Positions 1-45,368 of a DNA stretch of 45,368 nt are shown here, piece after piece; position 1 is the first letter of the stretch; every line of letters starts with the position of its first letter. Made by a program: the position numbers and the translations under genes. Source of the stretch: Bdellovibrionales bacterium (GTDB taxonomy: Bacteria > Bdellovibrionota > Bdellovibrionia > Bdellovibrionales > UBA1609). The stretch spans positions 1-45,368 of the forward strand of contig JBFWVI010000025.1 in assembly GCA_050246815.1 (NCBI GenBank), given 5' to 3'. The notes beneath the pieces were generated by a model. That model ran no database searches and had not been told where the DNA came from. It was given only the letters and a program-made list of their open reading frames with translations.

Positions 1-909
1 GATCATGTGATTGAGGTCAATAAACGCGATCGCGGGCAATGGCGTCAGCAGCGCCAACAGATATTGGCTTTGAACGTCAATCATCTGGTCTGCCCCCATG
101 AGTCACCTCGCACCGCCGTGTTGGTACGGCAGATGAAGGTGAAGGGGCTTAAAGTGGGTTTTGAAACCTGGTGGAATGCCATGATTTTCGATAAGCGAGT
201 GAAAAAGCCCATGCATCTGCCCGATGCCCTAAGGCAACTTTCACTTTTGACCGCGCTGAACAATTCTTTTGCCGAAGAGTTTTCTGAAATTTCAGGTCGA
301 GAAGATGTGTTTAATCCAGAAGACAGCAGCGCACGGGTGGATTTTCGCCACGGCTATATACCGGTTTGGGCCGAGATCGTGGACTCTCGAGGTGTTCAGG
401 GGAAGGCGCGCACCAGTTCAAAAACTGTTTACATCGCGCCCGGCAGCGTTTGGGCCACCAAGCGTTGGACCTTGACGGGCTACATTGAGCTGGCAAAAGC
501 CCTTTCGCAGGAGGGCTGGCGGGTGGAGGTCGTCGGGGCCCCCGATGAGCGACCCCTGGGCGAGTTGATTCAAAAAAGCGTTCCGGAGGTTAAAAATCAT
601 GCGGGCGAATGGTCGGCCAGTGAAACCGTCGCCCATTTTCGCCAGGGCAAAATGTTGATCGCCAATGATTCCGGCGCGATTCATATGGCGGCCATGGCTG
701 CGCTGCCCACGGTGGCGGTGTTTGGCCCCACCACTCTGGCCTTGGGTTTTAGGCCCTGGCAACGTCAGGCCATCGTGGTACAAAAAGATTTAAAATGCCG
801 ACCATGCGGCAAACATGGCCATCAAAAATGCCCGATCGGCACCCATGAATGTATGAATGGATTGTCTGTGGGCGAGGTTTTAAAAGCTGCGCGTGAGTTT
901 CTGGTTTAA
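1..909 (+). CDS. Glycosyltransferase family 9 (LPS heptosyltransferase-like), 5' truncated by window edge
   Basis: Frame open from base 1. Motifs APGSVWATKRW, NDSGAIHMA, VAVFGPT and the C-terminal CRPCGKHG..C..GTHECM are typical of GT9. Confidence 0.9.
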   Translation, partial: DHVIEVNKRDRGQWRQQRQQILALNVNHLVCPHESPRTAVLVRQMKVKGLKVGFETWWNAMIFDKRVKKPMHLPDALRQLSLLTALNNSFAEEFSEISGREDVFNPEDSSARVDFRHGYIPVWAEIVDSRGVQGKARTSSKTVYIAPGSVWATKRWTLTGYIELAKALSQEGWRVEVVGAPDERPLGELIQKSVPEVKNHAGEWSASETVAHFRQGKMLIANDSGAIHMAAMAALPTVAVFGPTTLALGFRPWQRQAIVVQKDLKCRPCGKHGHQKCPIGTHECMNGLSVGEVLKAAREFLV

Positions 910-1017
910 TTTTGCAGAGTTGATTTGAGTGAGTTCCCAGTTTCTCTTCGCGCGAAGAAAAATTTGCGTCATTTTGTTGGGGGCAAGCTTTAACCATCAA
1001 ATCAAGTCGCGCCGGCA

Positions 1018-1974
1018 TTACTGCAGGCGCGGCGAGCCCGTCGAATTGCCTTGGGTGGCCTTAACCTTATCCCACACTTCCATGGCCGCGGCGATCATGC
1101 CGCTGGGGTCTGCCATGTTTGCTGGAACGATAATCGAACGGGCATCAAAGGCGATTTGACCCATTTGTTTGATGTACTCTTCGGCGATTTTCAGGCGAGC
1201 GGCTTCGGTGCCTCCGGGCTGGTTCATGGCATCGGCCACTTGGCGAATGCCGTCGGCGGTGGCGCGGGCAATGGCCGAAATCGCGTTGGCCTTACCTTCG
1301 GCTTCGTTGATCTGTTTGGTTTTGTCGCCCTCGGAGTTTTTGATCATCTCTTGTTTCAAGCCTTCAGAGCGATTGATTTTCGAATCGCGATCGGCTTCGG
1401 ATTCCAAGATCTTAGCGCGTTTTTCACGCTCAGCACGCATTTGCTTTTCCATGGCGTCCAAAACGTCTTTGGGTGGCTGAATCGATTTGATTTCATAGCG
1501 CAAGACCTTGACACCCCATGGTTCTGTGGCGGTTTCAATCGCCAGAATCACGCCGTTGTTGATTTTTTCGCGCTCTTCAAATGTTTTATCCAAATCGATA
1601 CGGCCAATTTCAGAACGTAAGGTGGTTTGCGCCAGCTGAATCACAGCCATTTCAGGGTCGTTGATGCCATACGAGGCTTTGACCGGATCGACCACGCGAA
1701 AGAACAAGACGCCGTCCACATGTACGGATACGTTGTCTCGGGTGATGCAAGCCTGTGCCGGAATGTCGATGGCCAATTCTTTTAAGGTGTGGCGATAGCG
1801 AACCACATCCACAATCGGCACCAAAAAATGCAAGCCAGCCGAAAGCGTGCCGTGGAATTTGCCCAAACGTTCCACAATCCAAGCTTGTTGCTGGGGCACA
1901 ACTCGAACGGCTTTCGAGATAAACACCAAAACCATAAACACTAAAACTAAAGCGAACAACATCGTGATGGTCAT
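1018..1974 (-). CDS. SPFH/stomatin-like (paraslipin, QmcA-type) membrane protein
   Basis: N-terminal TM helix; VERLGKF, ITRDNV, LAQTTLRSEIG, WGVKVLRYEI, AMEKQMRAEREKRA; coiled-coil tail. Confidence 0.95.
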   Translation of the reverse strand: MTITMLFALVLVFMVLVFISKAVRVVPQQQAWIVERLGKFHGTLSAGLHFLVPIVDVVRYRHTLKELAIDIPAQACITRDNVSVHVDGVLFFRVVDPVKASYGINDPEMAVIQLAQTTLRSEIGRIDLDKTFEEREKINNGVILAIETATEPWGVKVLRYEIKSIQPPKDVLDAMEKQMRAEREKRAKILESEADRDSKINRSEGLKQEMIKNSEGDKTKQINEAEGKANAISAIARATADGIRQVADAMNQPGGTEAARLKIAEEYIKQMGQIAFDARSIIVPANMADPSGMIAAAMEVWDKVKATQGNSTGSPRLQ

Positions 1975-1976
1975 AA

Positions 1977-2402
1977 CTACTCCTGTACTTTTTCTAAGAA
2001 AATTTTAACACCCTCGGTCTTAACAATGCGGGCGCGCTCGCCTCGATGCAGTTGCTCAGGGGACAGGTTGACGGCGGTCCAAGGCGCGCCCTGATATTGC
2101 ACAGTGCCCTCTTGGCCGGCTTTTAAATCATGGCTCAATGTGATCACCTGGGCCAAGTCGGATTCAAAACCGCTGGATTTTGATTTGAAGCCGCTTTTGC
2201 GTACATACCAAACGCCAAGCAAAGCCAAAATGCCGAAGATCGAGATTTGTAAAACCAATGAAGATTCGAAATTTGCCACGACGGCTGTAGCCACCGCAGC
2301 AAAACCAAAAAAAAGCAGGTAAAAGGTTCCGGTGAACATCTCGCTGGCCAGCAAGACGCCGCCCAAGATGAGCCACCACCAAACTTCATTTGCCAGTTCC
2401 AT
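1977..2402 (-). CDS. NfeD-family (YbbJ-like) membrane protein
   Basis: WWWLILGGVLLASEMFTGTFYLLFFG hydrophobic N-terminus, OB-fold-like C-terminus (GTVQYQGAPWTA), canonical pairing with the SPFH gene. Confidence 0.92.
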   Translation of the reverse strand: MELANEVWWWLILGGVLLASEMFTGTFYLLFFGFAAVATAVVANFESSLVLQISIFGILALLGVWYVRKSGFKSKSSGFESDLAQVITLSHDLKAGQEGTVQYQGAPWTAVNLSPEQLHRGERARIVKTEGVKIFLEKVQE

Positions 2403-2657
2403 GGGGTCTCCGTGTTAATGAACAAACGGATTTGACCATGTTCGATCATGGCAGGCAACCGAGACCGGCATTGTGCAGCGCATTCTTGTGTCGCAAAAGG
2501 CGCTATTCGGCGGTGGCCAGGCATACCTCGCTTGTTGACGGTTCGCTGTTTCATTCTCAATTAGTTTAAACAAACTCAACTTTCTAGATCGTTTGTATGA
2601 CTTTGGTCGGATCAATGATCGGGCCTCGACTTTAGCCGTGATTAGGGGCAGTGCACC

Positions 2658-2691
2658 TGCAGATTTGGACACAAAATCCGAAAAAGAATTA
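2658..2691 (+). promoter_or_regulatory. Putative sigma28 (FliA)-type promoter, leaderless geometry
   Basis: TGCAG(2658-2662)-N14-TCCGAAAA(2677-2684)-N7-ATG(2692), versus consensus TAAAG-N14-GCCGATAA. No Shine-Dalgarno. Same spacing as the site at 18626. Confidence 0.45.
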
Positions 2692-4629
2692 ATGGCCATG
2701 TTGTTGAAACTGTTTATTTTGCTCGCCCCCGTGCCTGCCGTGGCGGTGACCCTCGCTGAGGTGCAACAAAATCCAGCGTTGTTGTTGAAGGCGACCAGCG
2801 CCGACATGCAATCGCTGGATTCGCAATTGAAGGCGTCGTCTTTGGGTGCCAACGCCAAGGCCAATGCTTCGGCTAAACTTAAAAACCTAGTCCACATTAA
2901 ACAAAAACTGGATGAGTGTTTGGGCAAGCTGGAGGACGCACGGGGTTTGCGTGCCTCGATTTTAGGTGGAGCCTTGGCGGACGATTGTTTGTCTCAGGCC
3001 TTCGGCTACAATCGGCCACTGAGCGTGGCCTTTGATCTTTCGGCCGTCGCATCGGCTGCCACCTATGCCGATGTAAAAAAAATGGTCGAAGAAAGAAGCC
3101 TCAGCAACGCCGCTCGTACGATTTTTGATTACCGAACGCAATTTGAGGGCGCCAAGCCTTTGCCCAAAGCGGGAGATGAAAAGGCTTTGAAGATTTTGGC
3201 CAATGAGATCTGCCACGGTTGCAGTGAAAAACAGAGGAAATACTTTGCCGACGCATTTGATAAGCACCTGAAAGAAACAAGAAAACCCAGCAGCAAACTT
3301 TCCATCAACGAAGTTTTGCACCAGCAAAATCAGACCCTGGCGGGTTTAAATGCACGTTTAGAAAAAATGGAAGAAGCCAAGAACAAAAAAGACGAAAAGG
3401 CCTTCGGCGAACTTTATGACCGATATTTAGAAGACTATCAGCGCTACGTCAGTACTCCTGCAGGTGCCTTGTTTATGACTGGGGCGGTACGCGATGTTGT
3501 GGGCAAGGTGATCACGCCCGAGGATGTGGGCAAAAAATATTGGTTGGTCGGGGATAAAACATTGCCCCGCCACAAGCCCTTGGGTAAGCGACCTTACTGC
3601 GGGCGTTCGGGCGCTTGCCAGCCAGAAGATGAACTGAAGCTTCGGCAAGGCTTGCGCGAGATTGAATCCAAAGTGGCGGACTTCACGCAAAAGAAGGTTC
3701 GGGCAAAATCTTTTACCGATCTGATGAAAGTGGATCCCGCCTTGGCCGGCCAGATGTTGGTTATCAATCCAGGTCTGATGTATGAAGCCTGCACGTCGAT
3801 TCAAGAGATCACCAAGGCGGATCTACGTGACAAAGAATTATTGAGCGGAGTCGACACTTTTGTGAATGTCTTGGATGGCGCATCCATGGCCTTGATGGTC
3901 ACGGGAGTGGGTGGGGTGGTCGCTAAGGGTATCAGCAGCGTGGCTGCTGCGGGCGCCCGCGCCGCGACTCGGGCTTTGGCAAGTAATCTAACAAGTCCAT
4001 CCGGGCGTTCTGCCATTATGTCTGGAATGGGTTCGGCAACCATTGGCCGTGGCTCTCTTCGTACAACCGCAGGTCAAATCATGGGGCGCACGGCTATCGT
4101 CGGCGCTGTATCTGAAGCTGGTCATGCCATCAGTGACGGCGGTAAGATGATCGAGTTTTCTGGCCGCGCCGATATACTGGTGGCTAGTCGCATGGCTCGG
4201 GCCACCAGCGACATGGATGTTCAGCGTCTAACGGAAATTGAAAGCCAATGGGATGAATCCTTGGGGCGCTTGCTGCGGGGCTCGGCCACAAACGCTCTTC
4301 CTTTGGCGAATGGGTTGATGCGGATTCGCTCGAGCAAATATCTCTCCGGGCTTTTTAAGAACAAAAAAGATCTTGCGTCAGAACTGGAAGCGGACGCCAA
4401 ACTTTTGCAGTCGATTGAAATCCTGGGGCCAGAAGGAATCAAAAAAATGACCGACGTGGCGGGCCAATTGGGTCTTAATCAGGACGGTTTGGCGGGAGCG
4501 TTGGCAGCGGCTGCGCAACTTCCGGGCGGCACGGAAAAAATATTGAAAGCCTTAAAGGGAAGTGCGCCGGGTAAATGGCTCAAAGAGCTGTCCGAAGTCG
4601 GCAGTGCGGGGTTGGCATGCGCCATCTAA
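2692..4629 (+). CDS. Large secreted hypothetical protein with Cys-containing helical N-region and Gly/Ala-rich hydrophobic segments
   Basis: ORF 2593..4629. ATG 2692/2698 gives a signal peptide (MLLKLFILLAPVPAVA). Hydrophobic stretch VLDGASMALMVTGVGGVVAKGISSVAAAG. No recognisable family. Confidence 0.8.
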   Translation: MAMLLKLFILLAPVPAVAVTLAEVQQNPALLLKATSADMQSLDSQLKASSLGANAKANASAKLKNLVHIKQKLDECLGKLEDARGLRASILGGALADDCLSQAFGYNRPLSVAFDLSAVASAATYADVKKMVEERSLSNAARTIFDYRTQFEGAKPLPKAGDEKALKILANEICHGCSEKQRKYFADAFDKHLKETRKPSSKLSINEVLHQQNQTLAGLNARLEKMEEAKNKKDEKAFGELYDRYLEDYQRYVSTPAGALFMTGAVRDVVGKVITPEDVGKKYWLVGDKTLPRHKPLGKRPYCGRSGACQPEDELKLRQGLREIESKVADFTQKKVRAKSFTDLMKVDPALAGQMLVINPGLMYEACTSIQEITKADLRDKELLSGVDTFVNVLDGASMALMVTGVGGVVAKGISSVAAAGARAATRALASNLTSPSGRSAIMSGMGSATIGRGSLRTTAGQIMGRTAIVGAVSEAGHAISDGGKMIEFSGRADILVASRMARATSDMDVQRLTEIESQWDESLGRLLRGSATNALPLANGLMRIRSSKYLSGLFKNKKDLASELEADAKLLQSIEILGPEGIKKMTDVAGQLGLNQDGLAGALAAAAQLPGGTEKILKALKGSAPGKWLKELSEVGSAGLACAI

Positions 4630-6128
4630 ACATTTTCGCACTGATTTTTTTTGTTTCATCATTGGCTCGGGCCAACAGCGGTTCGCCGCAAAAGTGCGAT
4701 GATGTGACAGCCGCCGTTGGGCAAGTTTTAAATCGCATCGACGCTGCCGAGCCTGCAGCAGCCGCTGCGGTTCTGCAGCAAGCCGCACACAGCACTTCGG
4801 CGCCGGCCGCGGCAGCGGTGGAAGATGCCTACAAAGCCATGGGCATTCGTGTGCGGGATCCCGCCGGAGCCAACTATGCCTCACAAATCATTGAGGACTC
4901 TTATCAGCTTGAGACGAAGGCCACACGCGCCCTGGCTGCGGGTGGACAGCAAGAGGCCGCCGCACGGGCTGCCATCGGTCATAAGCTGAACGAGTTGACC
5001 GAGGCCAGTAAAGGCGCCGACATCAACACACTGGAGCGTCTAAAAAGACAAAAAGCAAGTTTGCTTCGTTTATCTTACTTGAACAAAAGAAAGCTTGAAA
5101 GTTTGTCGACTGACGAACTTGTTGCTTTAGAAAAAAAGATCGAAGGCCTTTTTCCGAGGGGTGAGCAGTTTAGCCCGCCAGCCCATTTATTGGCGGAAAA
5201 AGAATTTTTAAAAGAGATCACAGCGGCACTCGCAAAAAAACCTGATTATATGGACGCCAAACGTCGTGCGATTGCCGCGATCGGACAGCAACAACGCGCA
5301 CAGGACAAAGCACGGGAGATGACTTATCGCACCAGTCACGCTCTGGACGCGGCTCGTCCTTTGACGACAAAACAAGTAGAAGTGATGGGTAAAGCCATCG
5401 AAGCAATGAAAAAAGATCCTGCCGCCTTAACGCCCGATCAAGTCCGATGGATGACCGAGATGCGTGAACAAATCAGTGCCAAACAAAAATGGAAAGACGG
5501 TGATTACCGTGGGATGACTTCTGAAGACGAGGCCCGCGTGACGGAATTCGTTCGGGCTTGGGACGATGCTGTAGGCGCAATTTCCCGTCGTACTAAAAGT
5601 ATGGAGGCTTTGGCCGCAGAGCAAGGGCGGCGTATGGGGCCCGCGCTTTCAAATCGACAGGTGCAAGACACTTGGGGCCAAAACACAGGGCGTCGAGCGG
5701 CTTCATCGCGTGGAGAGCTGGATCGTCGAGCTCATCCCGAGGCTGATCGTATAGTTGAAACCCTTCAATTGGCTTCGCCGGGTAGCAGTGCCACTCGCTT
5801 GCGTGAAGTTGTGAATTATAATCCGGTTGTTACGCGTCAAGCCGGTATGAATAGTTTGGCGGAACAGCTGGGGCCTCTTGGTGTAACTCGGCAGCAACTT
5901 GAATCTGCCAACGTGCTTTCCGCTATTGATCCGACCAATGTGGGTGTTGTTTTGAATGATTTAGAGAGGGCACGTGAATTTTTACGACACGTGGAAACTG
6001 CAGAAAATCGCGGCCAGCTTTCGGTTCAGGGGAACAGGGAGCTTCGTCAGTTGGTCGACACCGTGCGATTCCATGTCAACAGCTACGTGCCCCCGCATTT
6101 GCAGAGGCTGGGCCGTTATAACGATTAA
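4617..6128 (+). CDS. Secreted helical hypothetical protein
   Basis: ATG 4617 gives signal peptide MRHLNIFALIFFVSSLARA. Overlaps the upstream gene by 13 nt, implying an operon. Ala/Glu/Lys/Arg-rich helical composition. Confidence 0.8.
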   Translation: MRHLNIFALIFFVSSLARANSGSPQKCDDVTAAVGQVLNRIDAAEPAAAAAVLQQAAHSTSAPAAAAVEDAYKAMGIRVRDPAGANYASQIIEDSYQLETKATRALAAGGQQEAAARAAIGHKLNELTEASKGADINTLERLKRQKASLLRLSYLNKRKLESLSTDELVALEKKIEGLFPRGEQFSPPAHLLAEKEFLKEITAALAKKPDYMDAKRRAIAAIGQQQRAQDKAREMTYRTSHALDAARPLTTKQVEVMGKAIEAMKKDPAALTPDQVRWMTEMREQISAKQKWKDGDYRGMTSEDEARVTEFVRAWDDAVGAISRRTKSMEALAAEQGRRMGPALSNRQVQDTWGQNTGRRAASSRGELDRRAHPEADRIVETLQLASPGSSATRLREVVNYNPVVTRQAGMNSLAEQLGPLGVTRQQLESANVLSAIDPTNVGVVLNDLERAREFLRHVETAENRGQLSVQGNRELRQLVDTVRFHVNSYVPPHLQRLGRYND

Positions 6129-6131
6129 TTT

Positions 6132-7550
6132 CTAAAGCTCTTCCGAATACTCCCGCACATTGATGGCGTACTTTTTAATCTTACGCAGCAAGGTGTTCTT
6201 GGGGATGTTTGCGTGCGCAACCGTCTGGTTGATGCGACCGCGATTGGCGCGAAGCGCTTGCACGATAAATTCTTTCTCAGCCATCTCTTTGAAGCGGTCG
6301 AAATCCAGCGGGCCAGAATAGCCTTTCGGAAACGAAACTTCGGCGTTGTTATGGTGTTCGGCCGCTGCGCGCACATTGTCAGGTAAGCTGCTCAAGGTGA
6401 TATATGGCGAGTTTTCAATGATGAAAGCGCGTTCGATCACGTTCTCAAGTTCGCGGATGTTGCCGGGCCAACGGTATTGGCGTAACGCTTGCAGGGCGTT
6501 GGGCATGATGCCTTGAATGTGTTGGCTTTGCTTGCGGTTAAAGCGGCGCACGAAGTAGTTCACCAATTCGCCCATGTCTTCGTTACGATCGCGTAGTGGG
6601 GGCATAAAAATCGGCATCACGTTCAAGCGGTAAAAGAGATCTTCGCGAAAGGTGCTTTCTTCGATCATTTTCTCGAGGTTGCGGTTGGTCGCGGCGATGA
6701 TGCGCGCGGTGGTGGCGATTTCGCGATTACCGCCGACCGGCACGAATTTGCGCTCTTGCAATACGCGCAGCAACTTCACCTGCATTTCCGGCGGCAGCTC
6801 GGCCACTTCATCCAAAAAGATGGTGCCCTTGTTGGCCAACTGGAATTTGCCGATTTTGCGCTCGATCGCGCCGGTGAAGGCGCCTTTTTCATGGCCGAAC
6901 AATTCGCTTTCCATCAAGTTCTCAGGGATAGCGCCGCAGTTGATGGCGACAAATTCGCCATGTTTGCGGGGTGAGCTTGAATGAATGGCGCGGGCCACCA
7001 GCTCTTTGCCCGTGCCGTTTTCACCACGGATCAAAACTGTGGTGTCAACCTTGCTTAAGCGACTGATCAAATCAAAGACCGCATTCATTTTATTGCTGGA
7101 GCCAACGAATTCAGTTTCGACGTCGTCATCAAAAATGGGGCGCGAAATTGCCAGGCTTGACACCATCTCTTGGGTTTCTAAAGCACGGGTGACGATGGCG
7201 CTTAAACGTTCGGGTTGAACGGGTTTTTCGATGTAGTCATAGGCACCGCACTTGATGGCTGTGATGGCGTCTTGCAAATTCGAATGCGCGGTCATGATCA
7301 CCACAAAAGTGCGCGGGTCGTGGGCTTTGATCGCCTCCAGTGCGGCCAAGCCGTCCATCTCGGGCATGCGCACATCCATCAGCACCAAGTCGAAATCTTG
7401 GGATTGCACGCTGGCCAAAGCACTTTTGCCGTTGTCGCTTTCGACAACTTCAAATTGGTAGGCCGGCAGGGCCGTGGTTAAAACCGCAGCGACTGCTTTG
7501 CGCAGTTCCGCTTCGTCGTCAACGATCAAGACTTTGAGTTCGTTCTTCAT
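6132..7550 (-). CDS. Sigma54-dependent response regulator (REC-AAA+-Fis HTH, NtrC family)
   Basis: VLIVDDE...DVRMP receiver, GENGTGKELVA Walker A, GAFTGA, FLDEV, FREDLFYRLNV, WPGNIREL, C-terminal HTH. Confidence 0.96.
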   Translation of the reverse strand: MKNELKVLIVDDEAELRKAVAAVLTTALPAYQFEVVESDNGKSALASVQSQDFDLVLMDVRMPEMDGLAALEAIKAHDPRTFVVIMTAHSNLQDAITAIKCGAYDYIEKPVQPERLSAIVTRALETQEMVSSLAISRPIFDDDVETEFVGSSNKMNAVFDLISRLSKVDTTVLIRGENGTGKELVARAIHSSSPRKHGEFVAINCGAIPENLMESELFGHEKGAFTGAIERKIGKFQLANKGTIFLDEVAELPPEMQVKLLRVLQERKFVPVGGNREIATTARIIAATNRNLEKMIEESTFREDLFYRLNVMPIFMPPLRDRNEDMGELVNYFVRRFNRKQSQHIQGIMPNALQALRQYRWPGNIRELENVIERAFIIENSPYITLSSLPDNVRAAAEHHNNAEVSFPKGYSGPLDFDRFKEMAEKEFIVQALRANRGRINQTVAHANIPKNTLLRKIKKYAINVREYSEEL

Positions 7551-9468
7551 ATCTGTGCTCCGTTCTATTTTCAGCGACCGATACTTCGGCCATGTCTAAG
7601 GGCAGTGCAAAACCAAACCGCGTGCCCTTGCTTTGTTCGCTGCGGACAAAAACTCGTCCGCCGTGCAGTTCAACGAAATACTTCACCAGGTACAGGCCCA
7701 GGCCCGATCCCTTAGTCGAAAGCGAATGCCCCGTGCCGCGGTAGAATTTCTCGAAGATGCGTCCTTGTTCTTCAGCCGGGATGCCGGGGCCGGCGTCGGT
7801 GACCGTGACGATCACTTGATCCCCCACCTCACGCGAGGAAACCACCACCGCACTGGACTCGGGGCTATACTTAATCGCATTTTCGACCAGATTCAAGATC
7901 ACCTCTTGAATCAAGGTCGGATCGACCTCGATAGCGAAAATTGGTTCCAAATTGGTATCGATCTTGATCCTTTTGGCGTCGGCAAGCGGCCTTAACTGTT
8001 GGCACACATTGAAAATCAACTCGTTGATATCGCTGGCCTCTTTGTTGATACGAAAATCGCTCGATTCGATGCGGCTGACCCTGAGAATCGATTGAATGTA
8101 GCGATGAAGCTCTGAACTCTCCGCTCGCAGCATTTGCAGGCCCACTTGAATCTCGGTGTTGGGTGCCACAGGCAACAGTCGATCGCAGATGGCCTGAATC
8201 TTGGCAATCGGGGTTTTCAAGTCATGGCTGAAAAGACTGACGAAATTGTTCTTGAGTTGTTCGATCTCTTGCAGATATTTTTTTTCTTCTTCCAGGCGCC
8301 AGTTCAAGTTTTCTTGAACAGTCAGTTGATAGCCAATGAAAATCATGTAGGCCACAAACAACTCCACCAGCGGCGCCAGAAGCGGCAGCCACACATTGTG
8401 GCTATCAAAGGCCCAAAGTGTGCCAGCCGTCAGGCTTAAACCCATCCACAGTAAAAACACCAATGCCACGGCCTGGGGATAGGCCAACAGGATAAAGGTG
8501 GCGGCCACCATCACCAGCAGCAGGTAAAGCGCGATCACCCACATCGACGGTCGTTCGATCCAACGGTTGCCCAAAATGTTGTCGGCCACATTGGCCACCA
8601 GTTCAGCGCGACTTAAAGGTCCAACGGGGGTGGTGTACAGGTGCCCATCCAAATCTCGTGTTCCGATGATCACCACTTTGCCCTTTAACAGTTCGGCGGC
8701 CCGTGCTGGGCGGTCTAAAAGATCGCGCGCATTCAAAGCGGGATAAGTGCCTTCGGCCCCTAAAAAATTAATGGTGCGAGTTTCGCCACTGACCAGATTT
8801 GAGGTGCGGGCCTGGTTGGTGTTGAAGGCATTGGCCAAACGCACACTCAAGTGGGGGACTTGCACCAAAGGTGAAGAAAAGCGGCGCACGATACGGTCTT
8901 CATCGTTGAAAAAATCAATCAGGCCGGCGTTGTGACCGTAACTGGAGACAAAAGCGGGCAGTGAGGCGCGGCCGTCGCTGTCTAAGCGTGCGGCCCAGAT
9001 CACGCGGGGGTCGTAAAGCGCGGGACGTTCTTTGGCGTCGGGGGCCCTGCCCAGCGAGCCCACGGGAAAAAAGAAAGTGACCGCCACCGTGGCCGGGTTG
9101 CCAGAAAGCACCACATTCAAAAGTTTTTGCCAGGTGTTCGGGTTCCAAAAAAAACTGTCGGTGAAAGCGGAAATTTCTTTTAAGGGGCGAAGTACATTGC
9201 GCTCTTGGCCACTCAATTCAAACCAGTCGTTTTGGTGCAGGTAAACCAACACAAAAGGAGGGCTTTCGACCTGTGGGCCACGCATTTGAAAACGCAGATC
9301 GTACTTGTCGGATGAGTCGACGATGGTCAACGTCAGACCCACGGCCCAACCGACCAGACCCCTCAGCCACACCCCGCGGGTGCGGGCCAACCAACGGCTG
9401 GCGATCAAAATTCGCAGTCTAAAACCGCGCAATAAGTCTTCATTCAACACAATAACGCTATGTATCAA
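7519..9468 (-). CDS. CHASE2-domain sensor histidine kinase (start uncertain)
   Basis: DEDRIVRR and LKGKVVIIG...TPVG...ELVANVADNIL CHASE2 hallmarks, three TM helices, SHDLKTP H-box, NLVENAIKYS, DAGPGI, GSGLGL. Confidence 0.92.
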   Translation of the reverse strand: MIHSVIVLNEDLLRGFRLRILIASRWLARTRGVWLRGLVGWAVGLTLTIVDSSDKYDLRFQMRGPQVESPPFVLVYLHQNDWFELSGQERNVLRPLKEISAFTDSFFWNPNTWQKLLNVVLSGNPATVAVTFFFPVGSLGRAPDAKERPALYDPRVIWAARLDSDGRASLPAFVSSYGHNAGLIDFFNDEDRIVRRFSSPLVQVPHLSVRLANAFNTNQARTSNLVSGETRTINFLGAEGTYPALNARDLLDRPARAAELLKGKVVIIGTRDLDGHLYTTPVGPLSRAELVANVADNILGNRWIERPSMWVIALYLLLVMVAATFILLAYPQAVALVFLLWMGLSLTAGTLWAFDSHNVWLPLLAPLVELFVAYMIFIGYQLTVQENLNWRLEEEKKYLQEIEQLKNNFVSLFSHDLKTPIAKIQAICDRLLPVAPNTEIQVGLQMLRAESSELHRYIQSILRVSRIESSDFRINKEASDINELIFNVCQQLRPLADAKRIKIDTNLEPIFAIEVDPTLIQEVILNLVENAIKYSPESSAVVVSSREVGDQVIVTVTDAGPGIPAEEQGRIFEKFYRGTGHSLSTKGSGLGLYLVKYFVELHGGRVFVRSEQSKGTRFGFALPLDMAEVSVAENRTEHRYEERTQSLDR

Positions 9469-9495
9469 TTGGTTCCTCAGAATTCAATTGGTTCC
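9465..9495. repeat. 12-bp direct repeat TCAATTGGTTCC x2 in the divergent kinase/ribF region
   Basis: Identical copies at 9465-9476 and 9484-9495 (19-bp period). Confidence 0.85.
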
Positions 9496-9524
9496 GGCGG
9501 AAATATTGGTATTTTTGCCAGCTT

Positions 9525-10481
9525 ATGCAGGTTTTCAGTGGTGCAAAACAAGTTCAGGGTTTGGGCGGCCCCAGTGTGGTGGCTTTGGGCAACTTTGATG
9601 GCCTGCATCTGGGCCACCAAGCGCTCATCCGGCGCGTATTGGATTTGGCGAAGGCCGAGGGGCTTAAAAGTGTGGTGTACACCTTTGACCCTCATCCGGT
9701 GACAGTCTTGCACCCTGAAAAAAACCACCAAAACCTATTTACACGGCAGGATTTGGTCGAGCAATTGACCTGGTTGGGGGTGGAAAATCTGATTTTAGAG
9801 CCCTTCACTCACGCCTTCGCCAAACTTTCACCCAACGAGTTTTTACGCCAATACCTGATTGAGCCTTTGCACCCACGCCATTTGGTGATTGGCCAAGACT
9901 TCGCATTCGGCAATCAGCGCCAAGGTTCCATCGACCTTTTACGAGAGCAATCCATAGGCGGTGGTTTTCAAGTGCAGGTGATTAAACCGGTGCTGGTGGA
10001 ACAGGCGTTGGTTTCAAGTTCGCGAATCCGGTTGGCCCTGGCCGCCGGAGATGTCGTGCTGGCGCGAAAACTTTTAGGCCGGCCCTTCGCTTCGCACGGA
10101 GTGGTGATCACCGGGGCTGGACGGGGCCGCACCATCGGAGTGCCAACCGCCAACATGCAGATTCACGACACCCTTTTGCCCAAGCGAGGTGTTTATTTGA
10201 CAAAGGCTTGGGTGAACGGGCTTGCCCACCCCGCCGTTACCAACGTTGGCATTGCGCCCACCTTCAACGGTGAAAATGCGCCGCTGTGGCTTGAAACCCA
10301 TATCTTAGACCAGAACCTGGGGCTTGTTGGTTCCCGTTTGCGCCTTGAGTTCATATCCTATCTACGAGAAGAAAAACGTTTTTCTGCGGTCGAAGAGCTG
10401 GTTCAGCAAATCGCCCGCGATATTCAAAAGGCGCGTGAACTTTGGGATTTAAACGATGAAATGGGCCGTTCTAGGCCATAA
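9525..10481 (+). CDS. ribF: Bifunctional riboflavin kinase/FAD synthetase
   Basis: GNFDGLHLGHQ, TFDPHP, GQDFAFG, VSSSRIR, GRTIGVPTAN, GVY, ETHILD, LREEKRF. Confidence 0.97.
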   Translation: MQVFSGAKQVQGLGGPSVVALGNFDGLHLGHQALIRRVLDLAKAEGLKSVVYTFDPHPVTVLHPEKNHQNLFTRQDLVEQLTWLGVENLILEPFTHAFAKLSPNEFLRQYLIEPLHPRHLVIGQDFAFGNQRQGSIDLLREQSIGGGFQVQVIKPVLVEQALVSSSRIRLALAAGDVVLARKLLGRPFASHGVVITGAGRGRTIGVPTANMQIHDTLLPKRGVYLTKAWVNGLAHPAVTNVGIAPTFNGENAPLWLETHILDQNLGLVGSRLRLEFISYLREEKRFSAVEELVQQIARDIQKARELWDLNDEMGRSRP

Positions 10482-11334
10482 TATCCTGGAATCCCGCTAC
10501 AAGGTGCTCAGCGATTTTTTGCGCCAAAAGGGCGTCGAAAACCAACTGAACATTGTCGAATGCGCCAATGTTGAATTTCAAGATCGCTTGAATGAGGTGA
10601 TGAAGGACTCGGATCAAATCCGCATCGAATCACCCTTTCGCGAACAAATCATGAGTCTATTCAAGTCGCAGCCCATGATGGTGGCTTCGATCGGGGCGGC
10701 CGATTGTTTGGTCAAGCGGGATGGCAAATGGTGGCCTGAAACCAGCTTATTTTACGCCTTCAACCAGTTGTTTTCACTTTACGGGGCGGGGCTCGATTTG
10801 GATGGCGAGGTTTTAATTGTGGGAGGCGGTGCAGGAGCCAAGTTCGCGGTGGCTTCCGCTCTTCGTGCGGGTTTTTCGAAAGTCAATGTGACCACTAAAT
10901 TCGATGATCAGGGTATCAGTTTGATCACCGATTTAAGACGCCGTTATTTTGGGGCTCAGTTTGAGTTTGTGCCGCAAGATCGCTTGGTGCTGTTGCCTGG
11001 TACCAACTCGCTTTTGATCAACACCACGCCTTTGGTCCCGTCCAATGATCTTTTGGCCGAGCTTTATTACCTCAATTTTCTGCGCCAAGACGGCATGATC
11101 TGGGATTTGGTGGTGTCGCCGGGCAACACCCAGTTGATCCGCGAAGGCGAGCAAATCAACATCAAGTGCGTGCGCGGCCGAGAAGTTTCGGCACTTTCGG
11201 ACCATGTCTGGCTGAGCTGGGCTTTGGCCAACCCTCCTGACAGCCAAGAACTTTTGCAGCAGTATGTTGCCAGTTTCAATGACAGTGAAAATCCCCCGCC
11301 CCCCGCCGGTGAAAAAAGTCGGACCTTGGCCTAG
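10456..11334 (+). CDS. Shikimate dehydrogenase (AroE)-like protein with degenerate active site
   Basis: AVLGH N-terminus, VLIVGGGAGA Rossmann loop, LLINTTP and WDLVV align by eye to the AroE fold. NVTxPxK reads RIESPFR, GAVNT reads GAADC, and the NTD motif is absent. Confidence 0.7.
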   Translation: MKWAVLGHNILESRYKVLSDFLRQKGVENQLNIVECANVEFQDRLNEVMKDSDQIRIESPFREQIMSLFKSQPMMVASIGAADCLVKRDGKWWPETSLFYAFNQLFSLYGAGLDLDGEVLIVGGGAGAKFAVASALRAGFSKVNVTTKFDDQGISLITDLRRRYFGAQFEFVPQDRLVLLPGTNSLLINTTPLVPSNDLLAELYYLNFLRQDGMIWDLVVSPGNTQLIREGEQINIKCVRGREVSALSDHVWLSWALANPPDSQELLQQYVASFNDSENPPPPAGEKSRTLA

Positions 11335-11390
11335 TTACAAAAAACGGCACCGCAGGTTAACCTAAGATCGCTGATAATACGGAGGAATTC

Positions 11391-13112
11391 ATGTCTGTTC
11401 GCAAGGGTTTGGGCGAACTGTTGGTCCGCGAAAATTTGATCAACATGACCCAGCTTGACGAGGCCCGCCGGGAGCAGAAAGTTTCCGGGGGCAAGTTGAC
11501 TAGCGCGTTGGTGCGTTTGGGGCTGGTGCGCGAGTCCGAACTGGTGGATTTTCTTGGCAAGCAGTTCAGCCTTCCCACCATTGATTTGTTTAATTTCGAA
11601 ATCGACCCGGAAGCGGTTAAATTGGTGCCCAAGCAGTTTTGCGAAAAGCATTCGATCATGCCGGTTTCAAAGGCCGGTAAAAATTTGGTGGTGGCTTTCG
11701 CGGACCCTTCGAATGTCTTTGTGAAAGATGATTTGGCACTTTTGACTCGCCATAAAATTGATGTGGTGATTGCCTCTGAAGGTGCCATTAACACCAGCAT
11801 TGAAAAACATTATGGCTCCACCTCGGCCCGCCTTGAAAACGTCATGTCCGAGATCGAGGAAACTGAAGATGTGGTGGGCGGTGGGCAGGCCCAAGCGCAA
11901 GTCGAGGTGGTCGACCAGGAGGTCGGTCGCGATGAGGCGCCCATCGTGAAGTTTGTCAATCTGATGCTGGCCGAAGCAATCAAGATTAAAGCGTCCGATA
12001 TTCACGTCGAGCCCTATGAAAAACGCTTCCGGATTCGCTTTCGCGTGGACGGCGGACTGGTCGAAAAGACTCAGCCGCCTCCGGGCGCGGCCGCCGCGAT
12101 CGTCAGCCGTCTGAAAATTCTTTCAAAGATGGACATTGGTGAAAAACGCCGCCCCCAGGACGGTCGTTTGAAGGTGCGTCTGAAAAACGGTCGTGAAATC
12201 GATTTTCGGGTGAACTGTTTGCCGACATTGTTTGGTGAAAAAATCGTGTTGCGTCTATTGGACAAAAGTAACTTGCAGGTCGATATGACCAAGCTGGGCA
12301 TGGAAGAAGAAGAGCTGGCTCTGCTAAAGGAGACCTTGAATCGTCCGCAAGGATTGCTGTTGATCACGGGGCCTACGGGCTCTGGAAAAACCACCACAAT
12401 TTATTCTGGATTGGCGGAATTGAACAAGCCCGACGTGAACATTTCGACCGCTGAAGATCCGGTGGAGTTCAACTTGGATGGCATTAACCAGGTGCAAGTG
12501 AATTCGCAAATCGGATTCACTTTCGCCGAAGCGCTTCGCGCTTTTTTACGTCAGGATCCTGAAGTCATCATGGTCGGTGAGATTCGTGACTTGGAAACCG
12601 CGGAAGTGGCCTTTAAGGCAGCCTCAACGGGTCATTTGGTGGTCAGCACGCTGCATACCAACGATGCGGCTTCCACGATCACTCGCTTGGTCGACATGGG
12701 CGTTCCGCCCTACATGGTGGCCGAGGCCACCTCACTTTGTGTGGCGCAACGTTTGATGCGTAAGAACTGCCCCAACTGCAGCGAAGAACATCGCGTGCCG
12801 CCGGATGTTTTGTTGAATTTAGGTGTGCCCGAAGCCGATCTTGGCTTGTACACAGGCTTGCGCAAGGGTGAAGGCTGCGAAGTGTGCGGCGGTTCAGGGC
12901 TGAAAGGCCGGATGGCGATCTTCGAAGTGATGCGCATCACCGCGGCCGTTAAAGACGCCATTTTCAAAAGCGCTTCGCCACTTGAATTAAAACGTCACGC
13001 GATCGCCCATGACAAAATGCGAACTTTGCGGGGCGCCGCTCTTTTGAAATTGCGTGCGGGTTTGACCACCATCGAAGAGGTTTTGAACTCTTCAGTCAGG
13101 GACGACGTATGA
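11391..13112 (+). CDS. pilB: Type IV pilus assembly ATPase PilB
   Basis: MshEN-like N-terminus, ASDIHVEP, GPTGSGKTTT, TAEDPVE, LRQDPEVIMVGEIRD, TGHLVVSTLHTND, CPNC/CEVC zinc motif; GGAGG RBS. Confidence 0.97.
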   Translation: MSVRKGLGELLVRENLINMTQLDEARREQKVSGGKLTSALVRLGLVRESELVDFLGKQFSLPTIDLFNFEIDPEAVKLVPKQFCEKHSIMPVSKAGKNLVVAFADPSNVFVKDDLALLTRHKIDVVIASEGAINTSIEKHYGSTSARLENVMSEIEETEDVVGGGQAQAQVEVVDQEVGRDEAPIVKFVNLMLAEAIKIKASDIHVEPYEKRFRIRFRVDGGLVEKTQPPPGAAAAIVSRLKILSKMDIGEKRRPQDGRLKVRLKNGREIDFRVNCLPTLFGEKIVLRLLDKSNLQVDMTKLGMEEEELALLKETLNRPQGLLLITGPTGSGKTTTIYSGLAELNKPDVNISTAEDPVEFNLDGINQVQVNSQIGFTFAEALRAFLRQDPEVIMVGEIRDLETAEVAFKAASTGHLVVSTLHTNDAASTITRLVDMGVPPYMVAEATSLCVAQRLMRKNCPNCSEEHRVPPDVLLNLGVPEADLGLYTGLRKGEGCEVCGGSGLKGRMAIFEVMRITAAVKDAIFKSASPLELKRHAIAHDKMRTLRGAALLKLRAGLTTIEEVLNSSVRDDV

Positions 13113-14176
13113 TTACTCTTCACCAGTTGCTGAAAGCAGCGGTGAAACAGGGCGCTTCGGACTTGCACATTGTGGCGGGTTCGCCTCCTGTTTTGCGTGT
13201 GGAGAGTCGAGTGGTTCGAGTGAAGACCGGTGAGTTGACCAATGATGATGCCCGGTCACTCTGCTATTCGATTTTGACCGACTCACAAAAGAGCCGCTTT
13301 GAGGCCACCAAAGAAATCGACTTTAGCTTTGCGGTGACCGGCCTCGGTCGTTTTCGTGCCAACTTGTTTTTCCAGCGCAGTACAGTTTCCGGTGTTTTCC
13401 GCCGCATCAACGCTGAAATCCCACAGGCCGAGATGCTTGGATTGCCTAAGGCGATTCACGAGTTGACGCAATACCCGACGGGATTAGTGGTGGTCACGGG
13501 CCCCACGGGCTCAGGCAAATCTACGACCATTGCGTCGATGATCGATAAAATCAACACCGAGATTCGCGGCCACATCATTACTTTAGAGGATCCGATCGAA
13601 TACATCCACACGCACAAAAACTGCATTGTCAATCAGCGCGAAATCGGCACGGATTCGGCCAGCTTCCGTATTGCACTTCGCCAGGTTTTGCGACAAGACC
13701 CAGATGTAGTTGTGCTGGGCGAGTTGCGCGATCTGGAAACAATTGAATCGGCGCTGACTGTGGCTGAAACAGGCCACTTGGTTATCGCCACTTTGCACAC
13801 CAACTCGGCCGTGCAAACAATCTCGCGCATTGTGGGTGTGTTCCCTTCAGAGCAACAAGATCGCATTCGGGTGCAGCTGAGCTTTGTCTTAAAGGCTATT
13901 ATCGCGCAGCGCTTAGTGCCGTCCACCAAGGGCGGAATGGTTCCGGCATTGGAGCTGTTGATCCTGAATCCCAACGTTCAAAACTTGATCCGTGAGAATA
14001 AAATGCACCAAGTCTATGGCATGATGCAGGTGGGGCAAGACAAGACCGGCATGGTCACTTTGAATCAATCGCTTTTGAAATTGATATTAAAACGCAAGAT
14101 CGATGTATCCACGGCGTTTGCCAACAGCAATGATCCCGAAGAGCTGGATAAACTTCTTAAGCAGGCGGGCGTGTAG
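13109..14176 (+). CDS. pilT: Type IV pilus retraction ATPase PilT
   Basis: GASDLHI, GPTGSGKSTT, EDPIEY, NQREIG, LRQDPDV, NLIRE motif; ATGA overlap with pilB. Confidence 0.96.
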   Translation: MITLHQLLKAAVKQGASDLHIVAGSPPVLRVESRVVRVKTGELTNDDARSLCYSILTDSQKSRFEATKEIDFSFAVTGLGRFRANLFFQRSTVSGVFRRINAEIPQAEMLGLPKAIHELTQYPTGLVVVTGPTGSGKSTTIASMIDKINTEIRGHIITLEDPIEYIHTHKNCIVNQREIGTDSASFRIALRQVLRQDPDVVVLGELRDLETIESALTVAETGHLVIATLHTNSAVQTISRIVGVFPSEQQDRIRVQLSFVLKAIIAQRLVPSTKGGMVPALELLILNPNVQNLIRENKMHQVYGMMQVGQDKTGMVTLNQSLLKLILKRKIDVSTAFANSNDPEELDKLLKQAGV

Positions 14177-15394
14177 ATGAGTTCATATGAGTTTCAGGCG
14201 AAGTCCTCGGACGGTCGCACGGTTAAAGGTGAATTGGACGCAGCCAACGAAACAGAGGCGCGTGTTAAATTGCGCGCGCAAAAACTGATTCCCCTGACAG
14301 TCGCCCCTAAAGGTGCCACTAAACGACAAGCCGTTGCCGCCAAGGGCAGTCGAGTTAAGGTGAAACCCAAAGATCTACAGGTGTTCACGCGTCAATTCGC
14401 TGTGCTGGTGGGATCTGGTGTGCCGATTTTACAAAGTCTTGAGGCCATGGCGGCGGGGGGGCGTAGTCCCAATATTACGATCGCCGTACGCGGAGTGTAT
14501 GAAGCCGTTAGTCGTGGTCGGCCCCTGGCCGAGGCCATGGCGGCGTACCCCGGTGCTTTTGATCGCTTGTATGTGAATTTAGTTCGCGCGGGTGAAGAAG
14601 GTGGTGTGTTGGACACCGTGCTGAATCGCTTAGCCGAATACATTGAAAAGTCAGTGAAGCTGCGTGGTAAAATTACCGGTGCCCTTTGGTATCCTGCTGC
14701 AATCATCGCCGTGGCGATCTTGGTGATCTCGGGGATCATGATTTTCGTGATTCCTAGTTTTGTGAAGATGTTTTCGCAGTCGGGGCAAGAGCTACCCGCT
14801 TTGACCCAATTTGTGATCGATGTCAGCAATGTGTTCAAGAATTATTGGTGGGCCATGCTGGGCGTGACTATTGGCACGGTGTTTGGCTTGAAAAGTTACT
14901 ATGAAACCGATGATGGTCGCAAAGTGATCGACCGGGTGTTGATTGAGATTCCTTTGTTTGGCACTTTAATTCAACGTGGTGCGATAGCACGCGTGTCGCG
15001 AACGCTTTCCACTCTGCTGGGGGCAGGTGTGCGGATCATGGATGCTTTGGACATCGCGGGAGCAACGGCGGGAAATTGGGTGATCGAAAAGGCTTTGATC
15101 GATGCCAAGGATGTGGTTTCGCGCGGTCGAGCCCTTGCGGAGCCCCTTTCAAAAGTTAAATACTTCCCCAGCATGGTCACTCAAATGATCTCGATTGGTG
15201 AGCAAACAGGTAATATCGACACCATGCTTTCAAAGGTGGCGGATTTTTATGAGGATGAAGTGGAAGCCGCGGCAGATGCCATGACCAGCATGATCGAGCC
15301 TCTTTTGATGGTGTTTTTAGGCGGCATTATCGCGGTGATTGTGATCGCGATGTACTTGCCGGTGTTCAGTCTGGCGGGAGCCGTGACAGGATAA
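14177..15394 (+). CDS. pilC: Type IV pilus platform protein PilC (GspF family)
   Basis: FTRQFAVLVGSGVPI, AGEEGGVLD, ALWYP, GEQTGNID, IEPLLMVFLG...AMYLPVF. Confidence 0.96.
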   Translation: MSSYEFQAKSSDGRTVKGELDAANETEARVKLRAQKLIPLTVAPKGATKRQAVAAKGSRVKVKPKDLQVFTRQFAVLVGSGVPILQSLEAMAAGGRSPNITIAVRGVYEAVSRGRPLAEAMAAYPGAFDRLYVNLVRAGEEGGVLDTVLNRLAEYIEKSVKLRGKITGALWYPAAIIAVAILVISGIMIFVIPSFVKMFSQSGQELPALTQFVIDVSNVFKNYWWAMLGVTIGTVFGLKSYYETDDGRKVIDRVLIEIPLFGTLIQRGAIARVSRTLSTLLGAGVRIMDALDIAGATAGNWVIEKALIDAKDVVSRGRALAEPLSKVKYFPSMVTQMISIGEQTGNIDTMLSKVADFYEDEVEAAADAMTSMIEPLLMVFLGGIIAVIVIAMYLPVFSLAGAVTG

Positions 15395-15395
15395 T

Positions 15396-17075
15396 ATGCG
15401 CTCGTTTGAAGTCATACATGGTGGAGCGGCCTTGCCGGGAACAACAAGTTCTGGAGAGCAGCGCTTGCTCTTGGTCCACGGCCTGCGTTCGGGCCTTTTA
15501 GTCGCCGTGTTTTTGCTGGCGCAGATTTTTCAATTGCTACAGCATGGTTTTTTAAGCCCCGCCATTTGGCTACCGGTCTATGCGGTTTTGGCGTTGCTGT
15601 TCTTATTGAACAGCGCTTATTTTTTGTTCGCGGAGTGGTTTGAACGGCGCGCATGGGTGCATGGGGCCCTTTTTGGATTGGACGCCGTGGCGATCACACT
15701 ATTAGTGCATTATACGGGGGCTTCACAGTCGATTTTCTTTTTCTTGTACATGGTCGACATCATATTGGCCGGGTTGGTTTTTCAGAAGCGCGGGGCCTTC
15801 ACCCAAGCCCTGTGGACTTCGTTGCTGTTTGGAATGCTGTTGCTGCTAGCGCCACAGGCCGGCCGCGAGAACATCTATTTCTTGGCGACCTTGAACAACC
15901 TGGCCTTCTTTTCAGTGGCTTATTTAAGTGGCAATTTGAGTGAGCAGATCAATTTCATGGGCACCGAACTTAAGCGCACCACTCGCAGTCTAGAAATTCT
16001 AAAAGACCTCAACAAATTGATCGTTGAAAACATCGGCACTGGCTTAGTGACCGTGGATGGCGATGGAAAAATTTTGACTAGCAATTCGGCAGCACAATCC
16101 ATTTTAGATGGATTAAACTTGGTGGGTCGCGATATCAACACCTTGTTTCCGGCTTTGCGCCTGGGTGTGAACGTGGTGGCACTCAAAAGCAAGGGCCAAG
16201 AAATTCGCCATGAGGATGTGACCTTCATCAATCGAAGTCGTGAAAAACTTCAGATCGAAGTGGTAATTTCGCCCTTAAAGGATGAGCGCGCCAAGCCTCA
16301 GGGCTACGTGCTGATGTTCCAAGACCGCACTGAGGTTCGTCGTTTAGAATCGGCCATGCGACAAAAAGAAAAGCTGGCCGCCGTTGGACAGTTGGCCGCT
16401 GGCATCGCCCATGAGATCCGCAATCCGCTGGCCTCATTAAGTGGCAGTGTGCAGTTGATGATCGCTCAACCCGAGAAATACGGAGCCGATGACTTAAAGC
16501 TGATGAAGATTATCACCCGCGAAATCGATCGCTTAAATGATTTGATCACGGAATTTTTGGACTACGTTCGTCCAGAAGCTCAACCCGATCAACTGATCGA
16601 TGTCAACCGGGTGTTGCGCGAAGCCCTTGAAGTCGCCAAGCCAAATCCGCAAATGAGCGAGCGCCTTGACCAGCGCGCGGAATTAAAGGCCAAGTCCTCG
16701 ATTCAGGGTCATCCTGACAAGCTGAAGCAGGCGTTTTTGAACATCATCATCAACGCCTATCAGTCGATGGAAAAATCCGAGCAGCCCGCCTTAAAGATCG
16801 AAAGCTTTGACGTGAAGGACCAAGTTGTGGTGGTGGTCAAAGACCAAGGCAATGGCATGGACGAAGTTACTTTAGCGCGATTATTTGAGCCTTTTTACAC
16901 CACTAAACCCAAAGGAACTGGGTTGGGCCTGGCGGTGACTCATAAAATTTTAGAGAATCACAAAGCCCAGGTGCAAGTGGCCAGCCAATTGGGCCAGGGG
17001 ACAACATTTACGATTACTTTTCCAGGGGTGCGCGACACTTATGACCCCAATGTACCGACCGCAAGAGAAGCGTGA
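15396..17075 (+). CDS. pilS: Sensor histidine kinase PilS
   Basis: Multi-TM N-terminus (LLVHYTGASQSIFFFLY), PAS-like region, AAGIAHEIRNPL, EPFYTTKPKGTGLGL; position between pilC and pilR. Confidence 0.9.
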   Translation: MRSFEVIHGGAALPGTTSSGEQRLLLVHGLRSGLLVAVFLLAQIFQLLQHGFLSPAIWLPVYAVLALLFLLNSAYFLFAEWFERRAWVHGALFGLDAVAITLLVHYTGASQSIFFFLYMVDIILAGLVFQKRGAFTQALWTSLLFGMLLLLAPQAGRENIYFLATLNNLAFFSVAYLSGNLSEQINFMGTELKRTTRSLEILKDLNKLIVENIGTGLVTVDGDGKILTSNSAAQSILDGLNLVGRDINTLFPALRLGVNVVALKSKGQEIRHEDVTFINRSREKLQIEVVISPLKDERAKPQGYVLMFQDRTEVRRLESAMRQKEKLAAVGQLAAGIAHEIRNPLASLSGSVQLMIAQPEKYGADDLKLMKIITREIDRLNDLITEFLDYVRPEAQPDQLIDVNRVLREALEVAKPNPQMSERLDQRAELKAKSSIQGHPDKLKQAFLNIIINAYQSMEKSEQPALKIESFDVKDQVVVVVKDQGNGMDEVTLARLFEPFYTTKPKGTGLGLAVTHKILENHKAQVQVASQLGQGTTFTITFPGVRDTYDPNVPTAREA

Positions 17076-17113
17076 TTTAAAATGAAAATGGATAAGCAAC
17101 GAGGGGAAAGACA

Positions 17114-18526
17114 ATGAAACCAAGAATTCTAGTAGTTGATGACGAGGAATCGATCCGCGAGTTTCTTGAAATCATGCTGCGTAAAGAGGGCTATGAAGTG
17201 ACTTGTGCCGAGGACGGCAAAGTGGCGCTGGAGATGCTCAAAAAGCGCTCTTTTGACATGGTGATTTCGGATATGCAAATGCCAAACGTAACGGGTATCG
17301 AGCTTCTGAAGGAAGTGAAGAATCAATACCCGGATATGTTGTTTATGATGATCACGGCATTCGGCACTACGGAAACTGCGGTCGAAGCAATGAAGTTTGG
17401 CGCTTATGACTACATCTTAAAGCCCTTCAAGATCGATGAAGTGCGCATCAATATCGCCAACGCGCTTCGCTCACAGAACTTGGAAGTCGAAAACAGAACT
17501 CTTAAAAAAGAACTGAACAAAGAATACAGTTTCCAAAATTTGGTGGGCAACTCGGACACCATGCATCGCATTTATGACCTGGTCAGAAGGGTTTCGCAAA
17601 CTCCAACTAATGTGTTGGTTACGGGTGAAAGCGGCACAGGCAAAGAGGTGGTAGCCAAGGCCATCCACTACAACGGACCGTTGAAGGACAAACCGTTTGT
17701 CACGATCAACTGCGGTGCCATCCCTGAAAGCTTGATGGAATCCGAAATGTTCGGTCACAAGAAGGGCTCATTCACGGGCGCCATCGCAGACAAAGCGGGA
17801 CTTTTTGAGGTGGCTGACGGGGGCTCGCTGTTCTTGGATGAAGTGGGTGAATTGCCATTGACGATTCAAGTGAAGCTGTTGCGAGCAATCCAAGAGCGCG
17901 TCATTCGCCGCGTGGGTGGGACCGATGACACCAAGGTAGATGTGCGGATCATCGCCGCCACCAATCGCGAGTTGGAGGAGATGGTCAAGGTCGGCACCTT
18001 TCGCCAAGATTTGTATTATCGTTTGAATGTCATCAACATCAAAACGCCGCCTTTGCGTGACCGTCCTGACGACATTCCACTTTTGGCTGCTCATTTTTTA
18101 AAAAAGTACAACGATCGTTTGGGTAAAAGTATTCAAGGCATCAGCGAAGAAGCCATGGAGATGATGAAGAAGTATGATTACCCGGGTAACGTGCGGGAAC
18201 TTGAAAACATCATCGAGCGCACTGTTGCCCTTGAGGGCGGGGCCACCATCCTGCCAGAGAGTTTGCCGCCCTTTGTGAACACACCCTCGGGCCGCAAAAT
18301 GGCTTCTGCCCACGAGATTGTGGTGACGGATGACGGTTTGGATTTGGACAAAGTGATGGGGCAGATTGAAAAAGAGCTACTCGTCAAAGCCATCCATGCT
18401 GCGGGCGGAGTCAAAAAGAAGGCCGCCAAACTACTCAATATCACCTTCCGTTCGATGCGTTACCGAGTCGAAAAATACAACCTCGGCACCATAGGCGACG
18501 ACGAACTAGACGACGAAGCCGGATAA
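17114..18526 (+). CDS. pilR: Sigma54-dependent response regulator PilR
   Basis: REC domain, [14 protein letters not shown] (PilR-type), FRQDLYYRLNV, AAKLLNITFRSMRYR HTH; synteny with pilBTCS. Confidence 0.92.
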   Translation: MKPRILVVDDEESIREFLEIMLRKEGYEVTCAEDGKVALEMLKKRSFDMVISDMQMPNVTGIELLKEVKNQYPDMLFMMITAFGTTETAVEAMKFGAYDYILKPFKIDEVRINIANALRSQNLEVENRTLKKELNKEYSFQNLVGNSDTMHRIYDLVRRVSQTPTNVLVTGESGTGKEVVAKAIHYNGPLKDKPFVTINCGAIPESLMESEMFGHKKGSFTGAIADKAGLFEVADGGSLFLDEVGELPLTIQVKLLRAIQERVIRRVGGTDDTKVDVRIIAATNRELEEMVKVGTFRQDLYYRLNVINIKTPPLRDRPDDIPLLAAHFLKKYNDRLGKSIQGISEEAMEMMKKYDYPGNVRELENIIERTVALEGGATILPESLPPFVNTPSGRKMASAHEIVVTDDGLDLDKVMGQIEKELLVKAIHAAGGVKKKAAKLLNITFRSMRYRVEKYNLGTIGDDELDDEAG

Positions 18527-18530
18527 AGAC

Positions 18531-18557
18531 ACCAAAAGGTGCCTGGCACCTTTTGGT
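18531..18557. repeat. Perfect 13-bp inverted repeat (REP-like element or terminator) after pilR
   Basis: ACCAAAAGGTGCC-T-GGCACCTTTTGGT, starting 5 nt after the pilR stop. Confidence 0.8.
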
Positions 18558-18625
18558 TTAGCGATGCGTCATGACTCAATTTGGGATGCTAAAGCTAGGC
18601 TTTGCTTAAGAATGCTGGCCTAGCT

Positions 18626-18659
18626 CAAAGTCCGAACGCCCTGCTCCGATAATATTGAT
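18626..18659 (+). promoter_or_regulatory. Putative sigma28 (FliA) promoter, leaderless geometry
   Basis: CAAAG(18626-30)-N14-TCCGATAA(18645-52)-N7-GTG(18660); near-consensus match to TAAAG-N14-GCCGATAA; no SD. Confidence 0.65.
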
Positions 18660-21179
18660 GTGAGGAATGGCGTTCTTTATCTCATTCTAATTTTTATTTT
18701 TCTTGGACGAAGTCTGTCCATTGCGCAAGAGTCCACAGAGCTTTACGAGCTTGCGGATCTTAATGGAGGCAGCTCAATTTGCAGACAAGTGCGCGAACAG
18801 GTGGACGCCAAGGTTTGTGTGCCCGGTGCAAAACAATTCACCGAATTGAAACTTCAAGGAAAGGCCTGGGTGCGGACGGCCTCGGCGCGCAATATCAAAG
18901 TGAATCTATTTTCTAAACTCGGGCAGAGTTTTCAATTTGACGCCGAGATCGCACAGCAGCTGGGTGGAGTAAAACTGTGGCAGTCCAAGCGGGTACAAGA
19001 AAGTCTTAAGAAAGCTCAAAGTCTTTGTGCGCAGGCCGCCCCGGATGGGAGCCTTAAGCGTTCGTTCGACAAATTGATCGGTGAGGTTCAAGCGGATAGC
19101 CCGATTCGAGCGCAACTTAAAAAGTTAAATGAAGAAGAGCGCCAGATCGTGATGGGCCGCCAAATTTTGGCGCGCATGGAAAGTGTGCGGTTGACGAAGA
19201 CACTGAACAATAAAATGGAGCGTGGGACCGCTCGTGAACGACTGCGCGACAAGCGCAGAAACATTCAGCTGAGTTACCCCATGTCACAAGAGTTGACCCC
19301 CTGGACTGTCCAAGACCATCTGCAGGATCAGCCGAACTTCACCAAAACATCGCAGTTGGTCATCTCGCGTGAAGAAGAGCATTTGGTAGACTTTGTCTTG
19401 GGCTTGACCGAAGACGAAAAATCGGCCGCTCAGGCGCTATCAAAGCTCAAGGATCGTCGTGATCTGAACTGGTCCACTTTAATCGCGCAAAAAATCATCG
19501 CCAAGGAGCCTTTGCCACAAAAATTGGTGAAGGTCATGCAGGAGGATTGGGAGGAAACTTACGCGACTAAGGTCGAAGCTTTAGGAAAAATGTGTGATGC
19601 CACAACCTGCGAGGCCTATGACATGTCTCACCAGATTACCTTGGAGCTTCTCAATTCAACCCCCGCCCATGAGCAACAAAACCTGCTGGGCGATATGTGT
19701 CACTGCAATCTGTCGCATGGCACGGAATGGTTGCCAAGGGGCACCAACTGGGTTCTGGGCGGCGCGGTCTTGGGTGGCGTGGTTTCTTGTTTGGCCACGA
19801 ATGTGGCTTGCCCCGCCTTGGCCACAATCGGGGTCGCCAGCGCCACTATCACGGCAGCCGATTCCGTTGTTAACCTAAGCGACAGCCTGCGCATTGGTCG
19901 CTCGCTGCAGTTGGTGCGGCCCTTGCGCGGTTTGGATATGACGGGGCTAGAAAAAGAACGCCTACAAAAAGTTTCCGGTCGCGCCGCCTTAAAGGGTTTG
20001 GGTGAGGCCGCGATGGCGTCGACTGTCGTGGGAGCAAATTTTCGACATGCTTTTAGCCCCATTCAAGGTACCAAAGATGTGATTCGCTCGAACCTTGTTC
20101 GTGAACAATCGCTCGCGTGGCGCAAAGAGCTATTGGACAAATATCCGCAATACAAGGACCTGCCTAAGGCCGAGCTTGAGCGGATTTCCAAGGAGGTGAC
20201 AGAAAAAGGTGAGGGCTTCGTCGCCGAGGTTCTGAAAACAAAGGAAATTTCGGTGAAATCTTATTTGAACCAAGATGGCGAGACGATTCTAAAATACACT
20301 CAGGCGGCCGATTTTGACAGCATGGGTGGGCGTATTGTGGAGCGGGTTTTGGCTGTTGACGCCAAGACCGGCGCGATCGACGCCAACTTTCCCGGTGGTC
20401 AGCGTTTGGTGCAGGCTATTTTTGAAAGTGCCGAAGATGATCTGGTGTTGATTTTTAAAGACTTAAACCATTTGGGCGCGACCAATTACTTTCACCATGG
20501 CCAAGCCGCAGGCGATCTTTATTTGCAAGCTTTTGGGGCCGCAGTTCGGCAAAATCTTAGGCCCGGTGATTTGATGCTGAAAACTGGCGGTGATGAGTTG
20601 GTGTCGGTCGTGCCTCTAAAGGATCCCGCGATTGCTCAGAATCCAGAAAAAGTTCAAGATGCGGTCAACGGCCTTTTGCAAAGAATGGTGGATGCTGTCC
20701 ACAACAGTAAAGAGGCCGCCGCGGTATTCAAAACCCAAGCTAAAGTTTTGGTGGATGAGTTGAAGGCCGTCGACAAAGCATTAAGCGCGCAAGATCTACC
20801 TAAACAGCTGGCGGCAAAATTGACTCCAGAGCAGATGCAGTTGGCGAGCAGCAATTTTCCGCAATTTCGTGCCGAATTTTTGACCGCGCAAAAAGAAATG
20901 ATCAAAAAGCATGTGGCCTATCGACCCTCTATTTCGATCGGCGCGACCGTGGTGAAGCCTGGTGGATCCTACGAAGAGGCCAAGCTTTTAGCCGAAACCC
21001 AGGCCAAAATGGTGAAGGTGGATTACAAGGCGCAAATGGGTGCAAGCAGTGAAGAGCTTAGCAAATATCGCGTTCCGGTGAAGCCCGTAGAAGACACCGG
21101 CTTAAGGCGAGTGCAAGATATAAAGCCGCGGCCCTTGAATCCCGCCATTTTGGACCCGGGTAAAGCCGCCAAGGAATAA
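18660..21179 (+). CDS. Secreted/membrane protein with C-terminal divergent GGDEF (diguanylate cyclase-like) domain
   Basis: Signal peptide, then ~340-aa helical Cys-containing region, a hydrophobic segment, and DAKTG...KDLNHLGATNYFHHGQAAGDLYL...RPGDLMLKTGGDEL...SISIG. Confidence 0.8.
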   Translation: MRNGVLYLILIFIFLGRSLSIAQESTELYELADLNGGSSICRQVREQVDAKVCVPGAKQFTELKLQGKAWVRTASARNIKVNLFSKLGQSFQFDAEIAQQLGGVKLWQSKRVQESLKKAQSLCAQAAPDGSLKRSFDKLIGEVQADSPIRAQLKKLNEEERQIVMGRQILARMESVRLTKTLNNKMERGTARERLRDKRRNIQLSYPMSQELTPWTVQDHLQDQPNFTKTSQLVISREEEHLVDFVLGLTEDEKSAAQALSKLKDRRDLNWSTLIAQKIIAKEPLPQKLVKVMQEDWEETYATKVEALGKMCDATTCEAYDMSHQITLELLNSTPAHEQQNLLGDMCHCNLSHGTEWLPRGTNWVLGGAVLGGVVSCLATNVACPALATIGVASATITAADSVVNLSDSLRIGRSLQLVRPLRGLDMTGLEKERLQKVSGRAALKGLGEAAMASTVVGANFRHAFSPIQGTKDVIRSNLVREQSLAWRKELLDKYPQYKDLPKAELERISKEVTEKGEGFVAEVLKTKEISVKSYLNQDGETILKYTQAADFDSMGGRIVERVLAVDAKTGAIDANFPGGQRLVQAIFESAEDDLVLIFKDLNHLGATNYFHHGQAAGDLYLQAFGAAVRQNLRPGDLMLKTGGDELVSVVPLKDPAIAQNPEKVQDAVNGLLQRMVDAVHNSKEAAAVFKTQAKVLVDELKAVDKALSAQDLPKQLAAKLTPEQMQLASSNFPQFRAEFLTAQKEMIKKHVAYRPSISIGATVVKPGGSYEEAKLLAETQAKMVKVDYKAQMGASSEELSKYRVPVKPVEDTGLRRVQDIKPRPLNPAILDPGKAAKE

Positions 21180-21851
21180 TCACCAGGGCAGGTTCTGCCC
21201 TTTGAAATCAAAAAAACGTCCGCTGTCTTTTGTTTGAAGTTTACTGATGACTTGCCAAATGCCGCTGGCGGATTCGGAAATTTCCGTAGGCGCGCCGCTG
21301 CCACCCATGTCTGTTTTGACCCACCCGGGATGAATGACGACAGTTGCAAGCCAGGGATTGTCGATAGAAAAACTTTTGTTGATCATATTCAGCGCGGCTT
21401 TCGACGAACGATAGGCGTAATAGCCGCCTGAGGTGTTGTCATCGATTGAACCCATCTTGCTAGTCAGATGCACGACCTTGGCGGCCTTGCTTTTTTTCAG
21501 CAGCGGCAGAAGCTCTTTGGTTAACAGGAATGGTGCGATGGTGTTCACTTGAAAACTAGCCATCAGATCATTTTGTGTTTCGCCTTGATTAAAGACGCCG
21601 GCATTGTTGATCAGTAGATCCACCTGTGGCCACTGACCCGCCGCCGCGATGAGCTTTGCCGGTGCTTCGGGATCGGTGACATCCACTTCGCAGGTTTGCA
21701 GCAGATCGCCGTGTTTTTTCATCAAGGCTTCAAGCTCTGGGGATTTTTTAAGACTGCGGACCACCGCCAGAACCTGGTGCTTATTTTGTAAAGCCTGCGC
21801 GACCAGTTCTAGTCCAATGCCTCGCGAAGCGCCAGTGACGATCAAGTTCAT
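21180..21851 (-). CDS. Short-chain dehydrogenase, CsgA/C-factor-like
   Basis: TGASRGIG, LINNAG, SSKMGSI-like (TSKMGSIDDNTSGG), YRSSKAALNM, HPGWVKTDMGG; likely ATG at 21851 after AAGGA. Confidence 0.93.
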   Translation of the reverse strand: MNLIVTGASRGIGLELVAQALQNKHQVLAVVRSLKKSPELEALMKKHGDLLQTCEVDVTDPEAPAKLIAAAGQWPQVDLLINNAGVFNQGETQNDLMASFQVNTIAPFLLTKELLPLLKKSKAAKVVHLTSKMGSIDDNTSGGYYAYRSSKAALNMINKSFSIDNPWLATVVIHPGWVKTDMGGSGAPTEISESASGIWQVISKLQTKDSGRFFDFKGQNLPW

Positions 21852-21971
21852 GTGCCGTCCTTTTAAATTTTTTTTGGAATTTACTTTAATCTCTAGGGAT
21901 ACCCGCATCTTATAAAAAAATAACAGACTTGTAAAATCATTTCTTTCTAGGAAGATGAACGCGAGGTGTTC

Positions 21972-23270
21972 ATGCAAACAGATACAGTTTTAGCCGTGGA
22001 CTTTGGCACCAGCAACTCCCTGGCAGGAGCCTGGCAGAATGGAAAGCGAGTAGAAGCGCTGCCTCTTGATCCCAGTGCGTCAGACCCCAGTTTGATGCGC
22101 ACGCTACTTTATTTTCCGCATCAAGATGAGTGCTTCTATGGCCAGCAGGCTATTTTGCAGTTCATTGAACACGAACTGGAGGGGCGGTTGTTTCGTTCAT
22201 TCAAATCCCACCTGCCAAACAAGAGTTATCTGGGCACATTTGTCGGCAGTCGCATTTTGTCGTTAGAAAATCTAGTGGGCACATTTTTGCTCGAGATGAA
22301 AAAGCGCAGCGAGAAATTGCTGGGCACGCAGGTCGAAACTGTGGCCCTTGGCCGACCAGCCCGCTACTCCATGGACCCGGTGGCCGAAGGTTTTGCTTTG
22401 CATCGTATGCGTAAGGCGGCTGAGTTTGCAGGTTTCAAAAACATTCATTTTGTACCGGAGCCTTTGGCCGCCGCCTTTGATTATCGTCGCCACCTCAAAT
22501 CAGAAAAAGTTGTTTTGATCGGCGATTTTGGCGGGGGAACCTCAGACTTCACTTTGATCAAAATCGGGCCGTATCAATACCAAAAAGAACATGTGTTGGG
22601 CATGGATGGTTGCCCCTTGGCTGGCGATGCTTTAGACAGCTTGTTTATGAGTCAGCGCCTAAATGAAAATTTTGGTGCAAAGGTCCGTTACAAAATGTTG
22701 TTCGGTGGTAATCAACTGACTATGCCGGTTTCGATCATAGACCGTCTGAACAAGCCGGCTCATATTGTCCATTTAAAAGAGCCTGCCACCTATGAGTTCA
22801 TCAAAGAAGTTCGCAAGGGGGCGCTTCACGATCAAGATAAAAAGGCCATTGATCGATTGTTTGTACTGATCGAAGACCAGCAGATTTTTTCATTTTTTGA
22901 GCATATCGAGAAAACCAAGCGTGATCTTTCAAGCCACGACACGAGTGATTTTAGCTTTGATTACCCGGGCCTTGAGATGAAGGTGCCATTTCGTCGCCAA
23001 GAGTTTGAGCGGTGGGCCGAGATAACGAAACATAAGATTTTCTTGGCGCTGGAGGAATGCTTAAATCAAGCGCAGATGAGTCCAGCCGATGTGGATTTAG
23101 TTTCATTGACGGGCGGTTCTGCCCAGGTGCCGTTGATTCGCCTTGAGCTTGAACAGCGTTTTGGTGCAGACAAACTGCAGACCCAATCGCATTTCCACTC
23201 GGTTCTATCGGGGCTTATTGAGTCTGCGGGCTTTGTGGCTCAAGGGATCGGCTCATTTGACTGTGCTTAA
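21972..23270 (+). CDS. Hsp70-family protein (YegD-like, ATPase domain only)
   Basis: VDFGTSNS, EPLAAA, DFGGGTSDF, LTGGSAQVP; ~430 aa with no substrate-binding domain. Confidence 0.9.
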   Translation: MQTDTVLAVDFGTSNSLAGAWQNGKRVEALPLDPSASDPSLMRTLLYFPHQDECFYGQQAILQFIEHELEGRLFRSFKSHLPNKSYLGTFVGSRILSLENLVGTFLLEMKKRSEKLLGTQVETVALGRPARYSMDPVAEGFALHRMRKAAEFAGFKNIHFVPEPLAAAFDYRRHLKSEKVVLIGDFGGGTSDFTLIKIGPYQYQKEHVLGMDGCPLAGDALDSLFMSQRLNENFGAKVRYKMLFGGNQLTMPVSIIDRLNKPAHIVHLKEPATYEFIKEVRKGALHDQDKKAIDRLFVLIEDQQIFSFFEHIEKTKRDLSSHDTSDFSFDYPGLEMKVPFRRQEFERWAEITKHKIFLALEECLNQAQMSPADVDLVSLTGGSAQVPLIRLELEQRFGADKLQTQSHFHSVLSGLIESAGFVAQGIGSFDCA

Positions 23271-24113
23271 AATTAAGTCAATGATCACAAACTTCGCCGA
23301 ATTGCGGAAGCGATCCTTGTGCCACACCAAACTTAAGTCGACCGTCATGATCTTCTCACCGACTTGCTTAAGACCGTAGCGTTCGGCGATAGGGCTGGGC
23401 AGAAGGCCTAAGAAGCGTGTGCCTTTGGCGACGTTGGCAATGACTTCATAGTCGGCGGTAGGCAGCAGGCGGTAATCCTTATATTTTTTCAAAAGGTTGC
23501 CGCTTTTGATCATGGCGGGATTGAATAACAAGACGTTTTCATAAGGGCCGCCGGCGCCCCAGGCTGCCACGAATTCGCTTTTTAGGCGGCGAAATACCAG
23601 TTCTTGATTTTTCACGGGATTCACCACCACGCCCACATCGATTTGCAGGTCCGCCACCTTGCGGGTGATCTCTAAAGAAGAATCGAACTCGGTTTCAATT
23701 TTAAGACTGGGGTATTGCAAAACCACTTGCTCAATGAATTGTGGGTAGACGCTGGCCGCCACAGAGGGGTGAAAACCAAAGCGTAAATTGCCCGAAAGGC
23801 CCAGCTCTTTTCGAAGTTCTTCTGAATAAGAATCCGACCAATAGCTTTTGGTATTGATCAAGGCCTTGCGTAGCCCTTTGCCGTATTCCGTCAGCTCGAT
23901 GCCGCGTGAGCGTCGGTAGAAAAGCTTGTGCTCGGTATCCTGCTCGAGTTTTTGAATCACCTTCGAAAGTCCAGCCTGCTGAATGCCAAGTTTTTCAGAG
24001 GCGCGCAAAATGCTGCCGGCCTCCGCACAGGCAAGAAAATACTCGAGCTCTTTGGTAATCGGATTCACCAGTTCATTTTTGGTCAACCGCTTGGCTTTGA
24101 GAATAGGCTTCAT
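23253..24113 (-). CDS. LysR-family transcriptional regulator (true start may be GTG 24068)
   Basis: ELEYFLACAEAGSILRASEKLGIQQAGLSKVIQKLE...LFYRRSRGIELTEYG HTH. Confidence 0.94.
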   Translation of the reverse strand: MKPILKAKRLTKNELVNPITKELEYFLACAEAGSILRASEKLGIQQAGLSKVIQKLEQDTEHKLFYRRSRGIELTEYGKGLRKALINTKSYWSDSYSEELRKELGLSGNLRFGFHPSVAASVYPQFIEQVVLQYPSLKIETEFDSSLEITRKVADLQIDVGVVVNPVKNQELVFRRLKSEFVAAWGAGGPYENVLLFNPAMIKSGNLLKKYKDYRLLPTADYEVIANVAKGTRFLGLLPSPIAERYGLKQVGEKIMTVDLSLVWHKDRFRNSAKFVIIDLILSTVK

Positions 24114-24114
24114 A

Positions 24115-24131
24115 GGAATACCTGATATTCC
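24115..24131. promoter_or_regulatory. Dyad GGAATA-N5-TATTCC, candidate LysR operator
   Basis: Inverted repeat in the divergent region directly upstream of the LysR gene. Confidence 0.4.
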
Positions 24132-24256
24132 AAATTGAGCGAAGCGTCAAATGCCTGGACCATGAGGACGTGGCAGCGTTTGAATGCGAATTGATTTTGT
24201 AAATAGCCCATGCCAGAGTTTAAAAACGGAATCTATTTTCATCCAAGGAGAGCAGC

Positions 24257-24526
24257 ATGATACGTGTATTTCAATTGGCCGCCGCCGTTTTAATCGCCAG
24301 TGCTAGTACAATGGCTTTGGCGGGACCACCCACGATCAACGACAAGCCCACCGTCATTGGCCAGAAGTGCGTTGACTGGGCACTCAAAGAAACCGAAAAA
24401 ATTCACGATGCGGACAAACGTCGCGCGGAAGTGCACAAAAAGGCGAAAGAGTGTCTTCTCAAGAATAAAATGGATCCAAACGCTCGCGATTTAACCGAGC
24501 CGCACATCAAAAAGATGTTGAAATAA
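24257..24526 (+). CDS. Small secreted hypothetical protein
   Basis: AAGGAG RBS; signal peptide ending ALA; two Cys; basic helical mature part. Confidence 0.75.
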   Translation: MIRVFQLAAAVLIASASTMALAGPPTINDKPTVIGQKCVDWALKETEKIHDADKRRAEVHKKAKECLLKNKMDPNARDLTEPHIKKMLK

Positions 24527-24547
24527 TAAGTTCGAATTCTCACTCAA

Positions 24548-24574
24548 TCGCCCTTGGTGCAAAGCCCGGGGCGA
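24548..24574. terminator. GC-rich hairpin, possible terminator
   Basis: TCGCCCTTGG...CCCGGGGCGA stem after the stop at 24526; no strong U-tract. Confidence 0.3.
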
Positions 24575-24726
24575 GATAAAGAGACCCCCTAAAGTCCAAC
24601 CGCCTGTAGCAATTCCGCTTCAGGCATCTTGAGCAACTGATCCACGGTGAGCGCACGCAGGTTTGGATTTTTCAGTTTTTCGATTCACATATCAGTCAAG
24701 GTGTTGGCTCCCAGGATGTCGGCCTT

Positions 24727-24957
24727 ATGTCTTCAATGGACGTACTTTACGCCATCGATGCAAAACTTGAAGGCAATGAGACTCGCTTCATTAATCACTC
24801 AAGCCACGCAGCGAACTCAGTATACATTTTTATATTCCACAATCTGCGTTGGCGGGTATTGGTGGTCGCCAGTAAAACGATCAAAGCTGGTGAGCAAGTT
24901 CTCTCTGACTACGGCAAAACCTACTGGTCGGGCCGCCAACCACCAAAAGAATTCTAG
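24727..24957 (+). pseudogene. C-terminal fragment of a SET-domain lysine methyltransferase
   Basis: IDA...GNETRFINHS...N...VVASKTIKAGEQVLSDYGKTYW is the SET C-terminal signature. The in-frame upstream sequence to the stop at 24607 lacks SET N-terminal motifs (GxGxFA, EYxG). Confidence 0.8.
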
Positions 24958-25086
24958 ATGTCAGAAGCGCTGGAGTTATTTACTATCCACTTAATGATTC
25001 TAATATATGGCATCTGCGTTCTCACTAGACGTATTTTGATCGGTAGGGTGAGAAAACAATCACCCTTTTGAAGGGTAAGGCTGCCA

Positions 25087-25458
25087 CTAAAAGCTACAAG
25101 CCTTACGCAACTTTTTTATCGCCAGATTTTCGCTATAAAAAGTGCAAGATCCCAATTTGAGCACATTGCACAAAGCCTCTCCATTGCTTTTTACCATGGA
25201 GCAAGAGCTTGCGTTTGCGCCCCGACAAATGGCTTCGGCCGAAGTTTTGACTTGTGGGCACAGGTCTCCGCCCATATCGCGGCAAAGTTTGTTGGGCGAG
25301 ATATCTTTGTTATTATACCAGCCTCTCAGTGCTCTACAAATTTTTGAGGAGGGTGTGGTTTGCGCTACGGCTGCAGACCATGGGTTCGAAGAGAAAAGTA
25401 GAATGATAAATATGAACGAGACACAAAACCTTTTTTTCATACATTTAGACTCTACCAT
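25087..25458 (-). CDS. Small secreted Cys-rich hypothetical protein
   Basis: Signal peptide (MKKRFCVSFIFIILLFSS...AVA); mature part has 8 Cys in an internally repeated A-I/L-C-x6-7-C pattern; AT-rich. Confidence 0.7.
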   Translation of the reverse strand: MVESKCMKKRFCVSFIFIILLFSSNPWSAAVAQTTPSSKICRALRGWYNNKDISPNKLCRDMGGDLCPQVKTSAEAICRGANASSCSMVKSNGEALCNVLKLGSCTFYSENLAIKKLRKACSF

Positions 25459-25465
25459 ATGAAGT

Positions 25466-25542
25466 TGGCGGACCCGGTACGACTCGAACGTACGACCGCT
25501 CGCTTAGAAGGCGAGTGCTCTATCCAACTGAGCTACGGGTCC
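25466..25542 (-). tRNA. tRNA-Arg (anticodon TCT), CCA encoded
   Basis: GGACCCG acceptor pairs with CGGGTCC-G-CCA; D-arm TAGCTCAGTTGGATAGAGC; anticodon stem CTCGC/GCGAG with loop CTTCTAA; GTTCGAGTC T-loop; 77 nt. Confidence 0.97.
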
Positions 25543-25725
25543 GCATGGATTTAAAATCAACTGACTACCCCTATATGCCACCCGCCGACCAGTCAGTCAT
25601 TATCGGGAAGTGTTTAAGATTTATTGCCAAGATGCGGGCTTAAGACCGTCAAAGCAAATGTTTTGCGCTGCGCAATGGGCTGGCTTTAACCCCCAGTTAA
25701 GTCTAAAACAGGCCTGCAAAGCGAG

Positions 25726-26391
25726 GTGCCCATGACTGCCGATGAACAGACGATCTCAGTGGCCGATGTTTTGAAGGCCGTTCGCCCCACCCCTGTGATC
25801 AATTCTAGTCTGGAGTGCGAGGCCCGCATTCAGATCATTGCTGAAAAGTTCAAGGACATCATGGTCGCCTTGGGGCTTGATCTGACCAACGATTCGCTTA
25901 AAGGCACACCCACACGGGTCGCGAAGATGTACGTGAACGAGATATTTTCAGGTCTCTGGGATAAAAACTTTCCCAAGATCACCACCATCGAAAACGACAT
26001 GAGTTACGATCAGATGATCGTGGCCAAAAGAGTTTCGGTCATGTCGACGTGCGAGCATCATTTTGTCACGATCGATGGTTTTGCCACAATCGGCTATATC
26101 CCCGGTAAAAAGGTGATCGGCCTGTCAAAGCTGAACCGCATCGTGCGCTTTTTCGCTCGCCGTCCGCAGGTGCAAGAGCGCTTAACCAAACAGATCGCGG
26201 ATTGTTTGGTGGCCATTCTAGAAACCGAACATGTCGCGGTTCAGATCGAGGCGAAACACTATTGTTTGGTTTCGCGTGGGGTAGAGGACATCGCCAGCAT
26301 CACCGTGACTTCGGATTTACGTGGTGATTTTAAACGCAAACCTGAAACACGCGATGAGTTTTTACGACATGGCCACAGTGCCGCTATTTAG
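25726..26391 (+). CDS. folE: GTP cyclohydrolase I
   Basis: TPTRVAKMY, STCEHHF, VIGLSKLNRIV, RRPQVQERLT, HYC..SRGV, TRDEF. Confidence 0.96.
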   Translation: MPMTADEQTISVADVLKAVRPTPVINSSLECEARIQIIAEKFKDIMVALGLDLTNDSLKGTPTRVAKMYVNEIFSGLWDKNFPKITTIENDMSYDQMIVAKRVSVMSTCEHHFVTIDGFATIGYIPGKKVIGLSKLNRIVRFFARRPQVQERLTKQIADCLVAILETEHVAVQIEAKHYCLVSRGVEDIASITVTSDLRGDFKRKPETRDEFLRHGHSAAI

Positions 26392-26450
26392 GGTGCACTA
26401 GAGCCAGTTGGTTTTGGTCAGTTAAGACATCTCGTCATCAATTGCCTGGC

Positions 26451-27596
26451 CTAAAGCTTCCTTAGATATACTGATTGGCTTACGGAGTTAACGAGTATCA
26501 CGGCATTGTAGCTTGGAACATAACGAAATCGTCCGTAGGTGCCTGCCCCTGCAGGGTTACCCGGCGATAGAGTGCTTGAGGCGTCGAGGGGAATTGAGGA
26601 CCAGTTCCATGTGCCAGTCACAGCCGCTGGAATCGAGAGCGCATAGAGACCAGTTCCGCCGTTCCAGCCTAGTATCCTGTCGCCATTTGGGTCATAAACA
26701 AATCCTGGAGACTGGGCAGAAGAGCCTAATCCTGTGCCACTTTGTGTAATTCTAACTGGCGCTGTATTGGGCGAATTTAAGTCAAAAACCAAAATTCCGT
26801 AACCTTGTACAAAGAGTAAGAATCTGTTTCTTTTCGTATCGATTGTTGCTGTTGCATAGCTATAGAGTCCGTATCCGGAATTGAAAGAAGTCCATTTATT
26901 GAGATCTGGATCATAGGACTGCAAACGATTGTTAGAACTCTCGCCCGGCAGATACCATAAAAGCTTGGTTACGGGATTGTAACGAGCAACAGCAAAAATA
27001 TTCGAACCCGATATTGATGGCAAGGCCCCTCTTGTCCAAGGTTGCCCTGTCATTCCATTAACAGAGAAATTATACAAATCGACAGCGTTTTGGGAAAAGC
27101 CATTCGAATACTGTGATCCAACCCCGACGCTTATCATTTTTTTAAAGGGCGCAGGCAAATAATCCAAAAGGTCATAGGTATGTCTTGAAACTGGTCGACC
27201 ATCCGAACCATAGGTCGAATTATTCGCTGCTGGGGAGCTTGGATTGGTTAATCTTTCCCATTTTGGGTTTTCCGAAGTGATGGGTCCAAATCGATAAATT
27301 TCATTTCCTGAGTAATCTGTATGTCCCCCACCCCATATCACGAAATAGTCATTGTCTGTGTCATAGACACCAGAATTCCAGGCCGTGATCACCGGTGCGT
27401 TGTTGACTCCAGGGGGGGAGACCGAACTCATAAGAGAGTTGGGAAATGCATACCAAACGTTCGACTTCAGATTGTTAAGCGCAGAATTCCCAGAAACAGC
27501 TTGTTGCTGCACTACAATTCTAGTTGGTGTGGATTTGACGGTGGCTCCCCAGCTGGATTGGATAAGCAACAGGAGACCTAAAATTTTATACTCCAT
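26451..27596 (-). CDS. Secreted Kelch/galactose-oxidase-like beta-propeller hypothetical protein
   Basis: Signal peptide; repeated YDP/YNP...W blade-like units; WGGGHTDYSGNEIY, DGRPVSRHTYD, GTYGRFRY; Ser/Asn/Gly-rich; AT-richer DNA than flanks. Confidence 0.7.
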   Translation of the reverse strand: MEYKILGLLLLIQSSWGATVKSTPTRIVVQQQAVSGNSALNNLKSNVWYAFPNSLMSSVSPPGVNNAPVITAWNSGVYDTDNDYFVIWGGGHTDYSGNEIYRFGPITSENPKWERLTNPSSPAANNSTYGSDGRPVSRHTYDLLDYLPAPFKKMISVGVGSQYSNGFSQNAVDLYNFSVNGMTGQPWTRGALPSISGSNIFAVARYNPVTKLLWYLPGESSNNRLQSYDPDLNKWTSFNSGYGLYSYATATIDTKRNRFLLFVQGYGILVFDLNSPNTAPVRITQSGTGLGSSAQSPGFVYDPNGDRILGWNGGTGLYALSIPAAVTGTWNWSSIPLDASSTLSPGNPAGAGTYGRFRYVPSYNAVILVNSVSQSVYLRKL

Positions 27597-27723
27597 AATT
27601 GTTATCCAAGTTATTGTAGCAAATGACTATCCATTTGAAAAAGAAGTCATGAATGGACTGATTTCCGAACCCTTACTTCATTATATCAATCTGCCGCGCA
27701 GCAAAGAGCCAAAAGTCGTAAGA

Positions 27724-27740
27724 TGTCTCATGTTGAGACA
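27724..27740. promoter_or_regulatory. Palindrome TGTCTCA-N3-TGAGACA
   Basis: Perfect 7-3-7 dyad in the AT-rich intergenic region upstream of the propeller gene. Confidence 0.55.
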
Positions 27741-27807
27741 ATAGATTAATTTGGGGCTTAGTGACAATTTAAAATACAGGGCCTTTGGCGGCCAACAGCT
27801 AGCAGAG

Positions 27808-28848
27808 TCATTTAAATTCCGCTAAGGCGGTCTTCAACTGGACGGCCGTCGGCCGTAAATCTTTTTCGCATAAATGGGCCAAGGGTGTTTCGGTCAGGTT
27901 CAAACTTTGTTCATAAGTCGGCACATCCGGTCGGTGCAAGAATAGCCCGGTCAGAATTTCCCCTTTGCCGCAGGCATCATGCAGTAGCTTTAGGGCCGAT
28001 AAACCGTTCGACAAATCATGGTCACGGGAATCCAGTTTTTTGAGTGTCAGCCGTGAACCATCATGAAGCCGAATTTCTTGGCATGTGCCTTCAGCGTAAT
28101 CCACATTGATCGGCGCTTGCGGTTGAATAAAGCCAAGCTCTTGCAGGCGGACCTGTTTTTCGCGGACATGGTCATAACTTTTAGTCGAACCATCATGGTT
28201 GGCAAAGGCCACGCAAGGTGAAACCACATCCAACACGGCCGTGCCGGGGTGACGAAGGGCCGCCGAGATCAGCGGCACAAGCTGCTTGGCATCGCCCGAA
28301 AATGAACGAGCCACAAAGCTTGCCCCTAAATCAATCGCCAATGAGCAAATGTCGATGGCGGCAAGGGGGTTTACGTCGCCTGATTTTTGTGTTGAGCCTT
28401 TATCTGCGGTTGCCGAAAATTGCCCTTTAGTCAGCCCATAAACGCCATTGTTTTCGACAATGTAAACCATGGGCAAATTGCGCCGGACCAAGTGCGCGAA
28501 ACCACCCAGTCCGATACTGGCGGTGTCGCCATCGCCAGAAACTCCCAAGGTCAAAAGGGTTCGATTGGCCAGGCGCGCGCCGGTGGCGACAGGCGCCATT
28601 CGGCCATGCAGAGAATTGAAACCATGGGAGCGTCCTAAGAAGTAAGCCGGCGTTTTCGAGCTGCAGCCAATACCAGACATTTTCACCATCGTGTACGGGT
28701 TCACCGACGACTGAAAACAAGCATTTAGAATGTGCTGGGTGACACTGTCATGACCACAGCCCATGCAAAGAGTGCTTTTGGCCCCCTCGTATTCGCTTTT
28801 GCTAAACCCGGCTGCATTGAGGGTTGGTTTGCTGAGTTGCTCGCTCAT
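27808..28848 (-). CDS. 2-oxoacid:ferredoxin oxidoreductase beta subunit
   Basis: STLCMGCGH, SGIGCSSK, HGRMAPVATG, GDGD...NN TPP motif, YGLTKGQFS; ATG 28848 overlaps the alpha stop (ATGA). Confidence 0.95.
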   Translation of the reverse strand: MSEQLSKPTLNAAGFSKSEYEGAKSTLCMGCGHDSVTQHILNACFQSSVNPYTMVKMSGIGCSSKTPAYFLGRSHGFNSLHGRMAPVATGARLANRTLLTLGVSGDGDTASIGLGGFAHLVRRNLPMVYIVENNGVYGLTKGQFSATADKGSTQKSGDVNPLAAIDICSLAIDLGASFVARSFSGDAKQLVPLISAALRHPGTAVLDVVSPCVAFANHDGSTKSYDHVREKQVRLQELGFIQPQAPINVDYAEGTCQEIRLHDGSRLTLKKLDSRDHDLSNGLSALKLLHDACGKGEILTGLFLHRPDVPTYEQSLNLTETPLAHLCEKDLRPTAVQLKTALAEFK

Positions 28849-30662
28849 GTGAGTCCCCTGATGACCTGGCTTTGGACTTCTGCGGCGGCCAAGGGCCATC
28901 CGTCATAGTTGACCACGCCATGCAGTCGTGCCGCCAATTGCGGGAACTCTGCGCTTAAGAGTTGACGCATTTGTCCGTCGCGATTTTGTTCGATCACAAA
29001 AACTTTCTCACATGATTCTAAAAATTTTTCCACTTCGTTGGTGAATGGAAAGCTTTTCAGTCGAAGATAGTGGGTGGCGATATGATGAGTTTTGAGGCCG
29101 TGGCGGATTTCTGCGATGGCCTCATGGGTCGAGCCATAAGCTAAAATTCCAATCTTGGCTCCAGTGACCATCTCAATCTCGGGTTTGGGTACAAGCTGGC
29201 GAGCTGTTTGCCACTTGCGATTCAAGCGCTGCAGGGTTTTGGCGAAAATCACCGGATCTTCGGTGTAGCGCGAAGACTCATCATGGCCGGTCCCGCGGGT
29301 GAAGTAGGCCGCCAGAGGATGGTTGGTCCCGGGCAGGGTACGTGCGCCCACGCCATCACCGTCGGCATCCGAATAACGGGCGAAATGAGTCATTTGCGCC
29401 AGCTCTTTTTCGCCTAGGACCTTGCCGCGTTTAAAAGTTTCAACAGAGGCTGACCACTCAGGCGTGCTGTGCAGATTCATGCCCAAATTCAAATCACTTA
29501 AAACAATGACCAAAGTTTGCAGTTGCTCGGCCAAATCGAACGCGATCTTTCCGAATGCAAAACATTCTGCGGGATCGGCCGGGAATAATAAAACGTGTTT
29601 GGTATCGCCATGGGAAAGATAAGCTGCGCTAATCACATCGCCTTGCATAGTGCGCGTGGGCAGCCCTGTGGACGGGCCAGCTCGCTGAACGTTCCAAATC
29701 ACGGCGGGGATTTCAGCGAAGTAGGCGAGGCCTGCGGCCTCGCTCATCAGCGACAGGCCGGGGCCTGACGTGGCCGTCATGGCGCGTGCACCAGCCCAGC
29801 CCGCACCCAGCGCCATACTGATGGCGGCCAATTCGTCTTCGGCTTGAACGACAGCTGCCTTTATCTTTCCGTCCGTATCCATGCGCCATTGTTCGGCGTA
29901 GTTCAGAAACCCTTCCATCACCGAGCTTGATGGTGTGATGGGGTACCATGCCGCAAAAGTGCAGCCGCCATCCAAAAGGCCCATACTCGCGGCACTGTTG
30001 CCGTCGATTAAAATATTTTTTTGGTTTCCGCCCGGCACTGTTTGTGCCCGTACCACGGGCTTTGTGGCGTGGGCTCCACACATTTCGCTCACTGCGTTTT
30101 GGGCCCACTGCCGGCCGGCTTCGATCGCCTTCATGTTGGGCTCGATCAAACTTTCTTTGCCTTTTAGGTGATCGTACACGGTTTGTTTTAAAATTGTTTG
30201 ATCCAGCGGCAAGAGCTCGCTCAAGATGCCTACATAAACGATGTTGGTTAAAAGTTTTCGACTTTTCACAGAGTCCGAAGTGGCGGCGGCCAGTTCGCGA
30301 AACGGCACTTGCACTTGAGTAATGTCAGGGCGAATTTGTTCAGGCTTGAGGCGGCAATCGTTCGAATGTAAAAAAAGGCCGCCGGGTCGCAATTGTTTTT
30401 GGTCTTCTACAGCACTTGTCGGATTCAAGCTGATCACAATGTCTTGCGTGGTGCGACGCGCGGTGAACCCCATGGGATTGGCGCGAATGGTGAACCAAGT
30501 CGGTAACCCCTGGATGTTCGAAGGGAAAAGGTTTTTCCCGCTCACCGGGATACCCATTCGAAACAAGGTTTTCACGACGAGCAGATTGGCCGTTTGGCTG
30601 CCGCTGCCGTTGACCGTGGCCATATGCAGAACAAAATCATTAACCGAATCTTTGATCGTCAT
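28845..30662 (-). CDS. 2-oxoacid:acceptor oxidoreductase alpha subunit (gamma-alpha fusion)
   Basis: NGSGSQTAN, YPITPSS, QAEDELAA, TSGPGLSLM, QRAGPSTGLPT, EQNRDGQM. Confidence 0.95.
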   Translation of the reverse strand: MTIKDSVNDFVLHMATVNGSGSQTANLLVVKTLFRMGIPVSGKNLFPSNIQGLPTWFTIRANPMGFTARRTTQDIVISLNPTSAVEDQKQLRPGGLFLHSNDCRLKPEQIRPDITQVQVPFRELAAATSDSVKSRKLLTNIVYVGILSELLPLDQTILKQTVYDHLKGKESLIEPNMKAIEAGRQWAQNAVSEMCGAHATKPVVRAQTVPGGNQKNILIDGNSAASMGLLDGGCTFAAWYPITPSSSVMEGFLNYAEQWRMDTDGKIKAAVVQAEDELAAISMALGAGWAGARAMTATSGPGLSLMSEAAGLAYFAEIPAVIWNVQRAGPSTGLPTRTMQGDVISAAYLSHGDTKHVLLFPADPAECFAFGKIAFDLAEQLQTLVIVLSDLNLGMNLHSTPEWSASVETFKRGKVLGEKELAQMTHFARYSDADGDGVGARTLPGTNHPLAAYFTRGTGHDESSRYTEDPVIFAKTLQRLNRKWQTARQLVPKPEIEMVTGAKIGILAYGSTHEAIAEIRHGLKTHHIATHYLRLKSFPFTNEVEKFLESCEKVFVIEQNRDGQMRQLLSAEFPQLAARLHGVVNYDGWPLAAAEVQSQVIRGLT

Positions 30663-30668
30663 AGGTGA

Positions 30669-31466
30669 TTAATCCAAAAACTCGTCGGCATGTTCTATGT
30701 CCGTGACGGTTTCAGCTTTCTTTTTGTCTAAGGATGGGTCTTCAGTGGATTCTTTAAAAGCCTTGGGATTGATAGTTAAAATCCAATCGCGGTAGGCGGC
30801 ATAGATCTCATCCACCGGAGCAGGTGGATGCACGGGGCCCACATGAACGATCAATCTACCAGGGTACGGAATCAAACGCCCTTTGGGCCAAAGCTCATTG
30901 TTGCCCTCTAAATATAAAAATAAAATAGGGGTTTCGGTACGCTCAGCAAAAAGACTGACACCGCGTTTGAAGGGCTGGATGTAGCCATCTTTGGAGCGCG
31001 TGCCCTCGGGGAAAAGAATCATCCACACACGTGGAAGATTGCTGAGCAGGTTGGTGCAAAGGCGGATGGCTTCACCGGTACGATCTTTGCGGTCTATGGG
31101 AATTGCGCCCAAGCAGTGTTTCGAAAAAAATGTGAAAACCGGATTTTTAAACCAATAGTCCTTTGCTGCCGAAATGTACAAATGCGGCCAATAGCGAAAG
31201 GGCACGGCCGCCGCGATCGACACGGCGTCAAGGTGACTGGCGTGATTTGAGATCAACAGAAGTCTGGGTTGAGTTTCCCAAAGTTCTTTGAAACTGCCTT
31301 TGACCTGAAGACGTATATAAAAAGTGAACGCGCATTTGAGATAAATCGCCCACAACACACGAAAGACAAAACTGGTGAAGTCAAAGTGGCGGGTGAACAG
31401 CGGCAAATGTTTGATATGCCCCGGCAGCTTCATCCATTGATCGTTTTCGTAGTTCCAATCTCTCAT
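30669..31466 (-). CDS. Lysophospholipid (1-acyl-glycerol-3-phosphate) acyltransferase, PlsC family
   Basis: SNHASHLD (HxxxxD), AAKDYWF, FPEGTRS; ATG 31466 overlaps the upstream stop. Confidence 0.92.
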   Translation of the reverse strand: MRDWNYENDQWMKLPGHIKHLPLFTRHFDFTSFVFRVLWAIYLKCAFTFYIRLQVKGSFKELWETQPRLLLISNHASHLDAVSIAAAVPFRYWPHLYISAAKDYWFKNPVFTFFSKHCLGAIPIDRKDRTGEAIRLCTNLLSNLPRVWMILFPEGTRSKDGYIQPFKRGVSLFAERTETPILFLYLEGNNELWPKGRLIPYPGRLIVHVGPVHPPAPVDEIYAAYRDWILTINPKAFKESTEDPSLDKKKAETVTDIEHADEFLD

Positions 31467-32389
31467 AGCCAGGGCACTTGTTGCAGCCAAAGGTAAAGGT
31501 AAAAGTACATTGGGCCTACGAAAATCAATTTGTCGGTGCGACTTAAGATGTCATCGCGGCCGATGATGAAGACGCCGGTATTTTTAATACCCAAGTCTCG
31601 TCGGATCACCGACAAAATCAACCCACCCAGGCGGCCCACAAAGGCGGCGATCAGGCCAGCGGCAATCCAAAATTTTTCTGAACGATCGGGTAGCAAGTGG
31701 CGAAAGCCCCAGGCCACCAAAAGCGCCACAATGGTTGAAATCACAAGGCCCTCAAGGGTGACCCGATGAGAGATTTTGTCGAAAAGCTTGTGTTTGCCAA
31801 ACAGGCGGCTTGAAGCCAATGCCGCGTTATCACTGACTTCAGTCAGGATGTAAAGATAGAGCACGATAAGGGGCCCGCGCTCTAACATCAGCAGATGGCC
31901 TAAGTGCATCAACGACCAGCCCCAAAAAATAAACGAAAGCAGCGACAACGCCACATACTGAATCATGTTGGTGGCGGAATTTCGTATCAAAGGAATCAAG
32001 GCGATGGTTCCTAAAAAAACCATGGGCGAGAGATTGTAGAGCTCTAAGTTGTCGACGTAAACCAAATAGCCCAATCCAAAGATGAACAGGTAAGTCGCCC
32101 ACACAAACCAACTGCGATGATAGATGCCGACCATTTGAAAAAATACTTTGGCGGAAAAAATACCCACCATGGTCAAACCCACCAAGGGCCATGGGTCGGG
32201 CAGGGCCAGGCCCACAAAGATCAGCGGTGCCACGAAGATCCAGCTTTTCAGGCTGGCCCAGCCGGCGGTGAAAGCCGCCAAGCGGTTGCGCAGTAAAAAA
32301 GTGAACACCGTCAACACGGCCAAGAAGCTCAGCATGATCACGGCGGTTTGCACAAAGATGCGGTCAAGCCATAGCGACTGTTCGCTCAC
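31463..32389 (-). CDS. Phosphatidate cytidylyltransferase family membrane protein
   Basis: Polytopic; SDNAA...FGKHKL..KIS..VTLEG, SVIRRDLGIKN.G...ILSRTD; partly divergent from canonical KTxEG/GDL/HGG motifs. Confidence 0.85.
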   Translation of the reverse strand: MSEQSLWLDRIFVQTAVIMLSFLAVLTVFTFLLRNRLAAFTAGWASLKSWIFVAPLIFVGLALPDPWPLVGLTMVGIFSAKVFFQMVGIYHRSWFVWATYLFIFGLGYLVYVDNLELYNLSPMVFLGTIALIPLIRNSATNMIQYVALSLLSFIFWGWSLMHLGHLLMLERGPLIVLYLYILTEVSDNAALASSRLFGKHKLFDKISHRVTLEGLVISTIVALLVAWGFRHLLPDRSEKFWIAAGLIAAFVGRLGGLILSVIRRDLGIKNTGVFIIGRDDILSRTDKLIFVGPMYFYLYLWLQQVPWL

Positions 32390-33720
32390 GTGTCTCTCCA
32401 CTGGATGTTGTGATCTTTGATTTTCTTATACAGGTTCGAGCGAGACACTTGCAGCAGCCGCGCCACTTCATCGATGTCTTGATAGCGTTCCAGGCAACTC
32501 GAAATCACTTGGGCTTCAAATTGATTCACCAAATTAGGCAGACCTAGAGCGAAATCCACGGGCTTTTGATTTTCCAGCTGCGCGGTTGGTTGCAGGATGC
32601 TTAAGACATCTTGACGCCGAATCATGGGCAACGGCGATTGCAATGAAAGCTGTTCGCAAACTCGGCGCAACTCTCGCACATTGCCCGGCCAACTGTACTC
32701 GCTTAAAGCTTCTGCGCCGTCGTCGGCCAATGTTTTGCGGCGCACTTGCTCCTCCTTTAAGAAAGTTTCTGCCAGCAACCGAATGTCTTCACGACGTTCG
32801 CGTAAGGGGGGTAAGTTGATTTTTTTTCCGCTTAAGCGCCACAGCAGGTCCTCTCGGAATTTGCCCTCGTTCACCATTTGTTGCAGTGAACGATTGGTGG
32901 CGGCAATCACGCGGCATTGCACTTGTATGGCATCTTTGCCACCCACTCGGCGAACTTCGCCGGTTTCAAGAAAACGCAAAAGCTTGGCTTGCAAATGAAG
33001 CGGCAAAGCTTCCACTTCGTCTAAAAATAAATCTCCGCCGTGGGCGGCCTCGGCCAAGCCCATCTTATTTTGATCGGCTCCAGTGAAGGCACCTCGCACG
33101 TGGCCGAAGAGTTCCGATTCGAACAAGTTGTCAGGAATGCCGGCCACGTTGACCGGAACAAGGGGGGTGCCTTCGCGTTGATGGTGCAAAAGTTCGGTGA
33201 CCACTTCTTTGCCGGTTCCGGATTCGCCCTCAAGTAAAATCGGGCCTCGCTCACCCTTTAGCGCGGCAATTTGTTTTTGCACGTCACGAGCTGCGGCTGA
33301 ATTGCCCAGCCAAGAGCGCACGGGCTTGGTTTTGCGACTTAGGGCTCCTTGCAGCAGCCACCACTCTTCAATTTTGGCCAACATCAAGTTGAGCTCTTCG
33401 GGGTGCAGCGGCTTTGCTAAGAAACGGCTGGCGCCGGCTTTCAAACCTTTTTCCATCAAATCGCGATCCAAATTTCCCGACATGGCGATGATGTCCAGGT
33501 GAGGGTCTTGCTGTCGCAAGGTTTTGATGACTTCCAAACCTTCGGCGCGTTGCAGATTGCCGGTTAAATGCATGTCGATCAACGCCGCATGAAAGGGGCC
33601 ATCGGGCAAACCCTGCGGGCGATCATGGGCCACCAACCGCCAGGAGGGTGGTAAAGCAGGGCGCATAGCCGCCAAAAGTAGATCGTCGTCGTCCACAACA
33701 AATAAGGTCAAATCACGCAT
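32386..33720 (-). CDS. Sigma54-dependent response regulator (REC-AAA+-HTH)
   Basis: ATG 33720 ([12 protein letters not shown]); [34 protein letters not shown]. The longer 554-aa ORF overlaps serA, so its N-extension is rejected. Confidence 0.93.
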
Positions 33721-33772
33721 CCGGCCACCATAGCTGTTTGCGTTGAAAAGGACAATGCTGCTACCACCCAAA

Positions 33773-33788
33773 GCACTGAATTCAGTGC
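33773..33788. promoter_or_regulatory. Perfect 16-bp palindrome GCACTGAATTCAGTGC
   Basis: Lies in the 125-bp divergent gap between the regulator and serA. Confidence 0.55.
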
Positions 33789-33845
33789 AAAAAACAACTG
33801 AAAACCGATAAATTTGCGGACAGATCACCACCTGAGGTCCACTGA

Positions 33846-35051
33846 ATGAGTCAAGCGCTGAAAATTCTTCTGCTCGAGGGGATCCACCCCTATGCCAAAA
33901 CCCGCTTAGAAGAGGCCGGCTTTCATGTCGAAGCTGAAAAGGGGGCGTTGGGCGAAGCCGATCTGATCCAGCGCTTGCCACAGTTTGATGCCTTGGGGAT
34001 TCGCTCCAAAACCCAATTGACCCCGAAGATCCTGGAGGCCAACCGCGCACTTCGGGCAGTGGGGGCTTTTTGCATTGGTACTAATCAAATTGATTTAAAT
34101 GCCGCCAACTTGTTGGGCACCCCGGTGTTCAATGCGCCCTACAGCAACACTCGAAGTGTTGCGGAGTTGGTGATCGGCGAGATGATTGCACTTTCACGCT
34201 ACATGGCCGACGTCAGCCAGTCCGCCCACGCCGGGGGATGGCTTAAATCCGCAAAAGGCGCCCATGAAGTGCGTGGTAAGACATTGGGGATTATCGGCTA
34301 TGGACATATCGGCAGCCAACTCAGCGTGCTGGCGGAATCCATGGGGCTGCGAGTGCTTTATTATGACATTGTTAAAAAATTGCCTCTTGGAAATGCAAAA
34401 CCCACCGAGTCTTTGGCTGAACTGCTGAAAGAATCTGACTTTGTGTCGTTGCATGTGCCCGAAACTCGGCAAACCATGAACATGATCAGCTCCAGTCAAA
34501 TCAAGGTGATGAAACCCGGATCTTATTTGATCAATGCTTCACGTGGAACGGTGGTGGATATTTCGGCCTTGGCCCAAGCTTTGAAACAAGGGCATCTGGG
34601 AGGGGCGGCGGTGGATGTTTTTCCGGATGAGCCCGAAAACAACGATCAGAAATTCAAATCAGAGCTTCAAGGTTTAAAGAATGTGATTTTGACTCCGCAT
34701 ATCGGGGGCTCAACCGAAGAGGCGCAAGAAGCCATTGGACTTGAGGTCGCAGAAAGCTTAATTCGCGTTTTGAAATTGGGCAGCACCTTAGGCGCGGTGA
34801 ATTTTCCGCAGGTGGATTGCCCACCGGTTGCGGGTACCCATCGTCTGGTGAATGTGCATCGAAACGTGCCTGGCGTTCTTGGTGAGATCAACGGCATTAT
34901 GTCGCGGGCAAAGGCGAACATCCGGGCCCAGTTTTTGTCAACCGACAATCAAATTGGCTATTTGGTGATGGATATCGAGCAGGCCGATGATGAGCGTCTG
35001 GCGCGGGAAGTTGCGGCTTTGAGTACCTCGATTCAGACCCATATCTTGTAA
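33846..35051 (+). CDS. serA: D-3-phosphoglycerate dehydrogenase (E. coli-type, ACT domain)
   Basis: GIRSKT, FCIGTNQ, NAPYSNTRSVAEL, GIIGYGHIG, INASRG, TPHIGGSTEEAQ, HRNVPGVL ACT domain. Confidence 0.97.
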   Translation: MSQALKILLLEGIHPYAKTRLEEAGFHVEAEKGALGEADLIQRLPQFDALGIRSKTQLTPKILEANRALRAVGAFCIGTNQIDLNAANLLGTPVFNAPYSNTRSVAELVIGEMIALSRYMADVSQSAHAGGWLKSAKGAHEVRGKTLGIIGYGHIGSQLSVLAESMGLRVLYYDIVKKLPLGNAKPTESLAELLKESDFVSLHVPETRQTMNMISSSQIKVMKPGSYLINASRGTVVDISALAQALKQGHLGGAAVDVFPDEPENNDQKFKSELQGLKNVILTPHIGGSTEEAQEAIGLEVAESLIRVLKLGSTLGAVNFPQVDCPPVAGTHRLVNVHRNVPGVLGEINGIMSRAKANIRAQFLSTDNQIGYLVMDIEQADDERLAREVAALSTSIQTHIL

Positions 35052-35088
35052 ACACGATCTTAAAGAAGTTGACCATTTACGTCCGCTG

Positions 35089-35160
35089 TTCGCATTTTTT
35101 ACATGCGAAAATAAGAAAAAATAAATGATTTCAATGAATTAAATTGGAACCGAGGTTGCA
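35089..35160 (+). promoter_or_regulatory. Sigma54 promoter with upstream dyad and IHF-like AT tract
   Basis: TGGAAC-CGAGG-TTGCA (35145-35160; GG-N10-GC); dyad TTCGCAT-N7-ATGCGAA (35089-35109); TTTCAATGAATTA between them. Confidence 0.65.
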
Positions 35161-35189
35161 AATGAAATGCTTTGGCGGAGGTCAAAGCC

Positions 35190-35633
35190 ATGAACGTGTC
35201 CAGAACCTTCATTCTATTTATTTTTTTGTTGGTCAGCCATGGGGCCCAGGCCTTCAACTTACAGGCTGAAAAAACGCGCGTGCACACCGAACTGACAACG
35301 CAAGAGGAACGTGAAATCTTGAACTTTTTGAATACTCAGGCAGATCAAAGCATCTTGCAGATTATGGGGCAGGTGAGTTTAGGTGAGCGCCCGGCCATCG
35401 TGATTGCATCCATGAAGCGCACCGAGAAGTTGGCATTGAAAAAAGGGTGGTCGAAGTGTGACGGCACCCCTGTCGGAATTCAATTTTTTATAAAGGAAAA
35501 GCTGTGTTTTTTTTCGGTGGAGCAGCACATTAGCAGCTGGCTAGGGGCCTTTTTCCAGGCCACCTTGCAACAGCAGTCTTTTTTCTTCGGTGGCGTAGAG
35601 TTTCGGCGCCGTCAGTTTGAAAACAACCGCTAG
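35190..35633 (+). CDS. Secreted hypothetical protein
   Basis: GGAGG RBS, ATG 35190, signal peptide ending AQA, two Cys. Confidence 0.65.
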   Translation: MNVSRTFILFIFLLVSHGAQAFNLQAEKTRVHTELTTQEEREILNFLNTQADQSILQIMGQVSLGERPAIVIASMKRTEKLALKKGWSKCDGTPVGIQFFIKEKLCFFSVEQHISSWLGAFFQATLQQQSFFFGGVEFRRRQFENNR

Positions 35634-37021
35634 TCAAAAATTTTTCCCGGATTCATGATCCCGTCGGGATCAAACTGGCGCTTAATTTTGCGCATGATTT
35701 CGATTTCGGCGATTGATTTGGTGTGACTTAAATAAGGTTTTTTTGTCAAACCCACTCCATGCTCGGCGGATACCGATCCGCCAAAGCGTTCGATCATATC
35801 AAAAAGGTGTTCATCAACCGCATGGCATTGTTTTAAGAACTCTTCACTGGTCAAGTTGGCCGGCTTTATGATGTTGATATGCAAATTGCCATCACCGATG
35901 TGGCCAAACCACACCACTTCGAAAGTGGGGTATTTCGATTTCAAAAGGGCATCCATTTCTAGCAAAAATTCGGGCACCTTGGCGATGCGGACTGAAATAT
36001 CATTTTTATAGGGCTTGCCAGGAGCGGTGGCTTCACTGATGTCTTCGCGAAAGCGCCAAAAATCTTTGGCTTGCTGCGGAGTCTGCGCCAAAAGGCCATC
36101 GCTCAGCCAACCCTTTTCAATGCCGGATTCAAAAATTTGCATCGCGGTGTCTTCGGCGGTGGCCGAGTCTTTTTCGATTTCAACCACCACATAATAGGGT
36201 GAAGCTTCGTTCAACGGTGACTTTAAGCCGGTGTACTGGGTTACATATTTAAGAGCCAAGTCGGTAAACATCTCGTAGGCAATCAAAGAAGTTTTCGATT
36301 TAAACGCGTGGTAGATCTTCATCACCGCACCCAAATTGGGAACCGCGAATAAAAACACTGCAAGCTCTTGTGGTGGCCGCGTCAGTTGCATCGTGGCCTG
36401 GGTGATCAGTCCTAAAGTGCCCTCGGAGCCAATAAACAAATGGCGAAGATCGTAGCCGGTGGCGTTTTTCACCAGGCTTTTATTGAGTTCCAAGACTTCG
36501 CCCGAGCCTGTGACCACTTGCAGGCCCGCCACCCAATTACGAAATAGGCCGTAACGCAAAACTTTGATGCCGCCGGCATTGGTTGCGATATTGCCGCCAA
36601 CTTGGCTCGAACCGCGCGAGGCAAAGTCCACGGGAAAATAAAGGCCCTTTTCAAGAGCATAATTTTGCAGCTGTTCCGTGATCACACCGGGCTCGCAGAC
36701 CACGGTCTGGTCAAAAGGGTCGAATTCCAGGATGCGATTCATGCGTTCAAAAGAGACCACCACTTCGCCATTGTAGGCGATCGCGGCACCGCTTAAACCT
36801 GTGCGCCCGCCCGACGGCACCAAGGCCATCTTTTGCGTGCGGGCCCAATCGACTAAGGCCTTCACTTGTGCTGTGGTTTTTGGAAAGGTCACAGCCGAAG
36901 GTTTGGGCGTGATGTGTTTTGTCCAGTCTTTGCCGTAGATTTCAAAAGCCTCTTGATCCAAGCGAACCTGATCGGCAGGCAAAAGCCTGGTCAGTTCTTG
37001 TTGCAGATTGTTCGAGGCCAT
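35630..37021 (-). CDS. FAD-binding oxidoreductase, D-2-hydroxyglutarate dehydrogenase-like
   Basis: PSGGRTGLSGAA, GGNIATNAGG, KNATGYDL, GSEGTLG, FGHIGDGNLH, SAEHGVG, NPGK; neighbour of serA. Confidence 0.9.
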   Translation of the reverse strand: MASNNLQQELTRLLPADQVRLDQEAFEIYGKDWTKHITPKPSAVTFPKTTAQVKALVDWARTQKMALVPSGGRTGLSGAAIAYNGEVVVSFERMNRILEFDPFDQTVVCEPGVITEQLQNYALEKGLYFPVDFASRGSSQVGGNIATNAGGIKVLRYGLFRNWVAGLQVVTGSGEVLELNKSLVKNATGYDLRHLFIGSEGTLGLITQATMQLTRPPQELAVFLFAVPNLGAVMKIYHAFKSKTSLIAYEMFTDLALKYVTQYTGLKSPLNEASPYYVVVEIEKDSATAEDTAMQIFESGIEKGWLSDGLLAQTPQQAKDFWRFREDISEATAPGKPYKNDISVRIAKVPEFLLEMDALLKSKYPTFEVVWFGHIGDGNLHINIIKPANLTSEEFLKQCHAVDEHLFDMIERFGGSVSAEHGVGLTKKPYLSHTKSIAEIEIMRKIKRQFDPDGIMNPGKIFD

Positions 37022-37042
37022 TTTCGCTCTTTTCGGGCGACT

Positions 37043-37387
37043 TTATGCCACTAGCCGCTTGAGCATAGAAAAACGCTGGTCGCGGCTGATGTCAAAGGCT
37101 TGTGCGGTGGTCCGGCAGGAATGAATTTCCCTAAGTATGGTCAAAGCCTCGGGCACGGCAATGGTGGCGGCTTCAGGGCGGTCAATGCAGATTCTTTCAA
37201 CCACTTCGGCCAATTGTGAAATTTCAGGTATGCCATAGGTTGTGCCGGTGCCCTTGAGTTTATGAAAGTCCTCAGTGACAACTTGCAGGTGCCGCTGCTG
37301 CATATGGTTGGCGATATGCTGGATTTTCTCTGGCAGTTCCTGAACATACTCAGTGCGAAGCTGATTCATCAGTGTGTCGAAATTCAT
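37043..37387 (-). CDS. Stand-alone Hpt (histidine phosphotransfer) protein
   Basis: FHKLKGTGTTYG motif in a 114-aa helical protein. Confidence 0.9.
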   Translation of the reverse strand: MNFDTLMNQLRTEYVQELPEKIQHIANHMQQRHLQVVTEDFHKLKGTGTTYGIPEISQLAEVVERICIDRPEAATIAVPEALTILREIHSCRTTAQAFDISRDQRFSMLKRLVA

Positions 37388-38745
37388 GCGGCGACTCCTG
37401 TGGTTGTATCTTGATCGTGGTTAGCGGCTTTGCGATTAAACTGCCATTGTGGGAGCGTAAAATAAAAAGTGCTGCCTTCGCCCGGGATGGAATGCACGCC
37501 GATTTGGCCGCCATGCTCTTCGACCAAAGCTTTGGCGATGGCCAGGCCTAGGCCTGTGCCCTTGACCAGGGGGTTTTTTGCGCTGGTCGCCTGACGAAAC
37601 TTTTGAAAGATGAGTTCTTGATCCTCAGGGGCAATACCCTGCCCGTGATCGCGCACGGAAATGCGTAAAGCTTGCTTGTCGTCCATTTCCACCAGCACAT
37701 CGACCGAGGATCCTTGAGGGCTGAATTTGATGGCGTTGGACAGCAGATTAGTCAAAACCTGCTGAATGCGGTCTTGATCCATCAAGACGTTGACCGGTGG
37801 TAACTCTTCCGCTTTCAAATGAACCTTGGCCGATTGAGCCAGCCCCTCGAGACTTGCGAAGGTTTTGCCCACCAAGTCGCTCAGCGAATGCCAATCCGGA
37901 CGAACTTCAAACTTACCGGCCTCGATTTTTGCCAAATCCAGAAGTTCGTTGATCAAGCGGATTAGGCGGTCGGTTTCCATCTCGGCGATATTCAAAAGAT
38001 TGGTGGCCATTTCGTTCAAAGAGCCCACAACCCCTGATTTCAATAAACTCAAAGAACCTTTAATCGAGGTCAGTGGTGTGCGCAGTTCGTGACTGGCGAT
38101 GCTTAAGAATTCGGATTTGGCATGATCCAGGGTCGTCAGGTCTTCCATGTTGCGCAAAACCCGTTGTGCCAAAGAGTTAAAGGTGGCCTGCAGGTGCCCC
38201 AGTTCGTTGGCGGAGGGCACCGCAAATTGATAGGTGTAGCGATCATGCAGAAAATCAGTCATTTTGCGTGACAAGGAGTTGAGCGGCGCGAATACCATTC
38301 GCCTCATGTAGAAAGCCAAAGCCACGATGGTGCCGATCATCAAAAAGGTCAAACACATGGCCACAAAGGTCAGATGTTGATCGGCATAGGCTAGCCGGCC
38401 ACTTTGATAGCGGCGGTATTCCTGTTCGGTCTTCTGCAAGAATTCCACTTTGGGTCGTAGAGCACTGCGCTCATCCAAGGCTTGCACCACACGTCTTAGT
38501 GCCGCGCGGCGGTGTTCGGGCTCTAATTTTTCCATCTGCGCGCGAACTTCGCCCAGTTCGGCTTCACTTGGACGAAGACTCAACCAGCGCCAGGCTTGGC
38601 CCTCAAGGTCTAAGCTCTGTTGCACTGATGCGTAAAGGGCTTGTTGCTCAAAGTATGAATTTTTAAGCTGCAGACCACACACAAAAACCGCGATCAAACA
38701 AAAACCAAGCAAGGCAATCAGTTGGCGTCGGATCATGAAGATCAT
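37384..38745 (-). CDS. HAMP-domain sensor histidine kinase
   Basis: Two TM helices, HAMP (NELGHLQATFN), SHELRTPLTSI, NLLSNAIKFS, DHGQGI, GTGLGL. Confidence 0.95.
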   Translation of the reverse strand: MIFMIRRQLIALLGFCLIAVFVCGLQLKNSYFEQQALYASVQQSLDLEGQAWRWLSLRPSEAELGEVRAQMEKLEPEHRRAALRRVVQALDERSALRPKVEFLQKTEQEYRRYQSGRLAYADQHLTFVAMCLTFLMIGTIVALAFYMRRMVFAPLNSLSRKMTDFLHDRYTYQFAVPSANELGHLQATFNSLAQRVLRNMEDLTTLDHAKSEFLSIASHELRTPLTSIKGSLSLLKSGVVGSLNEMATNLLNIAEMETDRLIRLINELLDLAKIEAGKFEVRPDWHSLSDLVGKTFASLEGLAQSAKVHLKAEELPPVNVLMDQDRIQQVLTNLLSNAIKFSPQGSSVDVLVEMDDKQALRISVRDHGQGIAPEDQELIFQKFRQATSAKNPLVKGTGLGLAIAKALVEEHGGQIGVHSIPGEGSTFYFTLPQWQFNRKAANHDQDTTTGVAA

Positions 38746-39122
38746 GCCGCCCCCGAGTGTTTGGCTAGCACAGCGGCAATCTGTTGGTTGAGCTGCATGG
38801 GATCAAAGGGTTTAGCGATGTAGCCGCGGGCGAGATTGTGAAACTCGCGAATGTCGCTGTCTTGCGATTTTGCGCTTAAAAAAATCACCGGCACAGGCTT
38901 GGGCGTTTCGCTTAAGTAGCGTTTACAAACATTCACGCCGTTGAGCTTGGGCATCATTTCATCCAACAAAATCAAATCGAAACCGCCGTCCAGGGCCAAT
39001 TTTAGCGCCACTTCGCCATTGGGTGCGACGGTGACTTGGTGGCCGCCGAGCTTTTCGAGCGCCAATTTCGCGATCGTTGAAATATTGCTGTCGTCTTCTG
39101 CTAAAAGAATTTTTAAGCTCAT
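38742..39122 (-). CDS. Single-domain response regulator
   Basis: ATG 39122 (MSLKILLAEDD), LLDEMMP, FLSA, AKPF; TGATG overlap with the upstream gene. Confidence 0.92.
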   Translation of the reverse strand: MSLKILLAEDDSNISTIAKLALEKLGGHQVTVAPNGEVALKLALDGGFDLILLDEMMPKLNGVNVCKRYLSETPKPVPVIFLSAKSQDSDIREFHNLARGYIAKPFDPMQLNQQIAAVLAKHSGAA

Positions 39123-39829
39123 CACGACACCGCCCGATTGCTGGCGCCATGTTGAAAGATGTAGCGACGGATTTTCTGCAGCAATGATTCCGAGGCGCCC
39201 AAGAACACAAATTCCACGCGGTACCAATCTGCTTTGTCGGGCAATGGGGTCACGGCCAAAACTTTAAGCGGTGGAACTTTGTCGCCCAGTTGCTCAAAGA
39301 AGGCGGCTTGCAAATCAGCAGTCTGACCCACCTTCATAGACATATTGGTGCGAATGACGACACCAAGCTCTGAGATCGATTCCATCTGCACTTGTGCGGT
39401 GATCACGGCTGCGGCTTGAACAGTTTCAGGAGTAAAGCGAATTTCAGGCTTCACTTCGGGCTGGCGTTTGTCGATCAGCGCACCGATTTTTTGCACCAAC
39501 AACATTGGATCTAACGGTTTGACGATGTAATCGTCCACGCCGGCTCGAACGGCCTTTTCAACGTCTTTTCGGTCGCGTAAACCGGTCAGCATGGCGACTG
39601 AAAGATTTTGATGTCGTGGATTGGCGCGCACGGTTTGAACCAACTCGAAGCCTGAGCACAGGGGCATATTGGCGTCCGAGACCAGGACATCGAAGGTGCC
39701 GTTGTCCAAAAGGTCGATGGCTTTGAGCGCGTTTTCGGCCAAAGAAACTTGATGGCCGGCGTGAACCAGGATTTTCTCTGCCATCTTTAAGATGTCTGGA
39801 TCGTCGTCCACGATCAACAGCCTTGCCAC
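39122..39829 (-). CDS. Response regulator with C-terminal degenerate PilZ-like domain
   Basis: GTG 39829 after GAGGGGG; LIVDDD, SDANMP, VKPL; C-terminal SISELG...YRVEFVF...IRRYI resembles PilZ. Confidence 0.85.
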   Translation of the reverse strand: MARLLIVDDDPDILKMAEKILVHAGHQVSLAENALKAIDLLDNGTFDVLVSDANMPLCSGFELVQTVRANPRHQNLSVAMLTGLRDRKDVEKAVRAGVDDYIVKPLDPMLLVQKIGALIDKRQPEVKPEIRFTPETVQAAAVITAQVQMESISELGVVIRTNMSMKVGQTADLQAAFFEQLGDKVPPLKVLAVTPLPDKADWYRVEFVFLGASESLLQKIRRYIFQHGASNRAVS

Positions 39830-39851
39830 AAACGCCCCCTCTATCAACCAC

Positions 39852-39880
39852 TTATCGGCAGGTAAGTGGTTGGAACTGAA
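39852..39880 (-). promoter_or_regulatory. Putative sigma28 promoter of the REC/REC/HK/Hpt operon
   Basis: Minus strand TTCAG-N16-GCCGATAA with a perfect consensus -10 at 39859-39852. Confidence 0.6.
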
Positions 39881-40032
39881 GAGGTTTTCAGCTTTTTATG
39901 AGGCTTTTTGGGACATTGTTCTTAGGACCAATTGGGGGTCATAAAAGTTCAAAAAAATGACGAAACTCTGGACACTTTTGGATGCTGCACGCGGTCTTTT
40001 CGCCGAAAACCAAATAGCGTACCTATTCTTTT

Positions 40033-40230
40033 ATGGCAGATGTCGACAAAAACTTGCGGTGGTGGGATCGAACTTTTCGATACGTTTTTGGGCTTATTTT
40101 AGTGGCGTGGGGGATTGCAGGGGGGCCGTGGTGGGTTTATGTCGGGATGTATCCGTTAGTGACGGCTTCGTTTGGGTTTTGTCCGGTGTACTGGATATTA
40201 AGAATTAGGCCGCGGCGGCAAAGAACATAA
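40033..40230 (+). CDS. DUF2892 (YgaP-like) small membrane protein
   Basis: KN...DR..R..G, two TM helices, GFCPVY..L.I motif. Confidence 0.9.
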   Translation: MADVDKNLRWWDRTFRYVFGLILVAWGIAGGPWWVYVGMYPLVTASFGFCPVYWILRIRPRRQRT

Positions 40231-40350
40231 AAGTTTTCTGGTATCTGGCCACCGGCCTCGGGCCTCAGGCTGCTGGCCCCGGCCCCTGGGTTTCGGATCA
40301 GGTTGTATAATGCGGCTGCAAGCCTGTCGGCTTTTGCCTCTTACTCTTTT

Positions 40351-40678
40351 TCATTCAGTACATCTAACTTCGCCTGTGACTTTAAGCGGCTGCGTCGCGG
40401 GGAACAGTTCTTTAGCCAGTTGGTAGGTTCTAAATGATTTCATGTCGGAGTCTCCTTGTTTTGGGGAGCGGTGCTCAGCATCGCCTTAAACCTAGCCGAA
40501 GGCAGCGGCAAAGAAACAAACGCCGACAGACGACGCTTTTACCAAATCGCAATGGGCAGCTTGCGCGAAGCGCAAGCAATCATCGATCTTTACGACCCGA
40601 AAGGATTAAAAAAAGCAGCTGACGTCTGGCGCCCACGTCTTCCGTCTCTGCCAAAGTCTCCGCCAACAGTCTCGGTGA
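40351..40678. pseudogene. Four-helix-bundle (23S IVP/Avd-like) gene broken by an inversion and a frameshift
   Basis: Minus 40443..40351 reads MKSFRTYQLAKELF... with AAGGAG RBS. Plus 40468 onward reads AVLSIALNLAEGSGKETNADRRRFYQIAMGSLREAQAIIDL. A shifted frame from 40628 reads GAHVFRLCQSL to a stop at 40678. Confidence 0.8.
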
Positions 40679-40727
40679 CGGTTCTCATGGACCTCAGTCT
40701 CAGCGCTCTGATCTCGTGGCTCTGAGA

Positions 40728-41351
40728 TTAAAAGTCGTAATCGAAGCCGAAGACCCACTGCGTGGCATTCCATTGGTACTGATGCACGAATCCCGCCACG
40801 ATCGTGGTCGAGTGTGAAATGCGGCTGGCGGAAAGAAGGGACAAACCGGCCGAGAAAGAAGATTCCCTCTCGATGGAGAAGTTAGGGTCTTTTAGGCTCC
40901 ACATGATTTTACGAAAATGGGCGGGGATCGACAGGTAAATATCAGTCACCGCAGTTCCGCGGTAGACGATTCCGGGGTTGAGTCCGGCCGAGAACCAAGG
41001 TTGATCTTTCAAATAGTCCGGGAAAAAAATGTTGAGGCTAGAGGCTTGTACAGTTCCAAAAGCGGCTTCAAAACCCAAGGAATGATACCAGCGTTTCGAA
41101 TTGCCAAATTTACCTCGGCGCGCGGCGCTCATCATCAGGCCGACGGATTGGGCATAAAAATCGGCTTCATTCGTGGTCCGTTTGGCCGGGATTTTTTCTT
41201 GCCAGAAAACTAGACGTGGGCCGAACCACCAATTTGCCTCACTGGGTGGCGGTGCGGCCATTTGACTGCGCGGGCTGGGCGGACGTGGATCATTGGCCCA
41301 GCTAAGGGGGCTGGCCAAGAGGAGTAGACTAATGATCAACAGACGCTTCAT
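40728..41351 (-). CDS. Putative small outer-membrane beta-barrel protein
   Basis: Signal peptide, Pro-rich linker, amphipathic strands, C-terminal GFDYDF beta-signal. Confidence 0.7.
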   Translation of the reverse strand: MKRLLIISLLLLASPLSWANDPRPPSPRSQMAAPPPSEANWWFGPRLVFWQEKIPAKRTTNEADFYAQSVGLMMSAARRGKFGNSKRWYHSLGFEAAFGTVQASSLNIFFPDYLKDQPWFSAGLNPGIVYRGTAVTDIYLSIPAHFRKIMWSLKDPNFSIERESSFSAGLSLLSASRISHSTTIVAGFVHQYQWNATQWVFGFDYDF

Positions 41352-41360
41352 GCCTTCATC

Positions 41361-42512
41361 CTACAACGACAAATGGGCCTGCACGAGAGCTAACCAGCCT
41401 TCGGGCGACACATCATTTGGTGAAATAGATCGAGTGTTTTCAACTTCGGCGCGCAACTCAAGTCGGGGAAAGGGGAACATCAAAAGTCCCGCCCCCGCTT
41501 TAAAGAAATCGGTTTCTGTGGCTTTCATATTTTTTTTGTTGGCCTGGCCGACAAAAAACAAGTGGTAGCCACGGGCCAAGCGCTGCGACATCTGTGAAAA
41601 GACGTAATAGCCTTGTTGAGTCACGTCGGTGCTGGGAGTGTGGTTACGCAAAAGCCCGGCATCCAGCAAAACCGCCGCGCCATAGCCAATTCCAGCGCGC
41701 ACTTGAGCGCCCACTTTTGTGGTTTCTAAAATTTTGCTGCTGGAAGAAAGGACCGAAGCCCCGACGCGAATGTCTTTGGACCACTCGCGATCGTAAAGAA
41801 CGGCGATACCCCGCTGCTGCTCGCTTGCTTTTGCCTTGTACAAATTGCCTAAGAAGGGGTTGGCTGTCAGTTCCCAGGTAGGCTGAACGTAGTGCAGAAC
41901 AGCGCCGTGCGATTGATCGTTTTGGCCAAGACCGATGCCGGCCCGGCTGAAGGCGGTATGGTTGACGATGCGCAGGCCATAAGTTTTGTCCATGAATCCC
42001 ATATAGACCCAGAGAGGATCGCCTGCGCGCCAACGCACATAATGTTCGCGCGAAATATAGGGCTCAGTTTTGGTTGCCGTCGCCGTGGCGGGCTTGGGTT
42101 GATAGCCGATACCGCCGACAAAAATCAACTTTTGTTGGGGGTCCATCAAAATGGCCAAGTTAAAATCGGCCTGCATCAAGATGCTGCGGCTTCTGGTCTC
42201 GGTGCCGCCTGGATTGGTATGCATCCACAGATTGCGAGCTTTAATGCCCGGGCGAATCCACCAAGGCAATTGTTTAGTCCCGAAAAAGCCCGATGAAGCC
42301 GACAGCTTTTCTTCGTTATTACTGGTGAAAACCCGAGACGAAACTTCGGCCGACAGCAGGGCTCGACCATAGTCGTTCAAAGGGCCGTTGCCCTGACCAT
42401 TGTAGTGACAGGTCAAGCAAGAGCCATAGCCGATTCCGATGAATTCCGGGTACGCCCAGCCCCAAGTCGGGAGCATCATTAAGCTTAAGATAAGAAGGTG
42501 AGACAGTTTCAT
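41361..42512 (-). CDS. Putative outer-membrane beta-barrel protein with N-terminal CxxCH motif
   Basis: Signal peptide; YPEFIGIGYGSCLTCHYNGQGNGPLNDYGR; alternating-residue strands; ends VQAHLSL. Confidence 0.72.
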   Translation of the reverse strand: MKLSHLLILSLMMLPTWGWAYPEFIGIGYGSCLTCHYNGQGNGPLNDYGRALLSAEVSSRVFTSNNEEKLSASSGFFGTKQLPWWIRPGIKARNLWMHTNPGGTETRSRSILMQADFNLAILMDPQQKLIFVGGIGYQPKPATATATKTEPYISREHYVRWRAGDPLWVYMGFMDKTYGLRIVNHTAFSRAGIGLGQNDQSHGAVLHYVQPTWELTANPFLGNLYKAKASEQQRGIAVLYDREWSKDIRVGASVLSSSSKILETTKVGAQVRAGIGYGAAVLLDAGLLRNHTPSTDVTQQGYYVFSQMSQRLARGYHLFFVGQANKKNMKATETDFFKAGAGLLMFPFPRLELRAEVENTRSISPNDVSPEGWLALVQAHLSL

Positions 42513-42602
42513 TGCTTCTAGATGCTAGTTTCGAAAGACCCCTCAGGGCAATGATGAAATGAGCCGAGATGTAGATTATCATTTGGGTGTGGGGGTACTC
42601 GT

Positions 42603-43145
42603 ATGCGTCGCCGTTTTTACGTTTTGGGTTTATGCACTTTTTTAGTATCGGGTTCATCGTTGGCTGAGACCACGGCCGCCGTGGATGTTGTTTTGAATCC
42701 AGCGGGTAGCTTTCGTGCTGAAACCAAAAAGGTCACGGGTTACGCCTATAAAACCAAAGACGGCGTGGCGGCCGAGAATATCAAGGTGGACTTAAGAACT
42801 TTGACGACCGGAGTCAGCCTGCGAGACCAGCACACCAAAAAGCGCCTGCACACGGACAAACATCCTTTTGCAAAATTGGTCAAAGCCACAGGTAAAGGCG
42901 GCATAGGAAAAGGCATTGTCGAGATTAAAGGTATGCGGCGGGAAGTGACGGGGACATATAAAATTGTCGGCAAGGAATTGCAGGCGGAGTTCCCGTTGAC
43001 TTTGACCGAGTTGCAGATCACCGACGCCAATTATATGGGGGTCGGCGTCGATGACAAAATGGTCTTAAAGGTCAATGTGCCCTTAAAAGATCGCGCCCCT
43101 GCCAGCGCCGGCAAGGCCACCAAGAAGCCAAAAGCTAAAAAGTAA
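42603..43145 (+). CDS. YceI-family lipid/polyisoprenoid-binding protein
   Basis: Signal peptide; VDLRTLTTGVSLRDQH....L...KHP, IKG motifs. Confidence 0.85.
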   Translation: MRRRFYVLGLCTFLVSGSSLAETTAAVDVVLNPAGSFRAETKKVTGYAYKTKDGVAAENIKVDLRTLTTGVSLRDQHTKKRLHTDKHPFAKLVKATGKGGIGKGIVEIKGMRREVTGTYKIVGKELQAEFPLTLTELQITDANYMGVGVDDKMVLKVNVPLKDRAPASAGKATKKPKAKK

Positions 43146-43147
43146 GC

Positions 43148-43459
43148 TTACTTTTGCAGGAGCTTTTTCAGCTCACCACTTTCGAACATTTCCATCATGA
43201 TATCGCTGCCGCCCACCAACTGCTTATCCACATAGAGTTGGGGGATGGTCGGCCATTGGCCGTACTCTTTGATACCTTGGCGCAGTTCTTCGTCTTCCAA
43301 AATATTGCTGGAGCCGAATTCAGTTCCAAGCTCACGCAAGATCGCCACTGCGCGGGCAGAAAAACCACACTGCGGAAACGAGGGCGAGCCTTTCATAAAT
43401 AAAAAAACGCGGTGGTCGGTGAGCATCTTTTCAATACGAGCTTTGGTTGTTTCGTCCAT
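43148..43459 (-). CDS. grxD: Monothiol glutaredoxin (Grx4)
   Basis: LFMKG.P.FPQCGFS, WPTIPQLY, GGSDI. Confidence 0.97.
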   Translation of the reverse strand: MDETTKARIEKMLTDHRVFLFMKGSPSFPQCGFSARAVAILRELGTEFGSSNILEDEELRQGIKEYGQWPTIPQLYVDKQLVGGSDIMMEMFESGELKKLLQK

Positions 43460-43461
43460 GG

Positions 43462-43692
43462 CTACTCCGTCGGTAAAACTTTGATCGTCATAGCATGCAC
43501 TTCACCGGTTTTGAGTTCTTCGGCAAAGACGGCCATGACGGCTTTATGTTGGTTGATGCGGCTTAACTGCAGCAGTTCGGCGCTTTGAATGCGCACTTCA
43601 AAGTGGTCCGAGGTGCCAGTCAAATCAAGCACGGCCACCTGGGCCTTTTTAAATTGATCGCGCAGACGCGCTTCCATTTGTTCGGATGTCAT
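43462..43692 (-). CDS. BolA/IbaG-family protein
   Basis: DLTGTSDHF, SRINQHKAV, EVHAMTI; adjacent to grxD. Confidence 0.95.
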   Translation of the reverse strand: MTSEQMEARLRDQFKKAQVAVLDLTGTSDHFEVRIQSAELLQLSRINQHKAVMAVFAEELKTGEVHAMTIKVLPTE

Positions 43693-43830
43693 AAATTACG
43701 CTCTTTTTTAGCCGGATTTGCTGATCTGGTCATCTAAAATTATGATTTTACTAGGTATTTTATTCATATCGAAAGAGCGTTCATCCGGGGGTGGCGCGTT
43801 TTCGCAAAGTCCGCTATAACGCTAGGCTGC

Positions 43831-44115
43831 ATGGATTACTATTTCACCCCCGCAAGCGAAGAGCATATCGGCCGCGAACGCGCCAAAGCTCGCGAGCTTC
43901 GTGCCTCACAATGGTGGCGTCAAGAATTAGGCAAAGGCCTTTGCTATCATTGCGGAGAGCGGTTTTCAGGGGAAGAGCTGAGCATGGATCATTTGATCCC
44001 GATCGTGCGCGGCGGTGTCTCTTCAAAGAACAATGTGGTGGTCAGTTGCAAGCCATGCAATTCGGCAAAAGGGCACTCCACACGGGCCGAGCTAGCAATG
44101 CGCGGCGAAATTTAG
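43831..44115 (+). CDS. Small HNH endonuclease-family protein
   Basis: CYHC...MDHLIPIVRGG.S.KNNVV.SCKPCN.AKG. Confidence 0.92.
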   Translation: MDYYFTPASEEHIGRERAKARELRASQWWRQELGKGLCYHCGERFSGEELSMDHLIPIVRGGVSSKNNVVVSCKPCNSAKGHSTRAELAMRGEI

Positions 44116-44191
44116 TCTTGCATTTTATCCGGTTTGAAATGCTAATTTAATATCTGTTTGCATCTCCATAGCCCGAAAAGGATGAGGATAC

Positions 44192-45368
44192 GTGTCGAAG
44201 ATCACATCAAGTTCGACTGCTGAGTATTTTGCCAAGAACCTGCAGCAAGTGGGTTTTTCGTCGCCGACCAAGGCGGTTTTGACGACTTTGAAAGAGGCCG
44301 TCGATAATTCTTTAGATGCTTGTGAAGAGTCCGGGATCTTGCCGGAACTTAAGATTTCGGTGAGACGCATCGGCAACGGCTCTTCACGCAATACCGATTT
44401 GGTTGAAATCGTGGTCGAAGACAACGGACCAGGCATCGAACAAGACGACATCGCCAAAGTTTTTGGCGAATACCTAGCCTCTTCAAAATTCGGTCGTGGC
44501 CGGTGTTCGCGTGGTCAGCAGGGTATCGGTATTTCAGCCGCCACAACGTGGGCGCAATTGACCAACGCCAGTGGTGTGAAGGTGTTGAGTAAAACCAAGG
44601 CCATGCGCAAAGCGGTTTCAGCCATTGTCGATGTCGACATCAAGGGCAACAAAGGGATCTTAAAGAAAAAAGACATGGTGGAGTGGAACAAGCCTCACGG
44701 CACTCGGGTTGAATTCCGCATCGACGGACGCATTCAACTGAATGGTGACGGTGGCCTTTTGACTTACCTAGAGGGCACCACATTGGTGAACCCGCATTTG
44801 TCGCTGAATCATAAACTGCTTGAAGAAAATTGGGCCGAGATCGGCCGGGTTTCAGAGGAAATGCCGGTGGTGCCGCCACCCACTTTGCCGCATCCGCACA
44901 CCATGAAGCTCGGCGAGTTCATGACCCATGCCTCACTTTACGGCAAGATCACCCTGGTCAATTTTTTGAAAAAGGGTTTTTCGCGGGTCACAGATCAAAG
45001 CATCAAAGACATCATCGCCAAGGGTATGCCCAAGGCCTATTTGAATAAATTCTTGAATCAGATCTCGGAAGAAGAGTACAAAAAAATCTACCAAGCCATT
45101 CAAGAGACCGAACTGGTTAACCCTTCGACCAAGTCCGTTTTGACTGTGGGCGAGGAAGGTCTTGCCAAAAGTATTCAGCGATTGGGTGAGGTCGACTTTT
45201 TCAGCGTGATGACTCGCAAACCCACCATTTGCGATCACAAGCCGGTGGTGGTTGAAGTGGCCATTGCGCGTTTTGTCAGCCGAGGAGACGCGGACACTCA
45301 AGTGCAGCTGCTTCGTTTTGCTAACCGCGTACCGTTGCAGTTCGACAAAGGGGCTTGTGCCATCACCA
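44192..45368 (+). CDS. top6B: DNA topoisomerase VI subunit B (3' truncated by window edge)
   Basis: Manual translation from GTG 44192 (after GAGGA): SKITSSSTAEYFAKNLQQVGF...KEAVDNSLDACEE.GILP...VEDNGPGI...SSKF...SRGQQGIGISA...PHP...LRFANRVPL. Not listed in the ORF track because no stop lies in the window. Confidence 0.95.
   Translation, partial: MSKITSSSTAEYFAKNLQQVGFSSPTKAVLTTLKEAVDNSLDACEESGILPELKISVRRIGNGSSRNTDLVEIVVEDNGPGIEQDDIAKVFGEYLASSKFGRGRCSRGQQGIGISAATTWAQLTNASGVKVLSKTKAMRKAVSAIVDVDIKGNKGILKKKDMVEWNKPHGTRVEFRIDGRIQLNGDGGLLTYLEGTTLVNPHLSLNHKLLEENWAEIGRVSEEMPVVPPPTLPHPHTMKLGEFMTHASLYGKITLVNFLKKGFSRVTDQSIKDIIAKGMPKAYLNKFLNQISEEEYKKIYQAIQETELVNPSTKSVLTVGEEGLAKSIQRLGEVDFFSVMTRKPTICDHKPVVVEVAIARFVSRGDADTQVQLLRFANRVPLQFDKGACAIT

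Follow-up and report, generated by a model that had tools for sequence, protein, structure and literature searches.

Canonical diguanylate cyclases (PF00990; for example PleD, SadC and WspR) combine a palm fold with a GGDE loop, the residues equivalent to D327, N335, D344 and K442 of PleD and a characteristic RxxD spacing, and many of them dimerise through a coiled-coil input helix. Five proteins, DgcA-D and CdgA, have been described for B. bacteriovorus HD100 (PMC3271064). Polymorphic toxins (Zhang et al. 2012, PMC3482391) are presented, in the accessible text of that study, as a shared N-terminal trafficking part followed by variable C-terminal toxin-type enzymes, with Sec/type II export and a patchy distribution, and an excess of toxin over immunity genes is read there as a mark of inter-species use; neither GGDEF nor Bdellovibrio is mentioned in the same text. 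Phages and plasmids encode polyvalent proteins with GGDEF domains, for which an interference with the nucleotide signalling of the host has been suggested (Iyer et al. 2017, PMC5512222), and the GGDEF domains in giant proteins of predatory Omnitrophota have been linked to neighbouring PilZ genes (bioRxiv 10.1101/2023.11.21.568195).

The 839-aa protein studied here is encoded in the window, the whole stretch of 45,368 nucleotides of Bdellovibrionales DNA that was analysed. It shares the palm fold, the GGDE loop, the equivalent residues and the RxxD spacing with canonical diguanylate cyclases, but has LG in place of FK, NY in place of ND, a 69-aa insertion, a beta subdomain, a signal peptide and no recognised sensor; going by their description in the available part of PMC3271064, none of the five B. 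bacteriovorus proteins has this architecture. A conserved N-terminal part ahead of variable toxin-type enzymes (metallopeptidase-like, ART-like), Sec/type II export, here predicted, and patchy distribution are shared with the polymorphic toxins as portrayed in the accessible text of PMC3482391, whereas neither an immunity gene next to it nor an array of orphan cassettes was seen, and the N-terminal carriers correspond to no Pfam family. With the polyvalent and Omnitrophota GGDEF proteins it has a conflict-protein context, here a proposed one, in common, but those are mobile-element or giant membrane proteins, while this one is chromosomal with a Sec-type, Cys-rich carrier, the comparison being one of context and not of subfamily identity. 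The features of the gene are the following:

18660..21179, + strand: whole open reading frame, 839 aa, GTG start; signal peptide, Cys-rich carrier, uncharged predicted hairpin, linker and GGDEF-variant cargo
18660..18725, + strand: predicted Sec signal peptide, residues 1-22, from hydropathy; passes the strict heuristic
18726..19739, + strand: all-helical carrier, residues 23-360, with 7 Cys, from alignment and AF2 model
19740..19859, + strand: 40-residue uncharged stretch rich in Gly/Ala/Ser/Thr, residues 361-400, centred on the Cys pair C377-C384
19860..20249, + strand: helical linker, residues 401-530; carrier similarity stops near residue 455, the cargo swap point
20250..21176, + strand: GGDEF-variant cargo, residues 531-839, made up of a beta-hairpin subdomain, the palm core, a 69-aa helical insertion and a Pro-rich tail that folds back
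20457..20516, + strand: nucleotide-binding segment with D601 (PleD D327, metal), G606 (K332 position), N609 (N335) and D619 (D344, guanine), from the alignment to SadC
20559..20600, + strand: RPGD and the GGDEL active-site loop, in primary I-site spacing with five residues between them
20709..20915, + strand: four-helix family-specific insertion, residues 684-752, 69 aa, from DSSP of the model; found across the family
21015..21068, + strand: K786, K790 and K802-Y803; the first two are the likely counterparts of K442 and R446, which bind the triphosphate in PleD

The reading frame has three full-length homologues at 46-47% identity, and the ESM Atlas contains the protein in its 839-aa form. The database gene call P0002 begins at residue 44 and thereby loses the signal peptide; the longer start is favoured because D33, G36, G37, S38, C41 and R42 are invariant in all four close homologues. 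A frameshift or assembly artefact was considered and rejected, as contigs of two runs contain zero indels. A single contig of X1 covers 18534-22500, and the six strain variants in the frame comprise three synonymous and three missense changes and zero stops, both runs possibly deriving from the source sample. Scans for a promoter and terminator around the gene gave chance-level signals only. The motifs named in a preliminary description of the sequence all lie where it placed them: WVLGG (residue 364) at 19749, ATITAA at 19842, DAKTG at 20358, KDLNHLGATNY at 20457, GQAAGD at 20499, RPGD at 20559, GGDEL at 20586 and SISIG at 20928.

That the C-terminal part has a GGDEF fold is borne out by both profile and structure comparison. 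PF00990 is matched with 35 bits (cut-off 23.8, E 1.5e-8) and NCBIfam TIGR00254 with 30.7 bits, under its cut-off of 37.4; the AF2 model of residues 531-839 has a pLDDT of 92.5, its top Foldseek matches are all GGDEF proteins, and VIA aligns it to SadC with Z 19.3 and an rmsd of 2.1 over 159 residues, diguanylate cyclases as a whole reaching Z 17-19 as against 9-11 for other palm enzymes. The fold proposed at about 20358-21030 thus stands, but its limits had to be revised, the domain beginning near residue 531 with the beta-hairpin subdomain and ending near residue 835. Within it, the metal-binding Asp, the guanine-reading Asn and Asp and the GGDE (residues 643-646) are retained as had been noticed, FK is LG, RPGD keeps its five-residue distance from GGDEL, and the helical insertion before SISIG, estimated at about 70 aa, measures 69 aa in the model. 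The canonical ND reads NY and is followed by a one-residue insertion, and the Phe of GGDEF is Leu. K786 aligns with the canonical 'AK' lysine, while the equivalence of K790 with R446 was assigned from the +4 spacing; the roles of the PleD residues follow the accessible portions of PMC7288161 and PMC12943098.

Across family members of only about 25-40% identity, hardly any variation is seen in the residues for metal, guanine and triphosphate. D601 is kept in 75/76 single-domain members, N609 in 75/76 and D619 in 69/76 (Asn in the remaining seven), and K786, K790 and K802 are found in 68/68, 62/67 and 65/67, respectively; since the single-domain class was defined by its GDE, this motif was left uncounted there. 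In the tandem members, the first domain retains GDE in 43/43 and the D601 position in 42/42, while the second (43 members) has lost the metal Asp (K 22, N 12, D 8, S 1) and GGDE and retains both guanine-reading residues in 43/43. Of the residues that mark an active diguanylate cyclase, equivalents are present for the metal ligands D327/E370 with the GG(D/E)E loop, for N335/D344 and for K442/R446. A Ser at the D344 position, which marks Hypr GGDEF proteins, that is cGAMP synthases, according to the available text of PMC7288161, is absent: this position is D619 here and Ser in none of the 76 single-domain members. At the position of K332, the transition-state lysine of PleD according to the accessible text of PMC12943098, 67/76 single-domain members have Gly, so that the chemistry or the rate may differ from that of canonical cyclases.

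This substitution, together with the NY found across the family, the unique insertion and the beta subdomain, would fit an exported prey effector with another chemistry, whose product might be linear pppGpG or a different guanine oligonucleotide, or which might attach GMP to a target in the prey. The tandem members point the same way, as one donor and one acceptor site per chain would allow only one phosphodiester bond to be formed; the two-palm layout of Cas10 offers an analogy. We nevertheless regard a different chemistry as unlikely, as the 839-aa protein has a single domain with a complete half-site, the folds nearest to it all belong to diguanylate cyclases, other palm enzymes ranking behind them, and, per the accessible text of the review PMC7288161, K332 contributes its main chain only. 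Synthesis of c-di-GMP is retained as the preferred activity, and further observations count against it. In the AF2 model the dimerising coiled-coil input helix is replaced by a beta-hairpin, so that two copies would have to meet in some other way, and RxxD, by which product build-up is limited in canonical enzymes, is kept in the 839-aa protein. A homodimer prediction with GTP and Mg scored 0.07, which was taken as neither for nor against a dimer.

The N-terminus carries a predicted Sec-like signal peptide, as had been proposed, with a basic n-region, a hydrophobic h-region and S-I-A ahead of Q23. All signal-peptide calls are heuristics of this analysis; a loose test, which let through 702/1528 frames of the producer's own genome, was given up for a stricter one that was run alongside controls. 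The strict test was passed by 74/131 database members, many of them fragments, versus 463/12008 internal-Met decoys, and by 27/32 genome copies whose 5' end is closed versus 2/14 canonical GGDEF frames; with any start allowed, it was passed by 975/3487 in a set that contains real exported proteins. A net positive n-region is found in 81/92 members. In G191, G248, G199, G101 and G203 the Met comes immediately after a stop codon, with the domain starting 50-70 codons in; G101 and G199 are complete genomes, and their members are short tandem forms. Many members have only the signal peptide and 30-150 polar residues ahead of the GGDEF domain, two of the closest relatives of the present domain among them, and this speaks more strongly for the exported reading than the hairpin does. 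Cysteines are located before the domain, and 71/92 members have none in or after it. Such a nearly constant, signal-peptide-like start is unexpected, since GGDEF enzymes are regarded as cytoplasmic and self-signalling.

The helical, Cys-containing region of about 340 aa behind the signal peptide was recovered as residues 23-360, with AF2 pLDDT mostly 80-95 over residues 70-350. The nine cysteines of the protein lie at positions 41, 53, 123, 312, 317, 347, 349, 377 and 384; C123, C312, C317, C347 and C349 are invariant in 18/18 aligned carrier proteins, as is C384, and C377 is present in at least 90%. The carrier matches no Pfam family above cut-off, in line with the reported absence of PAS, HAMP, REC and GAF domains, and its model found no Foldseek match among solved folds at E <=0.001, Atlas structure rows all having TM <0.3. 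Against solved folds, those of sensors included, the best VIA Z was 5.3, which is not significant; this was a likeness to chorismate mutases and was rejected as a common helical arrangement. The Gly/Ala-rich stretch of about 40 residues that follows (residues 361-400) is found in 18/18 carrier proteins as an uncharged run of 37-62 aa with a median of 56% G/A/S/T. Helices at 367-380 and 385-395 suggest a helical hairpin for membrane insertion, in a part of the model (residues 354-470) below pLDDT 50. Colicin-like and type VI effectors have hairpins of the same kind, where two helices, forming a long run free of charges and rich in Gly/Ala, separate the soluble helical domain from the enzymatic cargo, but the stretch here has a Cys pair at the turn, and no sequence or structure match to them was found; Atlas feature matches to PT-TG, Tle1-like and DUF4225 clusters (0.82-0.86) serve as leads only. 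Matches confined to the N-region stop at residues 432-460 of the query, whereas residues ~485-530 are common to carrier-less relatives, the match of G006 beginning at residue 485.

The GGDEF-variant subfamily belongs to the phylum of the window and is patchily distributed, occurring in 34/301 genomes of the order. Searches of three genomes of the same genus (74-96% complete) did not recover the gene, from which we conclude that it is not core to predation. In a domain tree made by a quick method (135 columns, SH-aLRT support only), the variant domains are separated, with a support of 89, from the 19 canonical ones in the tree, six of which are those of the genome itself. Word-index searches, an insensitive method, gave 4, 2 and 8 matches; pattern scans turned up nothing but weak matches to unrelated sequences, at 2 loci in genome contigs and 1 in metagenome contigs. 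No member was found in viral contigs (pattern scan) or a phage collection (tblastn), and PADLOC gave no match for the 839-aa protein.

Homologues of the carrier do not have one fixed C-terminus but bear at least five cargo types, the pattern expected of polymorphic effectors: single GGDEF, tandem GGDEF (P0028), amidoligase, HExxH peptidase-like, ART-like and, in L057, almost none. Amidoligase_2 in P0128 is above cut-off with 67 bits, while most other non-GGDEF calls are under Pfam cut-offs or were made by eye; the ART-like cargo reaches E 3.5e-4 (20.4 bits, cut-off 22.3), and three of five HExxH cargoes show weak similarity to Tox-MPTase4 (E 0.016-0.18, under cut-off). Conversely, the GGDEF variant is found on at least four carrier types, 96 N-regions falling into 16 clusters of which four have 12-30 members, and the HExxH cargo occurs on further N-regions too. 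Profile-profile comparison of the carriers related only clusters c0 and c1 (probability 96.2); the carrier of the 839-aa protein is, at this sensitivity, unrelated to the other three. This carrier is found on 11 single-domain rows of the domain tree, a distribution that takes 8 label changes, of which branches of >=95 force at least 3, and the clade of the 839-aa protein joins the carrier-less P0008 and P0009 at 97. At the level of sequence, carrier and cargo have thus been shuffled both ways.

As other enzyme cargoes ride on the same carrier in relatives, the protein is likely a weapon that forces a c-di-GMP signal inside prey. The exported-effector interpretation of the preliminary description is supported, export, delivery into prey, catalysis and product being predicted. 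Specifically, we propose a Sec-exported predator effector that would make c-di-GMP from prey GTP, a reading that we judge about evenly balanced between right and wrong. After Sec export and signal cleavage the protein would reach the predator periplasm, where its Cys pairs would form disulfides; this compartment would presumably lack GTP, so that no immunity gene would be needed. The outer membrane might be crossed most plausibly via the type II secretion system encoded in the genome, in which GspD scored above cut-off and a search for type VI sheath genes came back empty. This step might take place where predator and prey touch or within the periplasm of the prey. In what is the least certain step, the uncharged hairpin would insert into the prey inner membrane and the Cys-free cargo would pass into the prey cytoplasm. 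The hairpin is missing from the carrier-less members and thus cannot be the general delivery route; such members might instead depend on damage to the prey membrane or on another route. Two cargo domains would then meet and condense GTP to c-di-GMP in the absence of sensory input, which may stop motility and division of the prey and drain its GTP. According to the accessible text of PMC10127611, E. coli stops growing when c-di-GMP synthesis runs out of control, likely via GTP depletion, and this arrest required the absence of I-sites.

An exported protein that is never translocated might work on leaked prey GTP in the predator or prey periplasm, providing an outside c-di-GMP signal (an occupancy or nutrient cue) or a GTP sink. 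The carrier-less members, which have no membrane-crossing element, would fit this, as would further signal-peptide proteins of the genome with domains of usually cytoplasmic type and the modification or disruption of prey inner membranes in predation (PMC13689555, PMC12428579, in their available parts). We consider it unlikely, slightly more so than a different chemistry, because carriers of several types, with stretches that are uncharged or amphipathic, have been acquired more than once and because ART-like, amidoligase and peptidase-like cargoes ride on the same carrier. The usual substrates of these cargo types are cytoplasmic.

The protein might also be an ordinary one-pass sensor diguanylate cyclase, in which a signal peptide and a periplasmic sensor are followed by a single membrane helix and a GGDEF domain that signals in the producer cytoplasm. 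Its stretch reaches KD 1.77, the multi-pass helices of the window being no more hydrophobic, its cargo is free of Cys with an intact RxxD feedback motif, and B. bacteriovorus DgcD, by the accessible text of PMC3271064, has a periplasmic domain and varies between strains. However, the uncharged run of 37-62 residues with its central Cys pair has a summed insertion energy of +2.1 (carrier median; +3.4 in the 839-aa protein), as against -2.0 to -4.1 for the PilC and HAMP kinase helices of the window, and neither a HAMP nor a coiled-coil transmitter appeared in the Pfam search or the model. Moreover, the same N-region bears non-signalling cargoes, the nearest relatives of the cargo have no such segment, and 15/27 signal-bearing genome copies lack any segment of KD >=1.3 before the GGDEF domain, which is evidence against a one-pass sensor; we consider this arrangement improbable. 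A catalytically dead protein that sequesters c-di-GMP via the I-site or senses GTP would agree with the lost K332 position, the Leu of GGDEL, the RxxD and the low TIGR00254 score, but is the most improbable reading, as the catalytic residues are nearly invariant and thus better conserved than RxxD, intact in 43/77 single-domain members and 0/43 first tandem domains.

Taking the preferred predator effector to the level of the family, there is in our estimation a slightly better than even chance of an immunity-free mix-and-match effector system, in which Sec-exported, disulfide-rich carriers would deliver cargoes to the prey cytoplasm and the GGDEF subfamily, including active/dead tandems, would be a main cargo: a second-messenger synthase used as a weapon between bacteria, the product of which might be a new guanine nucleotide. 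If so, c-di-GMP would join the nucleotide signals used as weapons, and the carriers might represent a new protein-delivery module. Our literature search found no description of a carrier/GGDEF-variant effector, though supplementary gene tables could list members without comment, and PMC11870529 and PMC11656739 had zero occurrences of the queried terms. In their available parts, the reviews PMC13689555 and PMC12428579 offer little mechanism for how predators kill or immobilise prey and deliver effectors; the family provides named carriers, a swap point, cargoes and short members of 300-370 aa amenable to an E. coli assay.

In the window and the 16 flanks of loci from other genomes, no adjacent immunity gene was seen, the lone small downstream frame of L081 being a possible unrecognised one. 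These 16 loci share no conserved neighbours except housekeeping and regulatory genes, no standalone toxin cassettes were seen in them, and G000 holds no second copy of carrier or cargo. The next gene after that of the 839-aa protein is a convergent SDR gene. The upstream operon pilB-pilT-pilC-pilS-pilR was considered as a functional partner and dismissed, since other genes follow pilR in G001, G036 and G008 (the contigs of G002 and G003 stop before that region). The producer, whose kinship suggests a predatory lifestyle, encodes a DgcB orthologue (355 bits to PDB 6hbz), and one GGDEF-variant family member is classed as Pseudobdellovibrionaceae by NCBI. The GGDEF variant also occurs in a 3792-aa protein that ends in a CdiA C-terminal toxin domain.

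18660-21179 (+): ORF of 839 aa

The observation on ORF-18660 is real: every motif reported for it in the preliminary description was found at its assigned position, and the proposed GGDEF domain is backed by Pfam (35 bits, cut-off 23.8) as well as by the fold, the model of residues 531-839 (pLDDT 92.5, from 22 sequences) having diguanylate cyclases as best matches at Z 17-19, also with Foldseek, and other palm enzymes at Z 9-11. The TIGR00254 score of 30.7 is under its cut-off of 37.4. The protein belongs to the GGDEF family and is not a Hypr enzyme, and it lacks K332 (PleD numbering) of canonical diguanylate cyclases. A phmmer search of 1.84 billion representatives gave 436 matches at E <= 0.001, the best 150 of which entered the family set. 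Among the 153 proteins compared (best 150 of 436), 132 reach at least 80 bits with a profile of the variant domain, two of them being the ORF-18660 protein's own records; the others are 12 proteins under 80 bits (11 canonical GGDEFs and one fragment), eight matching in the N-region only and one unrelated protein. The family signature comprises DxxTxAIDAN, FxDxNxLGxxNYF, GxxxGD, GGDE(F/L), a helical insertion, PSxSIG, AExQAxxxKxxYK and KY, and includes the LG that had been noted in place of the conserved FK. In a quick tree (135 columns), 175 variant and 19 canonical domains lie on opposite sides of one branch (SH-aLRT 89). Of 301 order genomes, 34 have the variant at E <= 1e-25, and of 401 phylum genomes 15, six of these outside the order, with its own genome counted both times; it was absent from searches of three same-genus genomes, and none was found in viral contigs or GenBank phages. 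One copy, L024 (G277:C25:322465-323553), has five internal stops and is apparently a pseudogene; it comes from the same genus as G006, whose copy is intact.

Homologues of the N-region, which had been proposed for a separate search, do carry different C-terminal domains, with GGDEF, amidoligase, HExxH and ART-like cargoes on the same carrier.

Cargo on the ORF-18660-type carrier
Single GGDEF variant
Tandem GGDEF variant: P0028
Amidoligase_2: P0128, 67 bits
HExxH, weak Tox-MPTase4 similarity: E 0.016-0.18, 3 of 5 scanned
ART-like: L056, E 3.5e-4, below cut-off
GNAT-like tail: L105, by eye only, no Pfam match
Further domains without assigned family: P0101, P0110, P0118, P0123, L060
Almost none: L057

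The carrier family spans residues 23-455, and all 18 aligned proteins have five invariant Cys in their helical domain, as well as a Gly/Ala-rich stretch of 37-62 uncharged residues with a central Cys pair. The carrier was modeled as an all-helical domain, and the suggested check for a known sensor fold in the N-region gave no significant fold match. The presumed hydrophobic hairpin did appear in the model as two helices, but at low confidence; the summed insertion energy of the stretch (median +2.1; ORF-18660 protein +3.4) is within the range of multi-pass helices, while that of the window's PilC and HAMP-kinase helices is far lower (-2.0 to -4.1). A carrier-led profile matches 14 of the 301 order genomes, nine over the carrier itself and five over HExxH cargo only. 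Clustering the N-regions of 96 GGDEF-variant proteins gives 16 groups, four of which have 12-30 members, and on the quick tree the carrier label changes eight times for 11 rows, at least three changes being forced by strong branches. Carrier and cargo are swapped in both directions. P0106-related HExxH cargo also resides behind other N-regions (L053, L054, L055, L058, L059, L106), L055 having a GNAT-like segment by eye as well. At L057 / L070:6338-7945 (G195), about 90 residues without recognisable cargo follow the carrier, and a second secreted-looking ORF overlaps the stop codon. P0050 (3792 aa, no signal peptide, no Cys) combines a tandem GGDEF variant with a CdiA C-terminal domain, a weak kinase-like stretch and, by eye, HExxH motifs.

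From sequence and model we predict, with roughly even confidence, that the ORF-18660 protein is an exported effector making c-di-GMP from prey GTP inside the prey. It would be exported by Sec, form disulfides and be released through type II secretion; the uncharged hairpin would enter the inner membrane of the prey. The enzyme would then turn prey GTP into c-di-GMP without regulation, halting motility and draining GTP. Immunity would be unnecessary, as export parts the enzyme from the producer's GTP. In the covered text of PMC10127611, E. coli is arrested when a cyclase lacking the I-site makes c-di-GMP unchecked; since the ORF-18660 protein retains the I-site motif RxxD, signalling hijack may be more important than GTP loss. 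That such an effector forms another product than c-di-GMP appears unlikely. In tandem members (among them P0028, P0037-P0039, P0042, P0045, P0046, L045 and L037), domain 1 has GDE in 43/43 and RxxD in 0/43, while domain 2 has lost the metal Asp and GGDE and has both guanine residues in 43/43 and RxxD in 23/43, which suggests a single-chain active/dead pair whose product might be linear. Action outside the prey cytoplasm we regard as rather improbable.

Export is predicted for the GGDEF-variant family. Of 131 database members among the matches listed, many of them truncated, 74 pass a strict signal-peptide heuristic, compared to 3.9% of 12008 internal-Met decoys. Among genome copies with an upstream stop codon, 27 of 32 pass as opposed to 2 of 14 canonical GGDEF frames, counts inflated by allowing any start within the first 70 codons; 975 of 3487 own-genome ORFs pass a similar any-start test. 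Five copies begin one or two codons past a stop and reach the domain after 50-70 codons, and 15 of the 27 signal-bearing copies have no segment of KD >= 1.3 between signal and domain. Among the matches listed, the n-region is basic in 81 of 92 members, which points to an N-in, C-out orientation of the short ones, and a Cys cluster precedes the domain, 71 of 92 having no Cys in or after it. The short members P0008 and P0009 group with the ORF-18660 protein's clade (support 97, quick tree). A one-pass sensor is therefore improbable, as short members lacking a hydrophobic segment have no membrane helix for that topology.

Among single-domain members in the matches listed, the metal Asp (75/76), guanine Asn (75/76), guanine Asp (69/76) and K786 (68/68) are kept, the K332 position is Gly in 67/76 and RxxD is intact in only 43/77 (residue roles from the covered parts of PMC7288161 and PMC12943098). 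With these residues kept and RxxD so often lost, the pattern fits an enzyme that uses GTP better than it fits a dead receptor, although the chemistry is somewhat doubtful, and a dead binder is very improbable.

C-[DE]-x-x-[LIMAV] within 25 residues past the signal occurs in 36 of the 975 signal-positive ORFs (about 6 expected), for example:
C17:17959-19401 (L090)
C39:808-3765 (L097)
C73:4984-8223 (L100)
C1:13110-14243 (L083)
C22:17185-18912 (L091)
Several of 20 scanned ones have usually cytoplasmic domains (P450, PPDK_N, SpoVR + DUF444, HODM, GT2), and short GGDEF-variant members often show a similar start by eye. It might be speculated that this motif is a general export or delivery tag of the lineage. 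L011:1294-2115 (-) in G028, a canonical-type GGDEF (GGEEF; Ser at the K332 position) with a signal-peptide-like start directly ahead and no membrane segment, is possibly a second, independent exported GGDEF.

The proposed working resembles that of polymorphic toxins, but no immunity gene or cassettes were seen: at 16 flanked loci of other genomes the family genes are solitary, their neighbours being housekeeping or regulatory genes; no partner recurs, and there is neither a cassette array nor a gene recognisable as conferring immunity. The ORF-18660 protein differs from the five HD100 GGDEF proteins in the covered text of Hobley 2012 (PMC3271064), and that of Zhang 2012 (PMC3482391) mentions neither GGDEF nor Bdellovibrio. 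GGDEFs occur in phage and plasmid polyvalent proteins (Iyer 2017, PMC5512222), and the lipocone paper describes other secreted Bdellovibrionota systems, both seen in part, as were the giant-gene preprint (bioRxiv 10.1101/2023.11.21.568195), PMC5941755, PMC13689555 and PMC12428579, also used for comparison. The full-text literature searched, with most subscription papers and supplements outside its scope, holds no description of the exported subfamily or its carriers; for GGDEFs described as secreted, exported, periplasmic or toxins, it yielded four papers, all on light-regulated cyclases going by their listings.

The host genome (99.1% complete) is taken to be that of a Bdellovibrio relative, presumably predatory, with which the NCBI name of one family member (Pseudobdellovibrionaceae) agrees. 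It has six canonical GGDEF genes besides ORF-18660. Its DgcB orthologue scores 355 bits against 6hbz of B. bacteriovorus, and a GspD passes its cut-off; neither a type VI sheath gene nor a paralogue of the carrier or cargo half of the protein was found in it. ORF-18660 follows a pilB-pilT-pilC-pilS-pilR operon, with an SDR gene convergent with it, and resembles its neighbours in GC content and GC3; three relatives have other genes after pilR. In the window, a palindrome right after pilR is probably a REP-like repeat or a terminator. Allowing at most one mismatch, its 16-nt core is matched 48 times in the genome over the two strands (about 24 sites); read depth spikes at the palindrome, and public contigs break there. 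Further features of the window are:
18531-18557: 27-bp perfect palindrome, right after pilR
2593-4629, 4575-6128, 40728-41351, 41361-42512: long ORFs (678, 517, 207, 383 aa), no Pfam match
24257-24526 (+): 89-aa ORF, signal peptide, no Pfam match
25087-25458 (-): Cys-rich 123-aa ORF, signal peptide, no Pfam match
26451-27596 (-): beta-propeller-looking 381-aa ORF, signal peptide, no Pfam match
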